Part shown: positions 1 to 64,000 of the stretch, piece after piece
How the letters are laid out: each line of letters opens with the position of its first letter
Numbering within the stretch: the stretch's first letter is position 1
NCBI GenBank assembly: GCA_963662285.2
Contig: CAXXMV010000008.1
Span: 896,001-960,000, forward strand
DNA length: 64,000 bases
Direction of reading: 5' to 3'
Source of the DNA: a bacterium
GTDB lineage: Bacteria; Hinthialibacterota; Hinthialibacteria; Hinthialibacterales; Hinthialibacteraceae
Translations under genes and position numbers: made by a program
The notes under the pieces: generated by a model
What the model was told of the DNA's origin: nothing
What the model saw: only the letters and a program-made list of their open reading frames with translations
Database searches by the model: none

Positions 1-572
1 TAATCAGCCCGTTCGCTATCAACCTGTTTGAGTTCATCGGCGGCCTGTTTTTCGCTCATGCCTTCAATATCTTTAAGATTACGCAATCGATATTCATAGG
101 GGGCTACAACTCTGAGATGAAAAGCAGGGGTGTTGGCCAGAAGAAAATTGGCGCCCCGTCCAACCACCACAACTCCCCCCTGAATTGCAAGAGTTTTTAT
201 CGCTTCGCCCAGAGACTTAATATATTCGTCATGGTCAAATACTTTTTCTGATATGAGGCTTTTGACCCACAATTCCAGTTCAGAACGGTTTTTCTCATCA
301 AGCGACTCCACCAGTTCGCTGCGTACGCCAATATGTTTGGCGATATAATCGACCACTTTTCTATCAAACAGGCCATACTGCAACTCATGAGCCAGCAGTT
401 TACCAAGTTCATGTCCCCGGCAGCCGCGTTGCCGCGATACGGTTACCACCGGTTTATTTCCAGAATGACCAGCCATGGTTGAATGATCATCCTGATGGGC
501 TTTTTCATATACCTCATTTTCCATATTCCACCGTTTCACTTGCCGACTGACAATCAGGTGAATGTCGCTCAT
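1..572 (-). CDS. Cytidylate kinase-like family protein (runs off window start)
   Basis: Not in ORF track. Manual translation MSDIHLIVSRQVKRW...PVVTVSRQRGCRGHELGKLLAHELQYGLFDRKVVDYIA (degenerate P-loop typical of Cytidylate_kin2). RBS AAGGAG before ATG at 572. Confidence 0.8.
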   Translation of the reverse strand, partial: MSDIHLIVSRQVKRWNMENEVYEKAHQDDHSTMAGHSGNKPVVTVSRQRGCRGHELGKLLAHELQYGLFDRKVVDYIAKHIGVRSELVESLDEKNRSELELWVKSLISEKVFDHDEYIKSLGEAIKTLAIQGGVVVVGRGANFLLANTPAFHLRVVAPYEYRLRNLKDIEGMSEKQAADELKQVDSERAD

Positions 573-727
573 GGTTTTAACTCCTTTACTCTGCATTTTG
601 AAAACGCCCTTAGCTATAGTTTATCATATTTTACGGGGTTGTGTATAATAAGTGTCCTTGGAGACTGGCATCGTTCATCGGGCAACCATGAAGGATTGCC
701 CCTACTTGTTATCATTGGTGGTTTTTT

Positions 728-757
728 GATGGGTCGATGAGGCGTGACCCATCCTAC
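728..757 (-). repeat. GTAG-type REP hairpin (family D)
   Basis: Minus strand GTAGGATGGGTCACGCCTCATCGACCCATC. Relatives at 19456, 20459, 22780, 23016 and 38311. Confidence 0.75.
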
Positions 758-811
758 GCAGAGGTGATTCTTGATTCGCCCTAACACTTCTGCCCACTTT
801 GCTGTGCAATC

Positions 812-846
812 AAAAAGGGCGGGTGCATATATCACATCCCGCCCTT
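812..846 (-). terminator. Intrinsic terminator after thrC
   Basis: AAGGGCGGG...CCCGCCCTTTTT hairpin plus T-run on the minus strand, downstream of the thrC stop. Confidence 0.7.
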
Positions 847-897
847 AATATACCTATATTATCAAACATTTTTATCAGACATCTTTATCTAAAAGCA

Positions 898-2268
898 TTA
901 CCAATTTTGCAATATTTCTTCCACTGACTCAACGCTGCCGCTTGCTACTCGGAAACTATTGGCGTATTTAGCGTTAGGTTTTTCGGAATGATAGTGTGCG
1001 GTTGATTCTGAAAATTTAAGACCGGTTGCTGTACTGATGACTACCGAAGTCTCTTTTTCTGAAACGACGCCATCAGCGCGGGCTTGGAAGAGCGAGGATA
1101 ATCCAATGCCGGTCTGGGGACAAATATCCACTCCGCCACGGGTGACGGCCATCTGGGCGTCCTGAATCTGATCTTCATCATTACTATAAAAATGCGCGTC
1201 GAAGGATTGAATTAATTGCGCCACTCTAGGAAATGACACCGGATCGGAAATGTTGGCGGCGGATGCAACGCTGTGTTGGAATTTTCCTGGTTTGTAGCCA
1301 TTTGGGGTGCGTCCTGCTTTATCCCAGCGCACCAGGGTGTCGCAGACCTTAGCTTGTCCGACGATGATTCCCGGGAGGCGGTCAATCAATCCATGATGAT
1401 GGGCGCGTTTCAATCCAATTAACAAAGCGGTCAAATTGCCTGCGTTGCCCACTGGAATAACAATCCAATCGGGAACCTTCCAGTGTAAATCCTGGCAGAG
1501 TTCCAAACCGATGGTTTCCTGGCCGACGATGCGGAAAGCGTTTTTGGAATTAACCAGCACCAGATCAGGGTGAGTCGCGCTGAATTGCTGGATGATGCGC
1601 ATGCAGCCATCGAATCCATCGGGGTGATCGACTGCAATAACCTTCGCCCCGAATTGCAGAGCCTGGGTTAATTGCGCGACGGAAATTTTTTTATGCGGCA
1701 CAAGGATGACGCACTGCAAACGGTCGCGCGCGTAAGCGGCGTAAGCGGCGGCGGAGGCGGAGGTGTCTCCCGTGCTGGCGCAGCACACGCCCTGGATACC
1801 CAAATCGGGGAAATTCATCTGGAGGCGCAAGGTTTCGCTGACCGCAACCGACATGCCGCGATCCTTAAAACTGCCGCTGGGATTCTGGCCTTCCAACTTT
1901 ATAAAAGATGGTCCTAAAACAAGTTCTTTAAGGAGCCATTGTGGTATTTCAAAAAGGTCGGTGCAACCTTCGTACATGGCCAAACAGGCATCGTCGGGGA
2001 AGCCGGGAAGGATGAAGTCCTTCCATCCAAACACGCCAGAGCCAGTCGGGTATTGACGGGCCAGTTCACTCCATCGAATTCGATCAAAGTAGTGACAGGC
2101 CTCAACGCCATGACCGATCTTAGCAGCGATAAAATCTTCATCACGTTCAACTAACAACAAACCATTGCAACCCGGTTTGGTGCAGGTATAGGTAAACCGA
2201 TCCATGGGATATGTGGTTGAACAAGCAATGCATTGTAAATAAAAGCCGACTGATCCGCTATCCGCCAT
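898..2268 (-). CDS. thrC: Threonine synthase (PLP, fold type II)
   Basis: KLEGQNPSGSFKDRG, CASTGDTSAS, PVGNAGN and STATGLKF motifs; N-terminal CxxC zinc ribbon. Confidence 0.92.
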   Translation of the reverse strand: MADSGSVGFYLQCIACSTTYPMDRFTYTCTKPGCNGLLLVERDEDFIAAKIGHGVEACHYFDRIRWSELARQYPTGSGVFGWKDFILPGFPDDACLAMYEGCTDLFEIPQWLLKELVLGPSFIKLEGQNPSGSFKDRGMSVAVSETLRLQMNFPDLGIQGVCCASTGDTSASAAAYAAYARDRLQCVILVPHKKISVAQLTQALQFGAKVIAVDHPDGFDGCMRIIQQFSATHPDLVLVNSKNAFRIVGQETIGLELCQDLHWKVPDWIVIPVGNAGNLTALLIGLKRAHHHGLIDRLPGIIVGQAKVCDTLVRWDKAGRTPNGYKPGKFQHSVASAANISDPVSFPRVAQLIQSFDAHFYSNDEDQIQDAQMAVTRGGVDICPQTGIGLSSLFQARADGVVSEKETSVVISTATGLKFSESTAHYHSEKPNAKYANSFRVASGSVESVEEILQNW

Positions 2269-2473
2269 TGTCTAATCTCCAATTGCGTTATGATATAATA
2301 GTATAATCCGTATTACGGATATATAATATTTGATCTATGATACTGCGAAGAGAAGAAAGGTGAATCCATACGTTCTAATCTTTCGCTCTTTTTATTCATT
2401 GCGATTGTTATTTTATTTTAAGTGGAAGCCATTTTGCATTCAGCGAAATGGAAAAAACGCCGGATGGGTAATC

Positions 2474-3379
2474 ATGCATCAATGTTTTAAGTTCTACAAT
2501 TTAATCCGTTTCATCCGCCCTTATGCATTATTTGTCTGCTTTTTTATATTTGCGGGCGTATTGTCAGATCACGCCCAAGCCGACCAATGGTGGTCAACCG
2601 CCAAGGTGGAAGAGACGCGTCAGGTTGATGCAGGTCTTACTTATGAACGGGTGCTCTATCAGAAGATCACCAACGAACCGGTAAGAGCGCATATCCTCAA
2701 TGTTACCGGCATCGGCGCCCAATATATCTTTGGCGTACTGGGCAGTTATGGCGCTCTATTCCCTTCATCCGATTTTTCCAAACAGAGCGAAGCCATTGCT
2801 ATTGTAAACGGCAGTTTTTTTTCCAAAAAGCCAACCAGGGCATTGGGATTGGTGGCTGCGCATAACCGGATTTTATATCCCCCGCATGCCGGAGAAAATA
2901 CTCGCGGCGCCGTTGGTTTCACTCCCCAGACAATACTTTTTGATTGGATTTGCATGAATGATATTGAAGGCAACCGATTCAAGACTGACAAACCTGATTG
3001 GAATAATTGCCACGCCGCTTTAGGCGCCGGTCCATTGCTTATCAAAGATGGAACCTCTCTGCTTTCTACTCCTTTGGAAGGTTTTAACTTAGAGCAAATC
3101 GCACCCCGCACCGCTATCGGACAAACCAAAGACGGGCAGGTCTATCTCATCGTGGTTGATGGCCGTCAACCGGCCTGGAGCGCTGGAGTAACTCTAAGCG
3201 AGCTGGGTGAATTATTCATCAGTTTCAACGCCCACAACGCGCTCAATCTTGATGGTGGAGGATCATCCACTATGGTGATTCAAAACGAAATCATCAACCG
3301 GCCTTGCGATTACGCCATTCCCGGACAGCCCGGTAAAGAACGCCCCGTGGCCAATGTGATCTCCATCTTTAAGAAATAA
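2474..3379 (+). CDS. Secreted phosphodiester glycosidase (NAGPA/DUF2233) family protein
   Basis: VNGSFF, APRTAIG, VVDGRQ and ALNLDGGGSS motifs; signal peptide after ATG 2474. Confidence 0.85.
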   Translation: MHQCFKFYNLIRFIRPYALFVCFFIFAGVLSDHAQADQWWSTAKVEETRQVDAGLTYERVLYQKITNEPVRAHILNVTGIGAQYIFGVLGSYGALFPSSDFSKQSEAIAIVNGSFFSKKPTRALGLVAAHNRILYPPHAGENTRGAVGFTPQTILFDWICMNDIEGNRFKTDKPDWNNCHAALGAGPLLIKDGTSLLSTPLEGFNLEQIAPRTAIGQTKDGQVYLIVVDGRQPAWSAGVTLSELGELFISFNAHNALNLDGGGSSTMVIQNEIINRPCDYAIPGQPGKERPVANVISIFKK

Positions 3380-3427
3380 TAATTGGTCAGCCAATTGAAG
3401 CGCGTATTTCTTTACAAGGGTGGTCGT

Positions 3428-3562
3428 TATCAACCCTCTCCTAACCTCTCCCAATCTTGGGAGAGGAATGTTAGACCACAGTGTTTTGTATGACTAAGTC
3501 AAAAAGATATAAATGGTTATATCTCCAAAATCCTTCTCCCCCAATTTGGGTGAGAATTCAAG
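3428..3562. repeat. REPIN-like element: two inverted CCCTC...GGGAG hairpins (family C) with a conserved spacer
   Basis: Near-identical copy at 58184-58330; half copy in reverse orientation at 26585-26672. Confidence 0.8.
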
Positions 3563-3795
3563 TGTAAACTATGCACCCGGTATTCTCTAATCCTCAACCC
3601 ATAAAATATTATTTATATTTGTGGGTAAAGATCAGACCAAGCCAGGAGGAGGTTAGGTGGGGATTGCTTGGTCGAAGCGCAACCCCCCTCTAACTAAATG
3701 TCATTACGACCTATTCTTTCAAAAAAAACAGGTACAATAATAAACATGTAATTTATCTGGATAATTTCAATGAAATGAAATGAGATATCTAAGTA

Positions 3796-4935
3796 ATGGG
3801 CTTTATCTTTTCACAGAATTCACTGCAAATCACCATCAGATCAATCTGCGTATTTATTCTATATAGTAGTATTGTATTTTTAACTTCATTATTTACCTTT
3901 GAACCATCCAGTACACCGCTGTTCTGGCCGGCCAACGCAATTATTCTGGTTATTATGCTCTATGCAACCAGACTTCGAGCGATCATATATCTGGCATCAG
4001 CAGGTGTGAGTTATTTTTTATATATTTATTATTTTGATGCGTTTGGATTTAGTCCATCAATTCTATTAGCTTCTTCTAATATGATCGAAATCGCATCGGG
4101 GTATCTATTAATTACTTATGGCGCATCAATGCCGCTTCAATTTAACCGATTGAGCGGAACTATAGAATTGATTGGTTACGGAGTAATTCTAAATTCGCTA
4201 ATCGGAGCAACAGCCGGAACATTTCTGATGCGCCATATATGGGAGTCGACAACTTTCATAAGTTGGTCTATATGGTTTGGTACAGCCGCTATTGGTAATC
4301 TGATAATACTGCCATTAATTATTTCATGGTTTTCGCCAAATAAAAGAAGATACAATGGGAAACAAAAAATTGATATTATTCTGATCTTTATAGCTTGTAT
4401 TTTGGTCTCACTCCTTATTTTTACAGCGGATAAAGACCAGCCATTGATATATCCCTATTTTGTATTCCCGATACTACTATTTTCTGCTATGAGATTTGAC
4501 TTGAGAATTACATCAATTACCTTTTTGATATTTATAATCATATCATCCATTTGCAGTTCTATGGCCATGGGACCATTCGCCATGGGTGAATATTACCGCG
4601 AGATTGTCTTGTTGAGGTTTCAACTTTTCTGCGGGATATCAATAATCACAGTTTTAATAGTATCCGCATTGCAATCTGAAAGAGAACTCTTGGTCAACCA
4701 ACTGCGGGAGGCTGCAAGTCAGATCAAAACCCTGAGCGGTTTCATACCCATCTGCGCCCATTGCAAAAACATCCGGGATGACTCAGGTTATTGGAATAAA
4801 TTAGAAAGTTATCTTCAAGAAAATTCAGACGCGCAACTCTCGCACGGCATTTGTCCGGAGTGCGCCAAAAAATACTATGGAGAATATTTAACGGAAAAAG
4901 ATAAAGAACTTTCAGGTTGTGAAAAGGAAAAATGA
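3796..4935 (+). CDS. MASE1 membrane sensor with C-terminal Cys4 (ICAHCK...HGICPEC) domain
   Basis: LFWPANAI MASE1 motif, about 9 TM helices, C-terminal IPICAHCKNIRDDSGYW...SHGICPECAKKYY. Confidence 0.8.
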   Translation: MGFIFSQNSLQITIRSICVFILYSSIVFLTSLFTFEPSSTPLFWPANAIILVIMLYATRLRAIIYLASAGVSYFLYIYYFDAFGFSPSILLASSNMIEIASGYLLITYGASMPLQFNRLSGTIELIGYGVILNSLIGATAGTFLMRHIWESTTFISWSIWFGTAAIGNLIILPLIISWFSPNKRRYNGKQKIDIILIFIACILVSLLIFTADKDQPLIYPYFVFPILLFSAMRFDLRITSITFLIFIIISSICSSMAMGPFAMGEYYREIVLLRFQLFCGISIITVLIVSALQSERELLVNQLREAASQIKTLSGFIPICAHCKNIRDDSGYWNKLESYLQENSDAQLSHGICPECAKKYYGEYLTEKDKELSGCEKEK

Positions 4936-5008
4936 TACGACATTACTTAGGTTCAACCCGAAAGTGAGTACTTATGGAATGACGCTCCGGCAAAAAGTGG
5001 ATAGAGAT

Positions 5009-5121
5009 GGATGGCAAGGGCAGGGCCGCATTGCGGTTAGCCCTTGATTACACATCAATTTCATAATTTCAGTAGTTACTGAACGCCTCTCAAGAGTTGA
5101 TTTCGTCTTGCTCTTGTCACC
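5009..5121. repeat. Composite element with inverted pair of family-A hairpins
   Basis: Direct, diverged copy at 7893-8007. Confidence 0.7.
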
Positions 5122-5226
5122 CGTCCGTCAAGAATTTCATCACCATGATTCATCTGATCGGGTCTAAATTAGAGTTCAAACGCCCCAAGGTTTTACCATC
5201 TTTCCACATTAAATAACGAAGAGGCC
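5121..5226 (+). pseudogene. ISL3-family transposase 3' remnant with right end
   Basis: Frame reads SVKNFITMIHLIGSKLEFKRPKVLPSFHIK*, followed by CGAAGAGGCC; resembles an ISL3 C-terminus and GGC-TCTTC terminal IR. Confidence 0.55.
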
Positions 5227-5393
5227 TATATAAACTCCAGTAACTACTGAATAATTTGTTAGTGAAACTTAGAGGAAAGAAATACAAAAGTCATAGTGTA
5301 AATTGCATGATGAATTATAGCCTGACAATTCCCAATAGTTATTCAATAGGATGATTAATAAACGAACATATTCTGATCAATGGGTAGAATGAA

Positions 5394-6692
5394 ATGATAT
5401 GGATCTGGCTTGGATTTATAACGTTAATTATTTTTTTTCTTGCCTTGGATTTAGGAGTTTTCAATCGTAAAGCGCATGTAATTACAATTTCAGAATCGGT
5501 TGGATGGACAATAATATGGGTCATACTCTCGTTCGGATTTAACGTTCTTATTTATTATTTGTATGAAAATCATGTATTTGGAATTGGAAGTGCAATCGGG
5601 CATCCTTTGAATGGGAAAGAAGCATCGTTACAATTTTTTGCCGGGTATATACTCGAAAAAACCTTGAGTATCGATAATATATTTATTATTGCATTGATTT
5701 TCTCCTATTTCCGCATCCCTCCGATTCATCAACACCGTGTTTTATTTTGGGGTGTTATCGGCGCATTGATAATGCGTGCAGTTATGATTACGTTAGGCGT
5801 ATCGTTGATAAATCGTTTTGAATGGATCATCTATATCTTCGGTGCATTATTGATCGCAACAGCGGTCAAAATGCTCTTCTCCAGACATGATAATCTTGAA
5901 CCGGATAAAAATCCCGTCGTACGGATTTTCAAGAAATTTTTCCCTGTGAGTAATGATTTGCATGAAGAAAAGTTTTTTATCAGGCAAAATGGGAAAATCG
6001 TCTTTACGCCGATTTTTATTACATTAATAGTTGTGGAGTCTTCCGACTTGCTTTTTGCGATTGATTCGATCCCGGCGGTTTTTGCTGTATCACAAGATCC
6101 TTTTATAATTTTTACTTCGAATGTTTTTGCGATATTAGGCCTACGTTCCATGTATTTTGCATTAGCAGGCGTTCTAGAAAGATTCCGTTTCTTGAAAATG
6201 AGCCTTGTTTTCGTTCTCGCATATGTGGGAATAAAGATGATTATTTCTCATACCTACAAGATACCTGTGCTTGTCTCTTTGACTATTATTAGCGGGATAT
6301 TTTCAATTGGTTTTCTTGTATCGATTTTTGCGCCCAAAAAAGATGCAAAAGCAATTGAGTCGCCTTTATCTTCCTATGATGAGATTGTTGATTTTGCCGG
6401 TTCGATATCTAAACAAGTAAGACGAATTATGGTTCTTTTGACAGGAGCCATTGTGTTGCTAGTAGGATTGGCGATGATTATTTTGCCCGGTCCGGCAATT
6501 TTGGTAATCCCCGCCGGAATGGCGATTCTTGGAGCGGAATTTCTCTGGGCAAAGAAACTAATGGAACAAATGGATTCCTCTGTGGAGCATCTTCCGATGA
6601 TTGGAGTAATCTATCAAAAGACGGTTAAGAAACTGATCGCGAGGATAATGAAATCAAAGATGAATAACAATAATTCCAAAGAGAGGCGCTGA
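5394..6692 (+). CDS. TerC/Alx family membrane protein with C-terminal PGPGW-like extension
   Basis: EKTLSIDNIF, QHRVLFWG, DLLFAIDSIPAVFA and SNVFAILGLRSMYF motifs; tail IILPGPAILVIPAGMAILGAEFLWA. Confidence 0.9.
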   Translation: MIWIWLGFITLIIFFLALDLGVFNRKAHVITISESVGWTIIWVILSFGFNVLIYYLYENHVFGIGSAIGHPLNGKEASLQFFAGYILEKTLSIDNIFIIALIFSYFRIPPIHQHRVLFWGVIGALIMRAVMITLGVSLINRFEWIIYIFGALLIATAVKMLFSRHDNLEPDKNPVVRIFKKFFPVSNDLHEEKFFIRQNGKIVFTPIFITLIVVESSDLLFAIDSIPAVFAVSQDPFIIFTSNVFAILGLRSMYFALAGVLERFRFLKMSLVFVLAYVGIKMIISHTYKIPVLVSLTIISGIFSIGFLVSIFAPKKDAKAIESPLSSYDEIVDFAGSISKQVRRIMVLLTGAIVLLVGLAMIILPGPAILVIPAGMAILGAEFLWAKKLMEQMDSSVEHLPMIGVIYQKTVKKLIARIMKSKMNNNNSKERR

Positions 6693-6695
6693 GCG

Positions 6696-7847
6696 ATGCA
6701 TGTTGATCCCATTATGCCTCTTTTCGTTTCAATTGTATTGGTTATGACTGTGGTTGCAATCGTGGCCAGAATTATCAAGCAGCCTTTAATCATTGGGTAT
6801 TTGATAACCGGTTTCTTTATCGGTCCGCAAGGTTTGGGTATTGTTAGCAATCCTGAGGTTATATCCCGTGTTGGTTCGGTTGGTGTATTGTTGTTACTGT
6901 TTTTCATAGGGATGGAAGTGTGTCCCAGGAAATTGGTCTCGAATTGGAAACTCACAATTGTTGGAACTTCGATTCAAATCCTATTATCCGTTGGCATCAT
7001 CATTGTACTGGGTTATTTATTCCAGTGGCCTTTTCATCGAAGCCTTTTAATCGGCTTTGTAATTGCAATAAGCAGCACGGCCGTCATACTCAATTTGCTT
7101 AAGGAATGGAACGAATTGGATACCCGTGTTGGGCAGGACGTATTGGGGATTTTACTTACACAGGACCTTGCGATCATTCCCATGATTATCCTATTGGGAT
7201 TTTTTACAGGCGAGCGTTTAGACATATTTGTTTTGAGCCTGCAACTATTTGGCAGCATCCTTTTTTTATCTATTGTTATGTGGACCATGGGGAAGGAAAA
7301 AATCCACCTTCCATTTGGCAAATGGATTCGTAACGACCATGAAGTACAAGTTTTGTTTGCATTGTTATTCTGTTTTGGCTTGGCTCTGATTTCCAGCCTT
7401 CTTCACTTATCTTCGGCTTTGGGCGCTTTTGTCGGGGGGATTCTCATCCGGGCGGCGAAAGAAACAGCTTGGGTTGAAGATAAACTGCATTCCTTACAAG
7501 TGATATTTATCGCCTTGTTTTTTGCATCTATCGGAATGTTGCTTGATTTCAGATTTTTGATTGAGTATTGGAGAGTTATTTCTATTCTATTGGTCATTGT
7601 TATATTAGGTAACACGCTGATTAACACTTTAATATTTAAGGGATTAGGGAGATCGTGGAGGGAAAGTCTGTACGGAGGAGTTTTGTTATCACAAATTGGT
7701 GAATTCAGTTTTTTATTGGCAGCTATTGGGTATAACTCCAATATCATTGGAAAATATGCATATCAAATAACAATAATTTTGATTGTTCTAACTCTTATGG
7801 TCAGCCCGCTTTGGATCATGGGATGCAAAAAAATAATACGTAGATGA
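6696..7847 (+). CDS. CPA2 (KefB-like) cation:proton antiporter, membrane domain only
   Basis: GVLLLLFFIGME, AISSTAV, GILLTQDL, ALGAFVGG and LSQIGEFSF motifs; no KTN tail. Confidence 0.88.
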   Translation: MHVDPIMPLFVSIVLVMTVVAIVARIIKQPLIIGYLITGFFIGPQGLGIVSNPEVISRVGSVGVLLLLFFIGMEVCPRKLVSNWKLTIVGTSIQILLSVGIIIVLGYLFQWPFHRSLLIGFVIAISSTAVILNLLKEWNELDTRVGQDVLGILLTQDLAIIPMIILLGFFTGERLDIFVLSLQLFGSILFLSIVMWTMGKEKIHLPFGKWIRNDHEVQVLFALLFCFGLALISSLLHLSSALGAFVGGILIRAAKETAWVEDKLHSLQVIFIALFFASIGMLLDFRFLIEYWRVISILLVIVILGNTLINTLIFKGLGRSWRESLYGGVLLSQIGEFSFLLAAIGYNSNIIGKYAYQITIILIVLTLMVSPLWIMGCKKIIRR

Positions 7848-7892
7848 AAATTTTTTTGAGAAAAATGTCGCTAATGATTCTTCATTAGTGGA

Positions 7893-8007
7893 TAGGCGCC
7901 AATGGCAAGACCGCATTGTAGTCAGCCCTTGATTAAAACCCAATTACATAATTTTATTAGTTACTGAAAACCTCTCAAGGGCTGACTTCATCATGCTCTT
8001 GCAACCT
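7893..8007. repeat. Composite family-A element (direct copy of 5009-5121)
   Basis: Shared GCCCTTGATTA..CATAATTT..TAGTTACTGAA..CCTCTCAAG..TGCTCTTG. Confidence 0.7.
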
Positions 8008-8029
8008 GTAATATGATAATCGCTCTAGC

Positions 8030-8063
8030 ATACCAAAAGCCCGTAACAGCGGGCTTTTGGTAT
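8030..8063. terminator. Bidirectional terminator between antiporter and cydB
   Basis: ATACCAAAAGCCCG-loop-CGGGCTTTTGGTAT perfect stem between convergent genes. Confidence 0.85.
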
Positions 8064-8089
8064 ACAACATGTTTATATATAATCGGATT

Positions 8090-9106
8090 CTAATAACTTT
8101 CCTCAGTAATCTCCGTTTTGCCTCTAAAGATATAGTAGATCACCGCCGTATAGGCGATCACCATCGGCATTCCAATCAGCGCGATGACCAGCATTACTTT
8201 TAAGGTCAGGGGCGTGGATGAGTGGGCGTAAACTGTCAGGCTATAATCCAGGTTGGTCAGGGATGGCACCATCCGGGGATAGAGACTTACTCCGGTCAGA
8301 CCCAGGGTTCCCGCTATCATCACCGATGATGCGAGAAACGCAATACCATAACGCGCCGCCTTAATTGTAACCGGCAAATAGGCGATGGCGCCCAGCATGG
8401 GTAGGAATACCACCCAGAAACTCCACTTGGACAAAATGCCGTCAAACAGAAACGGCGCCGCGAAGAAGGTCGATATAGTGGCCAATACATAGAGGATGAC
8501 CGAGGTCATCCATGCACCGTTAGCCCAACCCTGCATTCTGGATTGTAGATCGCCAACGGTTTTGATCGCCATATAGATAGCGCCATGCATGATGAAAAGC
8601 GATAGGGTTAAAAGCCCGATAAGGATGGCGTAGGGATTAAGCAAACCGAGAAAACTACCTGTGAAAGTATAGGTTTCATTCAAGGGGATTCCCCGCAGAA
8701 TATTGCCTAAGGCCACGCCAAGCAATAGGGCGGGCAGCAGGCTGCCAATCCCGAACATCCAGTCGAATAGACGTCTCCAAACCGGGCAATCTACCTTTCC
8801 GCGGAATTCCATTGACACAGCACGGAAAATCAGCGCGGCCAGAAGCAGCATCAGGGCTATGTAAAAGCTGCTGAAAACCGTGGCGTAAACCGGTGGAAAC
8901 GCGGCGAACAGCGCCCCGCCTCCGGTCAGCAGCCACACTTCGTTTCCATCCCACACCGGACCGATAGCATTGATGTGGATGCGTTGTTCATTATCATCCC
9001 GTGCGAAAAGGCTCAATGCTCCTACGCCCAGATCGAAGCCATCCAGGATGGCGTAGCCTGCGAACAGGACTCCTACTAACAAGAACCAGACTGTGTTTAA
9101 ATCCAT
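8090..9106 (-). CDS. cydB: Cytochrome bd ubiquinol oxidase subunit II
   Basis: LDGFDLGVG and IGPVWDGNEVWL motifs; coupled to cydA. Confidence 0.95.
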   Translation of the reverse strand: MDLNTVWFLLVGVLFAGYAILDGFDLGVGALSLFARDDNEQRIHINAIGPVWDGNEVWLLTGGGALFAAFPPVYATVFSSFYIALMLLLAALIFRAVSMEFRGKVDCPVWRRLFDWMFGIGSLLPALLLGVALGNILRGIPLNETYTFTGSFLGLLNPYAILIGLLTLSLFIMHGAIYMAIKTVGDLQSRMQGWANGAWMTSVILYVLATISTFFAAPFLFDGILSKWSFWVVFLPMLGAIAYLPVTIKAARYGIAFLASSVMIAGTLGLTGVSLYPRMVPSLTNLDYSLTVYAHSSTPLTLKVMLVIALIGMPMVIAYTAVIYYIFRGKTEITEESY

Positions 9107-10446
9107 CAGACCGTCACCTCCTCAACCGAATCCTTTACGGGACCTTCTTTAACTTCACGTATAAAGACAAAGAGATAAAGCGCTCCGAGGAAGAGGTAGA
9201 TTACGCCGAACAGCACGATGGAAAAGAGCACTTCTCCTGCTGATACCGTAGGTGAAAAGGCATCGGCTGTTCTGAGCAAGCGATATACCACCCACGGTTG
9301 ACGACCCACCTCAGCCACAATCCAGCCCAGTTGAGTAGCGATTAAAGGTAATGGAATAGCAGCGACCAGGATGGTAAGAAACCATCTGGTTTCCCACAAC
9401 ACGCCCCGGTAGAGTAGGAAAATCCCGAATGCCATCAAGCCGATAAACATGGTTCCCAGAGCCACCATATTATGGAAGGAGACGAAGGTTAAAAAGAAGG
9501 GAGGCCGTTCGTTTTCGGCGAAGGCGTCCAGACCTTTGACTTCGGCATTGATATCTCCATGCGCCATAATACTCAGCACGCCGGGAATTTCGATAGCGCC
9601 GATAAGCCGCGGCGGATTATCCAATGGAATAGCGAATCCCAGCAATGGGGCGCGGGTCTGGGTTTTGAGCAGTCCTTCCATAGTGGCGAATTTCTCCGGT
9701 TGGGTTTTGGCGACCTGGATGGCGTGTTCATGACCAGTGGGAAAGGCTGTCGCGACCGAAGCGATAAATCCGATGATCAAGGCCAGTTTCATTGAACGCC
9801 TGGTGACATCCATATCTTTTTTCTTAAGCGCCCAATAGGCCGATACGCCCGTTACCACGAAGGCGCCGCAGACAATTGTGGCGGCGAAAGTATGGAAAAA
9901 CCGCACCCAGGTTGAATCGTTAAATATGGCTTGAGTAAAGCTGGTCAGTTCAGCCCGGTTGTTCTGAATGATGTATCCCGCAGGAGTCTGCTGCCAGGAA
10001 TTGGCGGCGATGATCCAGAACGCGGATATAGTGGCGCCCACAGCAACCATCAAGATCGAAAACCAATGGATACCTTTGGAAACGCGCTTGCGTCCAAAAA
10101 GATACAGACCAAGAAAGGTTGATTCCATAAAAAACGCAAAGACGCTTTCCGCAGCCAAAGGCGCTCCGAAAATATCTCCCACGAACTTGGAATACTCTGA
10201 CCAGTTAGTTCCGAATTGGAACTCCATCACGATGCCGGTCGCCACGCCGACCACGAAGGTCAAGGCCAGCAATTTGGCAAAGGTGCGGCTCATCCGTTCA
10301 TAGACCGGGTTGCCGGTTTTCCAACTGGCGCCTTCCATCGCAACCAACAGCCAGGCCAGGCCGATGGAAATTGGTGGAAAAAGGAAGTGGAATCCTATGG
10401 TCAACGCGAATTGTAGTCTTGATAAAAATAAGGTGTCCATATCCAT
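9106..10446 (-). CDS. cydA: Cytochrome bd ubiquinol oxidase subunit I
   Basis: SRLQFA..FHFLF, EFQFGTNW, QPEKFATMEG and EVGRQPW motifs. Confidence 0.95.
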   Translation of the reverse strand: MDMDTLFLSRLQFALTIGFHFLFPPISIGLAWLLVAMEGASWKTGNPVYERMSRTFAKLLALTFVVGVATGIVMEFQFGTNWSEYSKFVGDIFGAPLAAESVFAFFMESTFLGLYLFGRKRVSKGIHWFSILMVAVGATISAFWIIAANSWQQTPAGYIIQNNRAELTSFTQAIFNDSTWVRFFHTFAATIVCGAFVVTGVSAYWALKKKDMDVTRRSMKLALIIGFIASVATAFPTGHEHAIQVAKTQPEKFATMEGLLKTQTRAPLLGFAIPLDNPPRLIGAIEIPGVLSIMAHGDINAEVKGLDAFAENERPPFFLTFVSFHNMVALGTMFIGLMAFGIFLLYRGVLWETRWFLTILVAAIPLPLIATQLGWIVAEVGRQPWVVYRLLRTADAFSPTVSAGEVLFSIVLFGVIYLFLGALYLFVFIREVKEGPVKDSVEEVTV

Positions 10447-10485
10447 GTTCTTATATTCTCCTTAATGGGATAAAAACCAATGGAT

Positions 10486-11004
10486 CTATGGGATTGATGG
10501 AGCATTAGGCGGCGCCGTGTAGGTGCGCGTTGCGAGTTGCTGATCGATCATGAATAACCCTGAACCATGTCCAGCCACCAGTTTAAGTTTCTGCACTATA
10601 CCGTCAGCGGACGCCTCTTCTTCAACCTGTTCGCTGACGAACCATTGCAGGAAGGCGTTGGTGGCGTGATCGCTTTCTTTGATCGCGAGGTCAACCAAGT
10701 GGTTTATCAAGCCGGTTACTTTCTGTTCGTGTTCGTAAATGGCTTCAAAAGCAGCCAAAGGAGAAGCCCATTCTGTTTCAGGGGCATCGATAGCAGTCAT
10801 CTTAACTTTGCCACCGCGTTCCAAGAGGTAATCGTTAAACATGGCCGCATGGGTCATCTCTTCAGCGGTTTGAACCTTCATCCAGGTGGCCATGCCTTCC
10901 AGGTTGAGGGAATGAAAATAGGCTGACATTGAATAATACAAATAAGACGAATAGAGTTCGGCGTTGATTTGCTTATTCAGGGCTTCTTCAATTGTTTTGT
11001 TCAC
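10486..11004 (-). CDS. ftnA: Non-heme ferritin
   Basis: QINAELYSSYLY, EEMTHA, HEQKVT and FLQWFVSEQVEEE ferroxidase residues. Confidence 0.93.
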   Translation of the reverse strand: MNKTIEEALNKQINAELYSSYLYYSMSAYFHSLNLEGMATWMKVQTAEEMTHAAMFNDYLLERGGKVKMTAIDAPETEWASPLAAFEAIYEHEQKVTGLINHLVDLAIKESDHATNAFLQWFVSEQVEEEASADGIVQKLKLVAGHGSGLFMIDQQLATRTYTAPPNAPSIP

Positions 11005-11033
11005 GGGAATGTCTCCTTTTTTTAGATGTATCT

Positions 11034-11744
11034 TTAATTTTTTGAATAGTGATTATCCAATACTTTTTGGGCCAGATCGCATACTTTAACTGTAGAGTGC
11101 CGGCCATCCCAGAAGAACGGGATTTCGTTTTGGTCATGCAGAAATCGTTCAAATAGCTGGCGGTTGTTTCCGTCATCAAGCAACCCGGCTGACCATATAG
11201 CCATTCCCCTGACATTCGGATCATTTGATTCGAAAAAGGGGATGACATACTCTAAAGCATTATGAGAACGAAGCAACGGAGCTTGCGCCTGAGCCAATCG
11301 GGCAAAGCCCCACAAAACTCCGCATTGCAAAGGTTCGAATTCGAGAAAGCTGCCATCTAACATGACGAACGAAACGAGGATATTAACGAACTCTTTCGCC
11401 AGGCCTTCATGGCAGGCCATGATTTCTGCTAAAGTTTCTGGAGCGCCCCAGCCGATGCCGCCGGATTCTTCATACAGACTCCAGATCAAACGCCGCATAA
11501 CAGCGCGGGCAGATTCCATATCCTGATTGGCCAGATCGGCGGTTACCAAACCCATCGCAGTTACCGCACGCCATTTAACCACCAGATTACTGCCAGGCAA
11601 GAGTGAAATCAGAGCATGGGTGGCGCGCCCTTTAGGCAGTTGCAGCAACTCATTGAATTTATGCTCGAAATCAGAAGATTCGAGCAACATCCTAATTTCA
11701 CGCTTAAAAGATCTACCTCTATGTTCCTGTTTCATAATATTCAT
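11034..11744 (-). CDS. DVU0298-like HEAT-repeat protein
   Basis: MRRLIWSLYEESGGIGWGAPE signature. Confidence 0.75.
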   Translation of the reverse strand: MNIMKQEHRGRSFKREIRMLLESSDFEHKFNELLQLPKGRATHALISLLPGSNLVVKWRAVTAMGLVTADLANQDMESARAVMRRLIWSLYEESGGIGWGAPETLAEIMACHEGLAKEFVNILVSFVMLDGSFLEFEPLQCGVLWGFARLAQAQAPLLRSHNALEYVIPFFESNDPNVRGMAIWSAGLLDDGNNRQLFERFLHDQNEIPFFWDGRHSTVKVCDLAQKVLDNHYSKN

Positions 11745-11766
11745 AATAACAACCGGGATTTACTTT

Positions 11767-12591
11767 TTACCCCAAAGCCACATCGAGCGACATCATAAGC
11801 GCGAATCCCCCGATTGTGCCAATTGTGGCTAAATCGTTATGATGCTCCCGCTGGGATTCAGGGATCAATTCCTCTACAACCACAAAGATCATAGCGCCCG
11901 CGGCGAAGGCCAATCCATAAGGCAAGAGCGCTTCCATTGAAATCACCAGCCACGCGCCCAACACTCCGGCAATCGGTTCTACAATGCCGGAAGCCTGGCC
12001 GTACATAAATGATTTGAAACGTCCCATGCCCTCACGGCGCAACGGCATAGCCACCGCCAACCCTTCGGGGAAATTCTGCAAACCGATGCCAATAGCCAGC
12101 GCAATGCCGCCCATCATCATGGTATGCGCCTGAGCCGCGTTAGTTGCATGAGCCACAACTCCAAAAGCAACTCCAACCGCCAAGCCTTCAGGAATATTAT
12201 GCAGGGTGATAGCCATAACCAGCAACACGCTGCGCTGCCAGGATGTTTTGATGCCTTCCGCTTCGGATAAATCCAGCCCAAGGTGCAAGTGGGGAAGAAT
12301 TTTATCTACGCCATAGAGAAAGAATCCACCCGCCAGGAAACCAATTACCGCCGGTTTCCAGTCGCCGCCAGACATTTCTATCGATGGAGCGAGCAGCGAC
12401 CAGTAACTGGCGGCGATCATAACTCCCGCCGCCATTCCCAGCATGCCATCCATCACCTTTTGATTTAAGCGCTTGGTAAACAAGACGGGCGCGGCGCCGA
12501 GAGCGGTAACGAACCAAGTGAACAAGGTCGCCATCAACGCTTGCATTACGGGATGTGAATCTTGAAAAAATTTTATCAAATGTTCTTGCAT
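11767..12591 (-). CDS. zupT: ZIP family metal transporter
   Basis: ITLHNIPEGLAVG, LQNFPEG and ELIPES motifs. Confidence 0.9.
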   Translation of the reverse strand: MQEHLIKFFQDSHPVMQALMATLFTWFVTALGAAPVLFTKRLNQKVMDGMLGMAAGVMIAASYWSLLAPSIEMSGGDWKPAVIGFLAGGFFLYGVDKILPHLHLGLDLSEAEGIKTSWQRSVLLVMAITLHNIPEGLAVGVAFGVVAHATNAAQAHTMMMGGIALAIGIGLQNFPEGLAVAMPLRREGMGRFKSFMYGQASGIVEPIAGVLGAWLVISMEALLPYGLAFAAGAMIFVVVEELIPESQREHHNDLATIGTIGGFALMMSLDVALG

Positions 12592-12676
12592 GACCGAGGC
12601 TCCAAGAGTCTTTATTCTTCAGAAGGTAGGATTAGCAAAAAGCGTCAGCGTCGCCCACCAAAGTTAACTTATATAT

Positions 12677-12838
12677 TTAATCTTCAGGTGAAAATTCATC
12701 TATACTTGCGTCGCATTCAGGACAGACAAAGTCATCGGGTAGATCTGCAAACAGCGTACCCGGCGCAATGCCTTGTTCTGGAAGTCCTGCCTCAGGATCG
12801 TAAATCCACCCGCAGATGTCGCATATATACTTTTCCAT
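12677..12838 (-). CDS. rub: Rubredoxin (53 aa, missed by ORF track)
   Basis: [53 protein letters not shown]; two CxxC motifs; GGAG RBS. Confidence 0.93.
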
Positions 12839-12873
12839 TATATTTTCTCCATTTAGCGATTTGTAGAAGCCAG

Positions 12874-12907
12874 AAAAGATGGGCTTCTGCGAAGCCCAGT
12901 TTCTTTT
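12874..12907. terminator. Terminator-like hairpin between rubrerythrin and rubredoxin
   Basis: AAAAGATGGGCTTC-TGC-GAAGCCCAGTTTCTTTT. Confidence 0.55.
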
Positions 12908-12944
12908 GCCGGGGGCTGGATATAATTACCCTTCACCTTAACGC

Positions 12945-13121
12945 CAATGTCATTAAGTTAAGGTATTTCATCCTATCTTTGGTGGTTTGATCAAGGGCTG
13001 ACCGCATTGCGGTCTTGCCCTTGGCGCCCATCCTTCGTTTTTTTTTACCCTCACCCTAGCCCCCCTCCCGTGGGGAGAGGGGACGAGGTTGCCCGACATT
13101 ATGAGTTGGATATATTACTAG
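12945..13121 (+). mobile_element. MITE-like composite: CAATGTCATTAAGTTAAG end + family-A hairpin + family-B hairpin
   Basis: Direct copy at 13831-14021; partial copies at 22823, 23059, 29148 and 41755. Confidence 0.7.
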
Positions 13122-13199
13122 AATATGAATCCATATCGACGAAGTAAAAAATTAAATTATTAGATTGGCTGAACGCCAATCACTTTATCACAATAGACA

Positions 13200-13772
13200 C
13201 TACCAGTTTTCACCCAGCAATTCGAAATGAGCTTGAGGATGTGCGCATGCCGGACAAACGCCGGGCGCTTCTTCGCCTTCGTGCAGGTATCCACAATTAC
13301 GGCAGCGCCAGACGACTTTTTTATCTTTCTTAAAGACTGTTCCCGCTTCAACATTGGCCATGAGATCCAGGAATCGTTTTTCATGCTGTTTTTCGGCAAC
13401 GGCTATAGCCTCGAAAGTTTTAGCAATTACATCAAATCCTTCTTCTCTGGCTATATTGGCGAACTCAGGATACATGCTTTCCCATTCGTGATGTTCTCCA
13501 CCAGCCGATGCTTTTAAGTTCTCAGCAGTCGAAGCGATGACGCCCGCCGGGAAAGCGGCCTGGATTTCAACATCACCGCCTTTAAGGAATTTGAATAATC
13601 TTTTGGCGTGTTCTTTCTCTTGATTGGCGGTCTCTTCAAAAATATCAGCGATTTGGACGAAGCCTTCTTTTTTGGCGGCGCCTGCGAAATAAGTGTAGCG
13701 ATTTCGGGCCTGTGATTCACCGGCGAATGCGGTGAGTATGTTTTTTTCTGTTTTGCTACCTTGTAAATCCAT
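13200..13772 (-). CDS. rbr: Rubrerythrin
   Basis: AFAGESQARNRY, EKEHA, AEKQHE motifs; C-terminal WRCRNCGY...CPACAHP. Confidence 0.95.
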   Translation of the reverse strand: MDLQGSKTEKNILTAFAGESQARNRYTYFAGAAKKEGFVQIADIFEETANQEKEHAKRLFKFLKGGDVEIQAAFPAGVIASTAENLKASAGGEHHEWESMYPEFANIAREEGFDVIAKTFEAIAVAEKQHEKRFLDLMANVEAGTVFKKDKKVVWRCRNCGYLHEGEEAPGVCPACAHPQAHFELLGENW

Positions 13773-13830
13773 TGCTTTTATCTCCTTTATTATTGATTGT
13801 TGTATGAAATATACCTAGTCTCATTTTACG

Positions 13831-14021
13831 CTAGCACCAATGTCATTAAGTTAAGGTATTTCATTCTATCTTTGGTGGTTTGATCAAGGGCTGAGCGCAT
13901 TGCGCTCTTGCCCTTGGCACCCTTAATTTGTCATGGGGGGGTAATTACCCCTCACCCTAGCCCTCTCCCGTGGGGGGAGGGGACTTGGGTGCATGGCATA
14001 ATAAATTGGTCAAAGTACTAG
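13831..14021 (+). mobile_element. MITE-like composite (second copy), bounded by CTAG...CTAG
   Basis: CTAGCAC...GTACTAG ends; same module order as 12945-13121. Confidence 0.7.
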
Positions 14022-14036
14022 AGCAATAGAAAGAAT

Positions 14037-14417
14037 TTACGAAGTTTTCCACAATCCATGTAGGTTGCAAAATTCTCGCGCAGTGATTTCATTTCCTTCA
14101 ACCGGGAAGAAAGCTTCTGGAGCGTCGCCCGGATTCAAGAACTGGCGATAGGACTTACCGTCGACAATCACTTCGATCCACTCGATATAGTGCTCATCCT
14201 GCATGGGATGATTGACCGATCCGACTGTAACCTTGACGCCGCCATCGACTTTCTCGATTACTGGAACATGTTTTTCCTGGGCTGCGTCGGTGCTGTTTTC
14301 ATTGAGCAATTCCATGGGCTTGCCGCAACAAACCAGACTTCCGGCGCCGCCACGGATTACTTGGACCATGTTTCCACAACTATTACATCTGTAAATCTGT
14401 TGTTTTACAGCAGACAT
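14037..14417 (-). CDS. dfx: Desulfoferrodoxin (superoxide reductase)
   Basis: [28 protein letters not shown] and CNLHGLW motifs. Confidence 0.95.
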
Positions 14418-14491
14418 GTTTTTACTCCTATTTATTTTATTTTTAACAAATTCTGGTCAATGGAAAAATCAGAAACCTTGAGAAGCGTTTC

Positions 14492-14935
14492 TTATCCATA
14501 GGGATACATACCCTTTTTGATCGATTCTAAATTAGCGAGAATCGCGTTGTGTTTTTCTTCGTCCTTAAGAAGATAATCGAGAAGATAACTTTGGACGACC
14601 ATTCCTTTTTTGCCTTCAGCAGCTTTTAAGCTTGCTTTAGCAATTTCTACGGTCTCTTTTTCGAGTTCGATATGCTTTTCGATGGCGCCCCAGACTTCAC
14701 CCACTTCTTCTGGCGCCAGTGTAATAGCCTTGCTTTCGAGGCTGTCGGCGATCAATTCCTGAATACGGTAGTGCATTTGAGAATCGCGTTGAATAATCTC
14801 CATTACCAACCGGACAATCGGATTTTCAGTCTGCTCGATGATTTTACCAGTCGAAGCAACCGATGCGTTCTCGATCTTCTGCCATTTCCGCATATTCTTA
14901 ACGATTGTTTCCTGCGCTTCTTTAACGCTCATCAA
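14492..14935 (-). CDS. Ferritin-like four-helix hypothetical protein
   Basis: Duplicated E...DxxxH pattern (IEN..RDSQMH; ELEKE..KDEEKH). Confidence 0.6.
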   Translation of the reverse strand: MMSVKEAQETIVKNMRKWQKIENASVASTGKIIEQTENPIVRLVMEIIQRDSQMHYRIQELIADSLESKAITLAPEEVGEVWGAIEKHIELEKETVEIAKASLKAAEGKKGMVVQSYLLDYLLKDEEKHNAILANLESIKKGMYPYG

Positions 14936-15001
14936 TTATCTCCTTAGAATATTGTATTATAAGTGAATCATTGTTATTCATACCAAATAATGGGACTGGA
15001 A

Positions 15002-15589
15002 TCAACCGTGTTTCGCCAAGTATGCAGCAACGCCATCGGCGGTCGGTTTCATGGAGTCATCGCCTTGGCGCCAATTTGCCGGGCAGACATCTCCATGTTT
15101 TTCAGAGAACTGAAGGGCGTCGACGATGCGCAAGGCTTCATCTGTGCTTCGCCCCAAGGGTAGATCATTTATCAGCGCGTGGCGGATAATGCCTTCTTTA
15201 TCGATGATGAAGAGTCCGCGCAAGGCCAATGAATCATTAAACAATACATCGTAACTCTTCGATATGCTATGGTTTAGGTCAGAAACTAGCGGGTACTGGA
15301 TATTACCGATGCCGCCCTTGTCGCGCGGCGTGTTCTTCCAGGCGAGATGGGTGAAATGCGAATCAACCGACACTCCGATAACTTCGACGTTTCTTTCCTT
15401 GAATTGGGGTAAGGCTTTATCGAAAGCGATGATCTCTGACGGGCAGACAAAGGTGAAATCCAAAGGATAGAAAAACAACAGTACATATTTTCCGCGATAG
15501 GAGGATAGTTTCAATTCTTCGAAATCATTATCGACAGTGACGGCTTGAGCAGTGAAATCGGGCGCTTCCTTAGTTACAAGTGTTGACAT
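15002..15589 (-). CDS. ahpC: Typical 2-Cys peroxiredoxin
   Basis: [13 protein letters not shown] and VCPANW motifs. Confidence 0.93.
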
Positions 15590-15625
15590 TTTTATGACTC
15601 CTTTTCTGAGGTTATAGTTATTTAA

Positions 15626-15865
15626 TTATTCAGGATTATTCTTGTCCCATTTCCCTTGTGAGATATGGGCTTGTTTTTCCCTCTCCGCTTCAGCGCGGAT
15701 TTTATAGGCGCAGTCGCGAATGACTCCGAAAAGAACCGCGCAACCGTCATCAACACAGTGCGCTTCGCCCTCATCCGCCAAAACAATCAGCTGGCGTGAT
15801 TTTTCAAGCGCTTCCTTGATGAATTGATTGCAATTCGATTGAAGATTATTGTCTTGGTTTATCAT
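15626..15865 (-). CDS. Small Cys-containing hypothetical protein (79 aa)
   Basis: ATG 15865 with GGAG RBS; LADEGEAHCVDDGCAVLFGVIRDCAYKI. Confidence 0.7.
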   Translation of the reverse strand: MINQDNNLQSNCNQFIKEALEKSRQLIVLADEGEAHCVDDGCAVLFGVIRDCAYKIRAEAEREKQAHISQGKWDKNNPE

Positions 15866-15898
15866 TGGTTCTTCTCCGCCTTGATACTTTATATTAAT

Positions 15899-15914
15899 TG
15901 CATGAATTGTGCCA
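15899..15914 (-). promoter_or_regulatory. Sigma-54 (-24/-12) promoter
   Basis: Minus strand TGGCACAATTCATGCA = GG-N10-GC, 34 bp upstream of ATG 15865, adjacent to a sigma-54 activator gene. Confidence 0.8.
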
Positions 15915-16010
15915 TTTATTAATCTAAAGATGAAATTATTGATTAAATCTATATATATCAGCAAGTTATATAGTTAATTATATTATAAATTCAATATGTT
16001 CCTGATCAAA

Positions 16011-16044
16011 TATGTCTCATTAAAACATAACTTAATGAGACATA
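16011..16044. promoter_or_regulatory. Putative upstream activator site
   Basis: Perfect 13-bp inverted repeat TATGTCTCATTAA-N8-TTAATGAGACATA about 100-130 bp upstream of -24; related TGT-N8-ACA sites at 16146-16159 and 16164-16177. Confidence 0.6.
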
Positions 16045-16197
16045 CATGATCTAACCAATACAGAAACAAAGGATAATTACGCATCATAACTATATATATT
16101 ACAGGTAATTATAGATATAAATCGGATAATCTCATATCGTCATACTGTATAATAAGACATAAGTGTATCATGAGACATGTATAAGGAATATTAAAAA

Positions 16198-17961
16198 TCA
16201 GGATGGATTTTCTTGGAGAAAGCGGTAAAGCGTGGCTCTGGAGACGCCCAATTCACGCGCGGCGGCCTGTTTGTTGCCGGCAGTTTTAGTTAGCGCTTGT
16301 TCAACCGCCTCGCTGGAGAGTTTCCGTTTACGCTGCGCCGGTTCGGACTTATGGGTGGGAGAAAAGGCGTCGTGCGAAGAATGACGGGGAGGAAAATGCT
16401 CTGGATGGATTATATCGCCCTTGCATTTTAGCAAGGCGAACTGAATCCAATTTTGCAATTCCCGTATGTTTCCAGGCCAGTCGTAGGATCGCATAACGCG
16501 CAGGGCTTCATCGGATAAGGTGACGGTTTCGCGTTGATTTTCATCCAAAGCCCGCTTAAGAATATGTCTGGCGATAAGGGGAATATCATCGCGCCGTTCG
16601 CGTAACGGGGGAAGGTATATCGGAGCAACGCAAAGACGATAGTATAAATCCTCGCGAATTACTTTACGCAAATCCTTGTTGGTGGCGCTGATGACCCGCA
16701 CATCCACTTTAACGGTTTTCTCGCTTCCAACGCGCTCAAAGGTTCCCTCTTGAAGAACGCGCAGCAGTTTGACCTGCATTGTAGGGGAGATATCGCCGAT
16801 TTCGTCGAGGAAAATGGTTCCACCATCGGCCAGTTCAAAGCGGCCTTTCTTGTCGCGGATGGCGCCGGTGAAAGCGCCGCGAACGTGGCCGAATAGTTCA
16901 CTTTCGAGCAAACTTTCGGGGAGAGCGCCGCAATTGATAGGTACAAACAGCCGGTCGGCTCGGGAACCTTCACGGTGAATGGCAGCGGCGACCAGTTCTT
17001 TCCCGGCGCCGCTTTCGCCTTGGATGGATACGGAAGCGTTGGAATGGGCCAGGTCGCGGATGGTGTTGAATATCTCAAGCATTTTGGGATCGCGTCCGAT
17101 AATGCCGGAAAATTGCTCGGTCTGACCCAACTGCTTTTCCAGTTCCAACTCTCGCGTTCGGTCTTTTAAGGAGACCAAAATACCTGCGGGGCGGTTCGAG
17201 GCATCGCGCATCAACTTTAGATACATCCTGATTCGGCGAGTTTGGCCATTTTTAGCGCGGATTTTAACTGGCCGTTCTATTTCGTCGAAAATGTGAGTTA
17301 TGCCAGTATTACAAAAATCGCAACGATCCCCGCAGAATCCTCCGGTGAAGATATCGTGGCAGTCCTTACCGATTACTTCATCATGGGCGTAACCTGTGAT
17401 CCGTTCGGCGGCCTGATTGTAATAATAGATTTTGCGGTTGAAGTCGTGGGCGAGGATTCCGTCCGGCAGGTTGCTCAAGATCATTTCGGTCTGGTTTTTG
17501 GTATGAGCGAGCGCCGCCAGATAACCCCGGTCGAGCAAATCATCAACCAAATGCTTGATTTGATCCCGGACGCGTCGAAAGACATCCAGTACAGCTTCAG
17601 GTTCACCTTGCGTCGCAGCGGGATCTTCGAGATTCCAATCGACGCGGGGAGGATTGCCCGGAAAGACCGGACAGATTCCAGCGGCGTGATCGCAAAGCGT
17701 AATGAGCACATCGAAGTCCTGTTCGCCCAGAGAATCCAATGTCTTCGACTTTGCCTGTGAGATATCTATCCCGACTTCCGACATTACCTTAATAGCCAGG
17801 GGATGCACTGGTTTGATTTCGGTTCCGGCGCTCAAGGCGGTGACCCGTCCGTCATTCCGCGCCCGGACATAACCCTCTGCTATCTGGCTGCGGCAGGAGT
17901 TGCCAGTGCAGAGAAACAAGAGGCGGAAGGAGTTTGATTGCTCAATTGAATTATCAGTCAT
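16198..17961 (-). CDS. Sigma-54 enhancer-binding protein with N-terminal ArsC/LMW-PTP domain and Cys-rich PAS domain
   Basis: [30 protein letters not shown]; PAS with [17 protein letters not shown]; [19 protein letters not shown]; Fis-type [13 protein letters not shown]. Confidence 0.92.
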
Positions 17962-18195
17962 TGATCGACCTGTTACTTTAAGAACCGCTCTAATATTATA
18001 TCCAGCGTTTTATTGTTTATATTATAGGTTAGAGTGGTTGGTATGATAACGTTTATATTCGCAATAATTCGGGCGATTTCAAGAATCAGTTTTTTTGAGT
18101 ATAATCATGCCGCAAGAGTATAATGCGGTGTTATAGCATAATTGCAGTGAGTATGATGGTTTAATTCTAAGTGCAAGAAAGGTTTTAAGCGTTAA

Positions 18196-19434
18196 ATGCA
18201 AGTCTACAAGATATTAGGGATTTTTAGTTTTATTTTGCTTATGACTTCCATGGTTATTGCAGAAGATTGGAATCAGTTTCGTGGACCTAAGCGGGATGGC
18301 AGATCAACGGAAAAAGGATTGCTCAAAAACTGGCCGGAAGATGGTCTGGCGACTCTTTGGTCATATCAAGGGCTTGGCCGGGGATACGCCACGGTCTCCA
18401 TAGTAGATGGAATCATCTATACAACCGGGATGATCGATGATACAGGCTATCTTTTTGCAATTCACGATAACGGTGAACTCAAATGGAAAAAGGCTTATGG
18501 TCCGGAGTGGACAGGGCCTTATCCCGGAACGCGTTGCACTCCAACAATTGACAGGAATCGCGTCTATATCATGAGCGGACATGGGCGTATTGCCTGTTTT
18601 GATAGAGAGAACAGCGATCTGATCTGGCAAGTGGATACGCTGGAGAAATTCCAGGGCAAGAATATTACATGGGGCATCGCCGAATCCGTTCTGATTGACG
18701 GTGATAAGGTTTTTTGTACTCCCGGCGGGGAGAATGCGACAATTATAGCTTTGAATAAGTATACGGGCGATACTATCTGGACAACCAAAGAATTGAGTAA
18801 TCTCTCGGCTTACTGTTCTCCGATTCTCTTCCCTGCAGGCCAAAATCGACTTTTGTTTACAATGGTGAAAGATCAGTTTGTCTGCATCAATGCAGCTGAC
18901 GGCAAAGCGCTTTGGACAATACCGCACGTTACGCGGAATAATATCGCCGCCATTACTCCAATCCGTTATTCTGGCGACCGGGTGTATTTTACCAGTCATG
19001 GTACTGGAGGAATCATGATCCGGTATGAAGAAGATGGAAGCAAGTTTACTGAACTCTGGACGAGTAAAGCCCTAGCTTGCCTGCATGGCGGCGTTATATC
19101 CCACAATGATCCTGAGATAGGAGAACGTCTGTATGGCTCAGATGAAAAAGGAAACTGGGTGTGTCAAGACATTGATACCGGCGAGGTAATATTTCAAGAA
19201 AAGATTTTAAGCGGTAAAGGATCCATCACATACGCCGATGGCATGTTTTACTGCTATAGCGAGAAGGGAACGCTCGGTTTAGTAAAACCTGTGAAAAAGG
19301 GTCTGGAACTGGTTAGTTCATTTCCTATTACAATGGGAAATCATGAACATTGGGCTTATCCGGTCATCTGCAATGGACGGCTCTATATTCGACATGGCGA
19401 TGCTTTGATGGTATTTGATATTCGGAAGAAATAG
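18196..19434 (+). CDS. Secreted PQQ-binding-like beta-propeller protein
   Basis: Signal peptide, DWNQFRGPKRDG, repeated Trp-ending blades, WAYPVICNGRLYIR. Confidence 0.85.
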   Translation: MQVYKILGIFSFILLMTSMVIAEDWNQFRGPKRDGRSTEKGLLKNWPEDGLATLWSYQGLGRGYATVSIVDGIIYTTGMIDDTGYLFAIHDNGELKWKKAYGPEWTGPYPGTRCTPTIDRNRVYIMSGHGRIACFDRENSDLIWQVDTLEKFQGKNITWGIAESVLIDGDKVFCTPGGENATIIALNKYTGDTIWTTKELSNLSAYCSPILFPAGQNRLLFTMVKDQFVCINAADGKALWTIPHVTRNNIAAITPIRYSGDRVYFTSHGTGGIMIRYEEDGSKFTELWTSKALACLHGGVISHNDPEIGERLYGSDEKGNWVCQDIDTGEVIFQEKILSGKGSITYADGMFYCYSEKGTLGLVKPVKKGLELVSSFPITMGNHEHWAYPVICNGRLYIRHGDALMVFDIRKK

Positions 19435-19440
19435 GTGAAG

Positions 19441-19512
19441 TTTATAGGTGGTTTTGGTGGGCTACGCTTCGCTTTTAGCCCACCCTACCGGATTTTAGTC
19501 CACCCTACCGGC
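19441..19512 (-). repeat. GTAG-type REP (family D) with partial tandem duplication
   Basis: GTAGGGTGGGCTAAAAGCGAAGCGTAGCCCACC; TTTTAG[C/T]CCACCCTACCGG occurs twice. Confidence 0.8.
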
Positions 19513-19521
19513 TTCGAGCAA

Positions 19522-20424
19522 TCATGGTTTGATTCTTGAACAATATACGCGCCATTGATCGACTGTTTGTTTCAGTTTTGATGGTACGTCTCCTCCTATG
19601 CCATAGCCTTGCACGGGGAATGGGCCTTTGTAGCCTGATTTAATGAAGGTTTTTACGAAGGCTTCTACATCAGTATCTCCCTCGCCTAAGGGCAGGATGC
19701 CTTCTTCTACTTTTAGTTCTTTTGCGTTGTTGCGCGAGCCGTTAATGGTTACGCAGTTTAGATGAGGCGCCGCTGCTTTAGCCAGTTCGCCCAGATTACC
19801 GGGGCCTTCCACTTTGAGCCAGTGATATAAGTTGACTGTGCAGCCTACATTATCACGCTTGAGTTTTGAGATAATACGCAGCGCATCGCTGGTTCGCTCT
19901 AACCAGGAACCGAAATGGGGATACAGCGAAATCTCCAGATTATTCTTTTCTGCGATATCCGCCGCCTGCGCCAGAAGTTTAACCGCCATCGCGTCGCCCT
20001 CAGCAGCGGAGGGAGAATGCTTTTTGCTGCTCAGGGTGAACCAAACCAGGGTATTGCGTCCTTTGAGTAGATTGATGACTTTGATAACGTTATCAGTAAG
20101 CTCTGGTGAGTCGATATTGGCGCCTATATAGATGGCGGCAATCTCAACCTCTGCATCATCCAACGTTTTCATGGTCTGTGGAAAAGCATCGAGCCTTTCT
20201 TTTGAACTCCCCAGCGAGATGCATATTCGCGGGACGCCGAGTTGCTTGAGTAATTCGGCTTGCCGGGCTGCGTCCAGATCGGTTTTATAAAACCAGCTGT
20301 TCATGATTGAGAGACGATTGAATAGATTATTGTCCTTAATTTCTGATGAAGAAGCATCCGAAAAACTTGTTGATAATATAAGTAAACATACAACAAGTTT
20401 GGTAAGTTTCTTTATGTAGATCAT
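19522..20424 (-). CDS. Secreted sugar phosphate isomerase/epimerase (xylose isomerase-like TIM barrel)
   Basis: ISLYPHFG, NLYHWLK, ILPLGEG and GYKGP motifs; signal peptide. Confidence 0.75.
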   Translation of the reverse strand: MIYIKKLTKLVVCLLILSTSFSDASSSEIKDNNLFNRLSIMNSWFYKTDLDAARQAELLKQLGVPRICISLGSSKERLDAFPQTMKTLDDAEVEIAAIYIGANIDSPELTDNVIKVINLLKGRNTLVWFTLSSKKHSPSAAEGDAMAVKLLAQAADIAEKNNLEISLYPHFGSWLERTSDALRIISKLKRDNVGCTVNLYHWLKVEGPGNLGELAKAAAPHLNCVTINGSRNNAKELKVEEGILPLGEGDTDVEAFVKTFIKSGYKGPFPVQGYGIGGDVPSKLKQTVDQWRVYCSRIKP

Positions 20425-20443
20425 TTAGATTAGCTCCTTCATA

Positions 20444-20535
20444 TTTATAGGTGGCTTTGGTGGGCTACGCTTCGCTTTTAGCCCACCCTACCAGCTTTGG
20501 TGGGCTACGCTTTCGCTTTTAGCCCACCCTACCGG
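20444..20535 (-). repeat. Two tandem GTAG-type REPs (family D)
   Basis: CTTTGGTGGGCTACGCTT(T)CGCTTTTAGCCCACCCTACC occurs twice. Confidence 0.8.
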
Positions 20536-20578
20536 CTCTCTTGGCGCCCTTATACCATATTTGTTGAATCATTTCTGG

Positions 20579-21910
20579 TTAAAAGATATTATTAATCGCA
20601 TCCCATGACCAGGGGTTGCGCATTCTTCTGTGCAGTAATTTATTGGCGTCTGGTGATGAAGGGAAGGTTTCTTTATCCGGGTCCCATTGCAATTTGCCGC
20701 CTACCTGGATGGCGATGTGGCCAATTTGACATAGAGACGTTGTTCGATGCCCTACTTCGGCGTCTTCCAAAGTTTGTCCTCTGGTTTTTACGGCATCTAT
20801 AAAATCCTGTTTATCGCTTTTAAGCGGAAAATGAATTTCATTGTCCTTGATCTCTGATTGCAATATGGCATCAGAACTGGCGGTAAGCTTTTGAGGGGAG
20901 AAGTTAATTTGCAACCAGCCATCTTCGCCCTCAAACCGGACATAGGGGTAATCGGTTTTATAATACAGTTTGACGCCATTGGCATACTCGTACTGTATGT
21001 CAAAGCGATTTAAGATATTCCATAATCCCTTGGTTTCCGGATAGGCGCCTTTGCCCTCAACCGATATTGGCCCGGTTCGTTCGGTTTCGTTGCCCCATTG
21101 AGCGATGTCGTTGAGATGGGCGCCCCAGTTGGTGACCATGCCTTCACAAGTATCGCGCACCCGCATCCAACCGGGGCGGGTGTAATCCTGCCGGGGATGT
21201 ACGCGATTGAGGGTGTATGGGTGCATGGGCGCCGGGCCGACCCACATTTCATAATTCAATTCTTCGGGAATCGGCATACTGGGCTGCGGTTCGCATCCCA
21301 CATCAGAGTCGGGAACGCCGGTTCGAATAGTGTGAATCTTTCCGATGCGGCCATTTCTGACTAACTCGACCGCACGGTGAAATTCTTTGAGCGAACGGAA
21401 CTCGCTATCAGTACGGAATATGCGTTTGGCGTCACGCGCGACATCCGAAAGCATACGCCCTTCCGCGATGCTGAGGGTTAATGGTTTTTCGCAACTGACA
21501 TCCTTACCTGATTTCATTGCGGCGATAGCTATGGGAACATGCCAATGATCCGGAGTGGAATTCATTATGGCGTCGATATCCTTACGCGCCAGCAGTTCTC
21601 TCCAATCCGCATAGGCGTCGCATCCTTTGTAGGAGGCATAGGAGGTCTTTTTTTCATAGGTCTTTTGGACCACGTTTTTGGCGTTATCCAGGCGCCATGA
21701 ATCAACATCGCACACAGCGGTGATCTGGACATCCGGCATTCCCAATAATTGTTTCATGTTGACGTAATAGGCCTGACGACCTACGCCGATCATGCCGACC
21801 GTCACCCGGTCATTGGCGCCAAATGCATGGCTGGCAACAAAAACTGGAGCAGCGGCGATTGCGGCGCTGGTTTTTAAGAAAGTTCTTCTTTGGATTGGGC
21901 TATTTTGCAT
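20579..21910 (-). CDS. Tat-exported Gfo/Idh/MocA oxidoreductase
   Basis: QRRTFLK Tat motif; MIGVGRQ, TPDHWH, CEKPL and WGAHLND motifs. Confidence 0.9.
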   Translation of the reverse strand: MQNSPIQRRTFLKTSAAIAAAPVFVASHAFGANDRVTVGMIGVGRQAYYVNMKQLLGMPDVQITAVCDVDSWRLDNAKNVVQKTYEKKTSYASYKGCDAYADWRELLARKDIDAIMNSTPDHWHVPIAIAAMKSGKDVSCEKPLTLSIAEGRMLSDVARDAKRIFRTDSEFRSLKEFHRAVELVRNGRIGKIHTIRTGVPDSDVGCEPQPSMPIPEELNYEMWVGPAPMHPYTLNRVHPRQDYTRPGWMRVRDTCEGMVTNWGAHLNDIAQWGNETERTGPISVEGKGAYPETKGLWNILNRFDIQYEYANGVKLYYKTDYPYVRFEGEDGWLQINFSPQKLTASSDAILQSEIKDNEIHFPLKSDKQDFIDAVKTRGQTLEDAEVGHRTTSLCQIGHIAIQVGGKLQWDPDKETFPSSPDANKLLHRRMRNPWSWDAINNIF

Positions 21911-21914
21911 GATT

Positions 21915-22625
21915 TTATTTCTCCCATACTTTTATATTAAATGCGCGCAATATTGCAGGTTTACTTTTATGCATGTCAACAACGCAGATCGAAGTGGAAG
22001 CCGCAGGATATTTTTCCCAATGATCCCACACCGGGATGCCTTTGGCGGCGCCGACCAGTCCAGCGATAATGTCGCCATGCGATACAACAATAATGGCTTT
22101 GCCATAGGCGTGTTCTAGTTTCCTGATGAAATTGTTACAGCGCTTAATGGCTTGGGCTAATGATTCGCCTCCTTTAGGTTGAGGATCACGATCCATTTTC
22201 CACTGTTCTATTCGCCAGGAAAAGGTGGAGGGGGTTCCATCTTCGGTCAGCCCCGGCGTGGGACGGTTGAAGGCTTTTTCTTGAATGGCTTTTAGCCCCT
22301 TCAATTCGGGGAGTCCTGTAAGTTGCAGGGTTTTTTTGGTTCGATCCGTTACAGAGGAAAAACAGGCGACTATGGGTTGATTGGCCAGCGCTTGGCCAAC
22401 CGCTTTGCTCTGTTTTACGCCAGCGGGAGTAATTTTATAGTAAAGGTCGGAATTTTCATCCAATTTCTGGATTTGGTGATAGGTTTCGGCATGGCGTACT
22501 ATAAAGACCCTGATTGCGTCTGGCTCAATATCGGGGAGTTCAGAAATCGATTTGACTTCTGCTCCGGTTATAGATGAGAATCCTATGAGTAAAACAAACA
22601 GCAGTATTTTGCGTATAGTTTTCAT
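21915..22625 (-). CDS. Secreted histidine phosphatase family protein
   Basis: IVRHAET, GGESL and VVSHGD motifs; signal peptide. Confidence 0.85.
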   Translation of the reverse strand: MKTIRKILLFVLLIGFSSITGAEVKSISELPDIEPDAIRVFIVRHAETYHQIQKLDENSDLYYKITPAGVKQSKAVGQALANQPIVACFSSVTDRTKKTLQLTGLPELKGLKAIQEKAFNRPTPGLTEDGTPSTFSWRIEQWKMDRDPQPKGGESLAQAIKRCNNFIRKLEHAYGKAIIVVSHGDIIAGLVGAAKGIPVWDHWEKYPAASTSICVVDMHKSKPAILRAFNIKVWEK

Positions 22626-22681
22626 GGTTATCTCCTGAAAAATTTTAAGTAATTATAAGCTAACATATTTTAATGAACTGC

Positions 22682-23146
22682 TCTAGTATAGAAAAACGCT
22701 TTCTGGCATAACTATTTGTAAGAGATTAGGATACAGGGATTTAGAGGGTTGGGTGGTTTTTATTTTTGGGTGGATTTTTGGTGGGTCGATAAGGCCGATC
22801 CACCCTACGCTAAGGCTAGGGTCAATGTCATGAAGTCAAGGTATTTCGCCCCATCTTTGGTGGCTTGATCAAGGGCTGAGCGCAATGCGCTCTTGCCCTT
22901 GGCACCCAGCGCCCAGTTCTAGTATAGAAAAACGCTTTCTGGCATAACTATTTTTAAGAGATTAGGATACAGGGATTTAGGGGGTTGGGTGGTTTTTATT
23001 TTTTGGTGGATTTTTGGTGGGTCGATAAGGCCGATCCACCCTACGCTAAGGCTAGGGTCAATGTCATGAAGTCAAGGTATTTCGCCCCATCTTTGGTGGC
23101 TTGATCAAGGACTGAGCGCAATGCGCTCTTGCCCTTGACGCCCAGT
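22682..23146 (+). repeat. 236-bp tandem duplication containing a family-D REP and a family-A element
   Basis: Units start at 22682 and 22918 (TCTAGTATAGAAAAACGC) and end at the family-A hairpin foot; a few substitutions between copies. Confidence 0.9.
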
Positions 23147-23149
23147 ATC

Positions 23150-23221
23150 AAAAGTTATTCATCAATAGAACCAATCCGGTTAGTAAGGGATTGGCGCACC
23201 GGCTAGAAGCCGATGCTCCCC
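23150..23221 (+). mobile_element. Short RAYT-derived fragment plus family-E REP
   Basis: AAAAGTTATTCATCAATAGAA..CCGGTTAG.AAGGGATTGG matches the minus strand of 51060-51106; followed by CACCGGCTAGAAGCCGATGCTCCCC. Confidence 0.7.
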
Positions 23222-23298
23222 ATTTTGATGCGTCGGGAGAACTAGGGTGAGTGGGTAAAAGGATGTTTTCAGGTAAAAACATTAAATGGAGAGAAAAT

Positions 23299-24285
23299 AT
23301 GAAACGAGCGATGAGATTAACTGGCTATTTACTTCTTGGCATGATGTGCTGTCTCACTGCATCAATCTCAGCCCATGCGCAAAACCGCAGAGCTGAATGG
23401 TTTAAGGATGCCAAGTTCGGCGTGTTCATTCATTTTCTGGGTGGAGGTCCGGAGTGGGCTGAACAGGTTAATGCTTTTGATGTAGACCAGTTGGCCAAAC
23501 AGATTGAAGAAACCAAGGCCGGATACCTTATTTTTACGCTGGGGCAGAATTCCGGTTATTATTGCAGCCCCAACGCGGCCTATGAAAAATATGCCGGATA
23601 CAAGATTGGCGAACGATGCCCGGCAAGAGATTTGCCGATGGAGATTGCTGATAAACTACTGAAACGCGGGGTCAGGATGATGCTTTATCTGCCGTCGCGT
23701 TCTCCACAAACTGATAAGCAGGCCATGGCTGGTCTGCATGACGTCCATCAGAGTAAACCGGCTCCGCAGGAATTCACTAAACGTTGGTCGGATGTTATCC
23801 GTGAATGGTCATTACGCTATAAAGAGAAAGCAGCGGGCTGGTGGTTTGACGGGGCTTATAATTCTGAAGGCTGGGATGATCTTTCCAAAGATTACAATTG
23901 GAAGACCTGGGCGGCGGCCTGCCGTGCGGGAAATCCCGACAGCATCCTGGCTTTTAATCGCGGCGCCAACCTTGAAATCGCCTTTATTAAACAGACCGAT
24001 GAACAGGATTACACCGCTGGAGAGCGCACTTTATTTGATGCAATGCCTCAAACCTATCCGGCGCCTGAACCGCTGCAATGGCATTTACTTTCGTTCCTGG
24101 GAAGCAACTGGGGTAAGAAAGACGGCCCTACCAACAGCGATCAATACATGATTGATTACATAAAGAAAGTCAACTCTATGGGCGGCGTGGTGAGCATTGA
24201 TGTGGGCATAAATGCTGATGGCGGCATCTACCAGCCGCATCTTGATCAACTAAAGGCGATTGGAAAAGCGGTTCATTCGGAGTAA
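23299..24285 (+). CDS. Secreted alpha-L-fucosidase-like (GH29-related) protein
   Basis: RAEWFKDAKFGVFIHF and GWWFDG nucleophile motif; signal peptide from ATG 23299. Confidence 0.75.
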   Translation: MKRAMRLTGYLLLGMMCCLTASISAHAQNRRAEWFKDAKFGVFIHFLGGGPEWAEQVNAFDVDQLAKQIEETKAGYLIFTLGQNSGYYCSPNAAYEKYAGYKIGERCPARDLPMEIADKLLKRGVRMMLYLPSRSPQTDKQAMAGLHDVHQSKPAPQEFTKRWSDVIREWSLRYKEKAAGWWFDGAYNSEGWDDLSKDYNWKTWAAACRAGNPDSILAFNRGANLEIAFIKQTDEQDYTAGERTLFDAMPQTYPAPEPLQWHLLSFLGSNWGKKDGPTNSDQYMIDYIKKVNSMGGVVSIDVGINADGGIYQPHLDQLKAIGKAVHSE

Positions 24286-24429
24286 CACGAATATTGTATA
24301 ATTATTACCGACATGCGTCCATGAAAATAACCGACTGCAAGTTGAATTTGATTATTGACATTGTAGTATGTTATAATGATGATTGAGGTTGAGAATCGGT
24401 TTTATATCCCAAAAACAAGGTTCATAACA

Positions 24430-25452
24430 ATGCCGGATAAAAAAGTTGATCGCCGAAAGTTTATGCAAAGGTCGATACTCACTGCATCTACTACATTAGC
24501 TATGGGGCTTGAAGATAAGGTGCTGCTAGCGCAACAGATGAATCCTGGTAAATTAAAAACAGAATCCAATAACGATAAAATGCCATGCGGGAAAATTGGC
24601 GATGTGAATATCAGCCGGATTATCTGCGGCGGCAACCTGATATCTGGTTATGCTCATTCGAGAGACTTGATCTATGTGTCGACTCTTTTGAAAAACTATT
24701 TTGATGAGAAGAAGATATTCGAGACTCTGGAGAAGTGTGAAGAGGAAGGCATTAACACCGTAATCACCCATGTAACCAAAAACGAGATGGACGGTAAAAC
24801 CACCAACCTGATCAGTAAATACCGTAACGAAATGGGTGGAGAGATTCAGTGGATCGCTCAATGCGCCCCGGATGAAGACAACATAGAAGAGGTAATAAAG
24901 ATCGCCATCGATAATGGGGCAGTGGGCGCGTTTTTGATGGGCGGCAAGGGTGATGTCTGGACCAAGAACCAGCGGCTTGACCTGATCGCTGAGACCGTCG
25001 AAACCATCAAGCAGAATAAACTTATCGCCGGAGTTGCGGGGCATTCGCTGCATGTGCCGATTGAGTGCGAGAAGGCTAATATTAATCCTGATTTCTACGT
25101 CAAAACTTTCCACCATGATAAATATTGGTCGGCCACGCCAAAAAAGAACCGGCAGGAATTCAATGTCGACATCAAGCGGTATAAGGATCATGGTAAAGAT
25201 AACGACAACATCTGGTGCATCAATCCTGAAGAGACCGCTGATTTCATGAAGAAGGTGAAAAAGCCCTGGATCGCATATAAAGCGCTGGCCGCCGGAGCGA
25301 TTCACCCCAACGTCGGCTTCAAATATTCGTTTGAAAACGGGGCTGACTTTATTCTGACGGGCATGTTTGATTTTCAGGTCACAGAGAACGCCATCATAGC
25401 CAAAAAAGTTTTAGCAGGGAAAATGAACCGCGAACGTCCCTGGTTTGCGTAA
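24430..25452 (+). CDS. Tat-exported AKR-like TIM-barrel protein, paralog 1
   Basis: DRRKFMQ; SRIICGGNLISGYAHSRDL, PWIAYKALAAG and GMFDFQ motifs. Confidence 0.7.
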   Translation: MPDKKVDRRKFMQRSILTASTTLAMGLEDKVLLAQQMNPGKLKTESNNDKMPCGKIGDVNISRIICGGNLISGYAHSRDLIYVSTLLKNYFDEKKIFETLEKCEEEGINTVITHVTKNEMDGKTTNLISKYRNEMGGEIQWIAQCAPDEDNIEEVIKIAIDNGAVGAFLMGGKGDVWTKNQRLDLIAETVETIKQNKLIAGVAGHSLHVPIECEKANINPDFYVKTFHHDKYWSATPKKNRQEFNVDIKRYKDHGKDNDNIWCINPEETADFMKKVKKPWIAYKALAAGAIHPNVGFKYSFENGADFILTGMFDFQVTENAIIAKKVLAGKMNRERPWFA

Positions 25453-25479
25453 ACAAAATAAATTTTAAAGAGGTTTATC

Positions 25480-26499
25480 ATGACCGAAAAGAAAACCGTT
25501 GATCGCAGGAATTTTCTGAAGGCATCTATCGCATCAACCGGCATGGCCGCCGGATTCAGTTTCGAAGAGCATGATTTGATTGCTTCAATGGAAGCTGATA
25601 AACCAAAACCCGTTGTGAAAAAAAGCGCCAATGAGCTGCCCTATGGCAAGATAAAAAATATTAAAGTCAGCCGGTTGTTCTGCGGCGGCAACCTGATCGG
25701 TGGTTGGGCGCACAGCCGCGACCTGGTCTACGTTTCCAACCTGGTTAAATCATATCACTCCGACGCCAAGATTTTTGAAACATTGGCTCTGGCTGAAGAG
25801 AACGGCATCAATACGATATTAACCAACCCCGTATCCGACAAGGTTATCAATTCGTATTGGAACGATGAAGGCGGAGAGATTCAGTGGATATCGGATTGCG
25901 CAACCGGCAAGGATATTATGACCGGCATCAAACGCTCGATTGATAGCGGCGCCCATGCGGTCTATGTCCAGGGCGGGCTATGCGACAAGGCGATTCTGGA
26001 TGGTCAGATCGATCTAATCGGAGAAGCGCTGGAATATATCAAAGATCAAGACCTGCCCGGCGGCGGCGGACTGGGCGCCCACAGCCTGGAGACCGTGAAA
26101 GCCTGCGTTAAAGCGGGATTCGAGCCTGACTTCTGGGTAAAAACAATTCATCCTGATCTCTATTGGTCGGCGACGCCCAAAGAGAACCGCACAGAAGATT
26201 GCTGGTTCACTGGTAATAAAGTAGACCACGACCAATTCCATGACAATATCTGGTGCTTGAATCCCCAGGAGACCATCAACTACATGAAAGACCTGAAGGC
26301 GCCCTGGATCGCTTTCAAGGTAATGGCCGCTGGCGCCTTGCATCCTAAAGCCGGTTTTTCCTTCGCTTTTGAAAGCGGAGCTGACTTTGTATGCGCGGGG
26401 ATGTTTGATTTCCAGATATTGGAAGACGTGATTATCGCCAAGAATATCCTTAGTGATAAGAACCTGGATAAAAAGCGTCCGCGTCCCTGGTGCGCATAG
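25480..26499 (+). CDS. Tat-exported AKR-like TIM-barrel protein, paralog 2
   Basis: DRRNFLK; [30 protein letters not shown] and GMFDFQ motifs. Confidence 0.7.
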
Positions 26500-26584
26500 A
26501 ATAGTTCTGATCATTGGTTGTCAAATAATCAGAATAATGGCATTTAGTTTATACATTTAACGTCATGTAAAAATATCAGGTTTA

Positions 26585-26672
26585 GATAACAACCCCCTCT
26601 TGAATTCTCCCCCAACTTGGGGGAGAGGGATTTTGGAGATGTAAATAGTTATATCGTTTTGACTTAGTTATA
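26585..26672 (-). repeat. Half copy of the family-C REPIN-like element
   Basis: Reverse complement matches 58240-58330. Confidence 0.75.
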
Positions 26673-26697
26673 TAAAGCAAAATGGGGAGTATGATCG

Positions 26698-27672
26698 ATG
26701 ACAGACAAAAGCGTTGACCGCAGAAATTTTCTGAAAAAAACCGCCATAGCGTCTGCCGGAGCTGCAATGGCTTTTAACTTTGAAGAGAAGAACCTGATCG
26801 CTCATGCAGCTGAGTCAAATGAGAATGTTTCAAAACCTGCTGCGGCGAGTGATTTCCCTATGGGGAAGATCGGCGATTTATCTATCAGCCGTTTGATATG
26901 CGGCGGGAACCTGATCAGCACTTTCGCTCACAGCCGGGATTTGATCTATGTATCTGGCCTGCTTAAAGAATATTTCACTGATGAAAAGGTCTGCGAGACT
27001 CTGGAGAAATGCGAAGAGCATGGCATCAACACGGCTATCCTACGCGTTGACTCGCATACTATGGGGATTCTTGATAAATATTGGAACAACTGGGGCGGCA
27101 AAATCCAATGGATCGCCCAAGCCACACTGCCATCCAAAGATTTCACCAGTGATATCGATAAAGCCATAGACGCCGGAGCGCAGGGCGTATTTATTCATGG
27201 CGGAGTCGGGGACGAGTTTGTCGATGCGGGCAAGGTGGATAAGATCGGCGAAGCGGTTGCTTACATCAAAAAGCAAGGCGTGATTGGCGGCGCCGCAGGA
27301 CATAAGTTTGAAACCGTCCAGGCCTATGAAAAGGCCGGGTTGGATATTGATTTCTATATGAAAACCATCAACGCCAAGAACTATTGGTCAGCTGGTCCCA
27401 TGCCCAGAAATGACAGCGTCTGGTCTGAAACGCCAGAGCAAACCATTGAATTAATGAATAGTTCCAAAAAGCCCTGGATTGGCTACAAGGTTCTGGGGGC
27501 GGGCGCCATTCATCCCAAAGAAGGTTTCCAGTACGCCTATCAAAACGGGACTGATTTTATCTGCGCAGGCATGTTCGATTTCCAGATCACCGAAGACGCC
27601 ATCATCGCCAAGAAAATTGTATCGAATATAGAATCTGGAAAAATAAAACGTGAACGCCCCTGGCTGGCATAA
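26698..27672 (+). CDS. Tat-exported AKR-like TIM-barrel protein, paralog 3
   Basis: DRRNFLK; SRLICGGNLISTFAHSRDL, PWIGYKVLGAG and GMFDFQ motifs. Confidence 0.7.
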   Translation: MTDKSVDRRNFLKKTAIASAGAAMAFNFEEKNLIAHAAESNENVSKPAAASDFPMGKIGDLSISRLICGGNLISTFAHSRDLIYVSGLLKEYFTDEKVCETLEKCEEHGINTAILRVDSHTMGILDKYWNNWGGKIQWIAQATLPSKDFTSDIDKAIDAGAQGVFIHGGVGDEFVDAGKVDKIGEAVAYIKKQGVIGGAAGHKFETVQAYEKAGLDIDFYMKTINAKNYWSAGPMPRNDSVWSETPEQTIELMNSSKKPWIGYKVLGAGAIHPKEGFQYAYQNGTDFICAGMFDFQITEDAIIAKKIVSNIESGKIKRERPWLA

Positions 27673-27712
27673 GTTACGAGTTTGAGCATACTACCTTAAG
27701 TAATTTGAAATA

Positions 27713-27750
27713 CCCCCTCACCCTAGCCCTCTCCCACCGGGAGAGGGAAC
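27713..27750. repeat. Family-B hairpin CCCTCACCCTAGCCCTCTCCC..GGGAGAGGG
   Basis: Also at 13048, 13948, 31231, 38258, 41710 and 43521. Confidence 0.8.
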
Positions 27751-27771
27751 AATAAGGAGCAGCGCATCATC

Positions 27772-29124
27772 GTGAATAATAAAAACAACCAGCATTTATT
27801 GAACCGCCGCCGTTTTATCGGATCGACCGCAGCAATAGGCGGAGGTCTGGTCATGGCGGGCAGCGCACTGGCGCAAGACGCCGCGAACGACAAAATCAAT
27901 CTGGCCATAATCGGCGTAGGTTCTCAGGGTCAGGCCTTGATGAATACCTGCATGAAGATGGAAAGCGTGAATATTCAGGCTATATGCGATATCTGGGAAA
28001 ATTATAACCTTAACAAGACATCAGGCATCCTGACTAAATTCAAACAGGATCATAAAGCTTATACCGACTATCAGGAGATGCTAGCTACGGAAAAAGGTCT
28101 CGACGCCGTCATCATTGCTACTCCTGATTTTTGCCATGTGGAACAGACTGTGGCCTGCCTTAAAGCGGGGCTTAACGTTTACTGCGAAAGCGCCATGGCA
28201 AACACCATCGACGGCGCAAAACTCATGGCTAAAACCGCTAAAGAGACCGGAAAATTTTTGCAGATCGGCCTGCAACGCCGCAGCAACCCCTGGTATCAAT
28301 ACAGCCGCGATCACATAATCAATGAGACCAAACTACTAGGCAAGATCACCGCGCTCAACGGGCAATGGAATCAATCCGCGCAACCAGATCGACGTTGGCC
28401 TAAACGCTACCCCATTGATGACGCAGTGTTGAATAAATATGGTTTTCAGTCGATGCAGCAATTCCGCAACTGGAAATGGTATAAAGAATTAGGCGGCGGC
28501 CCCCTCGCTGAACTGGGTACTCATCAGATTGATGTATTCAACTGGTTTATGGGGGCGCCTCCCAAATCCATCATGGCCAGCGGTGGAACTGAGTACTATG
28601 ATTCAAAAACCCATGAGCAATGCGATACGCTGATGGTCATATTAGAGTATGAGAATAAAGGCGGAAATATCCGCGCCTTCTATCAGTCGATAAACTCGTG
28701 CAGCAACTTTGGATATCTTGAGAATTTCATGGGTGATGAGGGAACGCTTTATGTATCCGAAGCAGCCAGCCGGGTTGGAGTATACCGCGAAGAAGGCGCT
28801 CCCGATTGGGAGAAATGGGTTAAGATCGGCATTTTGAAATCTCCCGTAAAACAGGTTGAGACCAAAAAAGAGGGCGATGATACAGTTCTGGAAGTGCAGG
28901 AGACGGGCGCCCCGCCGAGTTATGATTTGCCAGTTACTTTTAACGATCCGGTATGCCAACCTCATCTGGAGAATTTCTTTAAGGCTATCAGAGGCGCAGA
29001 GAAATTGAACTGCCCGCCGGAAACCGCATTAGCTTCCAGTATAGTTATCCAGAAGATTGGCGAGTCGATTAGGGAATCTAAAAGAATCGAAATGAAACCA
29101 GAAGATTATCTGATTGCGTTATAA
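27772..29124 (+). CDS. Tat-exported Gfo/Idh/MocA oxidoreductase (variant motifs)
   Basis: NRRRFIG; IIGVGSQG, ATPDFCH, YCESAM (EKP replaced) and GGGPLAELGTHQID motifs. Confidence 0.88.
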   Translation: MNNKNNQHLLNRRRFIGSTAAIGGGLVMAGSALAQDAANDKINLAIIGVGSQGQALMNTCMKMESVNIQAICDIWENYNLNKTSGILTKFKQDHKAYTDYQEMLATEKGLDAVIIATPDFCHVEQTVACLKAGLNVYCESAMANTIDGAKLMAKTAKETGKFLQIGLQRRSNPWYQYSRDHIINETKLLGKITALNGQWNQSAQPDRRWPKRYPIDDAVLNKYGFQSMQQFRNWKWYKELGGGPLAELGTHQIDVFNWFMGAPPKSIMASGGTEYYDSKTHEQCDTLMVILEYENKGGNIRAFYQSINSCSNFGYLENFMGDEGTLYVSEAASRVGVYREEGAPDWEKWVKIGILKSPVKQVETKKEGDDTVLEVQETGAPPSYDLPVTFNDPVCQPHLENFFKAIRGAEKLNCPPETALASSIVIQKIGESIRESKRIEMKPEDYLIAL

Positions 29125-29147
29125 TGCTAAGTCACTATCTTTTTGTT

Positions 29148-29227
29148 TCATTAAGTTAAGGTATTTCATCCTATCTTTGGTGGTTTGATCAAGGGCTGAC
29201 CGCATTGCGGTCTTGCCCTTGCCACCC
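29148..29227 (+). repeat. Family-A element with TCATTAAGTTAAG left end
   Basis: Nearly identical to 12950-13029. Confidence 0.85.
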
Positions 29228-29244
29228 ATCGGCAGACTTAAAGC

Positions 29245-31158
29245 ATGATAAAAAGAATCCTGATATTTACTGTTTTGACATTGGGTTTAATTGGAACAAC
29301 CAATACCTCCGGCGATAGCGCGGCGCCTTTGCTTGGCGACCAGAGCGATGGGAGCCGGGCTATTCCAGTTCATTTGATTCCCCTGCTGGATGACGAGGGA
29401 CAAGAGATTGCGCTGGACGATGACCCTTTGCTTCCCTTCTCCACCCGTCAGACCTGCGCGTTTAAGTGTCACAGTTATGAAACCATAACCAGCGGCTGGC
29501 ATTTCAACGCGCTTAGCGCCACTCCTGCATTATCGGGAAGACCGGGTCAACCCTGGATATTCAGCGATGCTGATACCGGGACGCAGATTCCCCTTTCGCA
29601 ACGCGGGTGGCCGGGAACATACAAACCAGAGCAGATAGGGATGACGGCCTGGCGGTTCAACCAGCAGTTCGGGGGACATTCACCCGGCGGCGGCATCGGC
29701 GAAGTGGATGAGTCGGATGATACCGATGAGACCATGCGCATGATGGTTTCAGGTAAGTTGGAAGCCAACTGCCTCAGTTGTCATGACGCTGATCCGGCTC
29801 ATGATCAAGCCGAATACCAGATGCAGGTCGTGCGGCAGAATTTCCGTTGGGCGGCGGCGGCCACCAGCGGTTTTACATCGATGCGCGGTTCGGCCAGCAA
29901 AATGCCGGACACCTATGATTTTTTGATGCCGGATGAACTTGATGATCCCAAGTTGATCCCCCCGACCGTGGCCTACCGCAATGAAGCCTTCGATCATAAG
30001 GGTAGCGTGTTTTTTAACATCAAGCGTAAGGTGGATGCTGAGCGATGCTATTACTGTCACACTACTGCTAATATCCAGGGCGCTCATTCTGAGAAATGGA
30101 CTCAGGATGAAGACGTACATCTGGCTGCGGGATTAACCTGCGTTGACTGTCACCGCAACGGGCTGAATCATAACATGGTTCGTGGATATGAAGGTGAAGA
30201 AGAGGTATCAAATAATCCCATGTCCGCCGCATTATCATGCAGCGGCTGCCATCTTGGAACTGATGCATCGGCTACGCCATCCGGTGGGAGATTAGCGGCG
30301 CCCAAGCCAAGACATACCGGGATTCCGGCGGTTCATTTCAAAAAACTGACATGCACCGCCTGCCACAGTGGAACATGGCCGGGCGAGGCCACGCATAGGG
30401 TGAAGACATCCCTGGCGCATAGGCTGGGAGAACATCAAGTTAATAAATCAGAGCACGCCCTGCCCCACATCGCGTCACCGGTAATGGCCAGAACTGATGA
30501 AGGCAAAATTGCTCCTCATCATATAATCTGGCCGTCATACTGGGGAACTTTGCAGGATAACTCAATTTCGCCCATAGCTATTGATGCCGTCAAGCAAGCC
30601 ATACCCAAAGCAGTTGCCGATGCAAAGCCTTTAAATTCCGGCGATTGGAAAAGTTTCAGTGATGAGGTTGTGATTGAAACGCTGGCGGCTCTAGCGAGTA
30701 TTAATTCAGCCTCCGGCAGACCAGTTTATATCAGCGGTGGAAATCTATACCAGTTAGACGATAACAATAAACTTATCTCATCAAAACATGATGCGGCTCA
30801 GCCTTATATGTGGCAGATCGGGCATAACGTCCGACCGGCGCAGCAATCTTTGGGAGTGCGCGGATGTCAGGATTGCCATAGCCGGGACGCTAATTTCTTC
30901 TTTGGTAATGTCGAAATCGATTCACCGCTGGCTTCCAGTGCGGATGCGGTTATACCAGTGATTGCGCTGCAAGAGTTGAGCCCGATGTATACCAAGATTT
31001 TCGCGTTCACTTTCATATTCCGCCCCTGGTTCAAAGTTGTTGTTCTGACATCAGCGGTAATTGTGGCGGCGGTATTGTTGCTATTCGCTTTTATGGGGCT
31101 TAACCGTTTGATGATTTATCTGGCTGATGAGCAAGAGTGGAAGCCACCCTTGGAATGA
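29245..31158 (+). CDS. Membrane-anchored multiheme cytochrome c (7 heme motifs)
   Basis: Signal peptide; CAFKCH, CLSCH, CYYCH, CVDCH, CSGCH, CTACH, CQDCH; C-terminal TM helix. Confidence 0.85.
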   Translation: MIKRILIFTVLTLGLIGTTNTSGDSAAPLLGDQSDGSRAIPVHLIPLLDDEGQEIALDDDPLLPFSTRQTCAFKCHSYETITSGWHFNALSATPALSGRPGQPWIFSDADTGTQIPLSQRGWPGTYKPEQIGMTAWRFNQQFGGHSPGGGIGEVDESDDTDETMRMMVSGKLEANCLSCHDADPAHDQAEYQMQVVRQNFRWAAAATSGFTSMRGSASKMPDTYDFLMPDELDDPKLIPPTVAYRNEAFDHKGSVFFNIKRKVDAERCYYCHTTANIQGAHSEKWTQDEDVHLAAGLTCVDCHRNGLNHNMVRGYEGEEEVSNNPMSAALSCSGCHLGTDASATPSGGRLAAPKPRHTGIPAVHFKKLTCTACHSGTWPGEATHRVKTSLAHRLGEHQVNKSEHALPHIASPVMARTDEGKIAPHHIIWPSYWGTLQDNSISPIAIDAVKQAIPKAVADAKPLNSGDWKSFSDEVVIETLAALASINSASGRPVYISGGNLYQLDDNNKLISSKHDAAQPYMWQIGHNVRPAQQSLGVRGCQDCHSRDANFFFGNVEIDSPLASSADAVIPVIALQELSPMYTKIFAFTFIFRPWFKVVVLTSAVIVAAVLLLFAFMGLNRLMIYLADEQEWKPPLE

Positions 31159-31172
31159 AAGAGATAAACTAA

Positions 31173-31362
31173 ATCAAGGGCGAAAAACACTGCCCTTGGC
31201 GCCCATATTTAACAAAGGTGAATTAAAATTCCCCTCACCCTGGCCCTCTCCCGGCGGGCGAGGGGACAATACGGCTTAACTTAATGACATTGGAGTTAGA
31301 GGGGGACTGCGCTTTTACGAATCAACCCCCTCCTAACCTCCCCCAGGCTTGGGGGAGGAATC
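31173..31362. repeat. Mosaic: shortened family-A, family-B, CTTAACTTAATGACATTG end, family-C hairpin
   Basis: 31275-31292 is the reverse complement of CAATGTCATTAAGTTAAG; 31282-31345 matches the reverse complement of 3645-3705. Confidence 0.7.
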
Positions 31363-31397
31363 TGACGCTTCAATCTGGAATATTTTAAGGTAAAACC

Positions 31398-31892
31398 ATG
31401 TTACGATTATTATTAAAATTACTGGTCTATGTATGCGGCGCCACTTGTTGTGCGCTATTGGTGTTATCGGGATTTGGCCCAATGATAATAACCCAAGAGC
31501 CTATCACTGGATATGTAATGCTGCTGCATGTCGGCCTTGCAGGATTTTTCACAGTTTGCGTCGCCCTATTCGCCCTGTTCAGTTCTACGCGGCATATTTT
31601 CACAAAACCCGATCAATTGCTGCTGCGCTATATGTTGTTGGGCAACCAGGACAGCCGCATAACAGCGTCAACCAGCGCCGGCTTCTGGATGAAAATATGT
31701 TATTGGTTGATGCTCATAGTTTCTTTGCCGCTGATGCTATCCATTGCGCTTAGCATGTTTCCCCTGTTCGGCCCGGAGGCTCAGGAGACATTGCGTTGTC
31801 TTCATATTTACAGTGCATTCTTAATGATTCTAATGATCGTCTGTTATTTCTGCACTTCATTGGTTTATCAATTCAAAAGGTTCAATTCATGA
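31398..31892 (+). CDS. 4-TM membrane protein, cytochrome b (FdnI-like) candidate
   Basis: Four hydrophobic helices with His in LLHV and CLHIY; located between the cytochrome c gene and apbE. Confidence 0.55.
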   Translation: MLRLLLKLLVYVCGATCCALLVLSGFGPMIITQEPITGYVMLLHVGLAGFFTVCVALFALFSSTRHIFTKPDQLLLRYMLLGNQDSRITASTSAGFWMKICYWLMLIVSLPLMLSIALSMFPLFGPEAQETLRCLHIYSAFLMILMIVCYFCTSLVYQFKRFNS

Positions 31893-31899
31893 GTTTTGC

Positions 31900-32859
31900 A
31901 TGAAGTTAAACCAGAAAATTCATACGGCGTCCAGCCATCCGGAAATTATCCCCGGAGCGCATCGCTTCAGCCATGAAGCGATGGCGACGGTCTTTGAGAT
32001 AATGATTGTCTATCCAGATGTCGAGTACGCCGGTCAAGCGGCCAGGGCTGCATTTGAAGAACTGGATCGCATCGAAAACGAATTGAGCCGCTTCATCAGT
32101 AACAGCGATGTATCACGCATCAATAACCTTGCCTCTCAACAATCTACCACCGTCGGTTTGGAGACTTTCGAATGTCTCCAGCAATGCTCAATCCTATACC
32201 AGCAAACCAGCGGCGCTTTTGATATCACCATCGGAACGCTGCTGCAATGCTGGATCAATCCAGACAAGTCGCCGCGTCAACCGACGCCAGCAGAGATTCA
32301 GGCTGCATTAAAATGTACGGGGATGCATCTGGTTATACTCAACCAATCCACGCATACCGTTCAGTTGAAGAATGCGCCGATGATGATCGACCTGGGCGGC
32401 TATGGCAAAGGATACGCGGTTGACTGCATGGCCGCGCTGCTGCGGGAATGGAGCATTGACGCGGCCTTGATCCATAGCGGAGGAAGCACGGTTCTGGCGC
32501 TGAACGCGCCGCCCAAGCGTGCTGGATGGCCGGTTACTATCAGCGATCCCCAATCCGGCGAAACCATTAAACGCATAGATTTAACCAACCGCGCCGTCAG
32601 TGGATCAGGCCTGAAAAAAGGTCGCCATATCATCGATCCACGCACCGGGTCTCCAGTTGAAAAACGTAGCGCTGCATGGTCTCTGGCCAATACCGCAGCG
32701 CAAGCCGACGCGTTATCAACCGCCTTAATGATAATGACGCCCGATGAAACCAGGCGATGCCTGAATTCTCAAAAAGATGCACAAGCCATTGTCATTGAAG
32801 AATATCTATCAGACAATAACTCTAACAAAGTAATATATTATGGATTTGATAAACCATAA
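31900..32859 (+). CDS. apbE: FAD:protein FMN transferase
   Basis: AMATVF, GAFDITIG, IDLGGYGKGYAVD, HIIDPRTG and ADALSTA motifs. Confidence 0.9.
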   Translation: MKLNQKIHTASSHPEIIPGAHRFSHEAMATVFEIMIVYPDVEYAGQAARAAFEELDRIENELSRFISNSDVSRINNLASQQSTTVGLETFECLQQCSILYQQTSGAFDITIGTLLQCWINPDKSPRQPTPAEIQAALKCTGMHLVILNQSTHTVQLKNAPMMIDLGGYGKGYAVDCMAALLREWSIDAALIHSGGSTVLALNAPPKRAGWPVTISDPQSGETIKRIDLTNRAVSGSGLKKGRHIIDPRTGSPVEKRSAAWSLANTAAQADALSTALMIMTPDETRRCLNSQKDAQAIVIEEYLSDNNSNKVIYYGFDKP

Positions 32860-32930
32860 TATGATGAACTATGAGACTGTATTAAAGTGGTTTTCATGAT
32901 CAACGGACATGATTTTGAGAACTGCTTTAT

Positions 32931-34394
32931 ATGAAAGGAAATATGATGGGGAGCGAAAATATAAAAATAGGGCAAGGTTACCAGCGCCGGGATTTTTTAC
33001 GCACCGTGGGAATAGGAGCAGGCGCGTTGCTGACCTCGCAAACTCTGGCCGCTTCAGAGACAGAGAACGCTGATCAAAAGCCCAACGTCATTGTCATATT
33101 CTGTGACGATCTGGGTTATGGGGATTTGGGAACCTTTGGTCATCCTACAATCAAAACGCCCAACCTGGACCGTATGGCGCGGCAAGGACAGAAATGGACC
33201 AATTTCTACGCCGCCGCCAGCGTATGCACTCCAAGCCGCGCCGGAATCATGACCGGACGCCTGCCCATCCGCAGCGGCATGTGCAGCGATAAAAGCCGCG
33301 TGTTGTTTCCGAACTCAACGGGAGGGCTGCCCAGCAGTGAAATCACTATCGCCAAGGCATTGAAGACGCGTGGTTATACAACCGCCTGCGTGGGCAAATG
33401 GCATCTGGGGCATCTTCCCCAATACCTGCCCACCAGTCACGGTTTCGATTCATATTTCGGAATCCCCTACAGCAACGACATGGATAATGTTGCCGAAAAA
33501 GGAACGCCGGTATTCAAGGATTCCAAGATCGAGTATTTCAATGTTCCACTGATGCGTGATAAAGAGGTCATCGAACGTCCCGCCGATCAGACCACCATCA
33601 CCAAACGTTATACCAATGAAGCGATCAAGATTATTCAAGCCAATAAAGACAAGCCCTTCTTCCTCTATCTGGCGCATAACCTGCCCCATGTTCCCCTGTT
33701 CAGATCAAAAGAATTCGCGGGAACAAGCCTGCGTGGATTATACGGAGATGTGGTGGAAGAGATTGATGCGGGAGTCGGACGGATTCTGCGGACGCTGCGT
33801 AAAGAAAAACTGGATAAGAATACTATGGTGGTCTTCACCTCGGATAACGGCCCCTGGCTGACCTTCAATGAACAAGGCGGCTCAGCCGGGCTGCTACGTG
33901 AAGGCAAAGGATGCACCTACGAGGGCGGAATGCGTGAACCGACCATCTTCTGGCAGCCGGGGAAAATCAAGCCCGGCGTGGTGGCCGATATGGGTTCAAC
34001 TATGGACTTGTTCGCCACCATCTGCAATATGACCGGCGCCCAGGTTCCCGATGACCGCGTCATGGATAGTTATGATTTGAGTCCCGCATTATTCGGCGAT
34101 GGCCATAGCCCCAGAGATGAAATGATCTACTACCGGGGTCAACAAATCTTCGCCGCCCGCAAGGGATCATTTAAAGCCCATTTCATAACCCAACCAGCTT
34201 ATCGTAGGGGTGAAAGAATTGTCCATGAAACGCCGCTGTTGTATAACCTGAACCACGATCCATCTGAGAAATATGATATCGCCAAGAAGCATCCAGAGGT
34301 TATTGAAGAAATCCTCAAAGTTGTCGAACGCCATAAAACCACGGTTAAACCTGTCAAAGATCAGTTAGCCGAACGAATAACGGAGAAAAACTAA
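32931..34394 (+). CDS. Tat-exported arylsulfatase (formylglycine type)
   Basis: QRRDFLR; DDLGYGD, CTPSRAG, GKWHLG and TSDNGP motifs. Confidence 0.93.
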   Translation: MKGNMMGSENIKIGQGYQRRDFLRTVGIGAGALLTSQTLAASETENADQKPNVIVIFCDDLGYGDLGTFGHPTIKTPNLDRMARQGQKWTNFYAAASVCTPSRAGIMTGRLPIRSGMCSDKSRVLFPNSTGGLPSSEITIAKALKTRGYTTACVGKWHLGHLPQYLPTSHGFDSYFGIPYSNDMDNVAEKGTPVFKDSKIEYFNVPLMRDKEVIERPADQTTITKRYTNEAIKIIQANKDKPFFLYLAHNLPHVPLFRSKEFAGTSLRGLYGDVVEEIDAGVGRILRTLRKEKLDKNTMVVFTSDNGPWLTFNEQGGSAGLLREGKGCTYEGGMREPTIFWQPGKIKPGVVADMGSTMDLFATICNMTGAQVPDDRVMDSYDLSPALFGDGHSPRDEMIYYRGQQIFAARKGSFKAHFITQPAYRRGERIVHETPLLYNLNHDPSEKYDIAKKHPEVIEEILKVVERHKTTVKPVKDQLAERITEKN

Positions 34395-34412
34395 TATAAG
34401 GGAGGCCATACG

Positions 34413-35657
34413 ATGAATAAGCTATCCATTACGCGAAGGAATTTTCTGAACAAAAGCGGCGCCTGCTGCGCGGCGTTGCCACTGGTCAATATTATTCCCC
34501 AGGCAGTCAAAGGCGCCAACGACCGCCTGGAGATCGGCGTTATCGGTTGCGGCAACCGCGGGCGTTTGGCATTGATGAAAGATATTCATAAATACGACGA
34601 AAAGAATAATGTGACCATCACTGCGGTATGCGACGTATGGCGCCAAAACCGTGAGCAGGCGGTATTGCAGACGTTGGAGTGGTATGGCAAAGCGGCGCGT
34701 CAGTTTGAAGACTATAGAGATATGCTGCCCCTCGAAAACCTGGATGCCGTGGTAATCGCCTGCCCCGATCATCTGCATTGCACTGTTCTGGAAGCCGCCG
34801 CTGAAGCAGGAAAAGACGCTTACTGCGAAAAGCCGCTGGCTATGAACATGAAAGAGCTGAACCGCACGGTAGACGCCGTTAAGAAAAATAAACGCATCGT
34901 ACAGGTTGGAACTCAATTACGCAGTTACGATTCATTCACTGGATGCCGTCAGGTGGTCAAAGATGGTTTGCTGGGGCGTTTTCTCAAAGCCAGCCAGGTG
35001 CGCAACACCTACCGCCCCTATTGGCACAGTCATGCTGTACCAGTCAAGGAATCCGATGCCAACTGGCCATTGTTTTTAGGACACAAGAAAAAACGGCCTT
35101 TCGATGCAGACCAGTTTGCGGTTTGGTATGGTTACCGTGATTTCTCATCCGGTCCCATTGGCGGTTATATGAGTCATTTCATTGATCTGGTGCATTACCT
35201 TACCGGCGCCAAGTTCCCCCATAGCGCCGTAACCCAAGGCGGAATATACGCCTGGATCGACCAGCGCACCTGTCCCGATTCGGTGCATACCCTTTTAGAA
35301 TATCCTGAAGGTTTCATGGTCAGTTACAGCACCATATTCGGTAACGCCAATGGCAGTTATATGAAATTCTTCGGCACGCGGGGCATGATCGACTCCACCG
35401 ATTGGGACAATCCATTCATGACCGGGGAAGGTTCAGAAGACCCCAACCGAATCCCGGCCAAAAAGGCCGTTACGCCTTTGCGCGTGCCGCATCACATGGA
35501 TAACTGGCTCCAATGCCTCAGAACCCGCACCCAGCCCAATGCCAACATCGATGCGGGCTATCAACATGCGGTGGCCTGCATTCTGGCTGATGAGGCAATG
35601 GTGCAAGAACGCAAGATGATCTTTAATCCCGACTCCCGGAAAATCAGGCCTGCTTGA
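34413..35657 (+). CDS. Tat-exported Gfo/Idh/MocA oxidoreductase
   Basis: TRRNFLN; IGCGNRG, PDHLH and YCEKPL motifs. Confidence 0.9.
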   Translation: MNKLSITRRNFLNKSGACCAALPLVNIIPQAVKGANDRLEIGVIGCGNRGRLALMKDIHKYDEKNNVTITAVCDVWRQNREQAVLQTLEWYGKAARQFEDYRDMLPLENLDAVVIACPDHLHCTVLEAAAEAGKDAYCEKPLAMNMKELNRTVDAVKKNKRIVQVGTQLRSYDSFTGCRQVVKDGLLGRFLKASQVRNTYRPYWHSHAVPVKESDANWPLFLGHKKKRPFDADQFAVWYGYRDFSSGPIGGYMSHFIDLVHYLTGAKFPHSAVTQGGIYAWIDQRTCPDSVHTLLEYPEGFMVSYSTIFGNANGSYMKFFGTRGMIDSTDWDNPFMTGEGSEDPNRIPAKKAVTPLRVPHHMDNWLQCLRTRTQPNANIDAGYQHAVACILADEAMVQERKMIFNPDSRKIRPA

Positions 35658-36265
35658 TAGGCATAGAGTAGCTCTAAAATCATAAGTTATCGCATCAAGG
35701 GCTGACCGCTTTGCGGTCTTGCCCTTGGCGCCCGCATTCTGGCTGATGAGGCAATGGTGCAAGAACGCAAGATGATCTTTAATCCCAACGCACGGAAAAT
35801 CAGGCCTGCTTGATAGGCATAGAGTGGTTCTAAAATCATAAGTTATCGCATCAAGGGCTGACCGCTTTGCGGTCTTGCCCTTGGCACCCGCTTGACCGCT
35901 TTGCGGACTTGCCCTTGGCGCCCGCTTGACCGCTTTGCGGTCTTGCCCTTGGTGCCCGTCAGGCCTGCTTGAGCGGCATAGAGCGGTTCTATAATCATAA
36001 GTTATCGCATCAAGGGCTGACCGCTTTGCGGTCTTGCCCTTGGCGCCCGCTTGACCGCTTTGCGGACTTGCCCTTGGCGCCCACCAGGCCTGCTTGAGCG
36101 GCATAGAGCGGTTCTAAAATCATAAGTTATCGCATCAAGGGCTGACCGCTTTGCGGTCTTGCCCTTGGCGCCCGCTTGACCGCTATGCGGACTTGCCCTT
36201 GGCGCCCGCCCTTACCACCCGCCGCATCAAGGGCTGGACACATTGCGGTCTTGCCCTTGGCGCCT
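35578..36265 (+). repeat. Nested tandem array of 10 units, all ending at the family-A hairpin foot
   Basis: Unit lengths about 156, 156, 34, 34, 91, 34, 91, 34, 13 and 45 bp, each ending GCCCTTGG[C/T][G/A]CC[C/T] (the 13-bp unit is degenerate). Confidence 0.9.
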
Positions 36266-36402
36266 GTGATATCACGATCCTCATATACAAATATGTTAAT
36301 AAATATCATTCTACATCTCTAATCCGCTCGATTTTTTGATAACTACAAGTAGTATGTATTCATAACATTTAATAAAAATTCACAATACTTTGGAGCAACC
36401 GT

Positions 36403-37725
36403 TTGTCGAAATTTCTTTCACCCAACTTTCCCTTTAAACCAAGACGTTTGCCTTTTTTTTACGGATGGATCATACTGGCGGTAAGCACCTTTGGCATCAT
36501 CATGAGCGTGCCGGGGCAAACCATCGGCGTCAGCGCATTTATTGATGACCTGTTGGTCGCACTCGGTTTGTCGCGTATACAGCTGAGCACCGCTTACATG
36601 ATCGGCACCATCGGCAGCGCATTTCTGCTGCCCTATTGCGGACGGGTCTTCGACCGCAGGGGCGCCCGGTGGATGGTGTTGGTCTCTACTGCGTTATCAT
36701 CTGTAACTTTGTTATTTCTCAGTCAATGCGACCGTATCGCGGCATTAATTACTTTCAGCGACAATCAGGCTATTGGTACATCGATCAGTTTTTTCGTGAT
36801 AACGATGGGTTTCCTTTTTCTACGTTTTTCCGGTCAGGGGCTGCTATGCATGACGGCCCGCTCCATGCTGGGCAAATGGTTCAACCGCCGGCGGGGCTTC
36901 GCATCAGGGATCAATGGAGTAATGGTCACCTTTTCATTCTCCATCGCGCCATTAGCCTTTAACTCCATTATTAATTCATATGGCTGGCGGGGAACCTGGA
37001 TATTTCTTTCGGCCATGACGGTATTTATGGCTTTCATTGGCTGGTTGTTTTTCAGAGATAATCCAGAAGAATGCGGCTTGAAAATGGATGGCGTCAGTGA
37101 AGCAGATCATGCCGAACATGTTAAAAAAGACTTTTTCAATGTAAAAAAGGAATACACGGTTAAAGAAGCGCGCAGGACATATCCATTCTGGGCGTTTAAT
37201 CTCGGTCTGGCCGCCCAGGCCTTGATAATCACCGCTGTAACATTTCACATAGTATCACTGGGCGCCGAGATGGGATTATCCAGGAATCAATCGCTGGGGA
37301 TATTCCTTCCCATGTCCATAATCAGCATATTCAGCAACTTTCTATTCGGCTGGCTCAGCGACCGCATCGCACTTAAATATTGTCTGGCGGTTATGATGAT
37401 AATGCTGACTTTAGGAGTCGGCGGAGTTCCCTTCTTCTCTCATACTCTGGGTCGGGCGGCGGTGATCCTCGGTTTCGGCGCCAGCGGCGGCGTGTTTGGA
37501 CCATTGGTTACGGTAGTATGGCCGCGGTATTATGGGCGCAAGCATCTAGGCGCCATCAGCAGCATGAATCTGGCATCCATGGTATTCGCCAGCGCCATCG
37601 GACCATTTATATTCGGCATGTCGAAAGCGTGGTTCGGCGGTTATAACGCCGGGATTTATGCTTGTCTGGCCCTGCCGCTGATTATTTTGCTGGGATCGTT
37701 TAAGGCCAATAATCCACAAGTTTGA
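36403..37725 (+). CDS. MFS transporter
   Basis: FFYGWII, GRVFDRRG, WFNRRRG, GWLSDR and YYGRKHLG motifs; about 12 TM helices. Confidence 0.9.
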   Translation: MSKFLSPNFPFKPRRLPFFYGWIILAVSTFGIIMSVPGQTIGVSAFIDDLLVALGLSRIQLSTAYMIGTIGSAFLLPYCGRVFDRRGARWMVLVSTALSSVTLLFLSQCDRIAALITFSDNQAIGTSISFFVITMGFLFLRFSGQGLLCMTARSMLGKWFNRRRGFASGINGVMVTFSFSIAPLAFNSIINSYGWRGTWIFLSAMTVFMAFIGWLFFRDNPEECGLKMDGVSEADHAEHVKKDFFNVKKEYTVKEARRTYPFWAFNLGLAAQALIITAVTFHIVSLGAEMGLSRNQSLGIFLPMSIISIFSNFLFGWLSDRIALKYCLAVMMIMLTLGVGGVPFFSHTLGRAAVILGFGASGGVFGPLVTVVWPRYYGRKHLGAISSMNLASMVFASAIGPFIFGMSKAWFGGYNAGIYACLALPLIILLGSFKANNPQV

Positions 37726-37769
37726 TACATTGATCAGTGGGAATGCAATGTAATATTCAATCCAAATCT

Positions 37770-38033
37770 TTAATGAACGCCAAAAGCCCAACAAGCCATT
37801 ATGCCGACTCCATAAACCAATAGGGGTATAATATTCAAACGTAGGCGTATTGATTGAACCAATAAAACTATGCCAGATATAATTGCGGCTAAATTGAACA
37901 GGCCGAATAGTATCCTATTATCAATGGCAAAACGCTGAAAAGCATGATTACTATTGGCGGTTAAGATAAGAACAAAACTGATCCAAATCAAAATCGCGGG
38001 CAGCCAGATTTTAATATCCATGTTCTCTTTCAT
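37770..38033 (-). CDS. Small 3-TM hypothetical membrane protein
   Basis: ORF with GGAG RBS and three hydrophobic segments. Confidence 0.55.
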   Translation of the reverse strand: MKENMDIKIWLPAILIWISFVLILTANSNHAFQRFAIDNRILFGLFNLAAIISGIVLLVQSIRLRLNIIPLLVYGVGIMACWAFGVH

Positions 38034-38158
38034 CGCCTGATCTCCACTTAAAAGAGTATTTTTTTTGTTTACCTTGCAACAGTATACCTATTTTCTATAT
38101 ACTAATCAATTACTATTTTAGATATTACAGACCTCACATGAAATAAAGCTATTAAAAA

Positions 38159-38186
38159 TTGACAAGATGATATCATGCAATATAAC
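38159..38186 (+). promoter_or_regulatory. Sigma-70-like promoter
   Basis: TTGACA-16-TATAAC, with palindrome ATGATATCAT in the spacer. Confidence 0.45.
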
Positions 38187-38410
38187 CTATGGTTTGGAAG
38201 TTCCATATAAGGGACTTTGAAGAATTTTGACTTGGATGTAATGTAAAGATCGAAATGACCTTGCCCTCTCATGGTGGGAGAGGGGATTTGGTTATCAAGG
38301 GTGGATTTTTGATGGGTCGGTGAAGCTGATCCATCCTACGCTTTGGGGAATTAAAATATCAGGGTGATTAAAGTACCAGACCTTATACCTTTGGACTAAC
38401 TAGTAAGGAA

Positions 38411-39046
38411 ATGATTATGAACAATGAATCGAAACTCCTTTCCAGACGCACAGTGATACAGATGGGCGCCGGATTGCCGCTGTCGGCCATGCTGTTATCA
38501 TGCGGCGGCAACAGCACTCAACGCACTGGAAAAGCAGCCCCGAAATCAAAGATTAATCAAGAATCATATTGGGCCAGACGTCAGGAATGGAAGGGCGAGG
38601 AATGGGTATATGGCATCGTACAGATCAGCGACCGCACTTTGATGGTTAACCGCAACGACGGGATGGGATGGTCATTCCCCGGAGGTAGGCTAGATGCTAT
38701 TCAACATGGCGAAAAACACGAAAAGAACGATGATATTATCAATGCTGCAACTGTATTCGTTCATGACCAGACCTTAATCCCCGTTTTGGCTAAAGAAGCA
38801 ATCATCATTGCTTATGGTTATGTCATTGACGAACGTGGAGGAGAGAATAAATTAGTCCACTGGGTCAACGTCTTTTGCTTAGGCGACGACCTTCCCAGAC
38901 CACAGGCTGGTTTAAATATAGTTAAGGAAGCGCAATGGGCGGCAGGCGATGATCCGTATCTGGGCGCCTGCTTAACCCAACGCCTTAAAGAAGTAGAACA
39001 AGCCGGCGAAGGCAAAACCCTGATCATTCGCTCTTGCGGGATATAA
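38411..39046 (+). CDS. Tat lipoprotein with degenerate Nudix-like fold
   Basis: SRRTVI...LLSC lipobox; LMVNR..GWSFPGGRLD. Confidence 0.55.
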   Translation: MIMNNESKLLSRRTVIQMGAGLPLSAMLLSCGGNSTQRTGKAAPKSKINQESYWARRQEWKGEEWVYGIVQISDRTLMVNRNDGMGWSFPGGRLDAIQHGEKHEKNDDIINAATVFVHDQTLIPVLAKEAIIIAYGYVIDERGGENKLVHWVNVFCLGDDLPRPQAGLNIVKEAQWAAGDDPYLGACLTQRLKEVEQAGEGKTLIIRSCGI

Positions 39047-39089
39047 GACGGATTTACGGCGGTTTTACCAATGTTATTTATCCCGTTAT

Positions 39090-39392
39090 TTATCCCAATT
39101 CGCCTACCCGTTCGAAGTCGAATCCACGGAGGGAACGTTCAACGACTGAATTGCAGCCTATGGCGGAAATGTTTTTTTTACCGATCCGGGAACGTTCCAA
39201 GGCCGATATGAACAAGGGGATGCTATCCAGCGATATGGCTACAACATCGCTGCAATCCAAGACTAACTTTTTAGGACGCTTACGGGCGATTTTTTCGATT
39301 TCATCAGCTAACCGCATTCCATCAGCCTTCCTTAACATGCCGGTTATGACTAATGTGATTTGATTCTCTTCATCCAATATTTCTATTTTCAT
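39090..39392 (-). CDS. STAS domain (anti-anti-sigma-like) protein
   Basis: 100 aa; LVITGML, LVLDCSDVVAISLDSI and VERSL..GF pattern. Confidence 0.65.
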   Translation of the reverse strand: MKIEILDEENQITLVITGMLRKADGMRLADEIEKIARKRPKKLVLDCSDVVAISLDSIPLFISALERSRIGKKNISAIGCNSVVERSLRGFDFERVGELG

Positions 39393-39507
39393 TTTATATT
39401 CCCTATTAGAGAGATTTGCAGAATTACGGGTTTGCAGAATAATTTATTCCACAAACCCGTTCATTATAATCAATATTACTTAATCAACCTACTATTATAT
39501 TTCCAAC

Positions 39508-41058
39508 CTACTGGTTGTTCAGCGTAACGCATGGCCAATCGTCAGTGCGGAAGGGTGAAGCGGGCAGTCCTTCTTTGTTAAACAGATTGCAGACGGGGCT
39601 ATCATACCAGCCATAACGCACTGCAACCGGTTCACTGATATCATTATTCCAGACGACGATTTTGCCGCCTTCAATGCTCGCTTCAGCCGCAACGAATTTT
39701 TGATCTTCCGCAGCGATTTCAAAACCTTTCAACGGCTCATTATCCTTAGACATCAATCCACCGCCAATGCAATCAAAGGATAGAGTGATCTTGCCATTTT
39801 TGGCTTTCATGGATTTATACATCGGGCCGGAATAAACCAGTTTCTTCTCGCCATAAGTAACTTTGCGGGCCGCCAAGGCCAGACGGTATCCAACATCCTG
39901 CTTATTACGCGGGTGAATATCTTTGGGGTTGCCGATATCAATTGTCACCGCCATGCCAGTGTTGGGCAGCGACAAGGCCATGTTCTGGGCTTCGCGCAAT
40001 TCCGGCCATGTATGACCTGCGCCGGTAGATGAACCAAAATTGGCTAACTGTACAAAGAGAAAGGTGAAATCGCCCTGTCCCCATTTCTCCCGCCAATCCT
40101 GGATCATGGCGGGGAACAATTTGCGGTATTGATAAGCCCGCCCGGCGTTCGATTCGCCCTGATACCAGATAGCGCCCTGGATGGCGTAAGGAACCAACGG
40201 CGCGATCATTGCGTTATATAGCGCAGTCGAGCGGTGGTTGCTGTTACGAGCATCGCCCCAACGCGGCAGAGCTGGCGGGCCGCCTATCAAGCGTTCGCCA
40301 GCTGCTTCCAATTCGTTATTCTTTTCGCGCCAGTCATTAAAGGTCTTTGCGTAATCCGCCCATTTCTGATCGGCTTCTTTGGCGTTTTTATCAGACCGGT
40401 CCAGCATAACTTTCAATGCCGGATCGCTTTCAAGGGTTTCCCGGCTGGTCCATGCTTCAGCGGCGGAACCGCCCCAGGATGTATGAATTATCCCTATGGG
40501 AACATTTAAACTTTTGTGCAAGTCGCGTCCGAAGAAATATGCTACAGCCGAAAAACCGGGAATGGTCTCAGGGGTGCAGACGCTCCACTTGCCATCAACA
40601 TTCTTCTGAGGCAGACGGGCGGCTTTCAGTGGAACGGAAAACAAGCGGATATTCGGGTAATCAGCGTCTTTTATCTCTTGTTCCGCATTGTTACTACCAC
40701 CAAGGCCAAATTGCATATTGGATTGTCCGCTGCATACCCAGACTTCGCCGACCATCACATTTTTGATGGTGATGGTATTACGGCCCAATATCTTCATCTC
40801 ATAAGGGCCGCCCACTTTCAATTTACCCAGACGCACCATCCAGCAGCCGTCTTTAGCTGTGGTATGAGCGGTCTTGCCATTGATAGTTACCGCGACCTTC
40901 TCGCCATCATCCGCCCATCCCCATACGGGAATCTTCTTGCCCTGCTGCAACACCATGTGATCGGTGAATAATGGATGCGGTTCGACATCCGCCATTACAG
41001 TAGCAGCCAAACATACTACCAATGCTACTCCACAAAATACTGTAAACTTATTGTTCAT
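39508..41058 (-). CDS. Sialate O-acetylesterase (SGNH) family protein
   Basis: GEVWVCSGQSNM, IWYQGESN, DIHPRNK and LPASPFRTD motifs. Confidence 0.92.
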   Translation of the reverse strand: MNNKFTVFCGVALVVCLAATVMADVEPHPLFTDHMVLQQGKKIPVWGWADDGEKVAVTINGKTAHTTAKDGCWMVRLGKLKVGGPYEMKILGRNTITIKNVMVGEVWVCSGQSNMQFGLGGSNNAEQEIKDADYPNIRLFSVPLKAARLPQKNVDGKWSVCTPETIPGFSAVAYFFGRDLHKSLNVPIGIIHTSWGGSAAEAWTSRETLESDPALKVMLDRSDKNAKEADQKWADYAKTFNDWREKNNELEAAGERLIGGPPALPRWGDARNSNHRSTALYNAMIAPLVPYAIQGAIWYQGESNAGRAYQYRKLFPAMIQDWREKWGQGDFTFLFVQLANFGSSTGAGHTWPELREAQNMALSLPNTGMAVTIDIGNPKDIHPRNKQDVGYRLALAARKVTYGEKKLVYSGPMYKSMKAKNGKITLSFDCIGGGLMSKDNEPLKGFEIAAEDQKFVAAEASIEGGKIVVWNNDISEPVAVRYGWYDSPVCNLFNKEGLPASPFRTDDWPCVTLNNQ

Positions 41059-41266
41059 TGTGTTTGTTCCTCCCTTTTGGTTTTGATAAAAGTACTTTAT
41101 TAAACTACAAATAATGTGAGATTACGAAGGATTTCTCACATTACAGTTATATCATAAACAGAGGTGATTGTTTAAGGTGAGTTACTGAAAACTATGCTAA
41201 ATACACGACATTGAAAATATGTAATAGATCAGTCAATAGGTATAGAATAACACTCACCTTATATTA

Positions 41267-41315
41267 GGTGGCTTGATCAAGGGCTGACCGCTAAGCGGTC
41301 TTGCCCTTGGCACCC
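41267..41315 (+). repeat. Family-A hairpin
   Basis: ATCAAGGGCTGACCGCTAAGCGGTCTTGCCCTTGGCACCC. Confidence 0.85.
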
Positions 41316-41355
41316 ATGCAATCTCTATTGGTGTTAGTAACGAATTAGCAACATT

Positions 41356-41658
41356 TTAGTCTTGTTGGGGATTTTGTTTTTTCTTCTCTTCAAGGACGCG
41401 ATTAAGAATGTCGAACATGGTTTCAACTCTGCCTTTAGGAGGTTGAAAGGCTTTCTCGATCTGTTCTTCAGAGAAGTTTTCTTTCAAAAATTCCTCGACA
41501 TTCAGTTTGGCGCTCCAGCAATCATACATTTTACGGCAGGGCAAATTTTCATTCATCCGGCGACAATAAGAAAACGATATTACATCTCCCAATTGGGGAC
41601 AACGAAAATGCTCATATTCATCATATTTGGTAAGGGTGGATTTTTCATTTTCCGTCAT
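41356..41658 (-). CDS. Small 4-Cys hypothetical protein
   Basis: RCPQLGDVISFSYCRRMNENLPCRKMYDCW; start at 41658 because the upstream part of the ORF overlaps repeats. Confidence 0.7.
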   Translation of the reverse strand: MTENEKSTLTKYDEYEHFRCPQLGDVISFSYCRRMNENLPCRKMYDCWSAKLNVEEFLKENFSEEQIEKAFQPPKGRVETMFDILNRVLEEKKKQNPQQD

Positions 41659-41709
41659 AGCGCCGCATCCATTTCTATAATCGTTATCGACCGGGGCAAT
41701 ATCATTCAT

Positions 41710-41978
41710 CCCCCTCACCCTAACTCTCTCCCAGTGGGAGAGGGGACAATACAGCTTAAGTTAAGGTATTTCATCCTATCTTTGGTGGCTTGATCAAGGG
41801 CTGAGCGCAATGCGCTCTTGCCCTTGGCACCCATCTTAATGTCATTGCCCATCTTAATGTCATTGCCCATCTTAATGTCATTGCCCATCTTAATGATATT
41901 GCCCTCAAACTCTCCCCAAACTTGGGGGGAGAATTTTAGGCTTAATACATTCAACTTAATACTTTCAACTTAATACTA
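41710..41978. repeat. Repeat mosaic: family-B, family-A element, 4x18-bp tandem, family-C, 2x14-bp tandem
   Basis: CCCATCTTAATG[T/A][C/T]ATTG four times at 41830-41901; TCAACTTAATACT twice. Confidence 0.85.
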
Positions 41979-43406
41979 TCAACTAACTTTTTTAACATTT
42001 TCCCGCATACGCTGCTTGTATCCTTCAACGCCGGTCTGATTATAAGTTTCACTGTCGCCATCTTTACTTCTACCGGAGAGTGGATCGATATGTAACGACT
42101 GAAGCCTTCCTTTTAAGGCTACCATATCCATCAAAATACGCATCAAGGCAAAGACGGAGGCTGGATCACGCTCCGGGAAATATAGCGTAACATTTGGTAC
42201 TGAGCGGAAGGTGAAATCCAAAGCCGTGCCGCTTAGCGAGGCGCCCTGCAATTCTTCAAGAGTTTTTCCTTCAAAAATCTTGAGGCTGCCTTCCAGAGGA
42301 GCATCAGCCGGAACCGCCAATTGATCATTAATTTTTTTAGGAGAGAGGAAAACGATCACTTTGTCGCGCGGCCCGTTGACGATTCCATTCAATAATGAAT
42401 GGTTTCCAGTGGGTCCAGTGGTCGCCAGGATGTTCATCCCTTCGCCGCGCTCTTGCACCGATTCGGCGTAGAGTTGAACGAACCAGTCGCCTAATTTATC
42501 ATTATCAAAGTAGGGATAAAAAACCAATGAAGTTTTGTTGCAGTAATCTTCGGCCACATGTAGAAGACGGGCCAGTTGATAAGACGGATTGGTTTTGACG
42601 TCTTGAGTTAAAAACGCATCATGAGCCGCCGCATAACCTTCATAGGCTCTTTTTAGTTGCGCGAGCGGGGTATCCGGCGAAGTTACGGCCAGCAGCAATA
42701 CGCCAACGGGAGATGCGAAGGAAAAACGGCCTCCCACGCCATCAGGTACGGGAAGCATACCCAGGAACTTGCCTTTACCGTTTTTTTGCATATTGAAAAG
42801 CAGGCTGTTTTCATTGAGGCCGGTAGTGGCCACAGTACGGCTCATCCAATCATCGCCCAAGGCTTCAGCCAGCAGCATGCCGGATAAAGCAGTCTCAGCG
42901 GTGGTGCCGCTCTTGCTGACAATATTGATGTAGGTCTTATCAAGCAGGTTACGGGATTTCAACATTTCCAGCAATGCGCTTAACTTAACCGGATCAAAAG
43001 TATCGCCAGTAAAGTAAATCTCAGGAATATTGGTAATCTGTCCACTCATCACCATTTCATTATGATAGGGATGATTCAACAGGTTATGGAGCGTTCGTCC
43101 GCCTAGGTCCGAACCGCCGATGCCAACTGTGATGAAGACTTTAGCTTTGTCCCGAATCACTTGCGCCAGTTCCGCGATGCTTTCCAGTGAGACGTAATCA
43201 GGATGATCAACCGGAACCTTATGGCTCCAGGTCCAAGCCCTTAAGTGGTTGACTAAATTAAGGTATCCCTTATCGCTTTCGGCTTGGAAATCCTTTTGAA
43301 ATGCTTCAAGGTTAGAGTCGAGTTGAGCAATCCAATCGGGTGGGGTTACTTGCTCAAGCGCCTTGGCGCCAGATGAATCCAGGGTAAAACCATCAAAAAA
43401 ACTCAT
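41979..43406 (-). CDS. pgi: Glucose-6-phosphate isomerase (divergent)
   Basis: VGIGGSDLG, VSKSGTTAET, VGGRFS, QLYAES and NQTGVEGYK motifs. Confidence 0.85.
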   Translation of the reverse strand: MSFFDGFTLDSSGAKALEQVTPPDWIAQLDSNLEAFQKDFQAESDKGYLNLVNHLRAWTWSHKVPVDHPDYVSLESIAELAQVIRDKAKVFITVGIGGSDLGGRTLHNLLNHPYHNEMVMSGQITNIPEIYFTGDTFDPVKLSALLEMLKSRNLLDKTYINIVSKSGTTAETALSGMLLAEALGDDWMSRTVATTGLNENSLLFNMQKNGKGKFLGMLPVPDGVGGRFSFASPVGVLLLAVTSPDTPLAQLKRAYEGYAAAHDAFLTQDVKTNPSYQLARLLHVAEDYCNKTSLVFYPYFDNDKLGDWFVQLYAESVQERGEGMNILATTGPTGNHSLLNGIVNGPRDKVIVFLSPKKINDQLAVPADAPLEGSLKIFEGKTLEELQGASLSGTALDFTFRSVPNVTLYFPERDPASVFALMRILMDMVALKGRLQSLHIDPLSGRSKDGDSETYNQTGVEGYKQRMRENVKKVS

Positions 43407-43716
43407 GATACGGGTAATCCTTTCTATCTATACAAAATATTATGTTTTTTTTAATGGCGATTAACAATAGTTTATAATAATAGAGTGACCAATCCATTTT
43501 GCCGGTAGTTATTTAATATTCCCCTCACTCTAGGCCTCTCCCAGAGGGGGAGGGGATATTGTTACCCGACATTATTTGGTGGACAAAGAATGTTATATTG
43601 CGAATCGCTCTAAGACATAGCGCTTAATTGTATTCCTAGCACTAAAAATCACCTAGCCCTTCTATTGCAACAGAGACAAGGGCATTTTATATTGGAGAAA
43701 TGGTAGATCACTTTCA

Positions 43717-44436
43717 CTAAAATCGTTTTAAGATAAATTCCGGTATAGATTTAATCAACCAGGCGATCAGCCGCCAGCGGCGCGTTATATAAGCGTGATC
43801 CCGCTTTTTCTCTATGGCCTGATAGATCTGGAGCGCCGCTTTTTCTGATGAAGCAACCCAGAACATCCCTTCCTGTCCTTCAACCAGCGGCGTATCAACG
43901 AAACCGGGCTTAATATCGGTTATGGTAACCGGGATTTTTCTATGTATAATATTATTGCGTATGCCTTGCAGAAAATTCGAGACGTAGGCTTTGGACGCAC
44001 TATAGACTGATGAATGCCGATGACCGAATAGCGCGGCGATAGAAGAGATGCCGACCAGATGTCCGGCGCCCTGCTTGATAAAGTATTGCGTGGCCTCATC
44101 GCATATCGCCGTAAAACCCAAGACATTAACCACAATCACTTTGCGGTCTATTTCCCAGTCTGCATCAGGATTGGGGATGCCGATTCCTGCGTTTATTACC
44201 ACCAGATCAACTCCACCCAGCATTTCGATCAGTTGATGGAAGCGTTTTATCGCAAAACTAATTTGAGAAACATCCATTACTTTATACTGTATCTTATCGG
44301 GGAATTGCTGTTGTAAATCTATCAAACGATCTTCGCGGCGACCAGTTATTCCAACTATGTAATCATGTTGCACTAATTCTTTTGCCAACGCTTCACCGAT
44401 GCCCGATGTAGCGCCGATAATAATCGCTTTTTTCAT
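43717..44436 (-). CDS. SDR family oxidoreductase
   Basis: IIGATSGIG, INAG and YSASK motifs; likely start ATG 44436. Confidence 0.9.
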   Translation of the reverse strand: MKKAIIIGATSGIGEALAKELVQHDYIVGITGRREDRLIDLQQQFPDKIQYKVMDVSQISFAIKRFHQLIEMLGGVDLVVINAGIGIPNPDADWEIDRKVIVVNVLGFTAICDEATQYFIKQGAGHLVGISSIAALFGHRHSSVYSASKAYVSNFLQGIRNNIIHRKIPVTITDIKPGFVDTPLVEGQEGMFWVASSEKAALQIYQAIEKKRDHAYITRRWRLIAWLIKSIPEFILKRF

Positions 44437-44458
44437 TAAATTATTCCTTATAAATATC

Positions 44459-45079
44459 CTAGATCCACTCGCGACCAAGAGTTTCAGGTCCCCCTTTGCG
44501 TTCACGATACCAACGCGGTAAATATGCGCCTCCAGCCCGCAAAATATCACCACTGCTGCGCAGGCCGTTGGTGGCATCATAAAACTGAAAATTTGGAGGA
44601 TGAGATGGATAATCCGGAGTCGGCTTAAATGTATCGATGCCATCCGGCCCAACGCATTCTATATTGAACATATCGAATTTCATATTTCCGCCGCTAAAAT
44701 TTCTTCTCGCATCACCTCTTCGATTGGTTACCATAAACTCATAATAAGTATCATAGTCGTTGCCCCGGTTATTTACATATTTAGTTTCAAACGGATCCAT
44801 CAGAAATGCATGAAGATACGGTATTGGAGTAGTCAGATACCGGTATCCCTCATAATAATTGGCGCTGGTTGCGGTTGTGGGAGGATACGTTCCACAATCA
44901 GCAAAGTAACTCTCGAAAGCATTGGCAAGAGTACGTTGCTCGCTATGCGCTTTAGCCACCTTGGCGCGAATCCGGGCATTAAGAAAATTGGGAAGCGCAA
45001 TGGCCGCCAAAATCCCGATAATCGCGACAACAATCAGCAGTTCGATGAGAGTAAACGCGAATAAATTGTTATGTCTCAT
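44459..45079 (-). CDS. Prepilin-type N-terminal cleavage/methylation domain protein
   Basis: AFTLIELLIVVAIIGILAAIALPNF; YDATNGLRSSGDI tail. Confidence 0.88.
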   Translation of the reverse strand: MRHNNLFAFTLIELLIVVAIIGILAAIALPNFLNARIRAKVAKAHSEQRTLANAFESYFADCGTYPPTTATSANYYEGYRYLTTPIPYLHAFLMDPFETKYVNNRGNDYDTYYEFMVTNRRGDARRNFSGGNMKFDMFNIECVGPDGIDTFKPTPDYPSHPPNFQFYDATNGLRSSGDILRAGGAYLPRWYRERKGGPETLGREWI

Positions 45080-45340
45080 TTTCACGTCCTTCACCGGAAT
45101 AGATTATATAAAAACATTAGCGTGCGCTATCCCCCCATATTGAACTTTAAAATTAATCCAGTCCCGCTATCATTGCTCTTACTATTTCTCAGGCAAGGAT
45201 GAGAATCATGTTAATCCATCCAGCAAATAGCACTATGTCACTCACAGGCATAAGCATTTCGATGTATCCTACCACAAAATAACGTTGTTATGTCAGCGAC
45301 ATAGTTTTTTTTTACATTTCAAGACATAGGAAGAGATTTA

Positions 45341-46696
45341 ATGAGTCATACATTTCAATACCCACGCATCACTATTTCAGGGGCGCGCGGCATAGTCGGC
45401 CAGGACCTGACGGTCGATAATGTGCAGCGCATGGCATGGGCTTACGCCCGTTTCATCGGCGGCGGCGCCATCGTTCTAGCCCGTGATTCCCGGCCCAGCG
45501 GGCCAATGGTGCGCAGCGCCGTCGAGTCTGGACTGCTGGCTGGTGGATGCAGCGTCATCGATATCGGACTGGCCCCGACACCTTCGGTTGGCATCATGAT
45601 CCGCAAACTGAACGCCAAGGGAGGGGTTAACATCACCGCCAGCCATAATCCATCCCCCTGGAACGCTCTTAAACTGTTTGGCTCAGACGGTACATTTCCC
45701 TCAGACCAATTCGTGCAGGACTATATCAAATTTCTTAATCAGGAGACGCTGCAACACGCCGTATGGGATGAGATCGGCGAAGCCCGGCAAGACCACACGG
45801 CTCTTGAGGTTCACTCTCAATTAGTCGAAGACGCTATTGATTGCTCCAGAATCCGTGAGAAAAAATACCGCGTGGTGGTTGATGGATGCCGTTCCGTAGG
45901 TGGAGTTTTTCTGCCGCCATTCCTTGAACGATTGGGATGCGACGTTATCCAGCTGGATTGTCAACCCGACGGCGATTTTCAACGCATCCTCGAACCAACC
46001 CCGGAAAACCTGGGCGCCCTGTGCGAACTGGTGAAGAAAGAGAAGGCTGATATTGGCATCGCCGCCGATCCCGACGCCGACCGGCTGGCTATCGTCTCCG
46101 AAGAGGGCAAGGCCATCGGTGAAGAATTCACCCTGGCATTTGCGACCTACGCCGCTCTGCATCAAGCGGGAGGCGGCATATCGGTCGCCAATCTATCAAC
46201 ATCAATGTTGACTGATTACGCCGCCAAGATTTGCGGCGGCAGCGTAATCCGCACTGCTATCGGCGAAGCCAATGTAGCCGACGGCATCCGCGCTAACAAT
46301 GCGGTTATCGGCGGAGAAGGCAATGGCGGAGTGATGTATCCCGCAGTGCACAACGGACGCGACTCTCTAACCGCAGCTGCTTTGACGCTCAAACTTATGG
46401 CTGATTCAGGCAAGACGGTCAGCGCCCTGGCTGCTGAGTTCCCCGACTATGTCATATTGAAAGACAAGGTCACTATCGACCTTGCTAAAGCCGGCGCCCG
46501 GTTGGATGAGATTGCTGCCAATCCCCCTGATGGCGAAGTGGATACCCAGGACGGCGTAAAGATTATCCGCGAAGATGCATGGCTCCACCTGCGTTGCTCT
46601 AACACTGAACCCATCGTGCGCATTATCGCTGAAGCCTGCGGTGAAGAGCAAACCCGTGAACTGATAGAAGAAGGCAAGCGGTTGCTGAATATTTGA
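45341..46696 (+). CDS. glmM: Phosphoglucosamine mutase / phosphomannomutase
   Basis: ITASHNP, DPDADR, GGEGNGG and RCSNTEP motifs; exact substrate uncertain. Confidence 0.8.
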   Translation: MSHTFQYPRITISGARGIVGQDLTVDNVQRMAWAYARFIGGGAIVLARDSRPSGPMVRSAVESGLLAGGCSVIDIGLAPTPSVGIMIRKLNAKGGVNITASHNPSPWNALKLFGSDGTFPSDQFVQDYIKFLNQETLQHAVWDEIGEARQDHTALEVHSQLVEDAIDCSRIREKKYRVVVDGCRSVGGVFLPPFLERLGCDVIQLDCQPDGDFQRILEPTPENLGALCELVKKEKADIGIAADPDADRLAIVSEEGKAIGEEFTLAFATYAALHQAGGGISVANLSTSMLTDYAAKICGGSVIRTAIGEANVADGIRANNAVIGGEGNGGVMYPAVHNGRDSLTAAALTLKLMADSGKTVSALAAEFPDYVILKDKVTIDLAKAGARLDEIAANPPDGEVDTQDGVKIIREDAWLHLRCSNTEPIVRIIAEACGEEQTRELIEEGKRLLNI

Positions 46697-46706
46697 AGTG
46701 GACTCA

Positions 46707-46890
46707 ATCAAGGGCTGAGCGCGATGCGCTCTTGCCCTTGGCGCCTACTCTTGGCTATCCTATTTGACACACCGGCTAGAAGCCGATGCTCCCCAGTCTA
46801 TGATACTTCCCGTCTCATTCTCATCTCCCGATTTGTGTCCTGAGAGTAGCGGGAGAGGGGACGACGCTTCTCAACTTAATCACATTTACC
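46707..46890. repeat. Mosaic: family-A, family-E, degenerate family-B hairpins
   Basis: 46707-46745 is family A; 46759-46794 is identical to 51271-51307. Confidence 0.75.
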
Positions 46891-46959
46891 AAACTCAAAA
46901 GAGAACCGCAGCCTTCAAACTCAGGGATGAAGAATCCTTGAATTACCTACATTTCCCCC

Positions 46960-47018
46960 TTGACTCTACGATAAACGTAGTAGATACTAGAACCATAGTA
47001 ACTACTATAAACCCAGTA
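46960..47018 (+). promoter_or_regulatory. Promoter with BlaI-type operator palindromes
   Basis: TTGACT then CTACG-ATAAA-CGTAG (46966-46980); second related site TACTATAAACCCAGTA. Confidence 0.6.
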
Positions 47019-47038
47019 TCACGATATGGATTTTGATA

Positions 47039-47437
47039 ATGAAAGAAAATATTCAACAACCATCCAACCTCGAAATGCAGGTGCTTTCGGTTCTGTGGGA
47101 TAACGGGCCGTCGACCGCCCGGCAGGTGCTTGAAGCCATGCCCGATGGCAAGAAGCGGGCTTATACCACGGTGCTCTCCGTGCTGCAAATGCTGGAGAAG
47201 AAAACGCTGGTTACACATGATGCTCAGGGCAACGCCCATGTCTACAAACCCTGCGTGAGCAAGCGCAAGGTGCTGCGGCCCTATTTGCGGGATATGGTGC
47301 GCAATGTATTCGGGGGCAGCCCTTCGGAAGCCATGCAGTTTTTGCTGCAAGAGACCACCGTAAGCGATGATGAGTATAACGAAATCCGCAAAACAGTTGA
47401 CGAGTTCAATCAGCAGTCAGGCAAAAAACCTAAGTGA
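47039..47437 (+). CDS. BlaI/MecI/CopY family repressor
   Basis: EMQVLSVLWD and AYTTVLSVLQMLEKK motifs. Confidence 0.92.
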   Translation: MKENIQQPSNLEMQVLSVLWDNGPSTARQVLEAMPDGKKRAYTTVLSVLQMLEKKTLVTHDAQGNAHVYKPCVSKRKVLRPYLRDMVRNVFGGSPSEAMQFLLQETTVSDDEYNEIRKTVDEFNQQSGKKPK

Positions 47438-47448
47438 GGCGATGAACT

Positions 47449-50400
47449 GTGCATTTATTTATTGATTTTCTAAGTAATGAATCCTGCGCTAATCTGGCGT
47501 TGGCTTTGTTGCATAGTTTGTGGCAGGGGGCGTTGGTTGGTTTGGTTTTGTTTGGGCTGTTGAAGATGCTGCCCGCTCGAGTTTCGAGGCTGCGTTATAG
47601 CGCTTCGTTGTTGGCGCAGTTTTCTATTGTGTTTGTGTGTCTGGTTACCTGGTCGTTTTTGAATTACCAACCTTTTGCTGAGTCCACTGCGGCTCAGGTT
47701 GAAACGCCCGATTTAGGGTATTCAATCCATCAGGCTTTATCGGCGCCTAAGGTTTTGATTGAAGTTGGCGATGAGGCATCAGCGACGTCATATACTTATC
47801 TTGAATCGCCTTCCCTGCCCTGGACGGTTTGGATAATTGTGATTTGGATGATTGGCGTTGCAACTATGCTGGTTAGGATGTCGGTGACTATCGCTAAAGT
47901 TAACGCCATTCGTCTGCAATGCCGCCCGGTTACAGATCAAGCCATTCTTGCGTTAGTCGAACAGGTATCCAAATCGTTCCGTTTGCTTCGACCCATAAAA
48001 GTCATGCTATCCGATACCCTCCAGTCGCCAGCGGTGATGGGGATTATGTGGCCGGTGATACTGCTGCCTGTTTCTATGGTTAGTGGATTATCGATGGATG
48101 CCCTACGGGCCATATTGGCTCATGAGATGGCTCATATACGGCGCTGGGATTATCTGGTGAATCTGGCGCAGATGCTGATTGAAGCGCTGCTCTTCTTTAA
48201 TCCATTGGTCTGGTGGATCAACCGTCAAATCCGTCTGGAGCGTGAGGCCTGTTGCGACGCCCTGGCTATCAGCGCTACTGGAGACCGTAAGCAATACCTC
48301 AACGCATTGGCCCTGGTTATAGAGCAGTTCCGCGCACAATCAATCCAGTTGCAGCCAGCGCCATCATTCAGCCATGAAGCAAAACCCGGTGATATGCTGG
48401 ACCGCATCAAACGAATATCCCACCCAGACAGGCGCCCCAACCTCTGGGCGCCCTGGCCCGGCTTCATAGCCTTCCTGCTGATCAGCGCCCTGATGATCGG
48501 CTGTATGCAACGCGGGGCCGACTATTTCGTCGAGTCGGCTTCTGAATGGATGATTACTGAAGAGCAGGTTGAGCAAATTGCTGCGATTGAGAAATCGCAT
48601 GATATGAACAACCCAGCTAATAGTCAGAACAGAACTAAAGTAAAAATCTCAGGAACCATTAGGACATGGGATGGATCACCGTTGCCGGAAAGAGTGAATG
48701 CTTTAATTGAAACCAATGGAGCAGGAGGAACCTATACCAATCTCCATGTAGAGGATGGAGAATTTTCAGTTGATTGCCGTCATGGGAAAATATATCTATT
48801 CACCGATGCCAAGGGGTATGCAACTACTGCGGCAGGGCCATTCATCGTCGAACCGAGTGGAGAACTGAAAGATGTTGAACTGGTTCTCAAACCTGGTATT
48901 GAAGGACGCATCAAGTTCGTCGATCCAGATAAGAATCCTATTCCGGATATGACGTTGGGGTCAATGGGATGGTGGTCAAGTAATGACGGCAGCGCATCAT
49001 CAATCGGCGGCAGCGATAAATATCAAGGAGATGCAAATGGCATCGTAACTATCTTGGTTTCAAGCGATATATCTGAAAAGATTGAAACCAATACCCCTGG
49101 GTATCAACACGATGAGAAAGTAATCAAGTTTAAGCAGGATGAGACGCATGTCTGGGAACTTAAACCAGCGCAAAAAACCACTGGCGTTGTTGTATCGAAA
49201 GATTCAGGAGAGCCAATACCGTTTGCTGAACTTAGATTTTTTTGCTGGGAGAAACTCAAAAGCACTAGTTACTATGGCAACACCCCCGGCTATAACAAAA
49301 ATAAGGCTAACATGCTATCAACTCATTCCGATGAGAATGGTCAATTCACGCTGCCCTTTTTACGGGATGACACGGTATATACTTATATTGTCTATTCGCC
49401 AGATAATGGCAAGGGACATTTAGATAACATAAGAGCGGGTGATAAAAACCTGCTCATTGCTATCGGCGATCCGATTTCTGTAAAAGGGAAAATTATTGGT
49501 TCGCTTGATGAACTGCCTAATAAAAAACAGATTTCTTATGATCAATACTACCAGCTAGGTCAGCGTGAAAATCAAACTAATAACAACTCAATTCTTAAAC
49601 TTAATGATGGCATCGGATATTTTGAAATAAACGACCTATGGCCGGGCAAGTTGACATTTAATATTGCTGATCGTACGTTTGATTATGACATTCAATCATC
49701 GACCGACCAGCTGGTGATCGATCTATCAAAGCCCGTTCCAATACAACCATCAATCCAGAGCGCAACACGGACGGTGATTATGACCTTCAAGGTTCCCCCT
49801 GACGCCGCGCCTGCCAAGGGTTCGCTGGAGATAAATTATTCCGTACCCGATTATACAAAATATACCGCTCAACATCATTATTACAAACACGCTGGCAAAA
49901 AGACGTGCGAGATCGTTGATGGTAAGATACAACTTGATATTCCCGTGCCGGGATATATTAACATCCATAATCCGCGATTAACTGGTTATTGGATTCAAAA
50001 TCATTTTTCAAAATCAGTAGTAGAATTGGATTTTCCCGAAGAGATCACCATTCCCCTGGTTCCATCCGGTTCGATTTACGGTCAGATCAACAATAATCCC
50101 GCAGATGAATTCAAGGCAAGGATTATCGAATTGAAGCATTCTCCATTTTTAGAAGAGATTCAACATAATTTGAATTTCAATGAGCAACATAAAATCAGAG
50201 ATAAATTCGCCTTTCATCCATTGCCCTTCGGCGGAGTGTACGCCATTGCGCTATATAATGAAAACACAGTTATAACCAGCCAGCCGATTGCAGTTACTTC
50301 ATCCAACCCGACAGTTGAATGGAATCCAGTAATACCAAAAGGCATAACAGTCAGCGGCCAGGTATTAAAACCGGATGGCTCGCCATTGGCTAATGCAGAG

Positions 50401-50895
50401 TTGTCATTGCGCTTTACCACCGGATATTCATTGGATAGCCGGAATTTCATGCAGATGCAGGATTTTGAAGCAAACAGTGAAGGAAGATTTCAGATCGATG
50501 GAATTAATCCGGATGTGAGCGGCCATTATACATTAGCCTATGCAGGGAAAAGCGGCTATCAGGTAATGCGCGACACAATTTCTCTCAATGGTGAAAACAT
50601 AACATTACGCCTGAAAGATGGACTCACCGCCAAGGGAGTTGTGTTATTTACTGATACAGGGGCGCCCGCTCAAGGAGTTACAGTATACGGATATACCAAC
50701 CACTGGGAAAAATATGAGAATGCCTACTGTGAACTGCCAACCAACAGCAAGGGCGAATTTATATTCAGCAACCTGGAAGCATTGGAATATACCTTGGGCG
50801 CCAGCGGAGTACAAATCAATGATTACCGCTCCGCTCCTAAGATTACCGGGGGACAGGTGGAATCGGTAACAGTTTGGGTAAAACCTTATGAGTAG
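47449..50895 (+). CDS. BlaR1-like M56 metallopeptidase sensor with large beta-sandwich (carboxypeptidase regulatory-like) ectodomain
   Basis: LLHSLWQG, LAHEMAHIRRWD, FFNPLVWW and EREACCD motifs; no SxxK penicillin-binding domain recognised. Confidence 0.88.
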   Translation: MHLFIDFLSNESCANLALALLHSLWQGALVGLVLFGLLKMLPARVSRLRYSASLLAQFSIVFVCLVTWSFLNYQPFAESTAAQVETPDLGYSIHQALSAPKVLIEVGDEASATSYTYLESPSLPWTVWIIVIWMIGVATMLVRMSVTIAKVNAIRLQCRPVTDQAILALVEQVSKSFRLLRPIKVMLSDTLQSPAVMGIMWPVILLPVSMVSGLSMDALRAILAHEMAHIRRWDYLVNLAQMLIEALLFFNPLVWWINRQIRLEREACCDALAISATGDRKQYLNALALVIEQFRAQSIQLQPAPSFSHEAKPGDMLDRIKRISHPDRRPNLWAPWPGFIAFLLISALMIGCMQRGADYFVESASEWMITEEQVEQIAAIEKSHDMNNPANSQNRTKVKISGTIRTWDGSPLPERVNALIETNGAGGTYTNLHVEDGEFSVDCRHGKIYLFTDAKGYATTAAGPFIVEPSGELKDVELVLKPGIEGRIKFVDPDKNPIPDMTLGSMGWWSSNDGSASSIGGSDKYQGDANGIVTILVSSDISEKIETNTPGYQHDEKVIKFKQDETHVWELKPAQKTTGVVVSKDSGEPIPFAELRFFCWEKLKSTSYYGNTPGYNKNKANMLSTHSDENGQFTLPFLRDDTVYTYIVYSPDNGKGHLDNIRAGDKNLLIAIGDPISVKGKIIGSLDELPNKKQISYDQYYQLGQRENQTNNNSILKLNDGIGYFEINDLWPGKLTFNIADRTFDYDIQSSTDQLVIDLSKPVPIQPSIQSATRTVIMTFKVPPDAAPAKGSLEINYSVPDYTKYTAQHHYYKHAGKKTCEIVDGKIQLDIPVPGYINIHNPRLTGYWIQNHFSKSVVELDFPEEITIPLVPSGSIYGQINNNPADEFKARIIELKHSPFLEEIQHNLNFNEQHKIRDKFAFHPLPFGGVYAIALYNENTVITSQPIAVTSSNPTVEWNPVIPKGITVSGQVLKPDGSPLANAELSLRFTTGYSLDSRNFMQMQDFEANSEGRFQIDGINPDVSGHYTLAYAGKSGYQVMRDTISLNGENITLRLKDGLTAKGVVLFTDTGAPAQGVTVYGYTNHWEKYENAYCELPTNSKGEFIFSNLEALEYTLGASGVQINDYRSAPKITGGQVESVTVWVKPYE

Positions 50896-50983
50896 TCGAA
50901 CTGTTACCCATAAATATTGTGATAAACTGAAAAAACACTCTATCAATAACCAGAGAGCATCAAAAAGGAGAATATCAAAAAGG

Positions 50984-51305
50984 GTAGCATCGGCTTCTAG
51001 CCGGTACGCCAATCCCGTCGGTTATCTTCACACAAAAAAGGATACTCTTCCACGATTTCAACCAATCCCTTCCTAACCGGTTTGCTTCTATTGATGAATA
51101 ACTTTTAATGCTATGAAGTATTGTTGTGATCGAATGATATCCAAAGTTTGGAATTTCCAATAGCGTAAGGAGGATGTACACGTGATCCGGCATCACAACA
51201 TAAATCGGTTATTCATTTTTCATCCCTCTATTTCCATGGAAATGATTATGCGTAATGGGGCTCATTCTATTCTATTTGACACACCGGCTAGAAGCCGATG
51301 CTCCC
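50984..51305 (-). pseudogene. Decayed REP-associated tyrosine transposase (RAYT) flanked by inverted family-E REPs
   Basis: YVVMPDHVYILL...ILHSIKSYSS.EANR, then GLVEIVEEYPFL in another frame; REPs GTAGCATCGGCTTCTAGCCGGT (50984, +) and GGAGCATCGGCTTCTAGCCGGT (51303, -). Confidence 0.75.
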
Positions 51306-51343
51306 CATTTTATGATGCTCCCCATTCTATGATGCGTCCCATT

Positions 51344-52786
51344 CTACCTCTTTTGATTTGTGTACGGAGAGTAGCCCGCGGGGAGAGGGGGCTTGGGAAA
51401 GTCGCGTGTTACTAAGGGGATTTTTTTTGTTAATGGGAAGAGCTGTTGGTAATCAGAGCCATCCCATTTGATGCTCCAGAAGGTTCCTTCTCCATAGCCC
51501 AGTAAATGCTCATCATCTATCGGCATATAAGAAATCTCACTGATAGGCTCAGGTAAAATATACTGTTTGATTTGCCGGTCTTTTTCAAAGTTTAGATTCT
51601 GTGGAAGATCATTTACATCCAATATTGAAAAAGCATGCGAAATGATGCTGCTTTTATGAAAGTTTTCCCTACCTACTCCACGTGATAGTATAAATTGATT
51701 ATCATCAAACGCCATGAAAAGTCTACACTGCTTACCATAGCCTAAGAATTTAACTGATTGATCAACGGTTTGATTATTCAATTCAACAAGGTCAATTTCG
51801 AAGATTGGAAAAGCCGGCATATCCAGATAAAAAAGACATTTATTCTGGTTAGAAAATGTAAGCGGAATAGCAGACGTGTTTTTGGGAAGAGGCTTAATAT
51901 CAGGTAATAATTTTTGATATTTAATTGAAATTGTTTGAGACAATGCAGGCTTTATAATATCCAGACTCTTTGCATTCCATTGATTGAGTAAATATCCACC
52001 GCCGGGAAGTCCGAAAGTGGGAGTTACAACGCTAATTTCATCATTCAGGTACTTTACATCTCCAAATTTACTATCCCTGATGCCATATTGATATAATCCA
52101 CTACTGAATCCAAAGCATTTTGTTAGTAATTTCGAGAAATCACGAGGCCTGTATTTATATTGATCAAAGATAAACATGATGGGAGCGTTTTTAATTTTAT
52201 TAACATTGCCTTGCAGATCAACAGTCCATACTTCTTTTTTGGGATTAATGCCATAATTTAATAATCCATGAGGAATAAACCATAGTTTTTTAAAAATATG
52301 CGGTACAACGCGTTCCTGGCGCGTAAAAACAAATACCGGCTTATCGCCGCTAAGCAAGACGCCTTTATCCTCAAGCATTTTTGAACTTTGCGCGGCATCC
52401 ATAGAACGATATGTATTGATCCACCTGATGGATGCGACGCGTTTTGCTTTCTTAATGTCGATCAAGCAATTTAAGTGACCTTGCGTCTTCAGGTGTTGTT
52501 CATTTCTTATAGGAAGAAAATCGCAAAAAACATAAGGAGTATTAGTGATAGGATAAAAAGAAGTCAGATAATGTGATCCTTCATCAGAACGACTTGAATC
52601 GATCAATAAATCTCCAAAATCATCCAATTGCTCTACAGAGACGCTATCGAACGTTAAGGGAGACAGGGTGCTTAAATACATGCGCATAAGACCCAATACC
52701 ATCAGTATTACAGATAGTATTGTGCATGCTTTAGCAATTTTTCTTCTTCTTGGAGATATTTCCTGCTTCATAGGCGTGGAGACCAT
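51344..52786 (-). CDS. Hypothetical membrane-anchored protein
   Basis: 480-aa ORF with one N-terminal TM helix, AT-rich; no motif recognised. Confidence 0.65.
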   Translation of the reverse strand: MVSTPMKQEISPRRRKIAKACTILSVILMVLGLMRMYLSTLSPLTFDSVSVEQLDDFGDLLIDSSRSDEGSHYLTSFYPITNTPYVFCDFLPIRNEQHLKTQGHLNCLIDIKKAKRVASIRWINTYRSMDAAQSSKMLEDKGVLLSGDKPVFVFTRQERVVPHIFKKLWFIPHGLLNYGINPKKEVWTVDLQGNVNKIKNAPIMFIFDQYKYRPRDFSKLLTKCFGFSSGLYQYGIRDSKFGDVKYLNDEISVVTPTFGLPGGGYLLNQWNAKSLDIIKPALSQTISIKYQKLLPDIKPLPKNTSAIPLTFSNQNKCLFYLDMPAFPIFEIDLVELNNQTVDQSVKFLGYGKQCRLFMAFDDNQFILSRGVGRENFHKSSIISHAFSILDVNDLPQNLNFEKDRQIKQYILPEPISEISYMPIDDEHLLGYGEGTFWSIKWDGSDYQQLFPLTKKIPLVTRDFPKPPLPAGYSPYTNQKR

Positions 52787-52803
52787 GTTGGAGGATTAGT
52801 AGG

Positions 52804-53328
52804 TTACTTGGAATTTTCCTTGCGTAATTTACGCGCTTCATCCAGAGTGGCCTTGAAGCGGTTGGCTACTTTTTGGCGGGTGGTATGTTCAATATGAGCA
52901 ATCTCGTCGGCGAGGGCTTGTATGGCGCCCTGGTATATTTCATTTTCGGCTTTAGGAATATCTACAATTTTGACTTTATAAAAAAGAGTTTTTATCAATT
53001 CGGCCAGAACTTCCGGATCGCGCTGCTTAACCTGCTCTTTGGCATCTTCCAGTTTTAAGGGGTAATGTTCCGGAGACTCGCGCTCGTCTTTAGGTATATG
53101 GATGGGCTGGCTGAGCAACTCAAAGATTTTCTCAGTCCCCTCTTCATCCAAAAGTTCGCGCAATCCTCCCGCATGGGCGTAGGAAAATGGAACCATAACT
53201 TTCACGTCGCCGGATTGTAGAACATAGAAAGTCTGATCTTTACCCTCGACCTGCATTTTCCGTACGGCCTTGATTTTACAGATGCCAAGGCCGGGTTTTA
53301 TTACCGTGTCGCCAACATTAAAACTCAT
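52804..53328 (-). CDS. carD: CarD family transcriptional regulator
   Basis: FNVGDTVIKPGLGICKI, VMVPF..AGGLR motifs. Confidence 0.75.
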   Translation of the reverse strand: MSFNVGDTVIKPGLGICKIKAVRKMQVEGKDQTFYVLQSGDVKVMVPFSYAHAGGLRELLDEEGTEKIFELLSQPIHIPKDERESPEHYPLKLEDAKEQVKQRDPEVLAELIKTLFYKVKIVDIPKAENEIYQGAIQALADEIAHIEHTTRQKVANRFKATLDEARKLRKENSK

Positions 53329-53445
53329 AAGCGTTCGCCTGTACATATATTTAGGATTTGGAAAGAATCGTCCTCAACCATTTTTAAACCAGATACAAAA
53401 ATCATCAAAAGATGAACGCCTAAAACAAGACTTATTAATCGAAAA

Positions 53446-54702
53446 TTAAGCGGTTTCAACCTGATCTTCAAAAACCAGAAGTGGATCAGACATTTCGGTG
53501 ATAACTTCTTTAGTGACAATGCATTTTGATACGCCGGACATGGATGGAATTTCATACATAACATCCATCATCGATTTTTCCAGAATGGCGCGCAATCCAC
53601 GGGCGCCGGTTTTTCTTTCAACGGTTTTTTCGGCGATGGCATCAAGTGCATCCGGAGAAAATTCCAATTCAACGCCTTCCAGTTCAAACAATTTCTGGTA
53701 TTGCTTGCATACAGCGTTTTTGGGTACGGTAAGAATGGTCTTTAGCGCTTCTTTGTTCAATTCGTCGAGAGCGGTCAGACAAGAGAACCGGCCAACAAAT
53801 TCGGGGATCAAACCGAATTTAATAAGGTCTTCCGGCTCGACGCGGTTTAAGACTTTATCTTCATCAATAGCGACAGGGCCTTCTTCATCGGTAGTGAATC
53901 CAATAACCCGTTTACCGATGCGCCGTTCAATAAGTTTATCCAATCCGACAAAAGCGCCGCCGCAGATGAAAAGGATATCGGTGGTATTAACCTGGATAAA
54001 TTCCTGATGAGGATGCTTTCGACCGCCTTGCGGAGGAACATTGCAAACCGTGCCTTCAACAATCTTGAGCAGGGCTTGTTGAACGCCTTCACCGGAGACG
54101 TCACGCGTAATGGAGACGTTCTGGGTGGTGCGGGCGATTTTATCAATTTCGTCGATATAGATGATGCCGCGTTCAGCTTTCTCAACATGATAGCTGGTGG
54201 CCATCAATAGTTTGAGAATAATATTTTCAACATCCTCGCCAACATAGCCCGCTTCGGTCAACGTGGTAGCGTCAACAATAGTGAAGGGCACATTGAGAAT
54301 GCGGGCCATGGTCTGGGCGATATAGGTCTTGCCCGAACCGGTTGGTCCCATCATTAGAATATTGCTTTTTTGCAGTTCGACATCGTTGTTGATTGTTTCG
54401 TGATAGCGCACCCGTTTCAGATGGTTGTGTACTGCCACAGAAACGGTTTTCTTGGTATATTCCTGACCGATGATGTATTGATCCAGGGCTTCTTTAATCT
54501 CTTTTGGTTTAAGGAATTCGCGCAGTTCGACTTCGATCTCTTCTTCCAAAACGCTGTTGCACAAACGAACGCACTCATCGCAGATATACGCTGGCTGCGA
54601 TGTATGTTTTTGCGGGGGACCAGCGATCAATTTCTTGACTTCGTCCTGGTGCTTCCCGCAAAACGAACAATAAAGCGGCTTATTCTTCACTCCATAATCC
54701 AT
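53446..54702 (-). CDS. clpX: ClpX ATPase
   Basis: CSFCGK zinc domain, [23 protein letters not shown] and IGF loop. Confidence 0.97.
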
Positions 54703-54809
54703 AAAAAGCCCCTGTCTACTTCATTTAATCAAGATAATTCCAAAAAACGCAACGATCAATTAAATAATTGATCGTTAATATAAATATAATTGTAAACCTA
54801 AAAAAAATT

Positions 54810-55430
54810 CTAGGAATCTTTTTTTTCTGCTTCGCTTTTATCGTATGCCTGTCTCGGTTCAAAGACGCTGTCGATTAATCCATATTTCATGGCTTCATCC
54901 GGTGACATAAAGAAATCACGGTCAGAATCTTTTTCGATCTGTTCGATGGTTTTCCCGGAATGATAAGAAATGATGCCGTTCAAGCGTTTCTTGAGTTGCA
55001 TTATTTCCCGTGCGCGGATTTCAATATCAGAGGCCTGACCCTGGAAGCCGCCCATAGGTTGATGAATCATGATACGGGCATTGGGTAAAGCATGCCGTTT
55101 CCCGGCGCATCCTGCGGTAAGCAGGACAGCGGCCATACTGGCAGCTAATCCCATGCAGGTTGTGGCGACATCGGGTTTAACGTATAGCATGGTATCGTAA
55201 ATCGCCATTCCGGCGGAAACCGAACCGCCGGGGCTATTGATGTAGAGTTGAATATCTTTATCAGGATCTTCAGCTTGTAAAAAGAGCAGCTGGGCGATAA
55301 TCAAATTCGCCATATGATCCTCAATCGGATCACCAATAAAAATGATTCTATCTTTGAGTAGACGCGAGTAGATATCGTAGGCGCGTTCGCCCCGACTGGT
55401 CTGCTCAACAACCATAGGAATCATAACCAC
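54810..55430 (-). CDS. clpP: ClpP protease
   Basis: [22 protein letters not shown] and MIHQP motifs. Confidence 0.97.
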
Positions 55431-55433
55431 AGT

Positions 55434-56774
55434 TTATTCCTCCGTTTTATCTTCGCTGCTAGAGTCGTCTTCAGTTTCAGGAGTTGCGCTTTCCATTGAA
55501 AGTTCTGACATATCCTGGAGGTAATCGAGCACTTTTTCTTCCAAGGCTTCACGACGATAGTAAGATTCGATCCCTTGCGATTCAATGCGTTTAGCATATT
55601 GCGCGGCATCATGTCCAGATTGCTTAGCTAACTCAGCGATATAGGCGTTGTAGTCATTGTCGTCGACTTCGATGCCTTCTTTTTCGGCGATCTGGTTGAG
55701 AATCAGCGACACGCGTACTTCGCGATCAGCCGTCTCTTCATTACGGGAGAGAATACTTGCATCTTTAGCGGCTTCAGCGTCAAGCGTAGTGCCGGAACGA
55801 CGCAGTTCCATATCATGCAAAGCGTTGATGTAATTATAACGGGCTTTAACCATACTTTGAGGAACATCGAAAGTATTCCGTTTGAGAAGTTCTTCACGGA
55901 TGCCGTTGCGAAGTTCCTGCTTACGGCGCTCTTCCAAGCTACGGCCCAAGTCTTCGCGGATGCGTTCTTTCAAATCGTCGAGAGAATCGAAATTGCCCAT
56001 ATCTTTGGCAAATTCATCATCAAGATCGGGTAAAGCTTTTTCGCGAATCTGTTTTAATTCGAGATTAAACAAAGCTTCTTTGCCGCGATTCTCTGCGGTG
56101 GGATAATCATCAGGAAGAGTGATCTTAACTTCTTTGGAATCACCAACGCTTAATCCAATAAGCGCATCTTCCAGACCTGGTAGATATCGTTTTGATCCGA
56201 TCTCAATTACGATCTCATCATGGGTAGCTTCGGCAAAAGGTTCACCATCGATAGAAGCAGTGCTTTTAACCATTGCGAAATCTTTTTCAGCCGCTGGCCG
56301 ATCATCAATAGTTTTAAACATGGCCTGGTTTTCGCGCAGATGGGTTAAAGTATCAACTACCTCTTTTTCGGTTACTTCATTGGGAGGCAGTTCAGGCTGA
56401 ATACCTTTATATTCAGCAAGGTCAATCTCAGGCTGATATTCGAATTTGGCTTCGAAGATGATTGGCTCATCTTTGTTATCCTCATCAATATCGGAGAATT
56501 CAGGAGAAGATACCGGCTTGAGGTTTAACTCTTCCATCGCTTTCTTAAAAGCGTTTTCAACAGTTTTACTTCTTGCTTCATCTTCAAGATGTTTACCGAA
56601 TTTCATCTTAACAATATGGCGAGGGGCTTTACCCTTGCGGAAGCCAGGCACCACGGCATGTTCCACAAATTCTTTATAAACCCCGTCGAGTTCCGTGGAA
56701 ATATCCTCGCACGGGACCTCGATCTTCACAGTTTTGGTACATGTACCGGTGTCTTGTTGCTCCAGTATCTTCAA
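55434..56774 (-). CDS. tig: Trigger factor
   Basis: VPGFRKGKAP, FKBP domain, LDDEFAK; tig-clpP-clpX synteny. Confidence 0.95.
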   Translation of the reverse strand: MKILEQQDTGTCTKTVKIEVPCEDISTELDGVYKEFVEHAVVPGFRKGKAPRHIVKMKFGKHLEDEARSKTVENAFKKAMEELNLKPVSSPEFSDIDEDNKDEPIIFEAKFEYQPEIDLAEYKGIQPELPPNEVTEKEVVDTLTHLRENQAMFKTIDDRPAAEKDFAMVKSTASIDGEPFAEATHDEIVIEIGSKRYLPGLEDALIGLSVGDSKEVKITLPDDYPTAENRGKEALFNLELKQIREKALPDLDDEFAKDMGNFDSLDDLKERIREDLGRSLEERRKQELRNGIREELLKRNTFDVPQSMVKARYNYINALHDMELRRSGTTLDAEAAKDASILSRNEETADREVRVSLILNQIAEKEGIEVDDNDYNAYIAELAKQSGHDAAQYAKRIESQGIESYYRREALEEKVLDYLQDMSELSMESATPETEDDSSSEDKTEE

Positions 56775-56896
56775 GGTCGTCGATGCTCCTTATTTAAATC
56801 ATTAAGCGTAGTGATTAAAGATGGTTCGGGCATGTTATAAAGCCAAAACCATAGCGCTTTTCATTACCTTCAAATATATGAAGGATCAAGCTATTA

Positions 56897-56925
56897 AGCC
56901 TAACTTCTTGCAGGTCAACTGTCAA
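56897..56925 (-). promoter_or_regulatory. Sigma-70 promoter of tig-clpPX
   Basis: Minus strand TTGACA-17-TAGGCT. Confidence 0.55.
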
Positions 56926-56975
56926 GAACTAGGCAATAAAGAACAAATGCTTAAAAAGATTAATATTGGAAAATA

Positions 56976-58148
56976 TCAAGAATGATTTGGATTATTTTGA
57001 GCGGCGGATTCATACGATTTAATTAAAGTATCGGCGCCCCTATCCCAGGTAAAATGCTCCAAGGCGCGATGGCGCGCTCTCTCACCATCAGAAATTCGTC
57101 TATCCGGATTTGCGGCGTATTGCAGAATTCCTTGGGCGATAGCGTCAGAATCTCCCGGATCGACCAAGATGCCGCAGTCTTGGATCATCCAGGGAACCTC
57201 GCCCACCCGGCTGGCGACGACCGGCTTGCCGGAAGCAAGATATTCAGCGATTTTAAGTGGACTTTTAGCGCGACTGGCTGCGCTATCTTCAAAACTGGCG
57301 ATACAGATGTCGGCTGCGCCAACCAGTTCAGGAATAACATCGGCGTTGACATATCCCGTCATATAAATGGAATCTCTCACCGTTGATTGTTCAACTATTT
57401 TACGTAAATTATCTTCCTGCTCTCCACCACCGGCAATCAGAAACTGGATATCGTGATGCTGCGCGATGACATGGGGCGCTGCATCAACCAACAAGTTGGC
57501 GTGCGCCGCTCCTTCCAATTGCCCGATATACAAGACAGTAAGTTTATCTGGATCGAGATTCCATTGTTTTAGAATGTCTTTGGATCGATTATCAGGGGTG
57601 AAACGATTTATATCCGCTCCTACCGGAAGATGCCATAGCCGCTCTTCGGGAAAACCGAGTTTGAGCGCCCGGTCGCGGATAGCCTTGCTGGCATAGGTCA
57701 GGGTTGAAGCGAAATTTGGAAGCATCCGTTCGTAAATCGATAACTGCCAACGCGAAAAGATGCGCTTCTCGACGATGCGGCTGATGGCGGTCTCGTCGTC
57801 ATCCCAATCGTAATGCAACGGTTTCCCTGTTAGACGGGAAATCCATAACAAGGGCAGCGCTGTGGCCGCAAAACATTTCTGCAAATGTATAACATCGCAA
57901 TCCACTGCTAATCGCTTCATTAAACGATAGTTATGTATCACATGCTGCTGACGGGGTTTAAGGTCATGACATGCTGGATCATTGTCGCAGAGTTCCCTCA
58001 AAGGAGCGTGAGCCGGAGCATCGCGACGCGGAAGATGAACCAATTGCACTGAATGTCCACGATCTTGCAGGCATCGAGCTAAAGCCAGTATACGGATGGT
58101 CCAGGGATCATACCGGATGTCGTGGGGATGGACCATTAGGATATTCAA
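56976..58148 (-). CDS. Glycosyltransferase family 4
   Basis: SPLKIAEYLASGKPVVASRVG motif. Confidence 0.88.
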   Translation of the reverse strand: MNILMVHPHDIRYDPWTIRILALARCLQDRGHSVQLVHLPRRDAPAHAPLRELCDNDPACHDLKPRQQHVIHNYRLMKRLAVDCDVIHLQKCFAATALPLLWISRLTGKPLHYDWDDDETAISRIVEKRIFSRWQLSIYERMLPNFASTLTYASKAIRDRALKLGFPEERLWHLPVGADINRFTPDNRSKDILKQWNLDPDKLTVLYIGQLEGAAHANLLVDAAPHVIAQHHDIQFLIAGGGEQEDNLRKIVEQSTVRDSIYMTGYVNADVIPELVGAADICIASFEDSAASRAKSPLKIAEYLASGKPVVASRVGEVPWMIQDCGILVDPGDSDAIAQGILQYAANPDRRISDGERARHRALEHFTWDRGADTLIKSYESAAQNNPNHS

Positions 58149-58183
58149 GAAGGTAGCCTTTCAACTTATGCGAGGGTGGTCGC

Positions 58184-58330
58184 TATCAACCCTCTCCTAA
58201 CCTCTCCCAGTCTTGGGAGAGGAATGTTTATCTACAGTATTATGTATAACTAAGTCTAAACAATATAACTAGTTAAATCTCCAAAATCCCTCTCCCCCAA
58301 GTTTGGGAGAGAATTCAAGAGGGGGTTATT
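58184..58330. repeat. Family-C REPIN-like element (copy of 3428-3562)
   Basis: Same two hairpins and a homologous spacer. Confidence 0.8.
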
Positions 58331-58420
58331 TTCTATAACCAAGTTTCTGGTTACACCGCTTCACCAACCCTATTCCAAATGGAACTTAGTTACTCGACAT
58401 TAATTTTTATATCGCTGTTA

Positions 58421-59230
58421 TTACTCGATGCGAATGAACACTGGCGCATCGAAACCTAGGCCGGTTATGTGTGAAGCGCTGCCGCCGTTGATAGCAATTT
58501 CCAGGCGGTCGTAACCATCAAAAACGGCAAGCATATCACCCGGTTTTTTAGTTCCGTAGGCTTGCGTAATGCCCTCAATGCAATAGTCATGAGACTGAAC
58601 AATGATCTTATCCTGGTTGATTTTGTTATCTTTAAGCCATTGTAGGAATGTTGGTTGATCCAGGTTGGTTATCAAATTACCAAAGCGGTCTATATGACAG
58701 ACGCGGCATTCAATGTAATTGCCTTCAACGATGGGCAGTTTAAAACTCATTTTGACAGGATCGCTAATTTCCTCACCCATTTCGTCGATGGCGACGCCAT
58801 TGGCAATATGGGCTGCCAGGGGTGCGAAAATATCCCGTCCGTGAAATGTATGGCTGATTTTATCCATCCAATAGCGCTGGTTAACAGCATGGATTATGCG
58901 AACCGGTTCCTGTCTTTCGAAGATTGGAGTTAATAATCCATTATCGGGCGCCACGAATATATGACCGCAAGTTTCGACGATCAGGATGCGCCGGTCAGTT
59001 CCAACGCCGGGATCGACCAGACAAAGATGAACCGATCCCACGGGGAAATAGCCAAAAGACCATTCGTTGAGAAAGGCTGCGGATCTTAGGGAGAAGGGCG
59101 GAATATCGTGAGTAACATCGATCATGCGACAGGAAGGCGCGATCTGAAGAATCACTCCCTTCATGACTCCTACGAAGCCGTCTACAACTCCAAAGTCCGT
59201 CATCAGAGTAATAACCGTTTGATTATTCAT
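58421..59230 (-). CDS. SAM hydroxide adenosyltransferase (DUF62; chlorinase/fluorinase family)
   Basis: TLMTDFG, VDPGVGTDRR, TFHGRDIFAP and IDRFGNLITN motifs. Confidence 0.9.
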   Translation of the reverse strand: MNNQTVITLMTDFGVVDGFVGVMKGVILQIAPSCRMIDVTHDIPPFSLRSAAFLNEWSFGYFPVGSVHLCLVDPGVGTDRRILIVETCGHIFVAPDNGLLTPIFERQEPVRIIHAVNQRYWMDKISHTFHGRDIFAPLAAHIANGVAIDEMGEEISDPVKMSFKLPIVEGNYIECRVCHIDRFGNLITNLDQPTFLQWLKDNKINQDKIIVQSHDYCIEGITQAYGTKKPGDMLAVFDGYDRLEIAINGGSASHITGLGFDAPVFIRIE

Positions 59231-59258
59231 GGCCGTTCCTTTCAAGAAATCCAAGAAT

Positions 59259-60476
59259 TCATGATTCATGATTTGATTCACGGTGGGAAGATTCGTGTTC
59301 TATAAGACGAAGGCTTTCTGCTGCAACAGGCAGTTTAATAGCGATCCGGGTGCCTTTGCCCGGCTGACTTTTAGCGGAAATGGTTCCCTCGTGTTCACGG
59401 ATTATCTGTTCAACGATCATTAGCCCCAGTCCCGTACCTTTGGCCTTGGTAGTGAAATATGGTTCGAAGATATGGGATAGATCATCTTCATCTATGCCTT
59501 TACCCGTATCAGAGAATATCAGATTCACATAATCATGTTCACATGCCATAGTGATTAAAATCCGGTCATGAATATCTGATCTTTCTTCATCGGTTTTATT
59601 GGCAATAGCGTCAATGGCATTATGAAGGATATTGATGATCGCCTGCTTAATCTGACCTTCGTCAGCTTCGATAAAAGGCCAATCGCCCTTTTCGTGTAAT
59701 GAAAGTTCTATATTGTTTTCGAGGAATTCAGGTTCCATTAAGGTTATCGAGTCGGTCACCAAAGGATACAGACGAACCAGGCGTTTTTGAGGACGCATGG
59801 GTTTAACCGCAGAAAGAAACGTTTCGATAACCCCATTGAGACGTTTTATTTCAGTGGAGAGGATATCAACCGTTTCGTTGGTTTCATCATCTTCGATGCC
59901 TTGCTTCTTTAATCCACGCTTCAAGAGTTGCAGATGAATGGAAAGCGAATTGAGTGGATTGCGGATTTCGTGTGACATCCCTGCGCTGAGCGTAGTCAGC
60001 GCGGCCAGTTTTTCCGCTTCGCGCAATTTCTTTTCCTGTTCGATCTGTTCGGTCATATCCATGAAAAGAAAAAGTGAGCCTATGCGCTGATGGCGGTTTT
60101 CCAGGGGAACCATATTTACAGAGAGAAACCGTTCCCCGGTTGATAGTTCCAAATGGAATTTGCGCATAAGGATAGGTTCAATACTTTGCATGCATTCCCG
60201 ACACAGATCCAACAGCACCGCAGAATCAATCAGCCGGTCCAAGGGTAAATCAGGAACGGTCGAACCGTCGCCCAGATCAAGAATATTACGTGCGGATTGG
60301 TTGATGTAAACCACATTCTCTTCCGCATCGATTACGATCATCCCCTCGATCATGCTTTCGAAGATCAAAACCAGTTGATCGCGCTCCTGGGCGATTTCGC
60401 GCATAAAATCGACGATCTGTTCTTTATCGATCTTCTCCGCACGATCCAATATGCGTTTCAGAAAACCATGCTTCAT
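59259..60476 (-). CDS. Cytoplasmic PAS sensor histidine kinase (NtrB-like)
   Basis: SHEIRNPL, NAIDA, DTGKGI and GTGLGL motifs. Confidence 0.92.
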   Translation of the reverse strand: MKHGFLKRILDRAEKIDKEQIVDFMREIAQERDQLVLIFESMIEGMIVIDAEENVVYINQSARNILDLGDGSTVPDLPLDRLIDSAVLLDLCRECMQSIEPILMRKFHLELSTGERFLSVNMVPLENRHQRIGSLFLFMDMTEQIEQEKKLREAEKLAALTTLSAGMSHEIRNPLNSLSIHLQLLKRGLKKQGIEDDETNETVDILSTEIKRLNGVIETFLSAVKPMRPQKRLVRLYPLVTDSITLMEPEFLENNIELSLHEKGDWPFIEADEGQIKQAIINILHNAIDAIANKTDEERSDIHDRILITMACEHDYVNLIFSDTGKGIDEDDLSHIFEPYFTTKAKGTGLGLMIVEQIIREHEGTISAKSQPGKGTRIAIKLPVAAESLRLIEHESSHRESNHES

Positions 60477-60622
60477 GATGAGACGAACCTTTCTATATAA
60501 AGCATAGATTGATAAAAGGAAGATGGAATGTCAATAAGCTATTGATATTTTATTGCAGATAAAATGCGCTGGAGATTCTCTTAATATTGAACTATGCGAA
60601 AAAGGATGAACGAATCTTGATC

Positions 60623-61786
60623 CTAATATGAATCAACATATCGTCCCAACTGTTCAATACGCTTTGAGAAAGTGTGGTTATCAGCCACCAACTGGGACGC
60701 ATGATCCGCCATATCCCTGCGCTCAGCGTCATGTTCAAGGTAGTACCGCACTCCTTGCTGCATGTCAGAGGGTTGGTCATATTCCGGCGGGAAAGGAAAC
60801 TGATCCATCTTATAAAGGTTCAAGGGATCATATTCATTCCAATCGACATCTGTACGATACCTTCTGGTAGACAGTTGAAATCCCCCCAGGCGCATGACCA
60901 GAAAATCACGGAACGAAGGCGCCACAAAACCTTGCAGGCTACGCAAGTTTATATTTATTTTGGTTGAAACGATTTGATCTGGATACTGAGTGAATGGATC
61001 GAGCCGCCCCTTAAAACATTGCTCCAACGGATTGCCGCGAATTTCTGACGCCCACAGGCGGTTGCCGTAGAATTTTAAACCTTCTGCAGCCAAGGCTTCT
61101 AAAAAGCGAAGCCGGTATAAACGGTTTGCTTCGGTATATAAGTAATAATGCATTTGTTGATAATATTTGACTCTTGAACCATCCGCCATCGGGTATTTAT
61201 TTAACAAGAACTCAAATTCCAAGTCAGGATTTTTAACTTTGAGATCGACAATTTTATACAGATAAGATTGAACCGACAGGGGAATCTTCTGCCGCGCCTC
61301 TCTATGGATATAAATAGAACCCACATAGGAAACGTTTGATGAATATTCATCCTGAGAATTACCACACACGCTATCAGGAGCGGCTACCGGCCAGAATATA
61401 ATTTTTTGAGCGCCTCGCTGGATTACGATTTCTCTGAAATATGGATTGGAGATTAAGACAATCTCATCTTTGCTGAATAATGAATTCCCCATAAGAAATG
61501 GATCATCAAACACAAGAGTAAAAAAATGGCAGGGTAATTCTTTCAGTTTAAGTTGATCAAGAAAAACGGAAGAAGGATGGTTGGCCAGGAAAATGGCATC
61601 CGGTTTGAATTCATTAATATCATCAATGATTTTCTTAACAGTCTGTGGGTCTTTTATGTCTAACAGAAATTCTCGAACTTCTTTGCCATTTATCCGCAGC
61701 CCGGCAACTACCGCTTTCATAGCCAGACGGGCGCCCATCGAACTGATATCATCCATCACCCAAATTTTCTTAATAGAATTCCACAT
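60623..61786 (-). CDS. CgeB-like (Glyco_trans_1_2) glycosyltransferase
   Basis: VFDDP, VSYVGS, STKININL and HTFSKRI motifs. Confidence 0.7.
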   Translation of the reverse strand: MWNSIKKIWVMDDISSMGARLAMKAVVAGLRINGKEVREFLLDIKDPQTVKKIIDDINEFKPDAIFLANHPSSVFLDQLKLKELPCHFFTLVFDDPFLMGNSLFSKDEIVLISNPYFREIVIQRGAQKIIFWPVAAPDSVCGNSQDEYSSNVSYVGSIYIHREARQKIPLSVQSYLYKIVDLKVKNPDLEFEFLLNKYPMADGSRVKYYQQMHYYLYTEANRLYRLRFLEALAAEGLKFYGNRLWASEIRGNPLEQCFKGRLDPFTQYPDQIVSTKININLRSLQGFVAPSFRDFLVMRLGGFQLSTRRYRTDVDWNEYDPLNLYKMDQFPFPPEYDQPSDMQQGVRYYLEHDAERRDMADHASQLVADNHTFSKRIEQLGRYVDSY

Positions 61787-61965
61787 TATTATAATCGATT
61801 CATTTGAGATTCAGGTCATGCAACATTACCTGATCAACGATAAGGCTTATCGAACAATAATATAACGAACACTCCTACAAATTTACATCCGGCGCAGGCT
61901 ACCATCAACCGCCCTATTCGAGTAATCTTTAGCGTATCCAATGCCTATTAAGGAATATCATTACT

Positions 61966-62928
61966 ATGTCAGAACAACTGAATGCCGTTGTATTTGGAGT
62001 TGGCGCTTTAGGACAGCATCACGCCAGAGTATACGCCAATCATGAGAAGACCCGCTTGGCGGCGGTTGTCGACTTAGATGAAAAATCGCGCACCGAGCAC
62101 GCTGATAAATGGGGCTGCCTCAGCGCCGCCTCTTTAGATGATATAAGCGAACGCATTGATCTGGCCAGCGTTGTGACGCCCACTGTCTCGCATTTCAAAA
62201 TCGCCGCTCAGTTAATCGAACGGGGCATCCCGGTGTTGATTGAGAAACCAATTACCCTGACTGTCGCTCAGGGTGAAGAGTTGATAAAATTAGCTGAAGA
62301 AAAAAATACCGCAATCCAGGTGGGTCATATAGAACGCTTTAATCCAGCGGTTTTGGCTTTAGGCGATTATCTGGATAAACCATTGTTTATTGAATCGCAC
62401 CGCTTAGGCCCCCCCACTCCCAGAGTGACAGACGTGGGAGTCATCCTGGACTTAATGATTCACGATCTTGATCTGATCCTGTCACTGGTTAAGAGCGATA
62501 TTAAATTCATAGACGCCGTCGGCGTGCCAATTCTGACGCCGCAAGAAGACATCGCCAACGCCCGGATCCGCTTCAACAGCGGCTGCGTAGCCAATGTAAC
62601 CGTCAGCCGCGTTACTCCTGAACGTCAGAGGAAAATACGCTTTTTCCAACGGGATACTTACATATCCATCGATTTCATGAAACCGGAAATTCAGATATAC
62701 CGAAAAGTGCAAGATGGCGGCGGCCCGATCAAGATTGAACATGAGACGCCGACTCTATCCAATAAAGAGCCATTGGTTTCAGAGATTGATGCATTTATTA
62801 ACAGCGTACAAACCGGATCAACGCCAGTTGTAACTGGCAGGGATGGAGTCCGGGCGCTTGATCTGGCCAGGGAAATCACCGACCAGGTGGATCTGGTATC
62901 CGATAAAGTATTCAATGGCGATATTTAA
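61966..62928 (+). CDS. Gfo/Idh/MocA oxidoreductase (UDP-sugar dehydrogenase, GnnA-like)
   Basis: GVGALGQHHAR, IEKPI, VGHIERFNP and DLMIHDLD motifs. Confidence 0.85.
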   Translation: MSEQLNAVVFGVGALGQHHARVYANHEKTRLAAVVDLDEKSRTEHADKWGCLSAASLDDISERIDLASVVTPTVSHFKIAAQLIERGIPVLIEKPITLTVAQGEELIKLAEEKNTAIQVGHIERFNPAVLALGDYLDKPLFIESHRLGPPTPRVTDVGVILDLMIHDLDLILSLVKSDIKFIDAVGVPILTPQEDIANARIRFNSGCVANVTVSRVTPERQRKIRFFQRDTYISIDFMKPEIQIYRKVQDGGGPIKIEHETPTLSNKEPLVSEIDAFINSVQTGSTPVVTGRDGVRALDLAREITDQVDLVSDKVFNGDI

Positions 62929-62974
62929 GTAAATTTCTAATATTGCAAATCAAAACTTCAAGGTGGAATTGCGA

Positions 62975-64000
62975 ATGCCTGACCAGGAATGGTATTCACT
63001 TGATATTTCTAAATCATTGCATTTTCAGAAAAACCTGCAATTGTTCCGTGAAAGTCAGCCGGAATTGGCGCTGGCAGTCGAATCCAGTATTGAAGGTTTA
63101 TGCGAATATCAGTTTAGCAAATTAGAAGAAGGACAATACATTTGCCGTAATGAAGCCCGCAATGAAATCTTTTACGAACCAGTAAATTTCCGCAGCAACT
63201 TACAAAGCAAACTGGACAGAATATTAAATTATTATCAAAGAGAATTGGAACTGGCTATCATAGCGGGAACCGGATTAGGATACCTTGCCTCGCATACCGA
63301 AGACGCCATACGCGGTAATCTGGCGCGGGGCATACTGCTGTTAGAGAATCGACCCGAATTGATAGCGGCGCAATTCACTCTGTTCGATTGCCAGACGCTA
63401 ATTGAATCAGAACAGGTTTTTTGGGCGATTGGCGACTGTATGACCTCAGCTTTAGAGAATTGTTTTAACAAACACCGGCTCGACTTGATTCCGTTTGATC
63501 GTATCGGTCCCATTCAGGAAAGGTGGTTCTCCGATCAAGAACGCTTAGCAATGCAACAAACCGGAGCATGGATCGCTGGAAATTGGAAAAAAACCAATGA
63601 ACGAATCAAACAACTGGAAATTAAATACAATACTTGCATCAAAAAACCATGTACTCTGGATGGCGGCTGCATCTGGGGATTCGCAACGCCCCAAGCCTAT
63701 GCTCATACGCCTCTGATCCGCACTTTTATGCAGGGATTTGAAGACCTGGGCTGGACCAAGAAACTGTTAGAGATGAAAGACAGTTTCGCAACCCGTTATT
63801 GCGTAGTCGAAAACCTGTTTGAAACATGTCCCGATCTATTTTTTATTTGCAATACCGCATCAAGTACTTTCTCATGCTTATCCGAAGATATAAATCGTCC
63901 ACGCATAACATGGATACTTGATCACCCCCGTTATTTCTCGTCGGTTCAAATGCAAGATTATTTATTCTCCAAAGATTTCGTCTTTTATATCGACCGTATG
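62975..64000 (+). CDS. Maf-like/glycosyltransferase-associated protein (runs off window end)
   Basis: Not in ORF track. MPDQEWY...FQKNLQLF...IIAGTGLGYL...LLENRPEL...RITWILDHPRY. Confidence 0.6.
   Translation, partial: MPDQEWYSLDISKSLHFQKNLQLFRESQPELALAVESSIEGLCEYQFSKLEEGQYICRNEARNEIFYEPVNFRSNLQSKLDRILNYYQRELELAIIAGTGLGYLASHTEDAIRGNLARGILLLENRPELIAAQFTLFDCQTLIESEQVFWAIGDCMTSALENCFNKHRLDLIPFDRIGPIQERWFSDQERLAMQQTGAWIAGNWKKTNERIKQLEIKYNTCIKKPCTLDGGCIWGFATPQAYAHTPLIRTFMQGFEDLGWTKKLLEMKDSFATRYCVVENLFETCPDLFFICNTASSTFSCLSEDINRPRITWILDHPRYFSSVQMQDYLFSKDFVFYIDRM

Follow-up and report, generated by a model that had tools for sequence, protein, structure and literature searches.

Nested tandem arrays with a common end at the 3' foot of a REP hairpin, and RAYT nicking as a possible origin

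The closest described counterparts of the array reported here are bacterial systems in which REP palindromes occur together with a RAYT enzyme. In P. fluorescens SBW25, the available text on REPIN–RAYT (Bertels & Rainey, 2011; PMC3116915, PMC3337134) counts extragenic palindromes in the hundreds, finds inverted doublets among them at discrete spacings, and describes several flavours of REP with a RAYT of their own beside each, as well as tandem clusters that include flanking sequence; all of these have parallels in the genome considered here. From those clusters, as far as they are described there, the present arrays differ in being built of direct single REPs, in nested and 5'-truncated units, with joints anchored at the 3' foot of the hairpin and with a gene 3' end included. 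Neither foot-anchored endpoint statistics nor truncated units were found in the available text of these accounts (PMC3116915, PMC3337134), and tandem REPIN repeats are said there to have no explanation yet proposed (PMC3337134). The REP/BIME–TnpAREP system of E. coli (the REPtron; PMC3479197, PMC8266576; PDB 4er8), in the parts of its description available, shares with this genome an HUH/Y1 enzyme flanked by its own REPs. TnpAREP is reported there to cut single strands next to the hairpin, on the 3' side of a C, and to be capable of strand transfer (PMC3479197, PMC8266576); the mechanisms of REP dissemination are nonetheless called poorly understood (PMC8266576). The same descriptions give GTAG directly 5' of the stem as a requirement in E. 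coli, with a C|T cut at a variable distance, whereas in the genome studied here the conserved tag lies 3' of the hairpin (GGCRCCC), the boundary reads C|A or C|G, and few copies have a GTAG.

Sharp right ends 3' of a hairpin, a lack of target duplication and seamless empty sites are also characteristic of IS200/IS605 elements (IS608, ISDra2), of IS91/ISCR and of Helitrons, along with a replication-strand preference and the pairing of a fixed end with a variable end that captures pieces of flanking genes. The array may be likened to these elements in its sharp end, empty site, strand preference and one-ended capture of flank. However, they carry a transposase and move to new sites, whereas the captured flank here stays in tandem at the donor site. 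REP-mediated tandem chromosomal duplications were reportedly seen by Shyamala et al. in 1990 in Salmonella and E. coli, between two distant REPs and on a scale of kilobases; REPs lie at the join points in that case as in this one, but only one REP partner is involved here and the units are 13–282 nt long. No description of foot-anchored nested arrays was found in the openly accessible literature searched. The genome supplies dozens of joints with one precise end in common, besides truncated units, mosaic subtypes, an empty site and three matched RAYT–REP pairs; as a whole, this material allows testable predictions on cleavage site, active strand and reaction direction.

A ten-unit array behind an oxidoreductase gene

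The window is the whole analysed stretch of 64,000 nucleotides, and positions without a contig name refer to it (Table 1). Cutting at every GCCCTT...CC[CT] 13-mer between 35500 and 36300 reproduces the ten units of the original prediction, of 156, 156, 34, 34, 91, 34, 91, 34, 13 and 45 nt, which span 35578–36265; each of the ten ends on the right at a GCCCTTGGCGCCC-like foot. Tandem Repeats Finder, run independently, reports periods of 156, 34 and 125 nt (34 + 91) in the array. In a right-anchored alignment without gaps, every unit matches the 156-nt unit as far as its own left end, the exceptions being 1–3 unmatched bases per unit at the junctions. The predicted combination of a fixed right end and a varying left end is present in the array and recurs at other loci of the genome. 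The array is not like a BIME, the comparison that had been proposed: the regularly spaced REPs of BIMEs alternate in orientation, whereas every unit and every foot of this array is on the + strand.

Table 1. Features of the array, its surroundings and a further array in the window.
Feature	Position	Strand	Basis
Second array of the same kind, 236 nt x 2	22682..23145	+	genome-wide array listing
Gfo/Idh/MocA-family oxidoreductase gene, intact	34413..35657	+	ORF; Pfam PF01408 and PF02894 above cut-offs
Unit 1, 156 nt: gene 3' end plus REP element	35578..35733	+	13-mer cutting, alignment
Primary REP element, directly after the Gfo stop codon	35658..35733	+	empty site in L033; DNA fold
Unit 2, 156 nt: copy of unit 1 with 6 substitutions (3 within 6 nt)	35734..35889	+	cutting, alignment, homologue comparison
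Units 3 and 4, 34 nt each: REP without left arm, start GCT+TGACCGC...	35890..35957	+	cutting, alignment
Units 5–8 (91, 34, 91, 34 nt): 125-nt compound unit twice	35958..36207	+	TRF, cutting, alignment
Unit 9, 13 nt: bare foot GCCCTTACCACCC	36208..36220	+	cutting, foot-type comparison
Unit 10, 45 nt: full T1b-subfamily hairpin (CTGGACACATTGCGGTC), foot ending CCT	36221..36265	+	mismatch counts
GTGATAT, original right flank of the array	36266..36272	+	same 7 nt in relative L033
MFS transporter gene downstream of the array, syntenic in L033	36403..37725	+	ORF, Pfam, synteny

The left part of unit 1 is the last 80 nt of the Gfo/Idh/MocA gene. As had been claimed, the gene's 3' end is duplicated with substitutions: units 1 and 2 both hold its last 25 codons and stop, encoding ...ILADEAMVQERKMIFNP[DS|NA]RKIRPA*, and the stated difference of GACTCCC from AACGCAC is among the six that separate them (G/A, T/G, C/A, A/G, C/T, G/A). 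The C-terminus ...RKIRPA* is kept in nine homologues from other genera, among which the DS/NA position is variable and gives no polarity for its ancestral state. As a copy of the gene's 3' end, unit 2 is without function, and the array shows that the process which built it can duplicate coding sequence at the ends of genes.

The primary REP element consists of a 38-nt leader, a hairpin CAAGGGC-TGACCGCTTTGCGGTCTT-GCCCTTG (35696–35727; DNA fold of -16.6 kcal/mol, z = -4.4) and a foot that ends in CCC at 35733. The 91-nt units begin at CAGGCCTGCTTGA, 7 nt upstream of the stop codon. In the two rightmost units the resemblance lies elsewhere: the foot of unit 9 is nearest to a GCCACCC variant, with one mismatch against three to the local foot, and unit 10 has five mismatches to unit 1 and only two to five copies elsewhere in the genome. 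The re-copying of flanking DNA that had been suggested does not, then, fit every unit, the foot of unit 9 and the hairpin of unit 10 being closer to other types. At least five illegitimate head-to-tail joints have been made at the foot edge, each with a different upstream partner (11, 31, 43, 89 or 154 nt away). A later duplication of one compound unit completed the nested array of ten units, in which the gene's last 26 codons are also present as a dead copy.

A metagenomic relative with 95% amino-acid identity (L033) has an empty site, GCTTGA|GTGATAT, with nothing between stop codon and flank. It follows that the entire block was either inserted or deleted, with an edge exactly at the last foot. 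Among 30 relatives in which close orthologous loci were sought, the best reached 68% nucleotide identity, too distant for comparison. In a sediment metagenome run (X1) the gene is present only as a more distant relative. Rfam gave no family at E<=1 over 35000–37000, and no site resembling an intrinsic terminator was found in 35500–36500. An open frame of 223 aa on the minus strand (35433–36104) was rejected as coding by inference, because none of the unit lengths 34, 91 and 125 nt is divisible by three and the frame appears to be a by-product of the repetition.

That the array is an artefact of assembly, or a mis-ordering of copies in a repeat-rich stretch, is highly improbable. The graph contigs of the single run that holds the locus (X2) do break within the array, and one of them links the left flank to the variants of unit 2 (35631 G>A, 35634 T>G, 35636 C>A); this behaviour is accounted for by bubble popping in graph contigs. 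The run, available as graph contigs only, covers 84% of sampled words and both flanks, with the bin 35762–35835 uncovered, and its joints involve the repeated hairpin and so are not assignable to the array locus. The units, moreover, are diverged rather than identical, the same grammar recurs at about 20 other loci on five contigs, and the genome, in 8 contigs, carries arrays of up to 29 feet.

A REP family with a sharp 3' boundary and its RAYT genes

The hairpin is a REP, as the original prediction had it, and belongs to a genome-wide family of 443 full copies in three subtypes (T1, T2 and T3), well above the 100 extragenic palindromes per genome by which REP systems are recognised. These full hairpins lie at 557 feet in the genome; the foot 13-mer occurs at 822 genomic sites with <=2 mismatches, as against 59–110 for five scrambled 13-mers. 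The inner stem shows compensatory variants, GACCGC/GCGGTC in 148 copies and GAGCGC/GCGCTC in 56. In each of the five subtype classes, conservation falls from ~2 bits to <=0.6 bit immediately 3' of CCC. Across this boundary the dinucleotide is C|R in 394 of the 443 copies; read from sequence alone, this recalls the C 5' of the break in the available descriptions of E. coli TnpAREP. Inverted REP doublets, the mark of REPINs, are also present: 48 pairs have their feet outward (~145, 185 and 213 nt) and 6 have them inward, an excess which indicates that the foot is the terminus of a REPIN-like unit, although the outward pairs account for only 96 of the 443 REPs. The 3' boundary of the REP is sharp, directly after CCC, and it is at this outer edge (foot ...GGCRCCC) that the mobile unit ends.

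The description of the hairpin as non-GTAG needs qualification. It stands for the core hairpin, which no GTAG abuts, but the T1 consensus has a degenerate cgTAGGTGG 11–17 nt upstream, adjoining the outer stem GGTGG/CCACC. Of the 443 copies, 54 have an exact GTAG in the 30 nt upstream, 28 of them at position -14; a conserved GTAG at the 5' hairpin foot, where REP/REPIN systems have GTAG or CGTC, was not found in this family, whose invariant tag is GGCRCCC on the 3' side. In 285/443 copies the G-rich strand carries the REP top strand (odds ratio 3.2, p = 5e-9), a bias in which gene orientation may confound GC skew.

The cognate RAYT that the original prediction called for was found, flanked by the array's own subtype. 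It is an ORF of 185 aa at C8:829399–829953, 102 kb upstream of the array and within the densest cluster of REPs and arrays, and is one of three RAYT-like genes, each flanked by one subtype: L004 by four T1 REPs, L002 by T2 and L003 by T3. The T1 RAYT scores 101.9 bits on NCBIfam NF047646 (cut-off 80), with a RAYT score of 39.4 bits on PF01797, and its HUH and Tyr motifs align with those of E. coli TnpAREP in 4er8 (PEHSHFL/PEHMHCI and NYCHMNPV/DYIYINPV). Orthologous RAYTs in other genera (genomes G001 and G002) are flanked by REPs with the same outer stem and foot; the RAYT of G001 is 69% identical, and that genome, a draft of 580 contigs, contains 3 foot doublets. In G002, 48 REPs are matched by a pattern whose loop length does not fit the genome studied here, where it has 0 matches. 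Multi-foot loci make up 13/36 in the 200 kb around the T1 RAYT (C8:800–1000 kb) and 41/380 elsewhere (p = 1.7e-4, with bins chosen post hoc); the neighbourhoods of L002 and L003 show no array enrichment.

Genome-wide endpoints and the origin of the arrays

Endpoints that fell at random relative to the hairpin would have spoken against the original prediction; across the genome they are strongly non-random relative to the foot. Of the 20 tandem arrays that contain REPs, 16 have their right end within -10..+4 nt of it; among the 12 with a start in non-REP DNA the number is 9, and their left ends lie 24–226 nt upstream. Array loci elsewhere include C6:1228314–1229798 and C8:889331–890251. The probability of foot-ended arrays by chance is 2e-12 with a 5-nt window and 3e-8 with a 15-nt window. 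No array with its left end fixed at the hairpin and a free right end occurs among the REP-bearing arrays of the genome. Exact doublets of a foot and a truncated foot (foot-N(0-18)-foot) number 14, as against 0 for a reversed-pattern control. It is well supported, accordingly, that the foot is a strand-specific hotspot of DNA breaking and joining.

Nicking by a RAYT at this foot is consistent with these data as the cause of the arrays, with a probability that we would put at roughly one half. The cognate HUH/Y1 RAYT would nick the top strand at the foot or within 3 nt of it. The freed 3' end might then be transferred to another 5' end, as TnpAREP can join any 3'-OH in vitro; alternatively, the nick could become a one-ended break at a passing fork, with restart upstream on little or no homology and error-prone re-copying of the flank. 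Pieces of REPs of other subtypes, truncated at the 5' side, may in addition join a resident foot in trans, a suggestion made because 7 of the 11 typeable truncated units elsewhere differ in subtype from the hairpin that precedes them, as do units 9 and 10 of the array. Such mosaic units could also have arisen by deletion between two neighbouring REPs. The RAYT-nick reading draws its support from the family and its enzyme, the empty site, the hotspot, the trans signature, the proximity of gene and arrays, the strand bias and the biochemical precedent. Against it count the scatter of the inferred breakpoints, from +0 to +3 nt after CCC; the lack of a single cleavage-dinucleotide rule, like the C|T of E. 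coli TnpAREP, for left or right breakpoints, around which C|G, G|C, T|A and G|T all occur; the lack of transduction, in that non-REP parts of units match within their array only and nowhere else in the genome; and the unenriched surroundings of L002 and L003. Several joints, furthermore, have 1–4 nt of microhomology (G/GC, AGC, GCCA) or 1–3 nt of filler (GCT, AGT), as is commonly left by end joining or by template switching of a polymerase, and not by clean HUH ligation; several others have no microhomology.

Joints with microhomology or filler are what would be expected if the hairpin promoted replication slippage or template switching without any RAYT, a folded nascent palindrome freeing or stacking the 3' end so that it re-annealed upstream on 0–4 nt of microhomology and the stretch was copied a second time, with deletions explained by the same process. 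The strength of the fold (-16.6 kcal/mol, z = -4.4), the microhomology or short filler, the breakpoint spread of 0 to +3 nt and the purely local origin of the duplicated flank all agree with this explanation, and it is a possible one. We nevertheless consider it doubtful: the 3' foot is fixed in 9 arrays and the hairpin's left base in none, and the fixed point falls where the family has its transposition boundary and the empty-site indel its edge, not at the base of the core stem, which is 6–7 nt earlier. Microhomology is also absent at several joints, the adjacent hairpin is not the source of 7/11 typeable truncated units, and arrays are enriched around a RAYT gene.

Unequal homologous recombination between direct REPs, followed by internal deletions, would make the foot simply the point at which REP homology stops. 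Some arrays do have n+1 REPs and n spacers and start at a REP or a conserved leader (C8:889331, C2:1477319, C1:32822). The 156-nt unit and eight other arrays, on the other hand, start in unique DNA, with no left REP as a homologous partner, and five left ends in one 690-nt block would require many precise deletions that all start at the foot, so that this origin appears unlikely for the arrays. Still less probable is breakage at the foot by another REP-binding enzyme, such as DNA gyrase, with illegitimate repair building the array. REPs are described, in the available text, as binding sites of gyrase and Pol I, with gyrase cleaving BIME-2 in E. coli (PMC3479197), and the joints do resemble end joining; but no feature here is specific to gyrase, and the RAYT is favoured by the strand asymmetry, by the match to the terminus of the element and by the clustering of arrays around its gene.

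Units with a constant 3' end, 5' truncation, filler at the junctions and substitutions in clusters could also be produced if transcripts terminated by the REP hairpin were reverse-transcribed from that end to varying lengths and the products, resembling 5'-truncated retrocopies, were inserted at the foot. Two reverse-transcriptase genes are present in the genome, but they lie far from the array (C8:1292220 and C1:675690) and have no link to REPs; no poly-A or priming signature was seen, and the fixed end is at the same time a DNA element terminus in inverted doublets, on both strands. We regard such RNA-templated copying as a most improbable source of the units. A diversity-generating retroelement, which substitutions in a copied gene 3' end beside a hairpin might suggest, was rejected: the differences are not limited to template adenines, and no reverse-transcriptase gene is adjacent.

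A fuller version of the RAYT-nick reading is offered tentatively, as rather improbable in its entirety: that a domesticated RAYT nicks the REP foot in vivo, and that each such nick can seed either strand transfer or error-prone, homology-poor re-copying from a fixed 3' end, building tandem REP arrays and capturing the 3' ends of neighbouring genes. If true, this would constitute a bacterial in situ counterpart of the one-ended capture by IS91 elements and Helitrons, and the truncated units would be a natural record of the points at which the reaction starts and stops. The second array in the window (Table 1) has the same layout, with its left end in non-REP DNA and its right end at the foot, and carries a 7-nt partial foot, AGCGCCC, at its internal junction.

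The array at the 3' end of the oxidoreductase gene

The space between the oxidoreductase gene and the MFS transporter gene (Table) holds ten units which, in the order assembled, are 156, 156, 34, 34, 91, 34, 91, 34, 13 and 45 nt long, each ending at a foot, the 3' edge (CCC or CCT) of a mobile hairpin repeat (REP). These lengths, obtained by cutting at each GCCCTT...CC[CT] 13-mer, reproduce the common right end and variable left ends of the original prediction, and Tandem Repeats Finder (TRF) reports periods of 156, 34 and 125 nt (34 + 91). In a gap-free alignment from the right end, every unit matches unit 1 as far as its own left end, with only 1-3 non-matching bases per junction (GCT, GC, or G/A); at least five independent joints at this locus used the foot end. 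As single-stranded DNA, the full unit folds as CGC..CAAGGGC.GACCGC-TTT-GCGGTC..GCCCTTG-GCG, followed by unpaired CCC (-16.6 kcal/mol, z = -4.4).

The gene's last 25 codons and stop codon are present in both unit 1 and unit 2. The conserved ...RKIRPA* end is supplied by unit 1, and unit 2 is a dead copy, with the substitutions noted beforehand: the two differ at six positions, three within six bases (GACTCCC vs AACGCAC). Differences between units are clustered at window 35631-35636, with three changes within 6 nt, and at 35670-35672; similar clusters distinguish units in the arrays at C6:1211937 (GAGTGATTA vs GGGTGGTTG) and C8:889351, where CGTAGG and CATAAG alternate (C1, C2, C6 and C8 are contigs of the source genome). 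Such clusters point away from point mutations that arose independently and towards error-prone copying, conversion, or damage to DNA exposed as single strands. Unit 10 is a hairpin of subtype T1b, with 5 mismatches to unit 1 and only 2 to five copies elsewhere; because it shares the local leader CGCAT, present in 44 of 609 hairpins, it may have arisen by gene conversion. Unit 9 differs from the GCCACCC foot by one mismatch and from the local one by three. The proposed re-copying of flanking DNA does not account for every unit, since units 9 and 10 are closer to non-local REP types.

A metagenomic contig from a relative (L033) encodes the gene's C-terminal 152 residues at 95% identity and has the MFS gene downstream as well. 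GTGATAT comes immediately after the stop codon there (...GGCTTGA|GTGATATAAACC); in the window, TAGGCATAGAG..., the first REP's leader, takes that place, and the same seven bases come after the last foot (...GGCGCCT|GTGATATCACG). Because GTGATAT adjoins the stop codon in one and the last foot in the other, block 35658-36265 is either an insertion or a seamless loss in the relative; its right bound is the exact foot end, without target duplication. Given this empty site, the array formed, or was excised whole, since the two lineages (~5% apart in protein) split. In the relative an ordinary hairpin (CAAAGTCCCTGACATAAGGGACTTTG; L033:487-537) follows the gene; it is absent from the window, where the space 3' of the stop codon is REP array, and the array may have taken over its role in shaping the 3' end.

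Foot-anchored arrays across the genome

TRF found 156 tandem-repeat regions in the genome, 22 of them with feet, and for 20 of these periodicity was walked to both ends. Array ends relative to the hairpin, which the original prediction had named as a refuting test, are non-random, and the refutation was not borne out: in REP orientation, the 3' end lies within -10 to +4 nt of the foot end in 16 of 20, negative offsets arising because the walk halts at an A/G polymorphism inside the foot. The distance from an array start to the foot downstream ranges over 24-226 nt, and no array has the mirror pattern (left end fixed at the hairpin, right end free). The exceptions are C2:819538, C2:1601418, C8:863681 and C1:12975, the last being half of an array split by a 1.4-kb insertion, whose other half ends at foot +3. 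That insertion (C1:13604-14994), probably an insertion sequence, has inverted ends (AAATCTGTGGGTGAA / TTCACCCACAGATTT) and an 8-bp target duplication (GTTTGTTA); the REP array that it divides is a 133-nt one with some ten units.

Twelve arrays, classed by hand from junction sequences, start in non-REP DNA, so REP-REP crossing-over cannot be their source. Nine of the twelve (Table) have their 3' end at a foot (+0 to +4); with a random phase, nine or more such cases would have a probability of 2e-12 (5-nt window) or 3e-8 (15-nt window). In the array at window 22682-23145, a 7-nt partial foot (AGCGCCC) lies at the internal junction, with AGT of the original flank after it. A further 33 units of 13-27 nt, shorter than the hairpin, directly follow another foot, and exact foot-N(0-18)-foot occurs 14 times vs 0 for the reversed pattern (3 times in G001, a genome from another genus). 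Nested arrays also occur at C6:1228314-1229798 (29 feet; units of 85, 67 and 18 nt) and C8:889331-890251 (89, 13, 22, 112 and 58 nt). The foot-anchored arrays are real, and the foot end is a strand-asymmetric hotspot of illegitimate joining.

Truncated units can be mosaic: among those long enough to be typed, the arm subtype is unlike the preceding hairpin at 7 loci and alike at 4, as where a T1-type GTCTTGCCC... follows T2 hairpins in the C6 array. The foreign-subtype pieces arrived in trans or via deletions between neighbouring REPs, and the foot is one breakpoint either way.

Arrays, neighbouring genes and RAYT loci
Feature	Location	Strand	Remarks
Gfo/Idh/MocA oxidoreductase gene	window 34413-35657	+	intact; left neighbour of array
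MFS transporter gene	window 36403-37725	+	right neighbour of array
Array, non-REP start, foot end	window 35578-36265
Array, non-REP start, foot end	window 22682-23145 (C8:918682-919145)		236 nt x 2; start in unique DNA; T1g foot end
Array, non-REP start, foot end	C2:1495643
Array, non-REP start, foot end	C6:1211937
Array, non-REP start, foot end	C6:1249882
Array, non-REP start, foot end	C8:585419
Array, non-REP start, foot end	C8:784412
Array, non-REP start, foot end	C8:843669
Array, non-REP start, foot end	C1:12975/15726
L004, T1 RAYT	C8:829399-829953		flanked by four T1 copies
L002, RAYT			flanked by T2 REPs
L003, RAYT			flanked by T3 REPs

The REP family and its transposases

The genome (7.29 Mb, 44% G+C, 8 contigs; the window is C8:896001-960000) contains 170 occurrences of the 38-nt hairpin plus foot at up to 4 mismatches, and 822 sites for the foot 13-mer at up to 2 mismatches, vs 59-110 for five scrambled versions. 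A stricter definition gives 557 feet at 416 loci, 54 of them with at least two feet. The full hairpin, present at 443 of the 557 feet, falls into subtypes T1a (148 copies), T1g (56, whose inner stem has C-G exchanged for G-C, a compensatory change), T1b (25), T2 (163) and T3 (51), all with the outer stem CAAGGG/CCCTTG and a foot GGCRCCC or GCCACCC. Conservation drops from ~2 bits to at most 0.6 bit directly past CCC in every subtype and decays slowly leftward; a purine comes next in 394 of the 443. Neighbouring inverted pairs have feet outward in 48 cases (spacings near 145, 185 and 213 nt) vs inward in 6, so that REPIN-like doublets have the foot as their outer terminus; the foot end is the terminus of the mobile unit. 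The description as a non-GTAG REP holds in part: there is no conserved GTAG at the stem (an exact match lies no more than 30 nt upstream in just 54 of the 443), but the T1 consensus contains cgTAGGTGG, adjoining a possible outer stem GGTGG/CCACC. At least three other small palindromic repeat families (CCCTCTCCCGGCGGGAGAGGG-like, GGTGGGCTACGC...AGCCCACC-like and GGGCGCCCATGAAGGACGCCCCTACGGG-like) occur alongside the REPs between genes at many sites, e.g. C2:1485580-1485926 and C8:843743, the first of them also in the relative's intergenic region (L033:655-700).

Six Y1-transposase matches were found in the source genome, three of which are 185-189-aa proteins with mutual identity of 59-61%. The predicted cognate RAYT was located among them as L004, which scores 101.9 bits against NCBIfam 'REP-associated tyrosine transposase' (curated cut-off 80) and aligns to E. 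coli TnpAREP (4er8; E = 6e-4) with the HUH and Tyr-x-x-x-NPV motifs matched. Five other genera of the family have orthologues (58-69% identity); in one such genome (G002), 48 REPs combine this outer stem and foot with a different inner hairpin, two of them beside its RAYT, and in G001 one REP adjoins the RAYT. This is a REP-RAYT system of the Pseudomonas/E. coli kind, without a conserved GTAG at the stem. The genome also encodes a fourth RAYT-like protein (L005, C1:405036-405254; 170 aa, HVHILL motif), with no REP feet within 3 kb, and a classical IS200-type TnpA (L001, C1:1031050-1031409; 146 aa, 145.8 bits on PF01797).

Possible origins of the joints

Known RAYTs are described as cutting single-stranded DNA on one or the other flank of the REP hairpin, just 3' of a C (C|T or C|A), and as able to join the covalent intermediate to any 3'-OH (PMC3479197, PMC8266576). 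The C|R boundary here loosely fits such cutting. We infer that the RAYT makes the break at the foot; a nick there could lead to direct strand transfer, to fork collapse and homology-poor restart upstream, or to rolling-circle copying of an excised circle. The breakpoints themselves spread from 0 to +3 nt past CCC without a common dinucleotide, and several joints have microhomology of 1-4 nt or filler of 1-3 nt, features that count against clean enzymatic cut-and-join. They fit template switching, and slippage at the hairpin alone is therefore a serious rival as the builder of the arrays, although it explains neither the strand asymmetry, nor the mosaic units, nor the clustering near a RAYT gene. 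That clustering is seen in the 100-kb bin with the T1 RAYT gene: no other bin of the genome has as many REPs (42 full copies), and 10 of the 54 multi-foot loci lie there. That bin and the next, the site of the present array 102 kb from the gene, have 13 multi-foot loci among 36, vs 41 of 380 elsewhere (p = 1.7e-4, bins picked post hoc); no such excess surrounds the other two RAYTs.

Tandem REP/REPIN clusters with flanking sequence are known from P. fluorescens SBW25 and E. coli, and the accounts of these clusters expressly leave their origin unexplained (PMC3116915, PMC3337134). The present arrays are likewise tandem with flanks; they differ in their direct orientation, an end fixed at the foot, nested 5'-truncated units, mosaic subtypes, the captured gene 3' end and the empty site. 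Searches of open-access papers turned up no account of this array grammar. Foot-anchored arrays give a way to test how RAYTs act in vivo.

Of the 443 copies, 285 have the REP top strand on whichever strand is locally richer in G (odds ratio 3.2, p = 5e-9); this would place the top strand on the lagging-strand template, as in IS200/IS605, though gene orientation may confound this signal. Across window 13017-46746, every foot with a recognisable hairpin or arm is on the + strand, as are the neighbouring genes checked.
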